A stretch of 64,000 nt of DNA from contig JALDTO010000179.1 in the NCBI GenBank assembly GCA_023515725.1, positions 136,039 through 200,038 on the forward strand. The letters are read 5' to 3'. Of the stretch, positions 1 through 64,000 are shown one piece after another (position 1 is the stretch's first letter; each line of letters opens with the position of its first letter). This DNA is from Amoeboaphelidium protococcarum X5. Its lineage: Eukaryota > Fungi > Aphelidiomycota. The notes under the pieces were generated by a model. That model did no database searches, was not told where the DNA came from, and was given only the letters and a program-made list of their open reading frames with translations. The position numbers and the translations under genes were made by a program.

Positions 1-2217
1 AACCCCCCCCCCCCCATTGAGATTCATCATCAATATAAAAATCGATGAATCCTTTCGAGCTATACTTAGCCCCGACATCAGGATGACACTTTGATGGGGC
101 CAACAGATAACAGCACCTATAAAACTCATCTTAGTAACTACGCTCATATATTCGCCCATCTCTACCAATAGCTTGAGTATTTAAAAATACTCGAGGATTA
201 AATAACTTGAGAATACGCTTTAGCAAGGCGTGCACAGATACACCAGTCGAATTCGTAATCACATGACGTCCAGAAACTCCATAGATAGCTTTGTAGTACA
301 AATCTCGATAGAAGAATCGCATTATTTCACTTGCGAATTTCAAAGTTCTTTCACTATGATCTGCTGTACAAATTCCATAGCGATGCAAATCAAGATACCT
401 ACCATCCAACGGAATAGAATCGTAGTGAATCAGCGCGTTCATAACTTCGTCCGTATCAGTGCCCAGCATCTAGGTAATCTTATCGTAATCCACGGCAAAA
501 CATCGCGCTGTGTAAAGTTAGGACAAAAGAGTTCCTTTTATCATGAGCAATCGAATATCTTTAACTTCTTTAGCACAGTATGGTGTGCGCGTAAACTCGT
601 AACAGAGAGTATACAACGCTAGATAAACTAAACCAGGACTTCTCGCTTGGAAAATATTCATACCACACAGGGTGTGATGTACTTTAGCGAAACACCACAC
701 AAAGTGTGAGGCATTCACTAAAGCGATAAAATAAGATTTAGCTGCATTAAATAACACTTTTCTAGTATACTCGAGTCTCCTCTTTCATTTAAAAGTAACC
801 GCAAATGCAGAACACTTCTCGCTTGGAAAATATTCATACCACACAAGGTGTGATGTACTTTAGCGAAACGCATCACAAGGTGTGAGGCATTCACTAAAGC
901 GATAAAATAAGATTTAGCAGCATTAAATAACACTTTTCTAGTATATTCGAGTCTCCTCTAACCGTTGAAATTAACCGCAAATGCAGAACACTTCTCGCTT
1001 GGAAATTACTCATACCACACAAGGTGTGATGTACTTTAGCGAAACACCACACAAAGTGTGAGGCATTCACTAAAGCGATAAAATAAGATTTAGCTGCATT
1101 AAATAACACTTTTCTAGTATACTCGAGTCTCCTCTTTCATTTAAAAGTAACCGCAAATGCAGAACACTTCTCGCTTGGAAAATATTCATACCACACAAGG
1201 TGTGATGTACTTTAGCGAAACACCACACAAAGTGTGAGGCATTCACTAAAGCGATAAAATAAGATTTAGCTGCATTAAATTACACTTTTCTAGTATACTC
1301 GAGTCTCCTTTTTCATTTAAAAGTAACCGCAAATTTAGAACTGATAATTGAGGAATAGAAAAAGATCCCCAATAACGTCAGGAACCAAGATTTCGCGAGC
1401 AATCGGTTAATATTGCTTGAATTTATCGACAAGTTCCATACACTCTTGATCCGAAAATTTGACATCGTCATAATACCACCTTAGCTGAAACTGCGATGGA
1501 GATAGATTATATCTAGCTGTGGATAAACCAAAGCAGCAAACGCCAGTACTCTGCGAACTTGTTCACCGCTTTTTAGAGCACCCCAGAATGTTGGATGGCT
1601 ATAAATTTTTCAGTATCATCCATGATCAAATATCCCGTACTCAGCATGACATCATCAATGGAATGTCCCAATGTTCTGATGAAATATCAATTCAAATCTT
1701 GATCGGGCCTAAAATCCGCAAACGAAATATAATGGATACTTTTCCCATTACGCTACCAGTGATTGTACATCAAATTAGCAAGTGCTGTATTTCCAGTGAA
1801 CGAAGGCGATGTAATGAGCAACTACATTTGCCTCTCCATAGTGTCGGAAATTTTCTTCACGAGTTCAGAGCGATCTATTACCGGCATTCGAGCAGCACTT
1901 CAAAAAAAGCACCACTGTTTGGAGGGAATGGAATAATATTCACCGGCGACGACTGCTTCAAGGGAGGACGTGATATGCAGATTTCAATGCACGGTCCACC
2001 TTCAACATAGAATGCATTAGGGAGTGCTCGAAAGTCAGCCATCGTGGCAATCAGTTTATCAGCAGAGGATTAGTAGAGCTGCAATCGAGGAGCGTCGATT
2101 TGCCAGTGCTTTCTTGTATTTTTCTTTAATAACTCTGCGCAATTCGCTAACATCTTCAATACCGTCAGTTTTAATTTCGGTAGATAAACCACCATAGACA
2201 ACGCTGAAAAATAGCAT
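1..2217 (-). pseudogene. Crinkler (CRN)-type effector: N-terminal ubiquitin-like header, P-loop NTPase and C-terminal restriction-endonuclease-like domain; disrupted and truncated at the window edge
   Basis: With TAA/TAG=Gln the minus strand gives the header MLFFSVVYGG..EDVSELRRVIKEKY..DAPRLQLY, a degenerate Walker A (LLITSPSFTGNTALA), Walker B (YLIMDD) and REase-like ERSYQDEFYR..HPDVG..GFIDFYIDD..W. It has several frameshifts, an in-frame TGA near 1690 and a 703-bp repeat insertion. Confidence 0.75.
638..1341. repeat. Tandem array of four 176-bp units with internal hairpins, inserted in the CRN gene
   Basis: The unit start CTTCTCGCTTGGAAA recurs at 639, 815, 991 and 1167 (period 176). Units are near-identical and carry CACAC-NNN-GTGTG hairpins. 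Confidence 0.97.
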
Positions 2218-2814
2218 TTGTATTGATGAGACGATTGATTAGATCTATTGTGTAGCGTGAAAAAAGAGTCTAAATTTTACTCTCATTCTCCACTCACCGC
2301 TGCTTACAAGCATCCAAAGAATAACGTTTATTTTCTGAAAAGCTTGACATGCAGATGGATGGGCAGCACTAAGCCATATCTTTATGTTCATTTTCTTATA
2401 TGTAGTAAGTCTTGCTTAGAAATGATCGATATTGCCTCTCTCTCTTTAGCGGTAAGAGTGATAGCGTGAACTTTTCTACGCGCGTTGCACTGTACCGAAA
2501 TTTTATTTATAGAGTTTGAACATTAGCTTATTCAACATTTACGTACAGACGTGACAAAACAGTACATTTTAAGAATAATATTTCATATACAGAGAAAATT
2601 GACAAGTAATTATATTGCTGATTGAGAAAGACATTCTGTTTCATCTACATCAGCCACGCGGGAAGTGTTTGATCATCATCGCCTCTTCTCGGGGCATCAT
2701 CAACATCACAAAAATAGCGCGAATAACTTGTTCTGTTTTTTTATCACAATCATAATTCCAACTCCATCATCATAACGCTATATATTTTCTAGAATTAACA
2801 CAATCTGAGTAAAG

Positions 2815-3543
2815 ATGCCGCCAAAGCGAAGTACTCCATCAACGCCAAAAATGAAGAAGAAGAAGAGAGTCGATGGGGACGATGATGGTGATGCGGGAAG
2901 AGAGCATTTGTTCACACCTCCGTCAAAATCAGGCAGTAAACTGCCAGCTAATGGTAGGAAAAAGTAGAAATAGTCGTCTAGAAGTTTGGATAATTTTGAT
3001 GTCCCTGCTGTGAATTCTGATGGTCAAGATTCGCTACTGAGCAGTAGCTTAATTTAGACTCCACCTCCTTCTGTTAAACGGCCGCAATCATATATTTCCA
3101 CTGATTATAACAACCATAAACAAAGCGATACTTAGAATGATGGTATTGAGTCTGATCACAGCGACGACACGCTCCATCTGTAATCTCCATCAATCATCGC
3201 TGTGAATAGATCTCGGCTGAGAACACCTGATAATAAGTCTGCGTCCACATAGTTAGTGGCGCCATCTACTCCAGTCAAGGCTAAGCGATCCCCTTTGAAA
3301 GCCATTAGAATTCCGTAAAAAGAGTTGTAGGATGCTTTAAATACTTTGAGAAAGTTTGATTTAGATTACACGTATGGACCTAACGTTGGATTATCGCGTA
3401 AGGAGCGTTGGAGTAGAGCCCAGCGACTTGGTATGTATCCAGACGAGCGAATTAAGTCGCTGATTTAACAGTATGACAATGACATGTTCATGGAGGAAGA
3501 CAGAGTGAAAATACGGGAGCCGTTGTGGTACGGAGAATTGTGA
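2815..3543 (+). CDS. POLD4: DNA polymerase delta subunit 4 (p12/Cdm1) with a long disordered N-terminus
   Basis: 243 codons ATG..TGA in code 6. The C-terminal LRKFDLDYTYGPNVGLSRKERWSRAQRLG matches the POLD4 motif. Confidence 0.85.
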
Positions 3544-3843
3544 TATACTGAATATAAGATTTTAGTTTTGTGGAATATTTAATCAATTTATAGATGCTAC
3601 TAGAAGCCTTTTATGAACTTATGACATGCACTCATGAAAGTCTAAGTGGACTTTAAATCGAAACTTAAAATTTTGTTGTCAACTATAAATTTGACAAAGT
3701 GGCAGACGCCATTGCTAATAACACTCTAAATAAAACAAATGTTCGCTCAAAGGATCATCCATAGCGTTTAAGTTAATAGCGACTTATAGCGATTAGACGC
3801 TGATAGCTATCAGTGCAAATCTCAACCTATCAACTATTAGAGT

Positions 3844-4935
3844 TCACTACTGACTCTACTGTAATTCTTACGTGTCTTAAGCAGCTTCATTCACCACTGA
3901 GAGTTATATATGTCTCTACTACGACTACTATTATTGCATTTCTATTTGAGGCAACGATTGATCAATCTCCAATGGGAAACGAGTAACAATAGTATTAATG
4001 CCTCTTTATACCAATGACTCGCACTTTGTCATAGCAACATACATTATGCCTGCAAGAGCAAGGAAAGACCCCAATATTATCAAACTTAAAGGATAATCGA
4101 TGCCAGTGAATAAAGAAATCGCACTAGCAAAAAAACCAGCCGCCGTAGTCAGCCAAGTAATGGCATTCCTAAATTAACGGCCGTGCACTGGATTACCGTT
4201 AAAACTTAGAATCGATAGTCCAATTCCTATCAGGATATATATTATTCCTACAATGTATGGCGAGTACTAAAGAACTAAATTTAGTACTAATTTAGGGCTA
4301 TGGTCGGAGTAATCGTCGCGGAAAATCTCTATGGCCATACGACCGCGTATACCTTACGGAGCATTATATTAACTATTTCCAAACCCACGTTTACGCAACT
4401 GAGGCTGACGATTATTGTGAATAAATTATCTAGATTAAAATTTGCTTAATTGAGCAAATGCGTCTTATAAAGGCTAACGATTCTAGCCAGCTTGCGCTCG
4501 ATGGTAGCTATCTAGCGCCAGTTAGGACATTTAATCCAGATCGAATTCATCTACAGCATAATTAAACTCTTGGCGAAGTATTTGCTAAATAAGTGCGCCA
4601 TCAAATCTATCTTTACTTGGTCGCATTGAAGAGACATCCTACACTAGGCGGGAGAAGGACTTTTGCAGTACAGAAGGCGCGCTTTCATAAACTTCCAGCC
4701 AAAAGGATGGATTCATTATACTGTCAACGCCAGCGTTAGATTCCATCACTTTACGCATTACATTAGACCCAACACTTTTTAAAAATTTTAAAGATTGTCC
4801 ATCAGATAGACCAGACTTTACAATCGCCATCTAGGCACCGCGTGAGCAGAATGCTCCTGATTAAATCTGAGGATAGACCAGATTGGACCAAACGATCAAA
4901 TAGCTAAAGATGATACCAAGCCAGTAGTTTGCCAT
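3844..4935 (-). CDS. Uncharacterised signal-peptide plus C-terminal multi-TM protein, paralog A
   Basis: 364 codons open in code 6. N-terminus MANYWLGIIFSYLIVWSNLVYPQ, motifs FWLEVYESAPSVL and QLRKRG, then about 3 hydrophobic helices. Confidence 0.8.
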
Positions 4936-5392
4936 GTCCTTTGAATGAAACCGTATATATACTTCTACTATCAGTGATAATTTTTGAAGACCAAAGTGCC
5001 ATTTGCCTGATCAGAGAAAGTCATGAATAACTTGAAGCACGAGACTTCAAATCTCGAGATGCCCAATGTCTCACGTGTGTGAATGACTAGAAAAACCGCA
5101 CTAATCAAAGTTGAGATTAGTGGTTCTTCAAACGGGACATCTTGAGAATAATATGGATTTATCCTTCCAATTAAATGTGTGTGGCCCCAGCTTCTTTGAA
5201 GTAGTGTTGGTCAGACACGACTTGGTTTAAGTAAGGATTCGCAAGGTGAAGTCGTGTATTGTTCGCCAAAGCACAAGTCCACAGTAATTTAATGAAAGTT
5301 GATTTCTTAATGGCCATAGCATTACAGTATTTATAAAAAATAAAGTTTAATTTAGCATATTTATTTAAATGCAAAATCATGAAACAAAGCTA

Positions 5393-6472
5393 TCAATGTC
5401 TAGCCGTAGTTCCAGAGAGTACATCAATGTGGTTCTATGCTTAATCCGCACGAATTTACTCCAAGTGCATTGCAGCCAACTCTATCGCAGGCTACTCGTT
5501 CAACTCCGAATCGTAATCAGATGATTCAGAATCACTATCATCTTCCGGCAAAGGGAACCAATTGACACAAATACACCATATCACAAACGCAGCCACAGAA
5601 AAACTAGCAATAATTATAAGACCAATGTAGACTGGGCCTGATGTCAGTAAGAGTATTCCCGCACTGAATGCACCACACGCTGCAATAAGCAATGTGAAAA
5701 CTTTTCTAATCCTTTATCTGGGAGACAAGCCTTATCCTGATAAACTGAACAAGACAAGCGTGACACCAGTCATGATGAACAAGACTCCCAAGATAATTTT
5801 AATAGATTTTTAAGTGTTTGGTGACAATTGCGATATCACATCATCTCTATCCTGATCTGCAGCTCTTAATTCAATGCCAACTCCAGAATCGAATAACTTT
5901 CTCCCGTAGTAATTGCTTACACCTCTCTTAGTTAACAATCTTGAATGGCTGCTTTGCGCTAGATTATGTCGAAGCTGAGCCAACTCACTAAAAGCTTCAT
6001 CAGCTGTAATTACTTCAATATCTCCATTCAATGCTCTATGAAAGCTTTCCAACGCACCAGATGCAAAAATATCCATATCCTGTCTGTTTTATCTGATACC
6101 ATATTATTACATCAAGACTTTTTAAATAACACCACTATCAAACTATTGATTGTTGACAACTAATGCCTTCTCAACGCTATCTATTAGACGCGTCATGGCA
6201 GACTTGAGCACTTTAGGAGCCTAATTGTAAACGTCCAGCCAGTAATTTTAATCCATAAGTTTACCACCTTTTATTTAGAAGCTATCTGATCTCGCTGTAC
6301 TGAGAGCATCATTGCCAACGCGATACAGATACAAACGTGAATCCTAGTCAGACAATCCAGATGATAGCAGAGCAGTTTACGAGCGATAAGACAGCTTTTA
6401 AATGTGTGGATATACTATATTAGACCACAATATGAGATAGCTATAAAAAACACTGAGATAGATACTTTACAT
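5393..6472 (-). CDS. Uncharacterised signal-peptide plus multi-TM protein, paralog B
   Basis: 360 codons open. MQSIYLSVFYSYLILWSNIVYPH, SGLSD, YWLDVYNQAPKVL and SRLLTKRG align with paralog A. Confidence 0.8.
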
Positions 6473-6750
6473 AGTGTAGACGTAATTAAACTCTATAATT
6501 CAGACTTGGTCTCCAAAGTAGAGGATTAACGATGCAACACATGACTGGGGGCTCAACCAATCGTTTCAAGGGGCCATTGTCAGGTACGCGTTATTTGCAT
6601 CCTTATAGTAGTGCATTTCCATATGAAAATCAGGAATCTACGCTAACTGAACACGGTGTCAAAAGAACTTAAAGAGAGATTTAGGTGCATAAATTCTACT
6701 ATCATCATGATATCCATAGTGTGTCTGTCTAATTACTACTTCAATGAAAT

Positions 6751-7547
6751 TCACTAATAGTACAAATCACGATCAGCGATACGATCATAAACCTAAACGA
6801 ATCGATAATAGAACTCCAGATAGATCATAGTCAAATAAAAACCTATTCCAGCAACCTTATTATTTTGAAGTATCATCGCTAAGTCACTGAGCATCAAACC
6901 AGCACCAACCAGTTGATTCATGCCAGGAACCGGGTCTAACAACTATTCCAGAGATCGATAGTAATCTGACAGGCTAGTATAAAAAGAATACCCAATAAGA
7001 ATCTCCAAGGAGCCAAAGAACACGCGCAAATTCTCAAGATTATCCCCTAATAGACTTCGTTTAAAGAGAGATACGTCTGCTACGCGTGTGTGCCTGAGCG
7101 ACCCAACTTTATCCTGCTCTTTTCTATTCTTACCCAGCTCCGTCTAGAATTTTTTAAATTATTCGTAGATTATAATACCATCTTTATTGGATACTTTTAT
7201 CCCAAATACAGAACTAAAGAGTTTTTGGATTAGGCTAGCATCGACGTGATCAATGTCGTTCTTTGCAACGACAGTTACCAAGGATTACAGCGCGTACTTT
7301 AATTTAACAGGTGCATTCATAGAAATATCAGCCAGGAATTCGCTAGAAAATCCAGGATTCTTAATTTTTTAAATATGCATTTTTAAGCAAAGTAACTGCT
7401 TACTTGCAAAAGATAATCTGTAGATGTCTTATCTTTAAACGCTCTTGCGATTCCAGCTGCTTGGTCAGTGTTAATGCATCTGTCCTGGAATTACACCATT
7501 GCATCGTATAGAGATAGGTACGTCATAATAATCACAAGCAATATCAT
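6751..7547 (-). pseudogene. Paralog C of the same family, frameshifted near 7380
   Basis: The signal-peptide frame (MILLVIIMTYLSLY..) switches near an A-run around 7380 to a 210-codon frame containing FLADISMNAPVKL, DASLIQKL, SLFKRS and TM helices. Confidence 0.6.
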
Positions 7548-7767
7548 AATAAGTCGTCTGATAGTACTTTTTGGAAAGTAGTAAACACATTTTGGGCCAA
7601 AATTTTAAGTTTGATCTAATGCATGTCACGGATCGCGTTACGTTTCAACTGCGTGTGAATTACCACGTTTCTAGTAAACAAAATACACGGCGCAACGCAG
7701 TTAAACCTCAATGAATTGGAAGGATCAATGTAACGCTAAAACATTTAATAATCGATCTATTCATGCT

Positions 7768-8565
7768 TCATCTATTAGTTTGAATGTATCTCATCGACAT
7801 GAAGTGAATAACGCTGCGCAATATCATGGCTAAATAAAGACAAAGTAACGCACTCGGCGTATCTTACATAGTCATACTAACCCCAGCCGACATGTGCCCC
7901 ATTGCTTGGACTAACTCCTGTAATAGAACAGGAAAGCTTAATCTTTACGTGCCAGCGGCCAAGGGCTCCATTGCCACAGTTGCTATATCTAATCCAATAA
8001 AGATTTGAGTAAATCCAACTAAAGCACGCACTCTACGAAGGGTAGTTTCATCATTCGACCGCTTTTGCAACAATCGAGAATTTACCTTCTGACCGATGGC
8101 GTTATCTGTAATGGCTAGTAAGTCAAAATCCTTTAGATTCTCTGTGTAAACAGAAATTATATCGGTAGTAATGTCCAAAGGCAAAACCATACCAAATTCT
8201 TCGCAAGAAAGACGCTGTATTAAGGAGGCATCTATCTCAGGGTAGACTTTGGTCAGGCGATGTAATTTCAACAATGATCTCTCTATCACGACATTCAATT
8301 GCTATGGCGCATCTTCATATATCTGCTCTAGATACTACTAACGATACACAGACTAAGGGCCAAATTAATCAATTAAATATAAGCTCTCTTCTCCAATGCT
8401 TTCCAGATAGCTGAGCGATTTCCCAGACAGCAGATTTCTAAGGTGTAGATTGGCGTGTGAATTAGATGCGACACAAGCGATATTATCTGATTGTCCATCA
8501 AATTTGCGCAATTGCAGACCGAATAAGGACGCAGATAAAAAGCTCAACACCAGAATTATTAGCAT
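7768..8565 (-). CDS. Paralog D of the same family
   Basis: 266 codons joining supplied ORFs 8365-8586 and 7945-8298. Signal peptide MLIILVLSFLSASLFG, YLEQIYEDAPQQL, DASLIQRL, SRLLQKRS and C-terminal hydrophobic helices. Confidence 0.75.
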
Positions 8566-9221
8566 AGTCTCTGTATAAGTAATCACTTTTGAAATTACTG
8601 ATGGCAGGGAGAAAAAGATTTCATCGTATTCGCACTTTCAATATCACGCCAGGGGTCATTTAAACGCGTGTTAATGTGAACCTTTGAAGTTTCAATGAAG
8701 CTTATCTGCAGAGAGACAAATATATATATAGAGCCCTGATACTTTGGACTTGGATAAATGAAGCATAATAACAACGGAACATGCCACGTCCGGGTAGTAT
8801 AGCTTAAGAGCTTTAGACTCATCCAATGCACAGACAGTTGTTATACATTCATCACAATAACTAGAAATGAGCGGTTGGCTAAGATTAGAACGAGGATTTT
8901 GCCCGTTGGTCTCACGCTTTTCATATTGTGAAGAAGCTATGAATGGAGTAATTGATGAATGCAACTCACTGCATTTCTTTATAAAGGATATGAGTATAAA
9001 GCATTTCCGTGTTTTGACCTTGACACGTCCCGTTCCACTTCATTTCATAAAGCTGGACGTTTGTAACATGCTGCGCAGTGGTGCCGCGAATACTTTCTCA
9101 ATACTGTTGTAACAAGTCAGTCAATCAATCGAACAGATTATCAGGAAACGTGCAATTTCTAATGATATTGGAATAATTAAAAAAGGTGAAATGCGATAAA
9201 CAATGCAATTTCGATCTCATA

Positions 9222-11510
9222 TCAACGCGTCAACAGCTTAACTATAGTTCCCATTGGAGCTTCAAAAATTAGAAATACAACGGCTGCAGTTAAATAACTC
9301 CAAAGCATAATGCCACCAAATCCATTCACAGCCACTGGCCAAGAGTAACTTTGTTCCCGCAGCTCACTACCCACCCAGATGTTGATATATATCACATGAA
9401 TCATGTACACCAGAAACACCAATTTTGACAGCACAGTCCAAATCCTAGCAGACGCGAGTTTACTGATCAACAACAACCTGGAGCTGTCCACAGAATCTCC
9501 ATCAATAGCTGTGAACACTGGTGCAACGATGGAAGGCATAACAAGCAGAGACAATCCGATAGACCACAACCATCTTGAATAGAAATTATAAAATGAATTT
9601 GCAGCAGCAGATTACCAGCGAGTAAGATGACGGACATAATCATACGGCAAGTATAGAACCAAGAGCATCAAGAAGCCTCCTAGCAATTAAATCAGCGACG
9701 CCAACAATCTCCATTGCGTGATGCTTATCTGCTTTCGTTCAATGTAATTAGACAGCAATTTGCGCAGATTAATGCAAGCATATGCAGCCAAGATGCCGGT
9801 CAACATTACAGCACAGTGACTATAACTCTTTTAATAATAATACTCTTACCAAAAGTTGAGATCATTGTGCACCTCACTGTTAGAATGTTCCGAATTAAAT
9901 ACCGGCGTGGGTAGTGCAGGTATTTTATACACCATTGATGGTACAAACGTGTACAAGAAATTGCCAATAACACCAAAAACGATGATAGAGAGCCATCCCA
10001 AGCGTCTAATCATCTTTCGTTTAGCCAAAATAGGCACCAAAAAGAATGGAAGCAATACATAAAGCTACATATCAGCAGAGACGTACCACAACGCGGGAAA
10101 GCACTGATTAGCCAAGATTTGTGGATAGAAATTACTAATGTACAGCAAATGAGTCCACCAAAACTTCGGGCATTGACTATTGATACGCTCAACATTAGCA
10201 TACCACATTGGACTTCCGCCAAACGAGTTTCCACCACCCACCAGCGGAAATAAAAACCAGTGAGTGAATAGTATCATCATTGCAGCAGGAGTTAATCTCA
10301 AGAATCTAAACAGGACATACTTGAAAAAATTAAACTTTTACATACTTTTAGGATCAGACACGAACATGTACGTGACAAGAAATGCAGATAGGTAAAAGAA
10401 AGAGTCCACAGATAGAAAGGAATTGAACAGCACCATCATTGGTGGGGTCTTGGCAAGCTCCATCAAATCAAGAGGATCAAGCGTGGCAGTCTCCAGAAAA
10501 CTTCCCAAACTGTGTCCAAATGCAACCCAGAATATAGACAGCACTCTGACGACATTCAGGATGCGCAATTCTTTAAATCTCTTAGACTCGGTATTAAATA
10601 AGAATGGTAGAGTCTCGTACAATGAGAAAGCACGCAATACTTAAACACCGAAATTCGGCTTTGGATTAACTTTACGAGTGTATTGACTACCAATGGCGTT
10701 GAACAGGGTGTCACGCGACGACTTTGGCAATAGCACGGTGCCATCCGGGGACTATCCATCTACTGAGTGACTGATGTTGCCACCAACAATAGAATCAGCT
10801 AAATCATCTTCATCGGTCTACTACATCAATTTACTTTAAAAAGCAAGCTTATATGCACTATCAACCTAGCGATACTATTTAGAATAATCAATGGCAGTAC
10901 TGAAAATAGTTAACAATGCAAAGAAGCCCCACAGAGACACAATAACAATTGAGCCAGCGGACCATTCCACAGGCTTAAATACGTGCACTTTATCCACCAC
11001 ATAATTAATGGAGCTCCCTTTCTATGCCATGATAGATCCTTACCAAGCTTGACTAGCCGCCAATACCAAAGATGGATACTTGCTTAGAGACGCGTTATTC
11101 AGAGTATCACCTTCGAGCAACTCGTTAATATTCTCCACCACCAGCATGAATATAGAGATGACGTCGTGCATATTGTCACAAGATTGCGGTACACAGATGC
11201 CCAGAGTGGATTGCAGGGATGCAGACGTGTTCCCATAGTTCAGCTTCAATTTACCTTCGACTGTGACTTGATTGAATGCCACCTGATTACCAGCAGAACC
11301 ATCAAGGCGAACACACTCCTTAAAGTCACCTAGAGATGTAAAAGCACCACGTAAAATACCAACAGGCTTACCCCAGCTGTCCATTGCCTGCAGTAATTCG
11401 GGAGCATCCGCAGTCAGCTTTCCCAATTGGTCGCCACATTGCTCAGTGTTGAATTAAGCGCTACACAGCCCAACCAAAGCTAGTAATTAATCCAACTTCC
11501 AGACTCTCAT
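9222..11510 (-). CDS. NRF-6-like membrane acyltransferase (NRF domain plus acyltransferase-3)
   Basis: 763 codons in one frame joining five supplied ORFs. MDSWGKP..G..LGDFKEC, RVLSIFWVAFGH, SVDSFFYLS, RFLRLTP and WYVSADMQ motifs. Confidence 0.9.
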
Positions 11511-11855
11511 ACTAAATATATATTCAGAGGCTTTTTCTTAAACAAAAAGAGAACGATCTTATAGATATATTCCAATTTCAAGCAGAATCGATAAAGAATC
11601 TCTTTATCTAAGCAAATGAGAAATTTTATGCTAACCGCGTGAAAAGTCTACCGCGTGACCTGTTTGTGGCTGGATCTGACTTTAGAATGGCTTACCGTCT
11701 CATTTAAAGAATTCATACATATAAGTTGAACTTATATGTGCAATACATTATGGAGTCAACAACCTAATCAATTTTAGAAGTAAAATATATTCATTGATAA
11801 AGGATCATCGATCCAAGTTCACTCAATCAGCCAACATATTAGATACTGAGCGAAA

Positions 11856-12843
11856 TCATTCGCTTCGGTATAAAGCTTCTTAAGTGATCTAAAATTCTTC
11901 AACATCAGTGTGAAGATTCGTCAAAATATCATAATTTTGCTTGTGATACTGGATTAAGGCACTGATGAGATCCACCAAGTTGCGAATCGTCTCTGGCGAC
12001 CCAACCACCAACTTCACCTTATACTAAGCATCCTTCAACGCGTCATTAAAAGTCAACTCGGCCTTCTCCATATCCACCTGAACTTGCGGAGTAGGCGCAT
12101 TCTTAAAGCGAGTCTTGGTGACTTCAAAATGCTATTTTGCACTCCATAACTACTTCTTGGCCTTGATGGCAAACTGGATGTTGGTGTTCAAAGTGGCACT
12201 AAAAGGCTGCATAAACTTGTTGGCCACCTCCTCTTCCAGCTTGAGACGGGTGAATCCAATCTCATCTTGAGCCTCAGCAAATCTCTTCAAAGCGGCACCA
12301 AGAGGATCCTCTTGACCAAGTAGTACTCCATGTTGATGTGAAGCTTTAGCAATGGCATGAGCAAGAGTCTTGGGAATCTCCTCCTGTGCACCGCTACCAC
12401 TACCACCGGTGGACGAGAATTGAGATGCTCTAATCGGACTACTTGTAATAGGAGACTCAGCTGCTTGTTATTATTAGGATGCAGGTGGCTTTAATTGCCC
12501 AAAAGCCTCAGACATTTTAGAGTAAATGTCTTTCAAGTTCTCTCCAACTGATGGATCATAATCAGTCAAAGTCAGTGGACGATACAGTCTTAACATGGTC
12601 TCATACAGCGACTTGACTTGTTCCAGTTTTTACTCTTTTGCCAGATATTCCGGAGGTAGCTCGCACACGCAATCTACATTATAATTACACTATTAAGGTT
12701 TGAAGAGGCTTTAAAATAAAAGTACAAAGAATATTACCTGGATCAACCTGAACTAATTTATCGCCAGTTAGCTATTTCACCTGACCAATACCCTCCTGAA
12801 GTGACTTGGTAAAATTCCCAAACGCGCTCTAGAATCCGTTCAT
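11856..12843 (-). CDS. GVP36: BAR-domain protein, Gvp36-like (one intron, about 12674-12737)
   Basis: ELPPEYL and PKTLAHAIAKA motifs with a helical BAR pattern. A 64-nt GT..AG intron restores the frame. Confidence 0.75.
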
Positions 12844-13322
12844 TGTTCTACTATAATTATTATACTAATCTAGATCGTGCTAATTTAACAATAGGGAGTT
12901 TTTAACAGGGAGCGTTGAAGATTGGGGAGAGAAGGGTCCTCGTTGAAGTTTGACTGACAAGAAAGAAATTGGACGAATCAATCATTCGTGCACCAAGTCC
13001 TTTTGAAATTTTTTGTCCATAAAGTATTTGTATGATAGTTAGTCTTATTTTAAATACGATTATCAATGAGATTCTATATATTTTTACATACTCTTCAATA
13101 CAAGTCAATAATCTAATTACTCGTTTACTTTATTGCCAATCTTCTGAGCTTGTCTCAATACCTTAACAATACCAATAACTCCTGAGTGGTTTTAAGCTGC
13201 GACCATCCTCATTGATATCACAATGAAATGATGACTGGTCGTGTCACATCTCATCATTGCATTGTATTCAATGCTTACTGACAGTGTTCTAATTCTTTCA
13301 TCGCAATACTGATCATTTGAAA

Positions 13323-15557
13323 ATGTAGCCAAGCCAAAAACGTGAATTATCTGCGGCTGCAAAGACAGCACTAGAAGATTTCAAAACTTAAGCATATCAT
13401 CAAGATATTCCCGGATTTCTCTCCGTGTGTGCTAAGGTGATCAATGAAGTTGATATTCGGATAGTCAAAGAACTTGGCGCATAATCATTTGCCGCATTTG
13501 CTCCAGTATTTGCCCCTTGGTATAATACTAAATCTGAATGGTTTGGACATTATGTTTGGAATGGCAACACAGACGCGTTCAATTAACGACTGTTGTTAAA
13601 ATGCACTGACAAGGACTGGCAAATACCGTAATCTTAATAAACAGAACACTCCTTAACAGCAAAGTTCAATCCTAATTTGAATCGTAAAGACATGGGACAA
13701 AACGTAAGTGAGAGCCAGGAGAAGTAAAGTTTTAGTCAGGTGCAGCATTAAATTGAGAATATCATTGAATCCAAAATGCGGAATCAGTAGATTGCATCAG
13801 ATACAGACTCTCTAATGGCTAAATGGAAATCTAAGCAGTAATAGTCGTCATCTAAGAGTTTGAAGAAGAAGAAGAAGAAGAAGAAAGTGCTACAGCTTTC
13901 GGAATAATCTCTAGTGGCGTTGGAAAACATGAAACCAAAAATCGGCAAGATGAAAAATCGGCGAGAGATTGCCGAACTGAATCAGTATGATCAGATACGC
14001 TCGATTAATATTCGTATATTCCCTGATAAGAAGTTCATACACAAATTCAATGAATGGCTGGATCTCAAGTTTCAAATGGTCAATTTCATCATTAACATTT
14101 TGAATGATTCCAGAGATTAAGGAGAAAAGGTGTCAATACAAGCGCTAAGGAACCATGTTGCGCTAAGTTAAGTCAAAGCCAAAAAGTGCCGCGTGCCTGA
14201 TGACGACCCAAGATTGCGTTGGATGCGAATGCCATCTACAGTGCAAGATGAGATTATTAATGTGACTCGCACGTATTACTATGCGGCTCATGAGAAGTAT
14301 ACAAAGGGTGATATCAAAGACTACAACTTTATGCCAAATAGAGATGATGATTAGTTTTAGATGCTCCAGTTTCAAGCGTAAGATGCCCGTGTAGATCCAG
14401 ATAGCAATCGCGTCCGCCTACTGCCTTCATTCCTCAAGAGCTTTGGGAAACTGTATGCCAAAGATCCTCTATTCTAAGAGCCTGGCAAGATTGACTACTG
14501 GCCCCGTTTCATCAAGTTTGGCTATGGCAGAGGAAGAGCGTTCAAGATCGTGAAACGAAGAAAAAAGTTCTTTGTGATTGTTTCGTATGATGCCTCCTGT
14601 ATATAAGGTCCATTCACTGATTGGTATTACTAGCAACTGCAAGATATGAATAATGCAGATGAGAATCTTGAAGGTGCTAGATCATTTATAAGCCGCCGTG
14701 ATGCGCGTTGCCGTTAAACTGGAAACACTTGCTCGGTGGATCCAGGTGTTAGAGTGAGCATGACCGTCTTCGATTTGGATCGCAGGTCATTCATTGCGAT
14801 TGCGCCTGATTTCAAGTAGCTTTATAAGAATAAGAGTGAATAGATTTCCAATGCATAGTCTCTGAAAGATTAGATGGATAATCGCGCAGCTGCTTTTCAG
14901 AATGGACAATTGAGTCTGGAGGAGTTTAAAGCGTAGAAGAAAGAATTATGGCACACATGGAAGTAATCAAAGAATAATGTTGTTCCCACTGATATTGGCA
15001 TTAGTCGTGCTTACACCAAATTCTCTGCATATGTATCGAATTTGCATAACCGAATTGGCAACTTTTTGATGCGGCATTATGATCTAATCATTCTTCCCGA
15101 GTTTCTGACTATTAAGATGGTGAAGAAACGGAGAAAGCGTTTGAATCTACCTCCCGTTCTAAGTGATACGGCCGATGTACTGGTAACACACTCGCGTGGT
15201 TAATAAAATTCTGGGCATATTCTCCATAAAAATACGCGGAAGACTCTATTGGCGTTTAGCCATTACAAGTGTCGTATGAAACTTATTGCAATGGCATAAG
15301 CTAATATATTTAGATCTGGAAAGTAAGTGCTCGTGACAACGGAGGAGTTTACGTCGAAACAACATCCGTTTCAGAATGTGCTACATAACTGTCTTGGTGC
15401 TGATGAGTACTTCATGTTGGGTGATTTTCGTGCATATCGGGATAATGTTGGATCATATAATGTTATGTCTCGAAGTTTTTCTAAGGAAGAAGTGAAATTG
15501 GTTACTGCGAACTAAGCGGATTAGACACTATACAAGGAGTTCGTGATGTCCATATGA
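13323..15557 (+). CDS. Fanzor (eukaryotic TnpB, Fanzor2/IS607-like) RNA-guided DNA endonuclease, 744 aa
   Basis: 745 codons uninterrupted in code 6. TnpB N-terminal motif RSINIRIFPDKK..NEW; RuvC-I SVDPGVR (D473); LMRHYDLIILPEF; LAFSHYKCRMKL; VTTEEFTSK (E674); YRDNVGSYN (D707). K8 tract at 13863-13886. Confidence 0.92.
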
Positions 15558-15825
15558 AGGTCTTGCAAGAGACTCTATTGCGCCTTGCTTAACATCTGAT
15601 CACTAAATCATAGAAGTGTTTTGTAATTGCTTATCGTTATGCTCGTACTATACTGTTACTCTGCTATTAAGGGGCTATGTGGGGACCCCAATGAAAAGAT
15701 TGCTGGAGCTTTTTTAAAGTGTCCCAATGATCGATTAACCCGCATGGACGAATGGTCCCTGATTAACCGTAGTACTTACTGCGACAAGTTGATAATTGCA
15801 ATATATAATTCTAATAGTGGGTATT
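15558..15825 (+). ncRNA. Candidate Fanzor omegaRNA / element right end
   Basis: 268-bp gap between the Fanzor stop and the convergent TRM10 stop. It holds clustered hairpins (15699-15728, 15746-15758, 15768-15783) and GATTAACC twice. This is the position expected for a TnpB/Fanzor omegaRNA; boundaries are not determined. Confidence 0.4.
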
Positions 15826-16677
15826 TCAATCAAATTTACGCTTGGGGATCACTTCTAGAAAGGCCTTCTCCCAGTCTTTATGCTGCAGATATTATAGAAG
15901 AATCTCAAAGACGTGATTAGTGGTGAGAACATGACGCGTAGACAACTTGATAAATTTTCCAATGGGCAGAGCAGCAGTTCTTATACCCAACTCTTTAGCT
16001 TTAGTAGCACATAAATTCTTGTGTCGATTCTTGTCCACAATTGCACCTATAATGAGAATGGCGTCACTATCAAAATCAATATCAATTTCATCATCTCCAA
16101 GGAACGATTCTGTATCAGCAGTAAGATATATCATCTTGTTGAATTGCTCCTTCAAGCACTGACTAAATGAATCTTTATAAAATTTCACATTCTGCCACTA
16201 ATGAGCATTCTAAACATCAAGGCATCTCTTGGTTGAGTGTAGTGTACCATCATACTTTAGTCGTTGAGGGCTCGGTTGAAGATTATCTGCGCACTCAAGG
16301 CCAGAGATTAGTAGATTGATATGACGATCACTTCTTCGATTCAATCCATAGCAGTGAGATATCTGAGAAGCATTGCTCTTTATCTCAGATACGCTCATGA
16401 GATTATCAAAATCACAGTCAAGCAAGATTGAAAGCTTTGCATTACTATCTATTTATAACGCGACTGAGTATAACGCGTCAGGATCTACAGTCTTGACCTT
16501 TTTATTTCCATACTGCTCTTCGCGCTCTTGCTCTTTCCTGAGACGCTTCTGCTGTTTCTTGGAAATATTGGGTGGGCTATCGATATCCACCACGTTGACG
16601 GCTGTTTATTCCTCTATGAGTTGAGCGATATCTCTCTTACTCTCAGACGTCTTGTTCTTGTCAATTTATTCAGTCAT
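15826..16677 (-). CDS. TRM10: tRNA m1G9 methyltransferase
   Basis: 284 codons. LDCDFDNLM, QISHCYGLNR, IYLTAD, IIGAIVDKNRHK, LPIGKFI and VLTTNHVFEIL. Confidence 0.95.
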
Positions 16678-16754
16678 GGCGCGCACGCGTGTTATCTCTG
16701 TAATTATAAAGAACAAGAAGAAGTGTTAAGCATCGAGATCAGAAGTATGTTAGA

Positions 16755-17114
16755 TCAAATATTCATCTTATTCTTTACTCTTTAGCTAATGAAATGTTGA
16801 GGCCTTGTGTTGAATAGATATTTGGTTCTGATAATGTTTTCAATCTGAAGGGCTCTTTATTAATCACCATGCTCTGCATCATCATCATTATGAATTGACT
16901 ACAGCAGTAGGAAAGGCTTCTTCAACTCAACCCTCTTCCCAATGAGGATGCCTGAGCCAATAGATAGTGTAGTCTAGTTGTTATGTTCAGGATTGCATTC
17001 AATCAATTCTCCAAGTTCAAAGCCTTCTTGAATATCCTCCGGCACTCCTTACAACTCTATAATGTAATGTTCTCCACTCTACTCACTATTCCATATGATC
17101 TGACTTGAAACCAT
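16755..17114 (-). CDS. CTF8: Chromosome transmission fidelity protein 8
   Basis: 120 codons. IIELQG, LIGKRVELKKPF and IIRTKYLFNTRP. Confidence 0.85.
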
Positions 17115-17213
17115 ATTGAAAATTTTCTTCTAGTTTCGAGTCCTCTCTTATTCAATCACTCACTCGGGAAGAGAAAAGCGCGAACGAACGTACGGGACAT
17201 TAACGCGCGTTCA

Positions 17214-17497
17214 ATGGATGCCAAATCTCGGCTTTTGGAGTTGATGTAATAGAAGGATGCTAAATGTACCGTGACTGTATCAGATGGACGCGTGGTGTCT
17301 GGCTAGTTTGTATGTGTGGATAAACATAGAAATATCGTTCTTCACAATTCTAAAGAGAGATATGCTAATGGTAAGAACTTTATACAGCTAGCAATTGATT
17401 AAACATTCAGTGTGTAGGATTTACTCGTATCACTGGCACAGTAATGATTCCTGGCAAAAATCTTTAATCGATCTCTCTCACTTCTGTAGGTAATTGA
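17214..17497 (+). CDS. NAA38: Sm/LSm-fold protein, NatC auxiliary subunit (Naa38/Mak31)-like; one intron
   Basis: VTVSDGRVVSGQFVCVDKHRNIVL and GTVMIPGKNL, with a GTAAG..TAG intron at about 17371-17417. Confidence 0.7.
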
Positions 17498-17618
17498 AGA
17501 TTTTGTGTTTAATAGAGTTTTGATCACTTTCCTTTAGTTCTCTAATTGACGTCGTTCTTCTCTTCCTCTTTTTATCACAGATTCGTTATTTTCTCACTTA
17601 ATTAGATCTGCGCGTAGA

Positions 17619-18359
17619 ATGTCAGATAGTTGGGAAGATTAATTGGACGATTAGCCTATTGCTGTGGCTGAGGGTGCTTACGCTAACGATCAGGACGATG
17701 ATGTGCTAGACTCTTGGGAAGACGAGTTGGAGGATGAAAGTGCTGATACTAAGGTTAGTACAGTGGCTCCTCCTAAAAAGAAGAAGCCGCTTGCACAAGC
17801 TATTGAAGAACGTAAGCAGGCTGAGGAGAAGAAGAGACAGGAAATTGCCGAAAAGAAGGCTCAGATGGAGGCCGAATTGATGGAAGATCCACTGGAGCGA
17901 AAGAAGAGGCTAGAATAGGCCGTGCGTGAGGCTGATATGCAGCACGCGACTGATTTGTTCTCTGGTGTCACCTTATCTTCTGCTGATGCTGCAGCAGCTG
18001 CTGCTGGTGCTTTGGATTCAAAATAATCCATCGATTCTATGCATCCTACAAGTAAGGAGGATTTTGAATAGTTTGCTGATCTTATCGTCCAGAAAGTCGC
18101 GTCTTGCAGCGCGAAGCCGTCCGTATATGCGTAGTTCTTGGATACTTTATATAGAAACTTGGCATTGAACTTGGATCCTATCGCTATTAGGAAGCTCTCA
18201 TCTACTTTGAATACTTTGGCGAATGATAAACAGCGCCAGGAAAAGGATAAGGGAAAGAAGAAGTCTACTGCGAAAAGTTAATTGAAGGTCTCTGCTGATC
18301 CATTTGGTGCATCTGAGGCACTCTATGACAGAGATGATGACTACGACGACTTTATGTGA
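17619..18359 (+). CDS. EIF3J: Translation initiation factor eIF3 subunit J
   Basis: 247 codons. MSDSWED, VLDSWEDE, EADMQHATDLF, HPTSKEDF and C-terminal DDYDDFM. Confidence 0.95.
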
Positions 18360-18619
18360 CCGTGAATTTTTAATGAAATAAAAAAATCACTAAAATCTTA
18401 ACATATTAGTGGCTTTCATTTATATTCTAGTACTTACACTCTTAATAAGTCGCCCACATATCATAATCCAATGTTTTTAGTTCGTAGACGCCACCATGAC
18501 GACGAACGTCTGATTGATTTGTTTCACTCGCATTGCCTTTAAACAATCGGATGTTGAAATAATCATTTCTGATCAAACTACCTAGTAATAAACAAACATC
18601 AGCATATAGAAATCATATA

Positions 18620-20092
18620 ATGGATTACTTTAATCAAAATATTCCTCTGCCTCCTCCATTGCCGGGAAAGATTAGTGATACTTCCTCGAAGGGAAAGAGC
18701 TTTGATGGCCATCATTAAAACATGGCACAAGTCGTAATGAAACAGCGACCTGCTCTTCCTACTGAATTCCAAAGTGATACGTAATACTAAAGTTCTATAA
18801 ATGCTTCTGACAAGATTCAGTCCATGCCATCGTTTGAAGATTTCGCTTAGATCAGTGCAGCGAGAACTTAAAGTATCGGATCGCAGCTGCCTCCAACGTT
18901 GAGGAGAATAACGCCACAGGGATATGCAGAGGGTCAGGCATTGAATATTGATAAAGCATTCGCCTATCCTCCAATTGCTAGATCGTCTCTCACAAGAATG
19001 AGTTAGCCAGTGCCGCAGCGTTAATCTTGGAGTAGTTACTAGATTCGCCAGTCTGTGGCATCGGACGTTGATGGATTTTTGAAGCCTCGAGGAAATAGTA
19101 ACGCTGGTAACACTGATCTAACGAGAACACCAAGCACTTCCGGAGGATGGAGAAGCGGATATGGTGGCGATAAACCTTAGAGAGTCAGCGTGTTTCCTAC
19201 GTAGTCAACTCTAAGTCTGGCAGCGATTGATAAGTCTGGTCGTAGCTCATTATCTTTAAAGCCCGGAAAAACATCATCTTAAACGTATCTGGGCAGTCGA
19301 TAGTCAATGATCAGTGTACCCGAACTTCTGCCATAATCTTAGTAGCCTTCTAGTAGCTCATTGATATAGAAAAGACCTTCAGTTCCGTTAAGTGTCCCAT
19401 AAATTCAAGTCGCTGATTAATCCTCAAAAGATCGCGATCAATAACGATAAGATCACCAAAGTTAGAAAGTTAAAATAGCTGCACGACTTCCAGCTACTAA
19501 TGTGGAGGATCTTTTGCAATCCCGGAGACAAAGCATGAATAAGCTGGAAAGACCGTCATTAAGTAATGGTTCAAGCAAAGTTGAGTGCGATTTGGCTGAT
19601 ATTCTTGATGGCAAAAAGGCTCTGAACTTGGAGTCATCTTAACCGCAACGAACACCAAACACTTTCAATTTTAATGAGACAAAGTAAAATCAAAATTCAA
19701 CTAAAAGGTTTGATTATGAGATTCTTGGATGTGTCGGTAAGAATGAGTTTGGATTCGTGTTGAAGGCTTTGAAATATGAAAAGACTGGCCAAAAACGTCG
19801 AGGTAAAGGGAAGGAGGTGTTTATTAAGATGATTTCTTGCGATTCTGAGGCGCATAAAATGATATCCAAGTACGTTAATCCGTCTAATACAGAATTGGCA
19901 CTTATGAAATCTGGCCAGGCTAAGCACTTACCTCAATATATTGAACATTACTGGAATGAAGAGTACTTGGTCATTATCACTAAAACACACGGTATTAAGA
20001 AATCAGGAGATGACAAGTCTGTATTCAGTCTGTTCTCTGGAGACAAATATCACGAAGTTTAGTGGATCTATTACTTTAATTAAGCTGGCTGA
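18620..20092 (+). CDS. Ser/Pro/Gln-rich disordered protein ending in a protein-kinase N-lobe-like segment
   Basis: 491 codons open. C-terminal YEILGCVGKNEFGFVLKA..VFIKMI..ELALMK..YLVIITKTHG, then a stop with no HRD or DFG. Confidence 0.65.
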
Positions 20093-20155
20093 AAATTTGA
20101 AGCACTGAGCGAGAATATCATATGGTAACTTGAGAATAAATTAATAGATTTGTAT

Positions 20156-20908
20156 TCACTTTTTAGACCTTTTGGTATATCTCTTTTCAATGCCAACCAT
20201 CAGCGCGTCAAAGTTGTTCTTGTTCTTGCTTTATATCAATTGTTTCAGCTGATCCTCTCCGCTCACTTTCTCAATTCCAAGATCCTTTGCCAGCTGCTCA
20301 GCCTCTTCCGCTTCCTTTGCAGATCGTTTCAAAAGAGATTTGCGCTTCTTGTCGTCAATCTTCGATGTTCTCGTCCATAAACGCGTCTACTTAAGCTTCT
20401 TGTCGTCAATCATACGCGTCACTGTCTGGCTAATCCGATCCATGTCCTCTTGGTCAAAAGAGGAAAATGGGATGAGCTCAATCATTAAACTAAAATCTCC
20501 ATTACATTTATTATACGCATCCGCTATATCTTGCTGCTCCTCTTGTGAATTCAAATACTTTTCCCTATACCGATCCAACTCCTCCTTACTAACTCTGGTA
20601 ACTACTTGATCGAAATATGCCGTCCAGTCAGCATCATTAGAATCAATCAAATCGTCTTCCACTGAACCAGTCGTGTCATATATTTATCTCTTTTTTGGAT
20701 CGCTCAATATAGAGTATGCTTTATTAATATCCTTAAACTTCTCCTCGGCTTCAATTAATTCTGCTTTACTCAAAGTGGAAGGCTACTTATCTGGATGAAA
20801 CTTCAACGCTAGACGTCGATAACTTTATTTAATATCAATCTCGCTGGGCTTTGACTCTTTCTTCAATTCCAGAATCTCGTAAAAATTCAACTATTACTAC
20901 AGCGTCAT
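20156..20908 (-). CDS. DNAJC9: J-domain co-chaperone, DNAJC9-like
   Basis: 251 codons. FYEIL..YRRLALKFHPDK, YDTTG, YLNSQEEQQDIADAY. Confidence 0.85.
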
Positions 20909-21220
20909 TCTTTACTGTTTACTTTTAATAGTCACAATACTTAAATGTTTCTTGCTTCCTACCGAGGAGTTTTCTTCATTCAACAGTAGTAACCGATCGT
21001 TTAGGAGAAATTGCGCCGGAGGGACCAAAAACATCCTGAAATTAAACAGGCTAACCCACGCGCTGCTCGGGAATTTCGTCTCTTCCGATTCGTTTCTGTT
21101 TCTCGGCTATTTCACACACACACACCAGAGAGAGCTTCGTCTTCTTCCGGTGATATAGAAAGCTTATTATTTTCACTGCGTTGTAATCCAGTTTTGGCAG
21201 TGTTTACTATTAATAACAAT

Positions 21221-21848
21221 ATGGCTTATGGTAGAATATAAAACTTATCCTATGATTTCTAGGAGTTGTACACTAATAAGAGAATGACTAGATTTTGCTT
21301 TGCTGTCATTATAGTGTCATTTCTGGTCATCTTATAGATTATACTGGCGTTCTCAATGCACTCTGTCGGATGGATGGGTAATTCTTTGGCATCTGTTATT
21401 GTGAATAAGAATGGTCTTCGTCACTGGAATTATGTATAGATTGGAGATTTGAATTTTGGTGGAGTCGGTACTAGATCTGCTAATTTGCAATCTGTAGATG
21501 AGCTGCTCAATGATAAGGACGTTCGGATTCTATCCTTTTGTCATCAAGATTGGCATGGTATCCGGCAAGCTTCGTATGGCTAAAAGTTCCCCGTTATTGA
21601 GGTGAAGGATTTTTATAATGATAAACAGTTGAATAATCTTTTACTCTTGTTCAGTAATATGCCGCACCTGGAAATTATATTGGTGAACGGTATTCCATTT
21701 GGGGCAATTAAATTTGCAAAGAAGGTGAAATAAAAATTTCCAGATATTCAAGTTCTGTTTATCTATCATGGTTCCCTTGCTTAGATGTTCCATGATGCTG
21801 AGGCGGATGTTGTTAATGAAATGATCACCGCCACTTAAGATGGTGTAC
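21221..21848 (+). pseudogene. 5' half of a type II membrane glycosyltransferase-like gene; the frame continues antisense into the neighbour until TGA 22093
   Basis: N-terminal TM helix, FCHQDWHGIRQAS, ILVNGIP and FIYHGS. After about 21848 the sequence reads as the antisense of a Pro/Thr/Glu-rich gene. Confidence 0.55.
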
Positions 21849-22206
21849 CTGGCTATGGAGTGTTTTCATTTTTTAGAGGCGGAGTAGGAGTATCTTTAGG
21901 TGGCGGATTTACTTCATCCTTCACTGGAGAGTCAACAACTTCTTCTTTCTTAGGTGGATTACTTTGCTGTGGTGTAGTAGATGTGCCTTCTTAAGCCTGT
22001 CTAGTTTATGACTGTGGCGCCTCAACAGGGGTCTTATCAACTTAATTCACATCCCGCTTCTACTAAGCTGGCGGAGTGGTAGTACCCTGCTGAGCCAGCG
22101 CGCCATGAGCCAACAATGCGAATATAACCAACACCCACAGATACCTTTGCACTATCACGGCGCGTCTTCGATGCGAGTTATTCGTGATACTATAATACAT
22201 CATCAT
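21845..22206 (-). pseudogene. 5' part of a secreted Pro/Thr/Gln-rich protein gene, colliding with the glycosyltransferase-like gene
   Basis: Signal peptide YLWVLVIFALLAHGALA then QQGTTTPPA..NPPKKEEVVDSPVKDEVNPPPKDTPTPP. The frame runs into the other gene until TGA 21766. Confidence 0.55.
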
Positions 22207-23166
22207 TAATCGATATTGATACTGTATATCTGCTATATAGAGGAGATTCAACTGTGAGGATGTTTCAAAGATCAGTCAATTATAATATCAAACACTATTC
22301 TAAAAAGCAATTTTTAATCTATAAGAGTATTGCTTCAATTCTATACAATAACAAATTCCAATTAATAATAAAACAATATAATATACGCGATGGTGATGTA
22401 ATTATATTGTGAATATTACTTTATGAGAGATTAAAGCAAAGAAAGTGGAGAGCCCATTAATTAACGATCATCATCAGCAATCCAATTGGTATCCAGATTT
22501 AGAGCTCACTTGACCAACTGACCAATCAACGCACAGGCCAAGATCGCACAACGCGTTAAATAGGCGCCAGTGATTGATCGAATGTAACTGTAAACATTGT
22601 TACATCCCAGTCACACTTACGTCACACTTGAAAGGTAATAATATAATTAAGTTTGAAATCATTTATAGGTAGACAACTGTTTAAGCAGGCAAACCTTCAA
22701 TCATGTGTTGAAACAAAAAACACGCTTTTCTACGTTTTCCACTATCATTTCAACTTAACTACACTCAACTTAAGACTACCAGCTATCAGCACTTGATAAG
22801 ACTAGTACTTTGCAAAAAATGCTCCAATACAAAGATTTCAAAATTCAACAGGTAGATAAAGTAGATTCAAGATCCACCTTTTATCATCATCATTGTGCTG
22901 TATACAGTCTCTTTGAAGAAATAATGCAACAGAAAAGAAATGAGTCAGCACAAGTTGTGAAACAATTGATGAGCATCTCCTTAAAAGTCAAAAACAAGCG
23001 CGCTGTCTCGCTCAACAGACAGTCAGGAGACAGACAGGACAGATCGGGATTTCTTTTCGTTTTACTCAACTCAGTTGGAATCTGGCTCGAAACGCTTCAT
23101 TTTCATTTTATCAATACAACAGTTATAGTGACTTTCTATCTGGCCAAGACTCAGATTCATATTGAT

Positions 23167-24927
23167 ATGGTGATTATATCTGCTCTTACGGGCGCATCTG
23201 TTAGTAGTATTGATAATTGTGTACTGTTGACTAGTAAAGGCTAGAATGTGAAGAAAGAGTCTCTTCTACATCATCCAGATGGAATATTCCTCTCTCAGTC
23301 TTCCATCTCTTCAATATCTTCTGATGCCCAGGGAGTGACCTATGCATACGATAATATGTTATTTAGCTCTATAAGTCCGCGATCTTCTATATCTAATACG
23401 GGTAGTGTATCGTCGAATTTAATGCTCTCGCAGGACACTTTATCTCTGGATAATGTCTTTCATATCAATAATGCTCATTATGCTGCTCTGCTTAATCTGG
23501 AACATTTCAGTAAACTTTTGGCTAGGAATATAGAGTCATTGCATCAGGAGATTCAACAGCATAATAAATTTCTTACTCTGAATTGTCCTTAGATGATTAA
23601 AGTTTTAGATTCTCTTTCTATCAAGAGTGACTCTAGTGAAGAATGGCAATTACTGGTATAATAATTGAAAAATCATTTGGTATCATTGAGAAATAGAGAT
23701 AAATCTTATCAGGATAAAGTTAAAGAATTGAACGAAAAGTGTGAAAGTGAGTTTATGTCTTTTCAACGTATCAAGTCTGGCGATTATACTTTGAATGAGA
23801 TTGCTGAAATGTTTGCTAGCTCTTAGTAATAATTGAAATCAGGTATACGGAGGATATCATTTTATTAGACTGATTTGAACAGGACTTTATAAGAAGTTAG
23901 GAGTTAGAGAAGAATGTTATCATTGAACAATAAGTCTGCCACATCATATTTCACCAAATAGATGCGTTTACTCTAATCCCTGCAGGAGTTACCTTGTCTC
24001 ATCGTCACTCGATCATTTGAAAACTTATGGTTAGAGTAATTCCGGCAAGTTGTATTTGAAAGATTGCTTTCTTTAAACTAAATGTCATCAGTTTAAAGAT
24101 TTTTAACTAAAAGACGTTAATCATTTGATGAATATGTTTAGTCTGTACAAGTTGATGAAGTGTAATATGATTAGATTTCAGTGTTATCATATGCTGATAT
24201 TCGATAATAGATTCTTGCGATTGAAGATGGTGGTAGCGATTATCTGCATAAATTACAGGCTTGGATTGTTGAAGTATTGGACCTTCAATTACAACGAGAT
24301 TAAATGCTTTAGTTGATTGATGACATTTTAATAGTATACGGCTAAGAAAACCAAGATTAGGCTACTTAAACTGATGCTGATTTTGCCGTTAATAATGATA
24401 ATACTTAGGGCAATGATACTTTGGATCTTTAAAAGTAAATTGAAGATTTGAAATAATCTAATGATTAATTATAGCGGTAGTTGGAGGAGTATAAAAACTT
24501 AACGTTGTCAAAAGATCGAAAGATATCAAGTGACGCTGTGTCTATAGTTAGTACTAGCACTCGGAATGTAAATGCTGCGCAGAGTGAATCTCCACGACTG
24601 CGAGTGATGGAAAGGTAGCGTAGTAATCCAATGGTATCTGTGAGTTTGGTTAATGCTGATATCTCAGTGCCTCCGTTTGCTACATAGTCGCCTTAGTAAT
24701 AAGATGCCTCTTTATCTTAATCGGGAGAAATTACTGGTCCTACTGCATTATTGTACACCGAATCATCCATGTTGTAATAGCAAGATGAAGCTAAGCCTTA
24801 AGATTAACAGTAGTTGCAGAGCGAAGCTGCCATGCGATTACGCTCACTATCTGATGGTAAATCAAAAATTAGCAACCTAACTCGCAAAAAGTCTCTCTTG
24901 TCAACTTTAACATTTAGAAAATAGTAA
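23167..24927 (+). CDS. Coiled-coil protein with an Atg11/RB1CC1-like N-terminus; no TGA at the apparent end
   Basis: About 585 open codons. MVIISALTG..LLTSKGQNVK resembles the Atg11 N-terminus. Coding-like sequence ends at TFRK-TAG-TAA and the first TGA is at 25558-25560. Confidence 0.6.
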
Positions 24928-25006
24928 AAAGAATAATAAATTCCTCATACTCCATGCATTATTAGTCTATATTGCTCTATCAAAATCACATTTACCTTCA
25001 TGTTTT

Positions 25007-27199
25007 TCATTGTGAAATCTCACTATTTGCATCCTGGATCACAGACAGACTAGACGTTGACACCATGGTAGAGGGACTCTGCTCCATAGCATTTCCATTA
25101 TCAGAAGTGGTCGTTGAAGGCTTTCTAATACCCCATTTCGCGATACCACCACCTGATTTCTCACGCTAATGACCACTGCCTTTCTTAATTTGCTGAGAAT
25201 AGAACGAAGCCCATTGCATAATTTTGGATGATTCTTAACCTTTACTACCACTTTAACCATTGCCCACATAAGCTGATCCAGGAGACAGTACATTTACAAG
25301 ATCACCACCAATGGCACGCTGAGACTGAGGTGGTGAGAACCTATTCTTACGACTCATGTTAGGCGATAGATTTAAAGCTGGAATAGACTCGGCAGCCAGC
25401 TCTAATTTCTCCTATGTTGTCATTCCATTGTTCTCACTCAGAATTTAGGCCAGGGAAGATGTAGATTTGCGTCGATCAGAATTATTAGATCCAAAATCTT
25501 CTTCAATAGCTGGCATTTAATCTTGGAGCTACTACAGACTACTCTACAGTTATTCCGTGATAACATCCGAACCATTGGAAGATGTGGATGACTGATCCTT
25601 CTTATGCTTCTTTCCTCTCTTATTACCAACTTGACTCTGCTACTTTTCAATCAATTACGACTACGCATTGGGATGCTCAACCAACTCCCCACGCCTGACC
25701 ACACCCCATTCAATATCGCTACCATCACATTTCCATATTTAAATCTCATCCATATTGGGGAGAACAATGACATCCTCCATTGCTTCAACAATCTTGGACT
25801 CGAACGCATCTTTGATCATATTCAGGCCCATTTTAATGCTTTACTCATTAACCACTGGTCTAATCTGATTCTTCATGAACGGCAATTAAGTGAACGCCCA
25901 CCAAATACGTGTTGATGGTAACGGAGGAATCTTAATCATAACCTCACCCCTCACTTCTTCAATAATCCATTCGAGCAGTAGCTTCACCTTGTATTACTTT
26001 ATACTACTGACATCAAACTTGGCCTCAGTTTCCATCTCAATACGAAATCTACCATTATAATGGACATTGGCCAGAAATGACACTTGTCCATAATTATCAT
26101 ACTTTACATCGTGAATATTAGAAAATACGGGCAAACTTGAACCAGTATACAGGTCCTTAATAACGAGATCACCAACAAACTTGGGCTTGTTCATACGTGC
26201 CAACTTCTTCTCCAGCTTGTCTTTGATGAAAGTGTTTACGTGTTACTGATTGCATAAAGTAGCCCACATACGGCCTAGTATCAGGTTCAAACACATCAAA
26301 TCAACGGATGGAGTAGGTGATGAAGGCCCATTCAGCTGCTCAACATGACTGATCACCTCATCCATGTAATTTTTGTGTGATTATACATAAGCATCAGTTT
26401 GAACGCGATTACTAGCCTTATTCAAACTAATAAACCATTGCTCCTTCTCAATTCCAGTTGGAGCGTAGATATAATACACCTGTCCCTCCTCAGTGTTGCT
26501 GCGTGGAGATACTTTGATTGGATGGATGCGTGAAAATTAACGGCCAGGTGCTGAACTCTGAGGTTGTACCAACTCCACAGAGAAGTCGCGCAGATTGATC
26601 AATGTTCCATTGGACTTGTCCACGCCAGATTTGTAAATCTTAAGGATACCATCGGATGCCACGATATCTGCGTATCTAAGATGCTTATCAATAAACTATT
26701 TCCTATAGTTCTTGCCATGCTTATCCACCACTGCTACCTCCATCTCGGCAGTGCTTTGTTATTGCGGAGATTTGGGTCCTTTGCTGCTCTTCTTGGCCAG
26801 AAATTTTTAAATGTCGCGAGGTTTCAACGCGATAACAACATCTGCATCGTACTCGGCCTCTTTCACTAGCAAGATATAGCCAGACATGACAGAGTAAGTC
26901 TTGTGCAGATCATTCTCCTCTTTAGCTATAGATGTCATGTACTCTTTACTCAATGGTGGATTCCTTCTACTGCTACTACGTCCGCCTGGAATGACATATC
27001 TGATCACTCGCCTTGTTTACCTGATAGTACTGGTTGCCAGTGAAAAACTTTTAACAGTGATTTGATACGGGGCGGTCACCACAGTGTAGGAGGCCTTTAT
27101 AGGATAGACTACAAACACGGTAAAATACAGATTAGCCACTACACTTGCCGCATTTAAGGCACCAGTTGCAGCTGCATTCACAGCTTCAAACAATTTCAT
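25007..27199 (-). CDS. PH plus SMP-domain lipid transfer protein (Nvj2/TEX2-like)
   Basis: 731 codons. PH end YIYAPTGIEKEQWFISL; SMP motifs KLARMNKPKFVGDLVIKDL, PPLPSTRIWWAF and VLPNMDEI. Confidence 0.88.
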
Positions 27200-27473
27200 A
27201 TTAAGCAACTGTATATAGATTTTTGATTTCTCTTTTGATGAAACAACTCTATTGTGGGGTGTCAAGATGCTCAATCATAAAAATATAATGTCGCGATGTG
27301 GGTAAAAACAGTTGCCATGGTGATAATACGTGAACGCATGAAATTATAAAAATTCATTAAGACCGAGTTTAAACATTATGAGACGGATATGATACATCGT
27401 ACCAGAAGTTGACAGTTTTTTAGTGGAGTCATTCTTATGAAACCCGGTAAGATTCAGAACGATTGAACGCATG

Positions 27474-27500
27474 TCTTTCTCTCTCTCTCTCTCTCTCTCT
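27474..27500. repeat. (CT)n microsatellite in a divergent promoter
   Basis: Run of CT dinucleotides visible in the sequence. Confidence 0.9.
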
Positions 27501-27555
27501 TTCCTTCGCGTCTTTGACAACGGGAGAGACAGCAAACAACGGTATAGAACGAACA

Positions 27556-27796
27556 ATGTCCGACAACATCACAACGTTTGCGCGGATAAAGAAAGGCGCT
27601 AGGATTGTGTTCAGTGTCTACGTCTCAGCTTACGTGTTTGTCAAAGTAAATCATTATGTTCTTGTCAAATATAAGGTATGTTATCATCATATTTGCTAAT
27701 TCTATAATCGATCGATGACACATTGAGTAGGAGAATCGCGTATATCAATTGACTTAATATCGAGATTAAATGATGGACAAGATTGTTAAATTATGA
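27556..27796 (+). CDS. Small single-TM protein of about 61 aa; one intron at 27676-27730
   Basis: MSDNITTFARIKKGARIVFSVYVSAYVFVKV, then a GTATGT..TAG intron and an in-frame exon ending in TGA. Confidence 0.55.
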
Positions 27797-27808
27797 AAAA
27801 TTATAGTC

Positions 27809-29713
27809 TCACAATTTCATATCCATACTCAAAATGCTCTGGTACACATCAGTCGATAATTTAATATATATGACGCGGTCTTTGGATCTTTGAAATACGT
27901 ATAGATTATCTTATACTATGGCCGGATCAAATCCCTCTTTGACATACCTGTCTTTGCGATATTTAAATGTGCTAGTCTTTTCATTGCCATTCTCTACATT
28001 GGATAGCAGTCTTATAAACTATGGCACTGCGTACTTTGGTAATTTCGAATCCACGTATTATGCAAAGTCATCGAGACTGATCTTGTCGTCCCCATTTAAT
28101 GATAATATAAGCATACCAGCCTTTCCCTCATATCCTTTCACAGCAACACCCACTACATTAGCTTCCTATACGCCAGGATACTTGTAAATGATGTTCTCAA
28201 TCTCTACGGTCGCCACGTTCTCACTCTTCCATCTAAATGTGTCACCAGTTCTGTCGACAAAGTAATAGAACCCCTCCTGGGTACACTTCAACAAATCCCC
28301 CGTGGAGAACCAGACGTCACCATTTCGAAATACGGAGCGGTACAATTTCCTCTCGGTCTGACTTTAATCTACATAACCATCATACTTGCCGTCATCCAGA
28401 GGCATGATCAATTCTCCAGTCTCACCAACTTGGACCTCAGTCATAAAGCCATCAGCAGCATTGCGCACCGGGCACTTCTCTGACAAATCATACTTAACCA
28501 ATACTCCAGAATACAGATGCTTCTACTACGGCGGCACATAGCCACAACTGCCAACTACATTGAACCACTAAACGACGGAATCGCCAGGCATTTCTGTAGA
28601 GCCATAGTGTTCAACCACACGTTCAATGCCCATAGCCATCACCTACCGCCATGTCTCTTCCTTAAGACCGTTTCCCACAATGACACGCAGAGGATGCTCT
28701 TTTGGGATTTTATCAGCGGGCAGAGTGGTCAAGTATCTCCACAGTTCACCAACATGAATCATGTATCTACACTACCATTTGGAAACATCATTCCAGAATT
28801 AGCTGACAGAAAACTTCTCTCTGATCACTGCGCGCATACCATTCATGATCACGGTCGAAAGTGCAACAGCGCCGCCATTCCCATGATACAGAGGAAGAGG
28901 GATGTAATAGCTGCATCCAGTCTCAGCTTTCGATGGGTGAGTCCAATTCAGTCCACAGCCAATCCACCGCTTATGAGAAAATTTAGCAGCCTTTGAAGCT
29001 CCCGTAGTACCGCTCGTGTAAATGTAGACAAATGGATCCCTTTGAATTACATGGCGTCTATGACCGGCAAATTCATCGGAAGTGTAGCTAGTAAAATTCT
29101 ACCAGTCAACCATTTATAGCTAAATATTTGTAGACAATTTTTCTTCAATCTCCCCCTTATTCACAAAATGCATTGCATCCTAGTCTGTGCATAGAGTATA
29201 AATAGGCAGCTGAGACAGAGATACGTATTCTCCACCGGACAAAGCATCCTTGACATTATCAGCAGATCCCTCATCAACTATGCATAGCGATGGCTGAGCA
29301 ATATTGATAGCATGTCCCAACAAATCTCCTTTTAAATTGAAATTAATCAGCGCTACGGTCCAGCCAACTTTAGCTAATCCAATAGTGACCGCGGGATATA
29401 AGCAGCTGTTTCTACTAACGAACGCAATACATCTGGTCTACTGCGGCTACGAAGATCCATTCTATGTACTCGTTTAAATGTACTATACACTCCATGCAGC
29501 GATGCATGACGCAATGTGATCTAACTAGCCGTAAGTAAACGACACGTTGCTATCAACGCAGGCGATACAAGGCAAGTCCTTATATAGTCGCACACTTCTC
29601 TCCCAGTAATCAGCAACATTTTCTGCAGCCTGATCTTACTGAAGTTTAGACGATAATTACTTCTTAAACGCTTGTGCTTTTAGCCATTCCTCTTCATAGT
29701 TTACAGTGGCCAT
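27809..29713 (-). CDS. FAT1: Very-long-chain acyl-CoA synthetase / fatty acid transport protein
   Basis: 635 codons. YIYTSGTTGASKAA, YGSTE, WFSTGDL and DRTGDTFRWKSENVATVE. Confidence 0.93.
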
Positions 29714-30124
29714 TTTCAGGTAAATTCAGTGTATCCAAGCGTTAAGAACAAGAATCGAAATTTAGCTTTCAACAATTCAAATGATAAAGCAACCAACTTT
29801 AACGTGATGACGTCTGAACAAGAAGAGCGACTAAAGAGAAAGGAATTTCAGGTTAGTCTGAAACAATGAAATCTGCACATCTTTTGCTGTGTTAATATAG
29901 TCAATGTTTTAATCAAATGCGCTGATCCTTAAATGGTTATTTGAAGGAGCTTTGCGAGACTTTCTAATTCTGGAATGCATCCAACATCCAATCAAAATGG
30001 GACTGGCAAAGCAAAGCTTGAAATTCGATTTAGAACCACTTGATCTTGAACTTCTTCTTATTCTTTCTACTCTGCAGTCAACAATTCATAAGAAAATATA
30101 TATTAAATAGCAGTATATATATCA

Positions 30125-30904
30125 ATGGAGAATATCAATAGTAATTGTCATCAATTATATCTGGCTAATGCGCGTCCAAGTGCATGCGACATTAACGCGT
30201 TGCTTAACGACGAAAACTCATGTGAAACAAAACAACCTTTGCCGATCCTCGATATCCCCCAGAATCTATCTCTCAACGAGCAATGCTATGATCCTGTTGA
30301 AGCATGGCTGAATAATTAGCGCCACTCGCCTCCTCTGTCTCCGGCTATTCTCTCTGAGTTTGCACCGCAACTAGGATTCGATGTCACCACTCAGCTTCTG
30401 GATCCGCGCGTGATCGTCAGTCCTCCCCTCTTCTACCTGCCATTCAATAGCGAGCCTAATCTGTTTCCATTCAGACCGAATGCCTCTTTGAAGAGTAAAC
30501 GTGCCTTTGACGAAGAGGATGAAGTCGATGGTGATACAGAAGGAAAGGAGAATAAACTCCCTAATTTGTAGACTCCATTTAAGAAGGTGTGTGGTGATAA
30601 TGCGCGATGTCAGGTGATGTTGCCACCTCTAAGAATGGATATCCTGAATGGTGATGGTGCCGTAAAGAGTAAACTGTTTAAATGCTCCCAATGTCTGGTG
30701 CCAAACTATTTCAACAGTCAAGTAGAGTATAGCAGTCATATGATCAAAGTCCACTCTAAAGACGGATACAAATGTCCAAATTGTCACAAGCACATAAAGA
30801 CTTGGGATGGTTTCAAGAAGCATCAGCGCAAAACTCTCGCGAACGGTTACTGCCAATCTGTTGGACGTCCGTCAAGATCTGGACTGCATTCGCCGCGTAA
30901 GTGA
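30125..30904 (+). CDS. C2H2 zinc-finger transcription factor
   Basis: 260 codons. FKCSQC..HMIKVH and YKCPNC..FKKHQ. Confidence 0.8.
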
Positions 30905-31110
30905 TGCCTAATTGGATTTGATATCTCTCTTGCTCTTTATACCACGGTCGTGTTCTGATATAATAATGATGATGATTTGTAATAAAATATCTGATGAATT
31001 GAGTGCTTACAAAGATCTTTTCGCGTGTCATTTGGTAAGCGACCATTTGATTTTAACAATACTAGACTTGCGTTCATCTTCGTTTTATAATCAGTATCGA
31101 CATCGTAGAG

Positions 31111-31500
31111 ATGAGTTAATTTCTGACGCGTTTGTCCAAGGCACCGCTTTATAGTAGACAATGGTGGATGGATAGCTCTGTGATTATGGGTGTATTTGCA
31201 GTCACTGGATCTAGCACAATGTTGGTTGTGAGACCTGCTGTGTAGTATTTGCATCACACTTTAATGGCAGATGCGTTCGCTGACAGCACAAACGCCAAAT
31301 ATACTTTATTTAACAACAGTCCGTGGTCTTTCAAGATTATGTATCTTATGACCACTATGCCGGTGTACAGTTTAATCCTTTACAGTCTTGGTCGAGTATC
31401 TGGGAAATCGTACTACTTCAATCATGTGCTTGAGAGAATGTGGGGACGAATTCTACCACAACGCGTATAACAAAGACTTTTTAAATAGAATGTGGATTGA
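31111..31500 (+). CDS. Small membrane protein, DUF6787-like
   Basis: 130 codons. WW..VFAVTGSSTMLVVRP and MPVYSLILYSLGRVSG..YF..RMW. Confidence 0.65.
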
Positions 31501-31890
31501 CGTTGTATTAATTTGAAGATTTATATAAATTTACTATGTAATTATAATCATTATACTTGTCATTTCTTTTGTATTTTTGAAGGATCGGATGGGATAGACT
31601 ACACATGTAACGGGAGAGATATCACTGTGCATAAGTAGTAATTTAATCCTACCAGTTGAGGCTTCATGATGTACTAAGTCACCTCAGTACCCACGTACAT
31701 TGACGCTATCACTACAAGAAATTTTTTGGTTCCCAATGACAGAGCCATTTAAAATAAAGATAAGTTGCTATAAATTTGTTAATAACAGTCCACTCTTGCT
31801 ACTATCTCTCGTTTAAAAGAAGGAGTAGCCTTGCAGAGCTAATCGTCTCTTGATAGGAGTTTATACTGATCGATCACCTTATAGAGTAAA

Positions 31891-32892
31891 ATGATCAAAT
31901 TAAATTCATTAAAAGTAAAGAGAGCCACGTCTTACACATGCTTTTTACGTGATTATTTTGATAAAATGAAGTAGAATAATAAGGCATTTGATACTCTATA
32001 GAAAACTGTCAAAGATGCCTCAGCTGAATGGCATTAGTTGCCTCAGTCAGAACGCGTCCAATATCAAGTGCGAGCTAAACAATTGAATAAATAGTACTTG
32101 GATTAAATTGTGCACAAAGTCAAGATATCTTAGAGTAATGAGGCGGATGGTGAGGTCACGTCTAGCTCGCGAATGTCCGGATTTACAGTATTCATTTAGG
32201 ATGAATTCGCCAAGCACAGGGAGCGTGCACATCATAGAGAGGATGGCGCTAGGAGCATAATGAAAGAGATTGCTGCCAAATGGCGCGAAATGTCTCCATC
32301 TCAGAAAATAGTAAGATACATTTGAATTATTATGTTTATTAAATTTGCCGCGATAAAGCTATAATGCGATATGTACTGTATGTAGGAATATGCTACAAGG
32401 GCGGCTGATATTCGCGATTAAGCACAAGTTGTAAATTTCCCTAATCTCGGCGATAAGACATAGCCTGTTGTCACCTCAGCATGGTAGCTCTTTGTAAAGA
32501 CCCATTACGATGAATACACAGATAAAAATATAACGTTTGCAGCTATCGTCAACATCCTGGCAGATAGATGGAAGTCTTTAGATGCAGAGTAGAAATCTGT
32601 GTATCAGCGACTCGTTAAAAAAGAGGGATATAGTACTCAACTCACCACTGCTCATGGTAAAGCGACGATGCATAATCTGTTTGGCGAGTAAAAGAAGCGA
32701 AAGCGGAAGGGATCCATTGTCATTAACGATTACCACCTTTTCATGAGTCAGCGATGGAAAGAGATTATGGAAGACAGGATGAAAGATGACGATTATACAT
32801 CATCAAAAGACGCGTAAAAGTTCAAATTTGCTGAAACTGTAAAGCAATTGGCCGCTGAGTGGCGCAAGTAAAAGATCAAGAACTTGTCATGA
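31891..32892 (+). CDS. Multi-HMG-box protein (four boxes); one intron at about 32311-32385
   Basis: Four repeats of the S/N-x-Y/F/W-x-x-F...K-x-A-x-x-W pattern (TSYTCF, SGFTVF, SAWQLF, NDYHLF). An upstream in-frame ATG at 31666 is cut off by TGA 31867. Confidence 0.8.
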
Positions 32893-33006
32893 TCAGATTA
32901 ATAGTAGTAGAGATGAGATGAGATGAGATGAATGTGATGATGAACTAATTTATCATACAGGGTGAGTAATCTAATGTACAATATATTTTTAAACAGATAG
33001 ATACTA

Positions 33007-33463
33007 TCAGTCTTTCGCTGTAATAGGACTTTTCGATCGTTCCCTTCTATTATTCTACTGTTGTTCAACATTGCCTTTACGCCTTGTAGCATTAGCCGGA
33101 GAATTCAACAATTGTCGACGCGTCGCTGACAGTGGGCCATTCTTGAACGCGAAATCCACTCTGATGGTCTAATTATACAAATTTGTGTTGTTCATCTTCT
33201 TGATAGCTTACACTGCTTCTTCGTACTCTCCATACTCGATTAATGCGTATCCTTTAGCAAATCCGGTCCTTCGATCGAGATTCATATGTATGCTCTACAC
33301 TTTGCCGAAATCACTAAACTTGTCAATCACCGAGTCCTCTTCCGCCTCTTCATGGACACCAGCAACCATAATGACCCATCCCTCAATCGCTACACGCACG
33401 TACTTTAAATATGATCATTATACATATGAAATTAGTAATATTACATTTCAAAGGCTCAAACAT
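33007..33463 (-). CDS. RBM8A: Exon junction complex RRM protein Y14; one intron
   Basis: SIEGWVIMVAGVHEEA, HMNLDRRTGFAKGYALIEY and VDFAF. Confidence 0.95.
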
Positions 33464-33555
33464 TATTTAATTCCCGAAAAAGTCTAATTCTTGATGATAA
33501 AAAGAAAGTTTCGATAAGAGGAGAAAACGGAACTCTAAAGTTTTGCTCTATTTTA

Positions 33556-34788
33556 TCAGAGTGATTAAGTTGGAAACGACAGAGCGGAACTATCCATCAA
33601 CGTATCGGCATCCAATTTCTTGGGCCGAGCAACAATGTAGTATGTAGAACCAAAGTTCCATCTGTTGATGTACTCAATTTCCAAATTACTGGATCTCACA
33701 AGCCGTTCAATATCACGATTCCATCGACAGCCCCAATTGGTGAGGTGTGTCTCTGCACCATCCCGAAGAGCCTTCTCCACAAATCCATAACTACTCTAAC
33801 CATGTTCTAATAGGAGAACCTTGCCTTCAGGCTTACATACGCGCGCTAGTTCATTTAAAGCATCTATCACGTCGCGTTCCTCATCATGGTTATCATGGTT
33901 GTGGTCCTGTTTAATTCCAGATTCACTCTATGTCAGAATACTACAAAGTCCAAAGGTATCAATCACAGTGTCATATGTATTGTCTGGAGATAGTAGACGC
34001 GTAGCATCAGCTTATTCTACTTTAGTGGGGATAGATGAAAGATTACGATAATTGTCCACTTTTTGTTAGGTAATTTCAAGCATATATGGGGATTAATCTA
34101 ACAAGTGAAGACTTTAGACATTACTTACGTGATAATACTTCAAATTCCTACCAGTACCACATGATACTTCAAGAACATCTCCGCGCGCATGTTATCGAAT
34201 CATCCACCATCTGAACGCCTTGATTCCCATTATGAGTTCATCCAGATCAATCTTGGAATCGTACATTGAAGCTATTTTATCAAAAACGGTTCCGCTTGCT
34301 GTAGTTTCCTCGGTACGGACAGCATTCAGTTGTTCCAGAGGAGTCTATTGTGATGATTAGAGAGTGCCAGCGGAACTACTACCTGCTATGTCGACTTACA
34401 GCGAACTCTTAATCTTTTCTCCGTATACTTGTTAAATGTAATACGACACGCCCGCATATACAACGATTACGTGACCAGCGATAGCCCATTTGGAATAATA
34501 CCACGGTCGCTTCCCTATAGGAGATGAAGAAGATGTCTAGGATGGATTAGAATTGATGTTACTATTTAGAGATGTAGCACCATCAGGCTTCTAAACGTGG
34601 TTATTGGGTTATTAAGCGCGTCCGCTCTTAGCAGTCGCAGTATTCTTCTTCCCTTACGCTGGTGATAATGTCTCAAATAGAGGGTCTTTCATCAATCGCT
34701 GACGTCTTAACTATTATTGGGTATTCCTAACCACGGCCGGTTTCACATTATTCAAAACCGGGATAAACGGTTTCAGTTTCACAGTCAT
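33556..34788 (-). CDS. OMS1: Mitochondrial SAM-dependent methyltransferase, Oms1-like
   Basis: 411 codons. DVLEVSCGTGRN, YDTVIDTFGLCS, LLEHGQS and WGCRWNRDI. Confidence 0.85.
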
Positions 34789-35069
34789 TCTATTGCTTCT
34801 TAATAACGTCACTTCTGTTTTCCTGTGCACCAGAGCAAAGTAGAGCAGAAAGATATCTCAAAAAAGTTTTTTCCAGATTCCACAAAGTTTTGATTTGCGT
34901 CTGGTGGAAAACAGTGAAATTGTTTGTTCCGTTTCGCGTCCTCCTCCTCTTTCTCTTTACAATAGATTTCTCTTCTCAGGTCTGTTATACATAGTTATCA
35001 CTGTAAATCTCGAAAGTATACTAATTACCACGTTGAAAACTTTGAATTTATTTTCTTTATTGGTTAAGT

Positions 35070-38000
35070 ATGACGGTCAAGTATTGTTTATTGACTTCAA
35101 AGAAGGGATTAAAGTTGTTGCATATCCATACAAAGAGTCCCATTATCCATGCTACCATTGTCGTTCCCACGAAGGCTGAGAATGATAAAGGCCTGCCACA
35201 TACACTAGAGCATTTGATCTTTATGGGAAGTTAGCATTTTCCCTTTAAAGGCACGTTAGATCAACTGGCCAATCTGAGTGTCTCCAATGGTACTAATGCT
35301 TGGACTGATGTTGATCATACCGCTTACACTGTTACCACTGCTTCTGTGGACGGAATGTTAAAGATTCTGCCAGTGTACATTGATCATATTCTGAATCCCA
35401 CGTTGACTGACTCTGCATTCGTAACTGAAGTTTTTCATTACACCAGCAGTGGTGAGTAGAGAGGTGTGGTTGTGAGTGAGATGAAGGCGCGATAGAACAC
35501 CATGGAGGATTTGTCAAATCTAGCACTGCACCGTGCACTTTATGGCGGTAGTTCCTTCTCTTATGAGACTGGTGGATTTGTAAAAGAATTGCGGTAGTTG
35601 AAGGCTCAAGAGTGCAGAGACTTTCACAAGTAGCATTATAATACATCCCAGATCTTGATAATAGTCTGTGGTGGTATTGAATAGGATCAGTTATCCTCTC
35701 ATTTGGATGATCTTGACTCGTATGTCAATCATGACTCCGCGCATATTAATTCTTAGATTTAATCCAAAGTCTGGAGTGGATATTTCCCACAGGCGTATAG
35801 TGGTAACAAAGTGGAGCATGTCAAATATCCATCCGATGATGATAGTGTCGGTTCGGTGCTGATAGGATGGAGAATTGGACACCATCCTTGCTCAGTTCCT
35901 AACGCATCATTGGATGAGAAAAAGCTGATGATTCGTGACCAAGTCGCCGTTGATATTCTGATGGAGTATCTCACAGATTCCTCACTGGCCTTGTTGTAGA
36001 AAGTGTTTGTTGAAGGCCAGAATGATGATAAGATTGTCTACGCAAGCGATGTGGACTATTCGCTGTTGCATTACAGTGATGTTGGAGTATCTCTTGATTT
36101 TGTTGGTGCTAATACTGAACATCTCTCGAAGATTGAAGGGCTTTTGTATAAAGTATTGCAATCTCATTCTATCGACATGGAGCGTATTAAGAGTATTGTG
36201 CAGCGTAGAATTCTTAATCTGCAAGACACGGTGGAGACTGATCCGTCTTCCTATTTTGTTCGTCATATCATCCCGCTGTTCATGTATGGACAGTCAGATG
36301 AAGACATGTCGTTTGCCTTTGTGGACTTTTACTCTGCTCTTTTAGATTAACCGTCATAGTATTGGACTGATCTGTTGACGAGCAGTATTGCATCAAAGGA
36401 TCATTGTGTGATAATTAGTGAACCATCATTGACCATGGGTTAGGAGATTGAGGATGAAGATCGCTAGTATTGCCAGCAGTTCTGTAAGGGAAAGTCTGAA
36501 GAGGAGTTGAAAGGACTAGATTAGCTGGTGGTTGATTCTGCAAAGGCCAATGACACCCCTATTCCTCATGAAGTACTGCAGAAGTTTGGTGCTTTCACTG
36601 TTGATAAATCAAAGTTGATTCAGGTGTCAGATGCTTCTGTCACATTTGCTAATGCGGATGGTCAGAATGGTGGCACTTTGTCATCTCCGGAGCGTAAAAA
36701 GGCTAGAGTCTCCATTAGCGGCTCTGATAAATAATACGTCAGTGTTGTGGATACAGAATTTGTGAATGTCGAGTATATCGTTGATGTATCTGGGTGGGAT
36801 TAGTCCAAAAAATTGCTTCTGGAGATTTTGATGGATTGCATCTTCACTCTTCCAGTGCTTAAGCCTGATGGAATTACACTTTCATCTGAAGATGTCGTAT
36901 AAGGATTGACTAAAGATACTATAGCATATGGTAATTCTCTAGGCTTTGGTGCTGGATCTAGCTTCACTTGTGGTCTTTTTGCGTCATATTTACTGTTGGA
37001 AGTGAAGGCGCATAATAGCAAAGTTTAAGACGCAGTCAAATGGTTAGGACACGTTATTAATCACTCTCAAGTTACTGAAGAGCGAGTCAAAGTTAGCATA
37101 GATCGTTTGCTGGGTGAAATACCTGATTACATCCGTGATGGCAGTTACATGCTTAACGATTTGGTGCGTAGAAAGCTGTTCCAGAGTGATTCTGCCTAGT
37201 ACCTCAGCACTGTTTCAATGCAGAAGGAATTTTTGGACTCTTGTAAACCAGATTCCTCTTTAGTGTAAGCATTATAAGCTGTGCGTGCTGACTTGGCTTA
37301 GAAATCTTATTGCGTAATACACGGCGTATGTGGTTAGAGTCTGACTAAAGATTTGCGTGATCATTTAGAATAGAGCTTCGTATTAGGGGAATAAGAGCCA
37401 GTCGCAGTTACTAAATTCCCAGTGTTGGCTCGTGATTTGATGACTGACACGAAACCGCTGCTTGGACGAATCTTTCTGTGTCCTATAAAATCTATTGAAA
37501 GTTCTTATATGCAGTTCTATGTCAAAGGACCCACTGCATACAATGATCCAATGTTACCATCTCTGATGACTGTTATTGAGTACTTGACCATGTTGGAAGG
37601 ACCATTTTGGAAATCTGTTCGTGGTCAGGGACTGGCGTACCATATGTCCATGAAAATCTCAATAGAGATGGGAATGATTTATTATCGTGTGTATAGGAGT
37701 CCAAATGGGTATGAGGCGTACAAAGCGGTGACTAGAGAACTGAAGGATTACGCGAGTTAAAAGTTGAAATGGAATGAACAGCTTCTGAAATGTGCCAAGA
37801 GCTCTCTATTCTACTCGCTGGTTCAATGTGAGGATAATGTTCACTCTGCGGCTAGTGAATCTTTTATCTCCTCAGCCTTTAAGGGATTGAAGAAGGAACA
37901 TCGTTTGCAGTGGATGTTGGATCAGATCGAGAAGGTCACTTTAGCAGATATATCAGCTGCGTTTGAGTAATATCTAGTTTAGTTCTCCGATCCGCTGCAA

Positions 38001-38153
38001 TCGACTGGGTTTGCCACTACTATGCCTGCAATGACTGATGCCATGTAAAAAGGCTGGACATCGGATGGGTTCAAAGTTGAAATGGTTGAACTTATCTCAT
38101 CTAGTGATCAAGATGACGCGTCGGACAGCGGAAGTGAGCAAGATGAAGATTGA
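35070..38153 (+). CDS. M16 zinc metallopeptidase (insulinase family, Sdd3/C05D11.1-like)
   Basis: 1028 codons. GLPHTLEHLIFMGS (HxxEH), GTNAWTDVDHTAY, GVVVSEM, YETGG and WKSVRGQGLAY. Confidence 0.93.
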
Positions 38154-38239
38154 CAGTAGAGATTCAATAAATTTGTCAATTTTATACATTACATTTTTAT
38201 TAATCACATCTTACACATATTTAGTTAACAATATCAAGT

Positions 38240-39307
38240 TCAAGCTGCAACTGCATCCTGGTACTCAGCCTCAGAAATCATATCAAAGTCATGCTCAGTG
38301 TTTGATAAGGTTGATGTTGGAGACGGTGGATAATCGCTGTCAACCGGCATCCTAACTGACAGAGTGTGAGACACTGGACACTTGGTCAGATTATTCAACA
38401 GCACGATGAAAGTTGGATAATACGGAGTTGGATTGTCGCAAACCAGAGTCTTGCAATCATCCACCTCCTCATCAACGGCTTGCTCATGAACATCAGCGAA
38501 ATCTGCAACATTACCAACAGCGCATTCATTAATCATTGAGCGATTCTCAATCGGCAGCTCAACGTGCTTTAATGAACGAGCAACGCTTTGCAACTCGAGA
38601 ATTTACAATCTGCTAGCAATCTGACTAACCTTTTGCTCGCATTACGCCAAAATGGATTCATGAAGTTTCTGCTATGCGCACCTTAAAGCAATCATCTGAT
38701 CCACTGCAGAAGTGGAGTCAGCGAAATGTTCATTGATTACCACAGACTTACAATCGTCTTCATCGTCATTGATATCACCAATAGTCACAAGTTGCTCAGT
38801 CGCAGCCGCAGATGAAGCAATCTCACTTTCAACAGCAACATCATCATCAGGAAGCAACTGGTAATGCTGATGATCATGCTTGATGGAAGGAGGCTTAGGA
38901 ATTAAATAGTGAGACTCAGTAATATCTACCGGAGACTTGATAACTGGAAGCTCGTCGACGTCGACATCAATCAGCTTTTCTTCAAACTTTACCGATTTCA
39001 TTTGAGTGAACTTAGGATTCATGCAAGCAGTCAGATTGTGGACGCGTATCACCTGCACCAGATCATCGTACGCCAGCTTCATCATACGGCGGTAGTCATC
39101 ACCATTCAGCACGATAAATGATGACTAATTAGATGCCAACATGACTTCAATCACCAGACAGACATCGTAGTCTTGGACGGCGAACAATTGTTTCAGCAGC
39201 TCAACAAAATTGCCGAGACGCGAGAATTTCGTGATTAGGAAGGCCTTTTGCACATTACCCATCTGGGCTATCAGAGATATTTGCTATTCTTCAATGGAGC
39301 AGGTCAT
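38240..39307 (-). CDS. Uncharacterised protein with a PB1-like N-terminus and a C-terminal AIM/LIR-like motif
   Basis: 356 codons joining supplied ORFs 38672-39112 and 38240-38593. C-terminal EHDFDMISE. Confidence 0.7.
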
Positions 39308-39776
39308 TTTTTTTATGTTTATTAACGGATTCTTATACGTTATAGAGTATTATAATAAAAAACTTAACGAAGATAGAAGACAAGACGTATCATCATTCAA
39401 TCTCTAGATATTGAAACCGAGTCAATCTGAGATCAGCCAATCAGCAGAGTTGACAAATTTATATTGTTCGAATCAACAGAGAGATCCATAATGCCCATTA
39501 ATCTAAACTAACAGACTTGAGTGGTATTGGAGTTTTCTGGCATGAAATACTGAAATTACTTTAATATGTATTGCATTAGCGATCCATAAAGTCCTTTAGT
39601 GTGACACTGAATTATAAGGCAATTATATGATAGTCCTACGCGGTAATCACCGTTAGTTTGAAGGCTATTTTTATCCACATTACAGACTCATTCTCATCAA
39701 TTTGAAATTTATTTTTACCACTATCATTCGCACATATAATCCAAAAAAGCAAAGTAATAAAATCAAGTAGCAATAT

Positions 39777-41798
39777 ATGCCATCAAGTGAGGCTGAGTCT
39801 AATAAAGTCATGAACTACAATAATGACCATGTTTCAAAGCAGCGTTAAAGCACTGACGAAGAAGACGAAGTGTTTCAAGACGCTTCCGCAGAAGTTGAAT
39901 CGCCAATGACTGCTGAACAGCAAATAGAATAATAAGAATAAGAAGAGTATACTATTAATACTTCTGATGTTGATCCTAACCAGATTACTGCAGTCATTTA
40001 TTCAAGCGATGATGAGCTAGTCTAAGAGATGGAGTAGCTGAAGGCTGTGATTGATTTAGTTCTCAATTCTGAGTTTGGCAAGGCGTAAAAGTTTCTAGAG
40101 AGTAAACCAGAGTCGCTATGCTTCACACACGGCTACTCGGTACTAATGACCATCAAGAGTATGATGACATTTGAGAAGGCTGATTTTAAGCGCGCACTGG
40201 ACCTGTGCTCAAAGACCATTCTGATGGCTGATGTAATGCGCTTGACTAGCAACAAGAATAGACGCAAGAAGCAGGGATTTTTTCGGAGTATGGTGAATTC
40301 CCTAACTGGTCGGGAAGGAGGAGCGGGAGAGTCCATTTTTGATGAAATGACTCTGGTGGAGCGACACGCCGAGCTAATTTACGCCGAAATTCATCTATCT
40401 AAAGCTATGATTAGCATTTTTCATGATGAATCGATTCTGTCGTTTATCAAAGAGGGGATTAAGATCCGGCAGTCTTGGTTCACGTACAAGAAGATTCATC
40501 AGTGGCTTAATCAGCAGTCTGTTCAACATCCCGACAAGTTAAACAGAGATTTTTGTGATGCTCACTTTTTATCTGGCGTCCAGCTTGGAATTGGTCTCTT
40601 TAATCTTATCCTCGGTCTACTGCCTGAACGTGCTCTGCAATTGATGGAATTTGCCGGGTTTAGTGGATCTAAGTAAGTGGGACTGGATACGCTAGCGGAC
40701 ACCTCATCTCTTGGGGGCATACGATATTTCGTGTGTCAACTCATGCTGGTCGGATTCTACGTGGTAATCCCTGCTCAGTATCCATATATGGACCGTAATG
40801 AAAGATTGATCTCCGATATTATGACTCAATAGCTCACTTAGCACCCATAAAGTGCATTTTATCTATTCTTTCAGGGTAGAGTAGAGTTCTTACATCGATA
40901 ACACGATAAAGCTATTGATTACTGCGAACGATCAATGTCATCACAGCGCGATTGGGTTCAGCTGCATCACATCTGTATGTGGAGTAATGCTATTTGCAGT
41001 TGTATACAAATGAATTATCAAAATGCGCAGAACCTTATGGCTGAGTTGCAGAAATCTTCTCGATGGTCCAAAGCTACGAATTGCTATCTGGTAGGCATCT
41101 TTATGTATATGTAGTTGAACGACAAAATGTCACAGGAGGATTAAATTTCCTTGAAGTTTTAAATTGATCACAGCTTCCGTGATGTTCCTCAACTAATGCA
41201 ACGTATTGCTGGCCGAAGGATTCCAATTGAAAAATTTGTTAATCGGAAGACTCGCAAGTACTTTGCCCAGAAGCAGAGGCTGTTCTTGCCTGCTTTTGAG
41301 ATGATGCTCATCTGGGGTGCCTTTCATTACATGCCGACTGAGCTGTTACAAGTCGCTGCCCAGTAAGTCGAATAGGAGCTTGAGTCCATGGATAAAATTA
41401 CATCGTCCGGCACGCAATTGTCCAATGGTTACGATTATTATCAGGACGATGTTGCTTTGGGACATTATATGCTCGCAGTGATTCGTCGTTCGTTGAAAGA
41501 CTATCGCGCCTCTTTACTCGAATTTGATGTGGTTATTGCATAGCGACAGAGTATAAAACTAGATCATTATATCATAGCATACGCATACTACGATCGCGCT
41601 GTTCTATACCTGTTGTAGTTCACTGAAGCCAACAGCACTACTGATGATGCTGAGAAGAAGTAATATCTGACGAATGCCAAATCTGACCTTGAGATGGCTC
41701 TTAAAAGCTCGAAGAAAATCTCATTGGAGAATAGTCTAAATCTACGTGTACACTTTGCATCCAGGCGGGTAGAAGAGTTGGAGGTATCACTAACTTGA
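39777..41798 (+). CDS. Iml2/TTC39 TPR family protein
   Basis: 674 codons. HAELIYAE, GIGLFNLILGLLP..LMEFAGFSG, SRWSKA and RIAGRRIPIEKF. Confidence 0.9.
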
Positions 41799-42084
41799 TC
41801 ATTTTGTATGCGCTTAAGTACCATGTTGAATTTAATTTTGTGTACAAATAAATGCAAAAGTTACATTTCACCTTATTGAAATTATATGCGAACTCTACAG
41901 TAATTGAGTTTTGATTTTATCCGTGTACTCAGTCTTATGAAGCTGCTGTTGTGATCTTCCCCTTTGACGCTTGGGTGGCTTGCGTGTACCCCGTGCCATT
42001 GATTTTATTTTCTTCTCTTTGCTACACTGTCAATCTGCGTTAATCTTCGCAACATATTTTCTAATCATCAAAATATTTAGCAAT

Positions 42085-42684
42085 ATGAAGGAGTTTATTA
42101 TGGGCCTTGTTACTTTGCTCATCACGTTGAACTAGATTCAAGCTCAAGACTTGATCAACGGTTAAACAAAAACTTGCATGATTGTCAATGAGCAGTTCAA
42201 TCATATTGCTCATGGAGAAGCATAATTGAGTTTTGAATGCAAGCAGTCACCGTAGTAATGTCGAATGAGTTTCCTGATTAAAGATGACGCGTCATTCTAT
42301 TGCGATATGAGCGATTGTGCAGCTTTAGATGGTAGTAGGAGCGCTGGCGAATCCACCGTCAGCTCCAGATGTGACAAGGTGAAGTGTAACTGCATCGCTG
42401 GCAAGTCATTGTGTGATACTGACCGCGGGCTAGGATTAGATCTGCAACCAATATTTGATGAGCTTGTGCGTGGTCCTGCCAATTTAACTTGTGGTGCATT
42501 CAAGAATGGATATGTCGATTACAATTGCGAGTTTAGTGAGCCAGCGTTTAGTGAAATATTAGAAGCAATTTCACCAGATAATCCAGTGTTTGAACTTGCA
42601 TGTGAAGATGTCCCATCTCTGGATCCAGTAAGCGGCGGTATAAAGTTTAATAATGGAGCGCGTTTTCTACACCAACGTCCATGA
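42085..42684 (+). CDS. Secreted Cys-rich protein resembling the N-terminal ectodomain of Adp1-type ABC transporters
   Basis: 200 codons. Signal peptide, SFYCDMSDC, CDKVKCNCIAGKSLC, VRGPANLTC and CEFSEP; no ABC domain follows. Confidence 0.7.
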
Positions 42685-43014
42685 TGATACTGAGTGACCA
42701 GTAAGTAACTCTATAAATTCTCTATTTTTCTGTTGCAGTTTAGTATCAGTAAAATCTCTTCGCTCTGACCTTCTATCTCATCGACCAATGTCCAACGCAG
42801 CTATTAAGTGTTGTTAATTGGATATGTTAAATATATGAGCGTTCACGGAAATTTCACCTCGAATCAGGTGTTTAATAATATTCGACAAGCTTAGTAGGTC
42901 TGGTCTTTCTTAAACTGCGTGATTTCTCTTACCACGACTTTTATTCTGCTGCTGATTTCTAAAAATTAATACCACAATATTTTCTTGATATTTTACGATA
43001 AATAGCAGAGAATT

Positions 43015-44070
43015 ATGACAACTTAGTTATAGGAAATATTTGAGGATCTCATGTCGAGGTTTATCATAAATGTGCCGGAGAGCGAGATATCCACCATTGA
43101 GCAGGTGTGCTTTTAGATAGAATAGGCCCACTGGTTCTATGAAGACTTTATTCGAGAGTCACAGCCTAATTTGCCCCATTTTAAATTAAAATCTTTCGCT
43201 GGTGAAATGTTTAAAAGATGTCCTCTGCTCATTGAATTCATAGAATAGTCCAGTGTGGAAGAGATTTATAGTCGGTTCGTTGCGTACAAGATGAATGTTC
43301 CTGTGTGTGGTGCGATTCTCTTAAATGAGTCCAGCGATAAGGTTCTTCTAGTCAAGGGATGGGGATCAAGAGGCAATTGGACATTTCCAAAGGGCAAGAT
43401 CAACTAGAATGAGAGCGATGTAGATTGTGCAGTCAGAGAAGTTATGGAAGAGACTGGATTTGATATACGCGATAGAATTGAAGAGGGGAAGTTTATAGAG
43501 CTGGTTCTGCGTGGCGAGTAGCGTAATAAGATGTTTGTCATTTAGAACATCTCAGAGGCGACATAGTTTTGCCCATAGACGCGGAAGGAGATTGGTGATA
43601 TCAAGTGGCACTGGCTTAAAGACTTACCTGGCTTCAGGCATCAGACGAAGCAGTTTGTGAACAACTTTTTCATGATTTAGCGCTTTATGGGAAAGCTGAA
43701 AGACTGGCTCAAATAGAATAGCAAAACGGGAAGCGCCACCTCCCAGAAGTAGAATAAAGGTGCTTAATCAGATAACATTAGTAGTTCCCCCTCTCATCCT
43801 CCCAGTGTGAGTACTAGTAAAAAGTAAAAGAAGTCTAAATCGGCAAAGAAAGTTTAGATTTTGGGTGGTAGAACAGCTAATGATATTGATCCGGTTTAGA
43901 AATTGCTGAATTTTGATACTCAACTCTCTATGAAATCAACACCATCCCCTGCCACAGCTAAAGAGTAAAAGTCTGCGGACGTGCAAGATAATACAATCTT
44001 CCTCAAGGCGTTTAACCGGCATTTCAACGTAGATGAGCTCATGATTCTGGTTGAACAAAGTCTTTAATGA
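43015..44070 (+). CDS. DCP2: mRNA decapping enzyme catalytic subunit
   Basis: 352 codons. SRFIINVP, FQIEQAHWFYEDF, Nudix box [27 protein letters not shown] and PQTRKEI. Confidence 0.96.
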
Positions 44071-44347
44071 ATATAGTGTTTTGCACTTGTGGTTTAAATA
44101 CAGTTTACTCTAGTTCAGTAATATCTCACCTTATCGTTTACTTGTAACAGTATACTGTACATTTTACTGATTGTGTTCAGATCATTAGATGTTCTTCCAA
44201 TCAGAGACTGAGGATTTGGCCAGTTGATCATAATTTGTGTCCCAAAGTCATGATAATCGATTACACAGTATTGTGCTCTCTCTCCCTCCTAATCTCTCTT
44301 ACTGTATATCAAAAACAATCAAATCGTCTCCAATATCAAAAACACCA

Positions 44348-45443
44348 ATGATGGCAATACTGAAAACATCCTGTATCTTGGCTCAATGTCTGAACGTGTT
44401 GTCTTTACCATAAGCTGGTGGTCGTCAAGGTCGCTAGCCATTAGGAATGGGAAACTGGAGGGATACATTTCGTGGTAGGAATCCTGAGCTACCCCCACCA
44501 CAGTTTATTGAGGTAGGTAATTATCTAATTGACCGTGATGGCTACAGGTACGATCGCAGAACTCTTGAGCCGAGAGGTCGAGTCCATATGCGACAAGCGG
44601 TGTGGGATCAGAGGTTTTAATAACAGTAGTAGCAAATACCGGCAACGGTAATAACAAAGGCAATAGTAGCCTCAAAATAACGCTGCAGCTTCTGGTCAAT
44701 AAGGATAGTCTAGTAGGGCGGCGGCTCAAGGACGCGGTTCAAATTCTAGGCCGTACGAGATTACTTATTCGCAAGAACCGTGGGCACCACCAGCTCCTGC
44801 AAATGGTTAACCTGTGAGATCTATAAAAGTAGGAAAGGGTAAAAAATAGTACACTGTGTACGAGGATGGTGCTATTTTTGACTCTAAAGGAAACTTTTAT
44901 GATCAAGTACCATTGACTATGGGCCAATTTCAAAAAATTTCTGACATTGCCAATGGAGAGGACAGTGTGGCATGGTTGGAAGATTTGGACCGTAAAAAAG
45001 GAATTGCCCGAGGTGTACCTGCCGATACTGTGAGGGGTAAGCCTGTGGATACGACTGTGAAACCAGCTCCCGGCTATCCTACTACTCCAGTTACATAGCC
45101 GACAAGTGGTGGTAGTAGTGGCTCCTCTGGCGCTTCTTCATCAGGCGCCTCATCATCTGGCACGTCTTCCGCATCTGGCACATCTCGAAATCCTACTCCA
45201 TACGATCCTGCAAAAGACAAAGGGAAGGGCCCGATGTATAAAGACCTTGGTCCCAATTAACATGATGAGCTGCGAAAAAGCCGAAGAATGCATGGCGCTA
45301 CTAGTGCTAAACCTGCGCCTGTTTAACCGAGCAAAGCGCCAAAGGCACCTTCGCCACCAGCTCCACGCCCTTTGAAATAAAGCGCCAAATAGTCTATCAC
45401 AGCACCCAAAATAAAAATGGATCCAAAAAAGCGCGCTGACTGA
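44348..45443 (+). pseudogene. Secreted low-complexity (Gln/Ser/Pro/Gly) protein with a +1 frameshift near 44635
   Basis: Signal-like MMAILKTSCILAQCLNVLSLP. A poly-Gln tract continues in a shifted frame that runs to TGA 45443. Confidence 0.55.
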
Positions 45444-45599
45444 CAATGCTGACGAATATGTTGTTTGATATATTTAACATGGTAAACAATGTTTATTTTC
45501 AAATTACAGTATTTTTTTAATCGTTTCCCCAAACACGCGTTATATTGCATTTCAAGCAAAACTCTTCACCGCCAAAGAGGAGCGTTAAAACTTGGTAAA

Positions 45600-48350
45600 A
45601 TGCTCTTATTGTTAAAAGTGCAAAGTGCAAAAACGGAAACCGTTAAGGTTGACGTTGGAAGAATGCGCGAGCGATCGAGCGCGCGACGGTGATCTCGCAG
45701 AAAACAGACAAGTCAGTTGTTTCAAACAAATCCTCAATGATTTTGCATTAAACTTTTTGTATTAAATCCACTTTCAATCTCAGTCTCCATATTATCTGTC
45801 TTGTTCAAATACTACACTCATCCATGGTACCAGAGCAATTGTTTGTCTTGAAGCTAGTTGGTTTGAAGTTCCCCCAATGTGCGATGAACTTATCCAAATC
45901 ACCGCCAAAGTGCTTTCTCAGACATTTCATGATCGGGCAGTATTGCTTCACGTAGAATGATTTGGCGCCAGCTGATAACCCGACGGTTGAGCCAGGATCA
46001 TCCACTGCAAGAATGGCCTCCAACTTCGCCATGGCAGTCTTCGCTTTTCTCACTTTCTCTCTCCCAGGCATATCATTCACAACTTCATCCTACTGAACAG
46101 CTGTGATGGCAGGTACAACATCAGCTACGTCAGTGTCTTCTTCATCGGATTCATAGAGTTCATCATCAGAGTGAACCGCAGCTTGTTCACGTAACTATCT
46201 GGAAGAAGATTATTGAGAAGTCAGAGTAGATTTTGGCTACTTCAACTTAGCTGATTGAGTGGCAGCAATCAATCCATTCGCATAAAGCTCAAGCATCCTA
46301 CGCAGCTCATTAATCTCCTCCGGAGTGGCATTAGGTGCAATTTCTTTCAACTTTGCCTCAATAAGCTGCAGCACAGTCTCTTTCTTCTGCAACTGGAGAA
46401 GTGCATCGTAAATCACTCTAGGTCCACCAACTGCATCAACATCAGATAATCCACATAAGCTACGAACAATCTCTTGACTCACCTGCTGCAGACAAAAATT
46501 GCCTCTAGAATGGGCAGCATTCAGACTGCGAGCCATCTATAGCTACTCACAGTAGGCTGATCTGAATTTGCTTACCACGGAAGACACGTCCAAACGTCTA
46601 GTCTTCGCTAATTCTAGCAAATAGCTAGCATCCTTCTTATACAATGCGGCATTAGCGGACGAAGCGTGTCGCGCACTCTTAGTGATGTCAATCTCTGATC
46701 CCATTCCCCAAACAGCAAGCAAATAGCCAGTCTTCCTACTAGTGTGCGTACCAAATTTACCATCGGGATTGCCGGTAGCAATCTTACAAGCTTTCTGATA
46801 CTGCCTATGATAAGATACGTAAGAGATGTTGTACGCCGCATGCCCAACTTGCTTCACAGCATCCAGTGTACTCTCTTGAGGGAACAAGAATCCAGTTCTA
46901 ATCCCAGAAATAAAAATCCACGTCAAAAGCGCACGAACCGGGCACAATTCGGGCACATCATAATCCGTCCAAAGAGTCAAGCACACTCTAACACGATCAG
47001 ACTTGCCTTTAATGTAGAAAGCAAGGGAAGATATACTGCCATCACTTTGAAAGGTCGCAAGATCCTTGTTGAGACAATTTTCCAGCCTAGGATCATGAAT
47101 TTTCAAATCGGTGACTTCATCATTGCGCAGAAATAGCTTGATACTAACGATAATCATCGTCCACATCATGAATGACTTCGCATCATTTTTCGAGATGAAA
47201 TACTCGCGGAGACGTAGTAATTCCCAAGGTGTGAGCGGCTAGCTGCCTTCGGACACGTAGCTGCATCCATCGCGGGAGTTCAATCTCTACATGTTAGTCA
47301 TGAGGGAAGAATTCTTTGGATCTCCACCCAGCCAAATACGAGGAGCCATCGGATGGAACCGACAGCCAGATCTATCACCACGCTCAGAACGTTGGATGCA
47401 CTCTTCGCAGATATCTCTGTACTCCCCCCTCTAATTACGACTATCATGCAGCACAGAGACAGCCGATAACAACTGGTCAACATTCTGTGGCATATTCCAA
47501 CCACCCTAGCACTTGATATCGTGCCCATAGACACATTTCACAGCGTTGCCATTCTCGTCTTTTAGCAAAGAACCCTTCTCATTACGCTTGAACTTGATAA
47601 ACAAAATGATGCTCTTGGCGTTCATTGACGGTGTGTACTGCGGGGGGTTAGGAAGCAGCATTAAACTCGAGCTGTAGTCACCAATTAGCGCAAAAAAGTA
47701 CCGCAATCCTCTGTAATGCTTCTAGTAGGCTTACATACTATTCACAGCCAAAGGCCTACCGCCAGTGAGTGGCACAGATACGTCGGATCGAGTCAACCTC
47801 AGCAGCTTCAACGTCTCTCCAATGCCTTCATCCAGCTTATACTTGTACGCCGCTTCAATGCGATACACATGGCTGTTCTCCGACTTCTTGCGTCTCTTCA
47901 CCTTCTTCGCCAACTGCTCATCATCCAGACCATCATCAGAGTCGTAATCGTCGTCGTCATCTTCATCTTCATTCTCCAGCTACCTATTGAAAGCAGCACT
48001 GACTTGAGCAGAACTTTGTGAAGTGATATCAGCAGTTTGATTCATGCTAACAACACTTGTTTCAGCCTCGCACCCAGCCAGACCAGAACTTGAGGAGGCG
48101 GATACGCCGACACTACTGCCAACACCAGCACACTCATCAACGGCTGGGATGCCAGTACTACTGTTGGAGGTGGTGATACCCCCTCCAGATGGCTACGAGT
48201 CACTCTACACTGCTCTAGAACGCTTCCTGCCAGACATGCGAGACGGTCGAGATTGTAACAAAGCGAGTTCGGTGCGTTTCTCCGGGTGCAAGGTGCAAAA
48301 CACTACCGGTGCAAAAGAAAACAAGCGTTTTATTTGTTTTAAAAGAGTCA
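45600..48350. mobile_element. Tyrosine-recombinase DNA transposon (approximate bounds)
   Basis: Single YR gene with no RT or gag. Both flanks carry GTGCAA(A/G)GTGCAAAA (45618-45632 and 48286-48300). Exact ends are not determined. Confidence 0.6.
45805..48237 (-). CDS. Tyrosine recombinase transposase (Crypton-like), 810 aa
   Basis: 811 codons open in code 6. Catalytic R (LFLRNDE), K (KGKSD), CPVRAL, HxxR (GTHTSRKTG), H (ARHAS) and Y (ALY). Upstream CxxC-x11-CxxH and an acidic/NLS N-terminus. Confidence 0.9.
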
Positions 48351-48445
48351 GATACAACTTCATATTGATTCAGTGTGAAAAAGTGATAAAACGACGTTAC
48401 GATACTCTTACTTTAATACCACTAAATATTATATAGAGTCAAGAG

Positions 48446-50497
48446 ATGGATCTGATTATGACAATAAGTGATGCTGAGGATACACCTCATGCCTCAACTG
48501 ATTTGCATAGCGATGCTGAGTAGAAAGAAGTGGAATAATAGAATAAGCCGTAAGATATCAATCCAAATTTCTCATTCACCATGAATGATAGCGATATGCT
48601 CGGCAAGATGATGGGACTTTCCTAAGCCGGTAAGAGCAGCTGGGACTTTGGAACCGTGAAGGAGCATATTAAGAGAAAATACACAGAAGTCGACATTGAT
48701 GAGACTATTGCCAGGTAATTAAGCGATGTTGACGACGCGTCTGATCAAGACAGTGATGCATCAGTTGGTGATTCTGAATCTGAAGATGGAGATGATAGCG
48801 GCAGTGATGAAGATGGCGAAGACATCGACAGTGCATTTAAACATTAGGATACAATAGAAGGTAAATTTAGCAAATTGCAAGATAAAGTAGTCGATAAAAA
48901 GGTGGCGGAGTATTTTGAACAGCCAGACATTGTGAGCGACGCTGGTGGAGATGATGAACAGAATTACGCGTAAACTTTTACTGAGATGAATCTATCACGT
49001 CCTCTGTTGAAAGGACTGGCCGATCTGGGATTCAACAAACCAACGAAGATCTAAGCCATGACGATTCCACTTGCACTTATGGGCAGAGATATTTGTGGTG
49101 CCGCGTAGACTGGCAGTGGTAAAAGTGCGGCATTTTTGTTGCCTATTCTGGAGCGACTGTTATACAAGCCAAAAGGTCATGGCTACAGTACTGCTGCCAC
49201 AAGAGTGCTGATTTTGACTCCGACGCGTGAACTCGCCGCCTAATGTTACTCTGTCGCTGTGAAATTGGCCAAGTATACGGATATTACCTTTTCTCTATGT
49301 GTTGGTGGTACCTCCAGTCAGTAATAGGAGGTGGAGCTTAAAAAGCGACCGGATATTGTATTTGCGACCCCAGGTAGGTTGGTTGATCATCTGATGAATT
49401 CAGCATCTTTTGAAATAGACATGGTTGACATTTTGGTGATGGATGAAGCTGATCGGATGCTTGAAGAAGGTTTCCAAGCTGAACTGACAGAGATTATAAA
49501 GTAGTGCCCGCGTAATTGTTAGAGACTGCTTTTCAGTGCCACCATGACGGATAATGTTGACCAGTTGGTTCAACTTTCTCTGCATCGTCCAGTCAGACTA
49601 TTTATTGACTCGGTAAATGCTGTGGCATCTAATCTGGTACAAGAGTTTATTAGAATTAGAAATGTCGGCGGTAAGAGTGTTAGTGACAATGGAGATGGTA
49701 ACGAAGCGGGAACGAGTAATGGCGCAGTTGACCATGCTACTCTGCCTCAAAGAGAAGCTATCCTGTTAGCACTTTGTCAGAGAACGTATAGGAAGCGTGT
49801 AATTGTTTTCATGCCATCCAAAATACTCTGTCACCGTATGAAAGTCATCTTTGGTCTGTCTGGCCTAAAAGCTACAGAACTGCATGGGAATCTATCCCAG
49901 ATGCAGAGAATTGAATCGCTTGAACGCTTCAGAGATTGCAAAGTGGATTTCTTACTATGTACGGATATTGCATCGCGTGGTCTCGATATCGCTGGCATAG
50001 AGGTGGTGATTAATCTGCAGATGCCTCCATCATATGAGCGTTACGTGCACAGAGTCGGACGTACGGCGCGTAACAACAAGCATGGTAAATCTGTCACTCT
50101 TGTCGGTGAGAGGGAGCGTAAAATGGTCAAGACGGTATTGAAGAATCTGAAGCCTGGCCAGGTAGCCAAGTAGCGCGTATTACCAGCGGAAGTTGTTAAA
50201 AAGTATCGCGAGTAGATTCAATCATTGGAAGAGAAGATATCCACGGTCCTTACTGAAGAGAAATAGGAAAAGTAGATCAAGATTGCAGAAATGCAGTTGA
50301 AGAAGGGAGAGAATTTGATCAAGCACGCTGACGAGATTGCAGCCAGACCGGCCAAGTTATTTGTCAACAAGAATATTGGTAATAATTAATCAGGTTAAAG
50401 AGGTGGTGGCAATAAGTCAGCGGCCTCATCTGGGAAAAGTCATGGTAAACATTAATAAAATAGAGACAAGAAGCAGAAAGTGAAGCGATATGATTGA
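48446..50497 (+). CDS. DRS1: DEAD-box RNA helicase Drs1/DDX27
   Basis: 684 codons. [10 protein letters not shown]-motif PTKIQ, AQTGSGKS, PTRELA, DEADRML, SAT and HRVGRTAR. Confidence 0.95.
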
Positions 50498-50568
50498 TCC
50501 CCTACTATGACTATATCACAAGAGCTTTATAATACCACCGCAAATTTTCCATTTATCAATACTCTTAT

Positions 50569-51471
50569 TCATTTACGCTCTATATGGCCATTCAATTGAG
50601 AAGATTTGCGGTCAGTGATGGGCAAAATAACTTGAGATAGAAGCCATCCTATAGATCTCTTTACAACCTCTTGCCCATTTTCAACAGCAAACACATCAAC
50701 CACAGGGATTGAAGAGGTGATATTCTTCATCAAGTTGAGAGACACAAAACTCAAGAATACATTCATCCATTGCAATCCTACAGACAGACCGTATGCCAAA
50801 ACATTCAAGTAGAATAGAATCCAAAACACTGGATATAAGTAGACCAGAGACACAATTCCAGATGCACTATAAATGTCTTCATGACTGACAATGAAACCAT
50901 TCTCTTCAATACTTAGTGCTCCATTAACAGACTAGGCACTCTCATCAGGAACGTAGTCAATCTTGGAGATTACTCGCAGACCGATATTCGAGCTCTCATT
51001 GTTGGCATAACTCAAATATGTACATGGTGGAAGCAGTCTGAGGAAGTACAACAACTTGCCAATGGTGGTAAACTCTTCAACCACAATCTAATGATCAACC
51101 ATTATTGTGACTCCATTCTTCAGAGTCGTAGTAGACTTTTAATGGCCATAGGCAATAGGAGCAGGCGAACAGGAGACATGACGAACATCCGTGCGCACCG
51201 ATCTGGCCACCATACCAAAGTAGAAGTTGAACACTCTGGCAATGTTCTTACGGCCTTTGACAGTCAGAAGGGCATCAGTGAACTGAGCATTCTAAGCATA
51301 AAAGTTGGACAGCGCACGCTCCTGGTATTCAGGCCTAAAAGAGTACAAATGCACCATAACTTCCTTGACCATGTTGATCAGAGCCTTGGTCTCCTTATTA
51401 GGACTTGGCAGTGACAGACTGCTTGACTAACGCAGCCTATCAGAGTTGGCAGAATTCATAAAGATTGGCAT
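50569..51471 (-). CDS. NTF2/SnoaL-like domain protein with C-terminal hydrophobic helices
   Basis: 301 codons. FYAQNAQFTDALLTVKGRKNIARVF and IVSHEDIYS. Confidence 0.7.
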
Positions 51472-52202
51472 TCTTCAATACAGTTACAGGATAGTATCGG
51501 TAAGCAATTTATATAAATTTTAGATAACTATAATTAATACTATTCAGTTCAGTTAGTAATAATCTAAAAATTACCTAAAGAACGCAGCTTATTGTTGTTG
51601 TTGTTGTCGTTCAAGCTGAAGGAAAGAAAAGAACGAAGTGAAACGAACTCGAATGGTGAAACCGGAAACAGATTTAGGATTTTCACGCGCTTCACTGCTG
51701 ATTTGACCAGATAGATCATCTGAATGATGCAAACTTACTGTATATGGATGGATGATACGTACTGTATTTTATACAATCTAATAACTCGCCGTTTATAAGT
51801 TTATGTCTCGGTTAGTTAGGTAGAATTAAGACTGTTGCGTAGCGGTTATTTCTAAAGGACTTTAGCCGCCCAAGTTGCTAATGTCCTTAGATGCGCAGTA
51901 GGCTGAAGTGCCGCACCAATTAAATTGCGCACCTTTTGTTGTCATCACACGCTGTCATAAAGCCAAAAGTGTATCATTCTGTTCTATTATTTATTATGAA
52001 TAAGTTCTAAAATAATCCAATTCGCCTAAACTATCGGTTCAGGGGCTGCTGAACCAGAGTGGCGCAGGGTGATGCACTGTAAGTCTCACTTACTGTATTA
52101 ATGAACCCTAAATTTTTTCTCTGCTGACATTAGGAATTTTTATCAACAGCAAGTATTTTGTTATTATTTACTAACAGAATATTCTACATTTTACTAGTAT
52201 CG

Positions 52203-53186
52203 ATGATTGACACTCGCGTTCTATGTATGAGTTGGCTTGTATTGTGGCAGGGCTGCCTATATCCCACCGTATCAGCCATGTAGAATGCTCGCAGCGGTTT
52301 TTCTGGCGTGACGATGGGTACTGCTTCTGGCGGAGATATAAATGCATTATTCGCCGAGGTTGATCGGCAATCTGATTATTACGGATAGCTGAAAGAATTT
52401 AGTCGTTCTATCATGAGTGGTGCTATAGATAATGGTATCAAATTGCATAATGCTATCAATAGTATCATTTCTACTGAGCTGCCACATGAAATAAAGGAAC
52501 GCGTAGTGTAAATGATGGCCAACCAAGGGCGTGACTTTTAAGCTCTACTATAAAATACCGCTCGAAACTCTTGGTAATAATTTAGCTCAATGTCGCGTTC
52601 GGCAACCAATGCTCTAGATGCAACTAAGCTTGATGCTCTGCAGGAGTTCTTGTAAAGTATTCAAGGTTTGCCAACGGTGGAGGTTCATGAGAAAGTTTCA
52701 CGCAAGTTACTCGGATTTGGCTCTACTTCCAAAGTGAGATCTTAAAGTTTGTAATTAACTTGGAGTAATGGCGGCTTTCATGTTTAGTCAAAGTCAAGCT
52801 CTCTTCTGCCTGCAATTATGCTTACATTGACTACCGGTCTTATGATTAGTTTATACGTTAGATCTGTGATTATATCTCTGAATGATCGCAGATTGTCTGA
52901 GCGTCTATTTCACAAACTAGAACGATCTTTAATTGTCCTCGGCTTTACAGTGAATTTAGTTATATGGGGTACGTTAATTTGGTCTATTCCTGTTCTTCCT
53001 TGGGGGATTAGTAGTATAATAAGCTCCCTGGTATACTTTATGTTCGGCGATGATCGCATAATGAACATAGCAGATGATTTGCATCAACAATATCGCCAAA
53101 GATAGTAGGCCAAAAATTCGATAAGAAGTAGACTTAAGAACTTTTTCAAGGGTCGCTAACGTGTCTCTGCATCCTCAAGAATATGA
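52203..53186 (+). CDS. Signal-peptide plus C-terminal 3-TM protein, possibly a distant member of the 3.8-8.6 kb family
   Basis: 328 codons. SWLVLWQGCLYP resembles SYLIVWSNLVYP; SRKLL motif followed by three TM helices. Confidence 0.7.
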
Positions 53187-53902
53187 TTAGATTATATAGC
53201 TATTCTTAGCATATCCACTTTCTACACACCCAATTATCACTTTGCTTTTTACTACGGTAGACGCACATTGGTAGCGCACGACATTTAAATTCAGAATTCA
53301 TGCATATAGTATTTATATATGCGCATTTTCTTATTGAATATGCTGTTTGACTTGCGCTTTCGTCTGCGCTGTACTATAGTTAATGTGCAGCAAATCTAAT
53401 TCATAAAGCGGGAAGTCATTTTAGGCACACTGGTTTATCTTGAGGTGTCCAATATTTTAGTACCAGATTAGTGGTTGTCCGGTCGAGAACGTAAGTCGAA
53501 AGTACTGTTTGGCAGATTGTAATAAATCGATGGTCAATCCGATCGTTGCTTAGCATCATAAAATGTTACACCTTAAATTAAACGTGATGATGACTGGTGA
53601 GAAGATCGCGATAGAAACAGGCTAATTTTATACAAGTTGGCAGGTGCGGCTATTTTCCGTCTGGTTAACCTTGGTGTATTCATTCTCTCACTCCCTCTTT
53701 ATTGTCTGGATATAGATAGTGGTCTTCTTTGATATCAGCGACTAGTTAGTAAGTGATTAATGTATTTTCAAATGTCTTACCGGTATTATTTACTGTATTT
53801 GTGTGTGTAGTCACGTTTGCATTTCATCCTGTCATCTCCATATCTGTCTGATTAGATTCTCTGACACCTTAAAGCTATTGCATTAATTACACAACAAGGA
53901 CA

Positions 53903-56056
53903 ATGAGAGATAAATTTACAAACCAGAAATAGTCATCCTTTCGCGTAACTAATCGGTCAATATCTGCTGATGCTTAATAGCAGCAGATGAAAAAGGTTAA
54001 TGAGATGCTGAGTCCAGCCGCCATTGCATTGCTGTAACAGCAGCAAGGTTAGTTCAACTCACAGCATGCTAGTAAATCAAAGCAACACGATAAGGGAAAT
54101 CATCATCATCATCATCATGGGCTGTCCTCTGTCGTTAAAGCTGCTGCTTCTGCCTTTGGATTTCATCATTATGGTGCCAAGAATAATACTGCTGATCAGT
54201 CCACTTATGCTCAATCTAAAAGTGGTCAACCAACCTTTGGGGATAAGCAATTTACTAATGGAAGTGCGGAAATCTTAAAGTCTCATAGCATGTTGGACGC
54301 GCAAGAGGATACAGTCATCGACTCTGTGGTTGGAATGGATATTGATTCATAAGGAGTACCAACACGTCCTCATCCGTTGTATATTCCAGAAATATTGCTG
54401 CATATACTGTCATTTCTTGAATCTCCAATGACTCTTTGTAGTGATCCTAACCAGCCACTGGATTTTGTCAAAGTTGACTCGGTGAAGTACACAATCTCAA
54501 AGCCCAAGTTGCATTCATGTGCTCTCGTCTCTAAGCTGTGGAATCAGTGCGCCGTCAAGATGCTGTACAAGAATGTCAAGGTGGGAAATGATGTATCGGT
54601 GGAGCGTCTGGCTAGGACATTAGGCTCCAGTAAGAAAGGTGGTTAGATTGGTCGCAGTGTCATGGCAGGTAACGTTTGTTGGGGCACATAGCCCGAGACG
54701 TGTTAGTTGCATGAGTACTTTGTGTAAATTCCATCCCCTGTGAATGGGTGGATTTATGGTTAAATGATTAAAAGCATCTACCTGACACCATCTCACGGCT
54801 CCAACACTGAGTCGTTCATGAAGCAGAATTTGGACTTTTTGGTATCTCTGGTGGCTATTAGTTGTCCACAAATAGAATCTTTGACTCTTTCAAATTGCTC
54901 TCAGATCACGGATAGGAGCATGGTTCTGATTGCTAAACATTGTCGAAAATTGAAGATTTTAAATTTGAATCGATGCGATTTGGTATCGACAGAGTCTGTT
55001 GAAGAGTTGGCTCGTGGCTGTACCAAGTTGGAGGTGCTTAATCTTTCGCGTCCTCTGATGAATCCGCGCACTTAGATTGCCGATGAAGCTATTGCAGCCG
55101 TGGTCCAAGCTAATCCCAACTTGAAAGAGTTGCGACTTCGAAACTGTGAACGTTTATCTGATGACACTGTTATAAAGATTGCTTAGTCCACTCAGCAGAA
55201 TCTATTGGCTCTTGATCTGAGTTGGTGCAGTCAGCTGACTGATCGAGCTATTGTTGAGGGCCTGGGCATGCATTGTAAGTCGCTGAAGAGTTTAGCATTG
55301 AACGGCTGCAAACGATTAGAGGATGGCTCCCTTCGTTCTCTACTCACCAACTGTCCCAATATTGCTTCATTGTCACTGGCTCATCTGCCTTTTATTTCTG
55401 ACCAAGTATTGACTGCTATGGCTGTGAACATGAAGCATTTGTAAATTTTGTCACTTAATGGATGCGCTCGAGTGGGTGATGCTAGTATCACGGCCATTGT
55501 TGAGAATTGTAATCAGTTGCAATGCTTAAGTCTATTTCAACTCCCAATCTCTGATGTTGCTGTAGAGGCGGTAGCAAACAATTGTCCTGATTTGGTTAGT
55601 CTTTCTATTTCTGGGTGTGTACTTGTCACGGATAATGGCGCGATTCACATCTAAAAACTGCGTAAGTTGCAATCTTTGTACCTGAATGGAGCCAAAATAA
55701 CAGACATTTCACTTGTAATGATCGCGTCACAATGTCGATAGATTCGCGCTCTCTCCCTCAATGATTGTCAGCAGTTGACTGATAAGACATTTGTGTGTCT
55801 GTCCAAGTACTGTCCAAGTCTGTAGTCTCTATCCATGAACAAGACAATGATTACTGTGGTTGGAATAAAGGCGCTGGTTGACCGTTGTATTGATTTGAAA
55901 GAGTTGAGTGTCAAAGAATGCCAGCAGTGTACTCTCATCGGTCCTGACTCCTAGAAACTTATTGCTGGCAATGGTGGTATGCACAGTTTATGCGCTGTAG
56001 GTGATAATGTGCTGTCAAAGATTAGAAAGCGCCGCATTGCTTTAATCTGCGCTTGA
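53903..56056 (+). CDS. F-box / leucine-rich-repeat protein (FBXL/Amn1/Grr1-like)
   Basis: 718 codons. F-box IPEILLHILSFL..CALVSKLW, many LxLxxCxxITD cysteine-containing LRRs and an N-terminal His tract. Confidence 0.92.
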
Positions 56057-56219
56057 ACTGAACGTGTGTGTATTGATTTCATCAGCCTTATTGAAGATCA
56101 CGGACATCTTGCTGATAGCATCATCATATAATTTATAGATAGATAGACATCATTTTGCATCAAATCAGTTATTTCTTTTCATTTTGAATTATTAGATCAT
56201 CTATAATAGAGAATACGGA

Positions 56220-57218
56220 ATGTTGATATAAAGCTTAGTGTTGTTCATCGTTGGCGTTTATTTGATTAGAGGAGATGACGATCAGTAGGTGTGCAGTGGA
56301 GATGTCACAATCTCCGATGCCGGTCAACTAGCTTCACTGAGCCCGTGCCAAACTTATAATGGTAATGTTGTAATAAAAGCCATCAACGCGGCAGAAGTTA
56401 CATTAAAAGACGTGCGTCATATAAAAGGAAATTTGCAGGTTGTCCACAATCCTGGTCTATTGCGATTCTTAGCGCCCGACTTGAACAGCGTCTCCAACGA
56501 TATCAGCATCTATGACAATACTGCTGCAGATGCTGTGGATCTATCATCCCTGGAATCAGTCGGAAGTTTCTACGTGACTGGCGATACGAAACGATCAATG
56601 AAGACTTTGAATCTGCAGTCTCTGAAACAGGCTGAGAACAACGTCAGTCTGTGGTACATTGAGCTATTCAACTTGACTGCATTAGAAGTGGTTGGACGCG
56701 TCGTTGAGATCAATGAATGCTAGATGTAAGCGGTATCACTTCCAAATTTAAATGAGGTTGGAAGTCTAGCATTTCAGAATAATGATCAGCTGCAGCAGGT
56801 CCACCTTCCGTAACTCTAGACAGCCTACGGTGCCATGTACTTGAAAGACAATCCAAAGTGGCGCGGTTTCAACGAGACTGATCTGGCAGAACTTCAAACT
56901 GTTTCGGGAACTGTCACGGTCACCTAACAGGTCGGCTTAGATATGAAACAGATGACATTCGGACCAAAGTTGAAGAATATCGAAGGCGGATTCTATATGC
57001 AGGTTGGTACAAACACTAATGGTTCATCGTGCGCAGATCTAAAGAAGCAACTGGTGGGAAGCGGTCAGAATAACATTGTACAAGGTCAATTTAAATGTCG
57101 CATGGGCTCTGACGCGATGTCTGGTGCTTACTCTAGTTACAACACTTTAAATATACCTTTAGTCAGTCTGCTAAGTGTCTCACTGGCTATGGCTCTGTTG
57201 ATGCCATCAGTCCATTGA
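56220..57218 (+). CDS. Ecm33/Sps2-like GPI-anchored receptor L-domain surface protein
   Basis: 333 codons. Signal peptide, CSGDVTI..CQTYNGNVVI, repeated LxxVxG motifs, GQFKC and a hydrophobic GPI tail. Confidence 0.85.
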
Positions 57219-57482
57219 TATCAATGCTTTTGATTGTATACGTTGCTACATTTGCATCTCATACATGTATAGAATGACATAAACTTCATTGTAATAAATA
57301 GAATATACATAGTTTGCGCTTTGAGAGTTTAATTTACTACTGTACACCATCTTCATAAATCTTTTTACTATGCGATTGTGACTTCTTTAGTTAAATCATC
57401 TCGTTCGCCGTTTTCTCTTTTCTTCATTGCAGTAAAACTCTCGTTTTATTCAGTTGTACAAATCACCCATAAATTACTTATT

Positions 57483-59918
57483 ATGATTATACTTGTTAGA
57501 TGTTAGGATGACGGCCTGGCTAATAGTTTATGTGATAGACTGAATAGCATAAATAATCTCAATGTTCCTTTACAGAGACCGTCATTGCTGAATGGTCAAG
57601 TTTATGCAGTGAACTTGAATTAACTTCGTCTCCATTTCACCTCTTAACTGGATCAGATTGGATATGCTCGACTACCTGCTATACAAAACGGCCCTAAAAT
57701 CAATGAGGAAGTATAAGCTGTACCATTTAGAGTCAAGCGAGAAGTGCAAGAGTTTTCAACCTTGTCACATCCTTTGGCAGTCATCAATGTTGCCGTCTGG
57801 GAATCTGGAAATGTCGTGGATTAGTTAACCGCCCTGTAGCAGAAACAGTAATCGTAATAAACTAAAAATCTACCAGAATATATGCACCAAGATTTTCTAT
57901 ATTACAATCTCATAGTCTCTGTTTAGAGTATGTAAACTCAGACTGCGAACCATGATTAGGCGTTGGCTTAAGTTAAGAGCAAGTTTGGTCTGCATTGCTA
58001 TCTATTGCAGACATAGTAGTAGGACGATCAGTTACTAGTCCAATTTATACGAGAGTTTATGTGCTAATCACTTATACCTTTCATGGATAGATCGATGCAG
58101 TTATGGAATGAGAATTATGCCAATCCACGGCGAGGACTTAGTGGACGATTGTTCAGTGTTGGCCGTAGATACTTTACCACCAGCGCTGCCAAGTAGTCTT
58201 CATTGCAATAAATTTCAGTCGCCGGCACAGTGAAGAGCGTTTATCTACCATAAAGTACTGAGATTACTCTTTAACGGCTGGCTGATTATTCGTTCATGTT
58301 GAAAGATTACAGGTTCGCCTACGTGATTTATGATATAGTCAAGAAGGATTTTTAGTCGGACAGAGCTGTAAAGTATTATGCCAACGCTCAGCATATGATT
58401 GCACTGTGTATTATACTTCAAGTTGCTCAGTTGTCCAACTCTGTGAACTCTTCAAGCAACTCCGAGAGTATATCTAGTAAAGACTATGAATAATACTTGG
58501 AGTCTGCATTTAATGGATTTGTGAATAGTGAAGATCTTACTGAGGCTGTGCTCTGTGTCGTATCAGTACACTCTGCTCTTATTGAGGCTAAAATGTACCG
58601 TGAGGCTGCCAAGTCATTGCTGATGATCATCCCCGTGATAGATGTCTTGTCTGTGGGGTTTGTGTACGAATAGAGCGCATATTGCTACAAAATGCTTGGC
58701 TTGATGAGAAAGTATTGTCAATTCTCCTTCCATGCTGCCTAGTAATACATTGAAGCTAAAAATCGATCGCGGATTGGCAATATACTGATGCCTTTTATTA
58801 AAGATCAATAGAATGTGCGACTTTATGGATCGCTGTATGGCTCTATTGCATCCTTATTACTTTAGGATTGTTAGGAATGTCAATTATAGCCTTCTAAAGT
58901 AATTGATGACTTTTGTATAGGCAGTATTTAGTCTTCACTCAGTGAGAAGGCAGAAACTGAGCTTTTCAATATTTACGACAAGGATGCGAAAAGCCAGTAG
59001 TAATAGTAATAATCGGACCCTTTAAAGTCCTAGTGTTCATTCCTCATTATTGTGTGGAAGAGCTTTAGCTTGTCAGAGGTTAGTAGCCAAGAGGATTTGC
59101 TTCAACTTTCTCCTCCGAACAAGTAATAGTTATCGACTGCGTCTAAGAAGATATGGCTCCAAGTATCGCTTATGGTGTGGAATTCTTTGAGTAATTAAGT
59201 GTAACTGCAAGACTCTTAAGTTGGAATATCAATTGGCGAGTAAAAGTATTAATCACTGTCATAGTCTATTGCTCTCCCTGGTAGATAGACGACGATTCTG
59301 AAGTTCAAGTTCTAGAACCCGTTTGCCTCCCCTCTGAATGCAAGATTAAATGCGATAGCGTTTTCTATACAAGGCTAAAAGTATAATATAATTTGTCAGA
59401 ATGGCTTTAGTAGGACTCTGCTTAAAGCATAGGCGGCCTCTTCCATGTAAAGACTCTCGATTAGTAGTCGATTAGAAAGGAGGTCTGTAATGTCTTTGAA
59501 AAAGGAGTCGAATTCTAACTCTAATCAGCGCACGTAATAGACATCTGATGACTGCCCGGTGATTGTTGATTATTATGAGAAAGTGGTTAATGACACTCTA
59601 CCGGCCAACATCAAGTAAATGATGCTTGTACTCAAAAATACTTCATGGTTCATGACTATAGAATATGTTATAGACTTGGAACAGGATACAGAATCGTCAA
59701 GTTAACCGCTATGGCTAGGATGTAGCATGATCAAAGGCGGACTGGTGGCTAGTGAAACTAAAGAGATTCCTCTGCAATTATACATTCCTCCAGCCGGCGT
59801 AGTGGATCTTGCGCGATGGCAGATACAGATTGTGGCCAGTTCTGGCAACTCCTTTGCCAAGAAGAAATTCACAATCAAGCCCAATGATCCGTACTTTATC
59901 AGGCATAATTGCTCGTGA
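57483..59918 (+). CDS. TRS85: TRAPPIII subunit Trs85/TRAPPC8
   Basis: 812 codons. TLSHPLAVI, SLIPFMDR..WNE..RRGLSGRLFSVGRRYF and RLADYSFMLKDY. Confidence 0.9.
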
Positions 59919-60389
59919 TTACTATTATTTTGACTCAACATGATAGAATACCGCGAACTGTAACTATACAATTTGTTACTCTTTTATTTTAACCCAATAG
60001 CGACTAACATTGGTGTCCACGTCATAGCTGAAGTATCAAATAACCAAATTTTTTCAACATCCGCATCGTTCAAAAGCACATCATCAATGTACCCGTACGT
60101 GTTGTCAACGATGACATGAAACGATGTGACGACTGCTGATTCGCTCGCTAGATCGCGCACATTCTCATTTCTCCGCCTTTAACAAAGAAAGTCTGCGCTG
60201 TTGAGATCGTCTTAACGAGAAACGAAAGAACAAACGAGCAGCCGGCGACTCATTTCATTTCTTTGCTTGTTTTACTCACTCCTATTACGAATAAATATAG
60301 AAAGGTCCTAACCCCCATTTACACTCTTATAATATCTCACTTAGACTTTATCGTACATTGGTATTAAAGCACAATCATAATACAATAAA

Positions 60390-61757
<1,368 letters not shown>

Positions 61758-61901
61758 GGTGCTCATTGGAATGCATTCCACATGCTCTATATAATTAACT
61801 CGAAGCGAGAACTAATTTTCAGTGTTTGAAGTGCCGATGAAGAAAGAGATTAAAGTCTTTTAAAATGTGATCTTATATCCATTTTCTATATATTTACAAT
61901 T

Positions 61902-63161
61902 TCATTCTCCTTATTAATGCTATTATACTGTTGGAGTGTAAGGAGTAAGCGAAGGAGTTTATGCAGAAGAGGAGGAGGATGATCGACGATACGATATTTG
62001 CGAGGACTATGATTTCTACTAGCCATGTCTCATCAAAAGTTAATGAGCAGCGGGAGATAGAGCAGCCAACCGCCGCTCTCTAGTTCTAAAGCCAGATACA
62101 CTTGAGTGAAGGGAGGAGGAGCGCGCCGTACTGGCCATCATTGTTGAGTCATTGTCTCTAATACCCAGGTTCCTGCCACTACTACTCCCTTGATACCTTC
62201 TACTTGCAGTGCCACTCACATTGTCTCGCTATCTATACAATAATGACGATGTATTGCGCTGATTAAATGCAGGCGGTAGTCTAGAGAATCGCCCACTTTC
62301 TCCACCACCAACTCCAGAAGGGGCAGCAACAGTACCAGCTCTATCGCGAATAGAACGACTGGCTCTGTCAGATAGAGATTTAGATAAAATGTCCTTCCGC
62401 TACAAGTGAGGCATCTTGAAAGGCTCAGAGATGGGCTATTACACTAAAGATTCCGCGTCATCTTCACGAATGAGCACTGGTGTCGCTGCGACATTGCCCC
62501 AAGTGAATTCTGGCTTCTGCATAGATGACAGATCTGGAGTATCCTTGACAAACTGGTAATTATCTTGAGACAAGGGATGCGCTACTCTCACATCAGGCAT
62601 TAGATTCTAATTAATACTGGAAGCATTTGTACTCAGGCGCGTATTCTATGTCTAAATATGGTCCAGAGTCTCGGGTGGGGCATTTAGTAATCTTTAGTCA
62701 CTAGCTGAAGATACTCCCATCAGCAATTTCTAAGGTTTATAATCTACTCTGAGACGAGAAGTATCGATATTCTGGGCTTATAATCTCTTCTCCAGCATAT
62801 TCACTTTATCCAAATTCTATCTAGTCAGTAATCTTCCAAATTCCGCATCTTCCTCTCCAATATGCTGAGAAAGGAAGGTGTCCAGCGTCATTCCTTCACT
62901 ATGATTGTAATCGCTCTATTGATACAAGTGACCAGGTAGCTTTGATTTTTGCTGTAACTCGGGAAAATAATCTCTTTTAATAATAGCAGACATTGTATTA
63001 TGAAAATCTCGTTGAGTTATCACCTGCTACCCATTGTAATCTCTATCATTCATATCTTCTTCATCATCATCTCCTTACTACCGTTACTCCGTAGAGGGAA
63101 TCGCCTTAGCTATCAATTTAAGAATATCCTCTTATTCAGTTCTATTTACAAAGCTATCCAT
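61902..63161 (-). CDS. ESS2: Splicing factor ESS2/DGCR14
   Basis: 420 codons. IIKRDYFPEL, MTLDTFL..EDAEF, FTWGNVAATP and PFKMP..RE. Confidence 0.85.
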
Positions 63162-63475
63162 TTTTACAATCTATTAGAATGACAGGGTTAGGCCTTATCA
63201 GCAGGGAATTATTTCTATTAAAAATTAAATGAATGGGAGAAGAGAAAAGCGCTCAGCCAGTGAGAACAACAAGTGAAAACGCGTCAGACTTTTTAGTGTT
63301 GGCTGTTTAAGGCTACCTAGTCATGAGCAATTAAAATGCAGCGTATGCAAGTGCTTTAATAACATGATAAGATATATCTAGTCTTGATAAGTATTACTAA
63401 GGGAATCGATCATAGCGAGCAATAGAGTTATAAAATTGGAACAATCTATTGTTGTAATGATTAGGCAAAATTACA

Positions 63476-63865
63476 TCAAATGTCAATATTGATGTCTCGC
63501 CTGACTGTGAGCTATCTCTTGAATACAGAACTTGATGCTATCTATAACGCACCATCATAATCCACGTAAGTCATACCAATGTTACTGTTACTGCTGTTAT
63601 TGCCAGATTAGAGACTGTCCGGTAAAGACATTTCCAAGCGGTATCCGTCATGCGATGCCGTTAGCTGTTAATCTCCATCTTTGAATTTCAGTGTGACACC
63701 TTCCAATGACTTGATATTGAAGTTAGCTGGTATTTACATGAGCCATACTTCTTTATCGCTGGATTGTATCAGATCTGCTGGTAAATCCATAGTCGTAACT
63801 TTATCAAATTTATATCCAGGTTCAGGCTTAAATGAGCATCCTTTGATAGCATCCTTATCTCCCAT
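63476..63865 (-). CDS. RPA34: RNA polymerase I subunit A34/PAF49-like (short)
   Basis: 130 codons. FKPEPGYK and DKEVWLMQIPANFNIKSLEG. Confidence 0.6.
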
Positions 63866-64000
63866 ATTCACCAGACGCGAATTTTATTACTACACTTTAT
63901 AGTTATTACTTAGATATACAAATACAGATACATATAAAAAACGCGTAAATATATACCTGCTGTGTATTGCTGCTATTATCATCAGTTTTGGCCTTTTTAG

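Follow-up and report, generated by a model that had tools for sequence, protein, structure and literature searches.

The data suggest that an open reading frame (ORF) of Amoeboaphelidium protococcarum encodes a Fanzor2 protein of IS607 TnpB descent, and that this protein is probably the sole gene of a recently expanded, non-autonomous DNA transposon of 2.78 kb, which would use an omegaRNA in a cut-and-copy manner. The gene lies in a window of 64,000 nt, which is the whole stretch of DNA that was analysed. The evidence comprises the fold and the catalytic triad of the protein, the copy number, ends and target motif of the element, and an RNA pairing that is kept between families. Fanzor2 is a known family with several proven nucleases; what sets this version apart is the loss of the zinc finger and an insertion pattern that is not IS607-like. 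A previous description of this locus, made from the DNA letters without database searches (the sequence-only reading), recognized the gene but overlooked that the element carrying it moved recently and is present in 23 copies, and that the protein has no C4 zinc finger.

A. protococcarum is an aphelid, a parasite of algae, with a published reassignment of UAR codons to glutamine (PMC5304391) and with a duplicated genome (PMC10608142). The translation with code table 6, in which TAA and TAG are read as Gln, confirmed the ORF without internal TGA and all motifs at the positions reported before, including RSINIRIFPD at residue 226 (13998), L591-P592, E674 within EEFTSK, and R706-D707 (15441). The in-frame TAR codons, which had been put at about 30, number 34 (22 TAA and 12 TAG), and the longest pieces under the standard code, expected at 60–70 amino acids, are 78, 70, 62 and 60 amino acids long. 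In the window as a whole, 69 ORFs of at least 200 codons are present under table 6 versus 2 under the standard code. The share of TAR among the Gln codons is 60% in the Fanzor2 ORF and 51% in 13 host ORFs, and TAR-to-CAR switches in either direction are seen among the element copies in three codon columns. The ORF shares the code of the host genes and is assimilated to it, in agreement with the host-code adaptation proposed earlier. On the other hand, the claim that the gene is hidden by this code did not hold, because the nr record P0051, a hypothetical protein in a 31-member cluster, is identical to the table 6 translation and is annotated with the right code. It had also been expected that surveys relying on the standard code would likely miss the gene, but the surveys searched annotated proteins (PMC10530073; PMC10432273). 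If they missed it, its divergence is the likelier reason, since its score with PF01385 is 18.2 bits, which is under the Pfam cut-off, P0051 has no match to PF07282 (TNB), although its relatives do, and no NCBIfam model matches the 744-residue protein. Pfam searches with stop-free pieces of the ORF returned nothing relevant, and the TnpB model NF040570 matched 24 other loci of the genome, with the Fanzor2 family of the window not among them.

The assignment to the Fanzor2 type, together with the RuvC/TnpB fold, was supported by profile and structure comparisons. A profile of relatives matched the mimivirus Fanzor2 structure 9b0l with an E value of 6e-32 in three stretches, far above Cas12f and TnpB. 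Counted along this alignment, D473, E674 and D707 are in register with the catalytic triad of ApmFz2 (Table 1), which substantiates the rearranged RuvC domain, with P592 and an alternative Glu, that had been described. The AlphaFold (AF2) model of the exact protein (pLDDT 78, pTM 0.70, with pLDDT below 50 at residues 160–187) had 9b0l as its top Foldseek match (E 7e-12), and no Fanzor1 structure was found among the top 50 matches. The superposition on 9b0l (VIA Z 14.9, rmsd 4.1, 391 residues) extends into the Fanzor2-specific N-terminal domain, with which residues 63 onward align in the structure comparison, while TnpB structure 8h1j ties with 9b0l in superposition (Z 14.6). When the model was compared with a viral library, giant-virus proteins ranked first. 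The profile and structure matches, together with the predicted pseudoknot described below, confirm the modelled protein as a Fanzor2 with a TnpB/Cas12f-like fold containing RuvC.

A search with one stop-free piece identified a sister protein of 738 amino acids with 49% identity, whose fold predicted from the single sequence was of low confidence (pLDDT 34). More distant relatives, at 23–30% identity, were found in Tilletia, the chytrid Borealophlyctis, and metagenomes. In one of these relatives, P0004, an IS607 TnpA is fused in front of the nuclease (NF033518, E 1e-15), which supports the IS607 ancestry of the Fanzor2. P0004 comes from a soil metagenome (L062:994-3645), where an IS607 MerR/resolvase region and a Fanzor2 of the same clade are encoded by a single ORF, and a degenerate fusion ORF of the same kind is present in Borealophlyctis (L061, P0014). 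A transposase fused within the N-terminal 225 residues of the window protein was rejected, because this part is dissimilar to the TnpA part of P0004 and because of the domain alignment from residue 63.

The C4 zinc finger between the Glu and the RD is part of the Fanzor motif of Bao and Jurka, and there are no cysteines in residues 680–705 of the window protein. The relatives keep CPFC, and hence the absence of the finger is a secondary loss. Because the finger is present in ApmFz2 and in most relatives, its loss could impair cleavage. Nuclease-dead TnpB derivatives are known in bacteria, and many copies of the element sit directly upstream of host genes; together with the lost finger, these observations would fit a protein that binds omegaRNA and DNA without cutting, or only nicks, and serves as an RNA-guided binder, for example a promoter repressor. 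We regard such a function as improbable, because all three catalytic residues are kept in the window family and likewise in the sister family, whose protein is 49% identical, as well as in the Tilletia relatives with partial finger loss. The fact that relatives sharing the finger loss retain the triad argues for nuclease activity, and in this sense the nuclease may be active, as the sequence-only reading had called it. Comparison with an older copy (L023) gave dN of 0.020 and dS of 0.061 (dN/dS ~0.33), and comparison with the sister family gave dN of 0.46 with saturated dS, both of which point to selection on the protein. Between young copies, dN and dS are nearly the same, which is what drift after insertion would produce. 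The window copy has five private amino acid changes, none of them catalytic, and a frame of 728–758 amino acids is intact in 10 of the 23 copies. In Tilletia, three loci (L054, L059, and L063) hold elements of ~2.8 kb with a related Fanzor2 whose zinc finger is partly lost; these have the right end CTGAGAAG in common and differing flanks, and no A-tract target was seen at them.

The genome-wide search for copies and empty sites, which the sequence-only reading had pointed to, used positions 12700-16000 of the window as the query, and its results defined both ends of the element and a predicted TAM. It returned 23 near-full-length copies of the 2.78-kb unit with 93–100% identity, most of them 99.4–99.9% (about 99.6%) identical to the majority sequence. 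Two of these copies (L006 and L014, a segmental duplicate) share both flanks, so that the copies represent 22 independent insertions. At the homeologous locus L021, the one empty site that was read, the two flanks of the window copy are adjacent; several further candidate empty sites were located by their coordinates. In a DNA run, contig depth is about tenfold higher inside the element than in its flanks. The element of the window extends from about 12971 to 15746, with the Fanzor2 ORF as its cargo and only gene. Thus, of the span 13323-15825 that had been given before, the ORF stands, and the element itself starts 350 nt earlier and ends 79 nt earlier. The position between a GVP36 and a TRM10 gene was upheld by matches to PF10455 and PF01746 when the neighboring genes were searched as stop-free pieces: the element sits ~130 nt upstream of the GVP36-like (BAR_2) gene, and the TRM10 stop lies 80 nt past its right end. 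As had been noted for its surroundings, no transposase gene is encoded inside the element. The copies are found on many contigs among spliceosome-type host genes, and the host code, these surroundings, and the empty homeologous site show that the locus is eukaryotic and not contamination.

The right-end pattern occurs at 44 sites in the genome, which are 27 sites of the window family, 16 of a ghost family, and one sister element; it had no match in metagenomes. The ghost family consists of elements of ~1.15 kb without a recognizable gene, which have their ends in common with the Fanzor2 element. Such gene-less loci have precedent (PMC10432273). Two truncated copies miss the 3′ part rather than the 5′ part. 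The 97% copy L023 has a ghost-type left end (1470-1520), which suggests that the two families have exchanged sequence or that this state is ancestral, and the ghost copy L033 has an insertion of ~2 kb. The sister Fanzor2 gene (G000:C179:334124-336337) is present here in a single copy, which is 96% identical to a copy in a second strain (L053, L058), and its element has the same end architecture with duplications of 2 and 4 bp. A biofilm metagenome also contains the element (run X6 against window 12300-16400), where its left flanks are almost the same as at copies L022 and L023, which suggests that some insertions are common to a wild population. Elsewhere in the window (3847-8637, minus strand), four tandem ORFs of alike layout, each with an N-terminal hydrophobic stretch, a dibasic site, and C-terminal membrane-like segments, have the look of a divergent paralog cluster.

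Table 1. Features of the Fanzor2 element and its neighbors (positions in the window)
Feature	Position	Strand	Remarks
Neighbor GVP36-like BAR-domain gene	11856..12843	-	PF10455 over cut-off on stop-free piece; start and intron placed by eye
Insertion target motif AAATTG, predicted TAM	12966..12971	+	Host flank; family consensus RAAAWWG, final G invariant
Left copy of 8-bp target-site duplication GGACGAAT	12971..12978	+	Replaces first bases of GGCGGAT left end via microhomology
Left subterminal inverted repeat, 17 nt	12977..12993	+	Complementary to 15719-15735; 3 mismatches in majority sequence, 4 in window copy
5′ non-coding part	12979..13322	+	Kept in all copies; too short for a transposase gene
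Fanzor2 ORF	13323..15557	+	744 aa, TAA/TAG=Gln, TGA end; identical to nr protein P0051
Eight-lysine run, candidate nuclear localization signal	13863..13886	+	Low-confidence, probably disordered segment; putative function
RuvC-I D473 (DPG)	14739..14741	+	Equivalent of ApmFz2 D324
P592, canonical RuvC-II position	15096..15098	+	(Near-)invariant in alignments
Alternative catalytic E674	15342..15344	+	Equivalent of ApmFz2 E467
Shortened TNB segment	15360..15437	+	All four zinc-finger cysteines missing in alignment
RuvC-III D707 (RD)	15441..15443	+	Equivalent of ApmFz2 D501
Right end and predicted omegaRNA scaffold	15558..15746	+	May overlap ORF; final 85 nt common to ghost family
Hairpin 1, GGGG/CCCC stem	15671..15689	+	Stem predicted in each of three families
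Hairpin 2	15698..15732	+	Predicted; 3′ arm overlaps right inverted repeat 15719-15735
Terminal G and right duplication copy GGACGAAT	15746..15753	+	From junction comparison
Predicted guide	15747..15762	+	Host flank, distinct in each copy; length set by analogy with known Fanzors
Neighbor TRM10 tRNA m1G methyltransferase	15826..16677	-	PF01746 E 1e-14

The family left end starts with GGCGGATC, and the right end closes with CCCACATG. Comparison of 24 curated left junctions showed that the target is composed of an A-tract followed by two A/T bases and a G that never varies (AAAWWG), with G at −1 and T or A at −2 in 24/24 junctions, and A at −4, −5, and −6 in 21/24, 23/24, and 21/24 junctions, respectively. 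The inverted repeats are offset from the element ends by 4–5 and 11 nt, and changes in one repeat are mirrored in the other in both the ghost and the sister family. At the right end the junction is exact, while at the left end the first bases of the right flank recur. This repeat is only the G in ten cases, 2–4 bases long in about a dozen (four of them ambiguous because of G runs), and 6–10 bases long in five, in which the duplication has taken the place of the element's initial bases at a short microhomology; the window copy belongs to this last class. Overall, the target duplications span 1–10 bp, and the base after the terminal G is random across the copies. Three junctions (L011, L012, and L018) do not fit this pattern and may be rearranged or mis-scaffolded. 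The same variable duplications are found at the gene-less ghost copies, so they do not depend on a Fanzor gene in cis.

The proposed 3′ omegaRNA at the right end was supported at the level of predicted structure. Two hairpins are predicted in the last 76 nt in all three families, and the loop of hairpin 1 (15676-15683) is predicted to pair with the terminal 15739-15746 in a pseudoknot of 8–9 consecutive pairs in the window, ghost, and sister families. In one contrast between families, sister versus window, three two-sided compensatory changes were observed in this pseudoknot. A change private to the window copy, at 15742, results in a U-G pair; this A-to-G change equals the base at the homeologous empty site L021 (CGCGCAT), which could be due to chance or conversion. 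With pseudoknots left out of the calculation, the window right end folds no better than shuffled sequences (z +0.1, +1.5), while the ghost and sister right ends give z values of −2.8 to −4.6. No Rfam family matched the right end. A pseudoknot of this kind, next to the guide, is typically found in the RNAs of TnpB and Fanzor2 but not in those of Fanzor1 (PMC10711439; PMC11832414). Because the terminal G is inside the pseudoknot pairing, 15747 is the expected first base of the guide. All 31 right flanks are distinct, and their similarity is no greater than expected by chance. Hence, every copy would have a guide of its own, and new sites are not guide-chosen; an RNA-guided choice of insertion sites was rejected on these grounds. 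These data are consistent with a 3′ omegaRNA at the right end with a putative guide derived from the flank.

In the mechanism that we propose, a transcript through the right end would be trimmed to the omegaRNA, with the scaffold stopping at the terminal G and the next ~15 host bases serving as the guide. By analogy with TnpB and with the tested Fanzors, the RNP would cut only element-free versions of the site, because there AAAWWG adjoins the guide match, whereas the occupied site shows CCACATG instead, which differs from the target motif at −4, −6, and −7. Homologous repair from the occupied sister would then restore or spread the element, and ghost copies could supply additional guides in trans. 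The homeologous empty site differs both in the motif and in the guide region, and is therefore probably no target of the nuclease. Movement to new sites would be independent of the RNA guide: an enzyme supplied in trans would join the right end precisely at the target G, and the left end would be finished by host repair, leaving the variable duplication and the microhomology.

The mobilizing enzyme may be of the single-strand HUH type (Helitron2- or Replitron-like), which we hold as a tentative candidate; an IS607-derived serine recombinase with a relaxed core appears less probable, and the largest share of our expectation, although less than half, falls to an enzyme of another kind. A non-autonomous Helitron2-like rolling-circle transposon that captured Fanzor2, comparable to the Chlamydomonas CRe elements with Fanzor1, is a possible but rather unlikely origin of the whole element. 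The asymmetric subterminal inverted repeats, the intact 3′ ends, and the variable duplications starting beside a homopolymer-rich target, all of which are also found in CRe-1,2,3 (PMC3627910), are consistent with it, as is the presence of RepHel genes in the genome (one of them at C179:638581). However, the Helitron2 signature of a 5′ T, a hairpin behind the 3′ repeat, and insertion after TTTT is lacking: the repeat is followed by 11 nt without a hairpin, and the target is AAAWWG. No RepHel-coding element was found to have ends in common with the element, and just one right end among the 44 has a RepHel gene as its neighbor, which belongs to a Helitron nested in a ghost copy. This Helitron (L037:400-4912; G000:C207, ~35815-43309) is ~7.5 kb long, contains a RepHel frame that stays open for at least 1319 amino acids under table 6, and is inserted at TTT; it was rejected as a partner because it is nested and has its own, different 3′ end, a GC-rich hairpin.

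The element could also be an ordinary eukaryotic IS607 derivative, served in trans by a serine recombinase from an unassembled copy or an infecting giant virus, with messy repair at mismatched cores, which we find unlikely. The IS607 ancestry and the TnpA fusions of the relatives, the G-rich left ends, the fixed G at the right junction, which resembles the right-flanking nucleotide of IS607, and the ten junctions with just a single G in common would agree with this explanation. On the other hand, IS607 chemistry depends on a GG target and creates no duplication, while here the base after the G is random and duplications reach 4–10 bp, so that the insertions do not follow this chemistry. Searches with three queries found no resolvase or IS607 TnpA in the assembly, which may be incomplete. 

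It is quite improbable that no dedicated transposase is involved, and that the right end is attached to A-tract promoter sites, unaided by guide pairing, either by the finger-less Fanzor2 itself or by some enzyme not yet described, with host repair finishing the left end; if true, this would amount to a transposition mode not known before, and it would be relevant to the variable duplications of Helitron2 elements that carry a Fanzor, which lack an explanation so far. Still less probable is a spread through an RNA intermediate, with a LINE or Penelope element lending its target-primed reverse transcription. A fixed 3′ junction, a variable duplication, and 5′ microhomology, all seen here, form the geometry of target-primed insertion, but the poly(A) tail is absent, nearly all copies of the 2.8-kb element have a full 5′ end, the two truncated copies lack the opposite part, and the matched inverted repeats of the two ends vary in concert between the families. 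A DDE cut-and-paste transposon was rejected because the repeats are subterminal and offset and the duplication length varies. The single assembly match to the tyrosine recombinase PF00589 (G000:C249:842461-842766) is beside none of the 44 right ends, and the 1.5-kb flanks of copies that were covered showed no tyrosine recombinase; the locus of the match could be a Crypton-like element.

The protein is similar to ApmFz2 of Acanthamoeba polyphaga mimivirus (9b0l) in the fold, the N-terminal extension, the order DPG, Pro, alternative Glu and RD, the triad register, and the pseudoknot adjoining the guide, which is predicted here. It differs in length (744 versus 520 amino acids, at ~15% identity) and in lacking the C4 zinc finger and a TnpA gene; the predicted TAM is A-rich here and GGG in ApmFz2, and inverted repeats with variable duplications are present here. 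The TAMs of Fanzor2 given in a review are 3 nt long and G-rich (PMC13565253). The Fanzor2* elements of Chloropicon and molluscs (Yoon et al. 2023; PMC10711439), likened here by their description only, are also non-IS607 elements with degenerate inverted repeats and duplications overlapping the RNA scaffold. They have been described as cut-and-paste elements with clear duplications, in contrast to the duplications of 1–10 bp and the repeats offset by 4–5 and 11 nt in the aphelid host. The Spu-1 Fanzor1 element (Saito et al. 2023; PMC10432273) is likewise a multicopy nuclease-only element without a transposase within its ends, with a ghost family that has the same ends and RNA, but it has symmetric 30-nt repeats and no pseudoknot. 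The nearest described junction signature is that of the Fanzor1-bearing Helitron2 elements CRe-1,2,3 and of Replitron-1 of Chlamydomonas (PMC3627910; PMC10288648), which have one precise end, variable duplications, and an orientation-specific target. The CRe elements, however, carry Fanzor1, are often 5′-truncated, insert after TTTT, and have known Helitron ends, and no such partner is present here. No paper on Amoeboaphelidium or Tilletia with Fanzor was found in the literature, including the covered parts of the survey supplements, where the Amoeboaphelidium entries of Saito et al. are A. occidentale proteins only and those parts of Yoon et al. list none.

One genome thus defines the whole system, with both ends, a predicted AT-rich TAM, a covarying RNA structure, ~30 natural guides, and a ghost family. 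This makes it testable whether a Fanzor2 can cut without the zinc finger, and also where the variable duplications of Fanzor-bearing elements come from, a question that Bao and Jurka (2013) and Craig (2023) did not settle. The same genome contains a separate multicopy Fanzor1-like family (L041-L048, L050, and L051; e.g., G000:C200:103979) with an intact zinc finger and IDVN instead of DPG at RuvC-I; it also has a short conserved 3′ region, and its right end AAAATACAGTA is followed by a variable flank. A third, TnpB-like family (L049 and L052; G000:C158:423563 and C179:251074) has DLG at RuvC-I (L052) and an altered alternative-Glu motif (HEKGTS, HQKGTS), and is possibly nuclease-dead.
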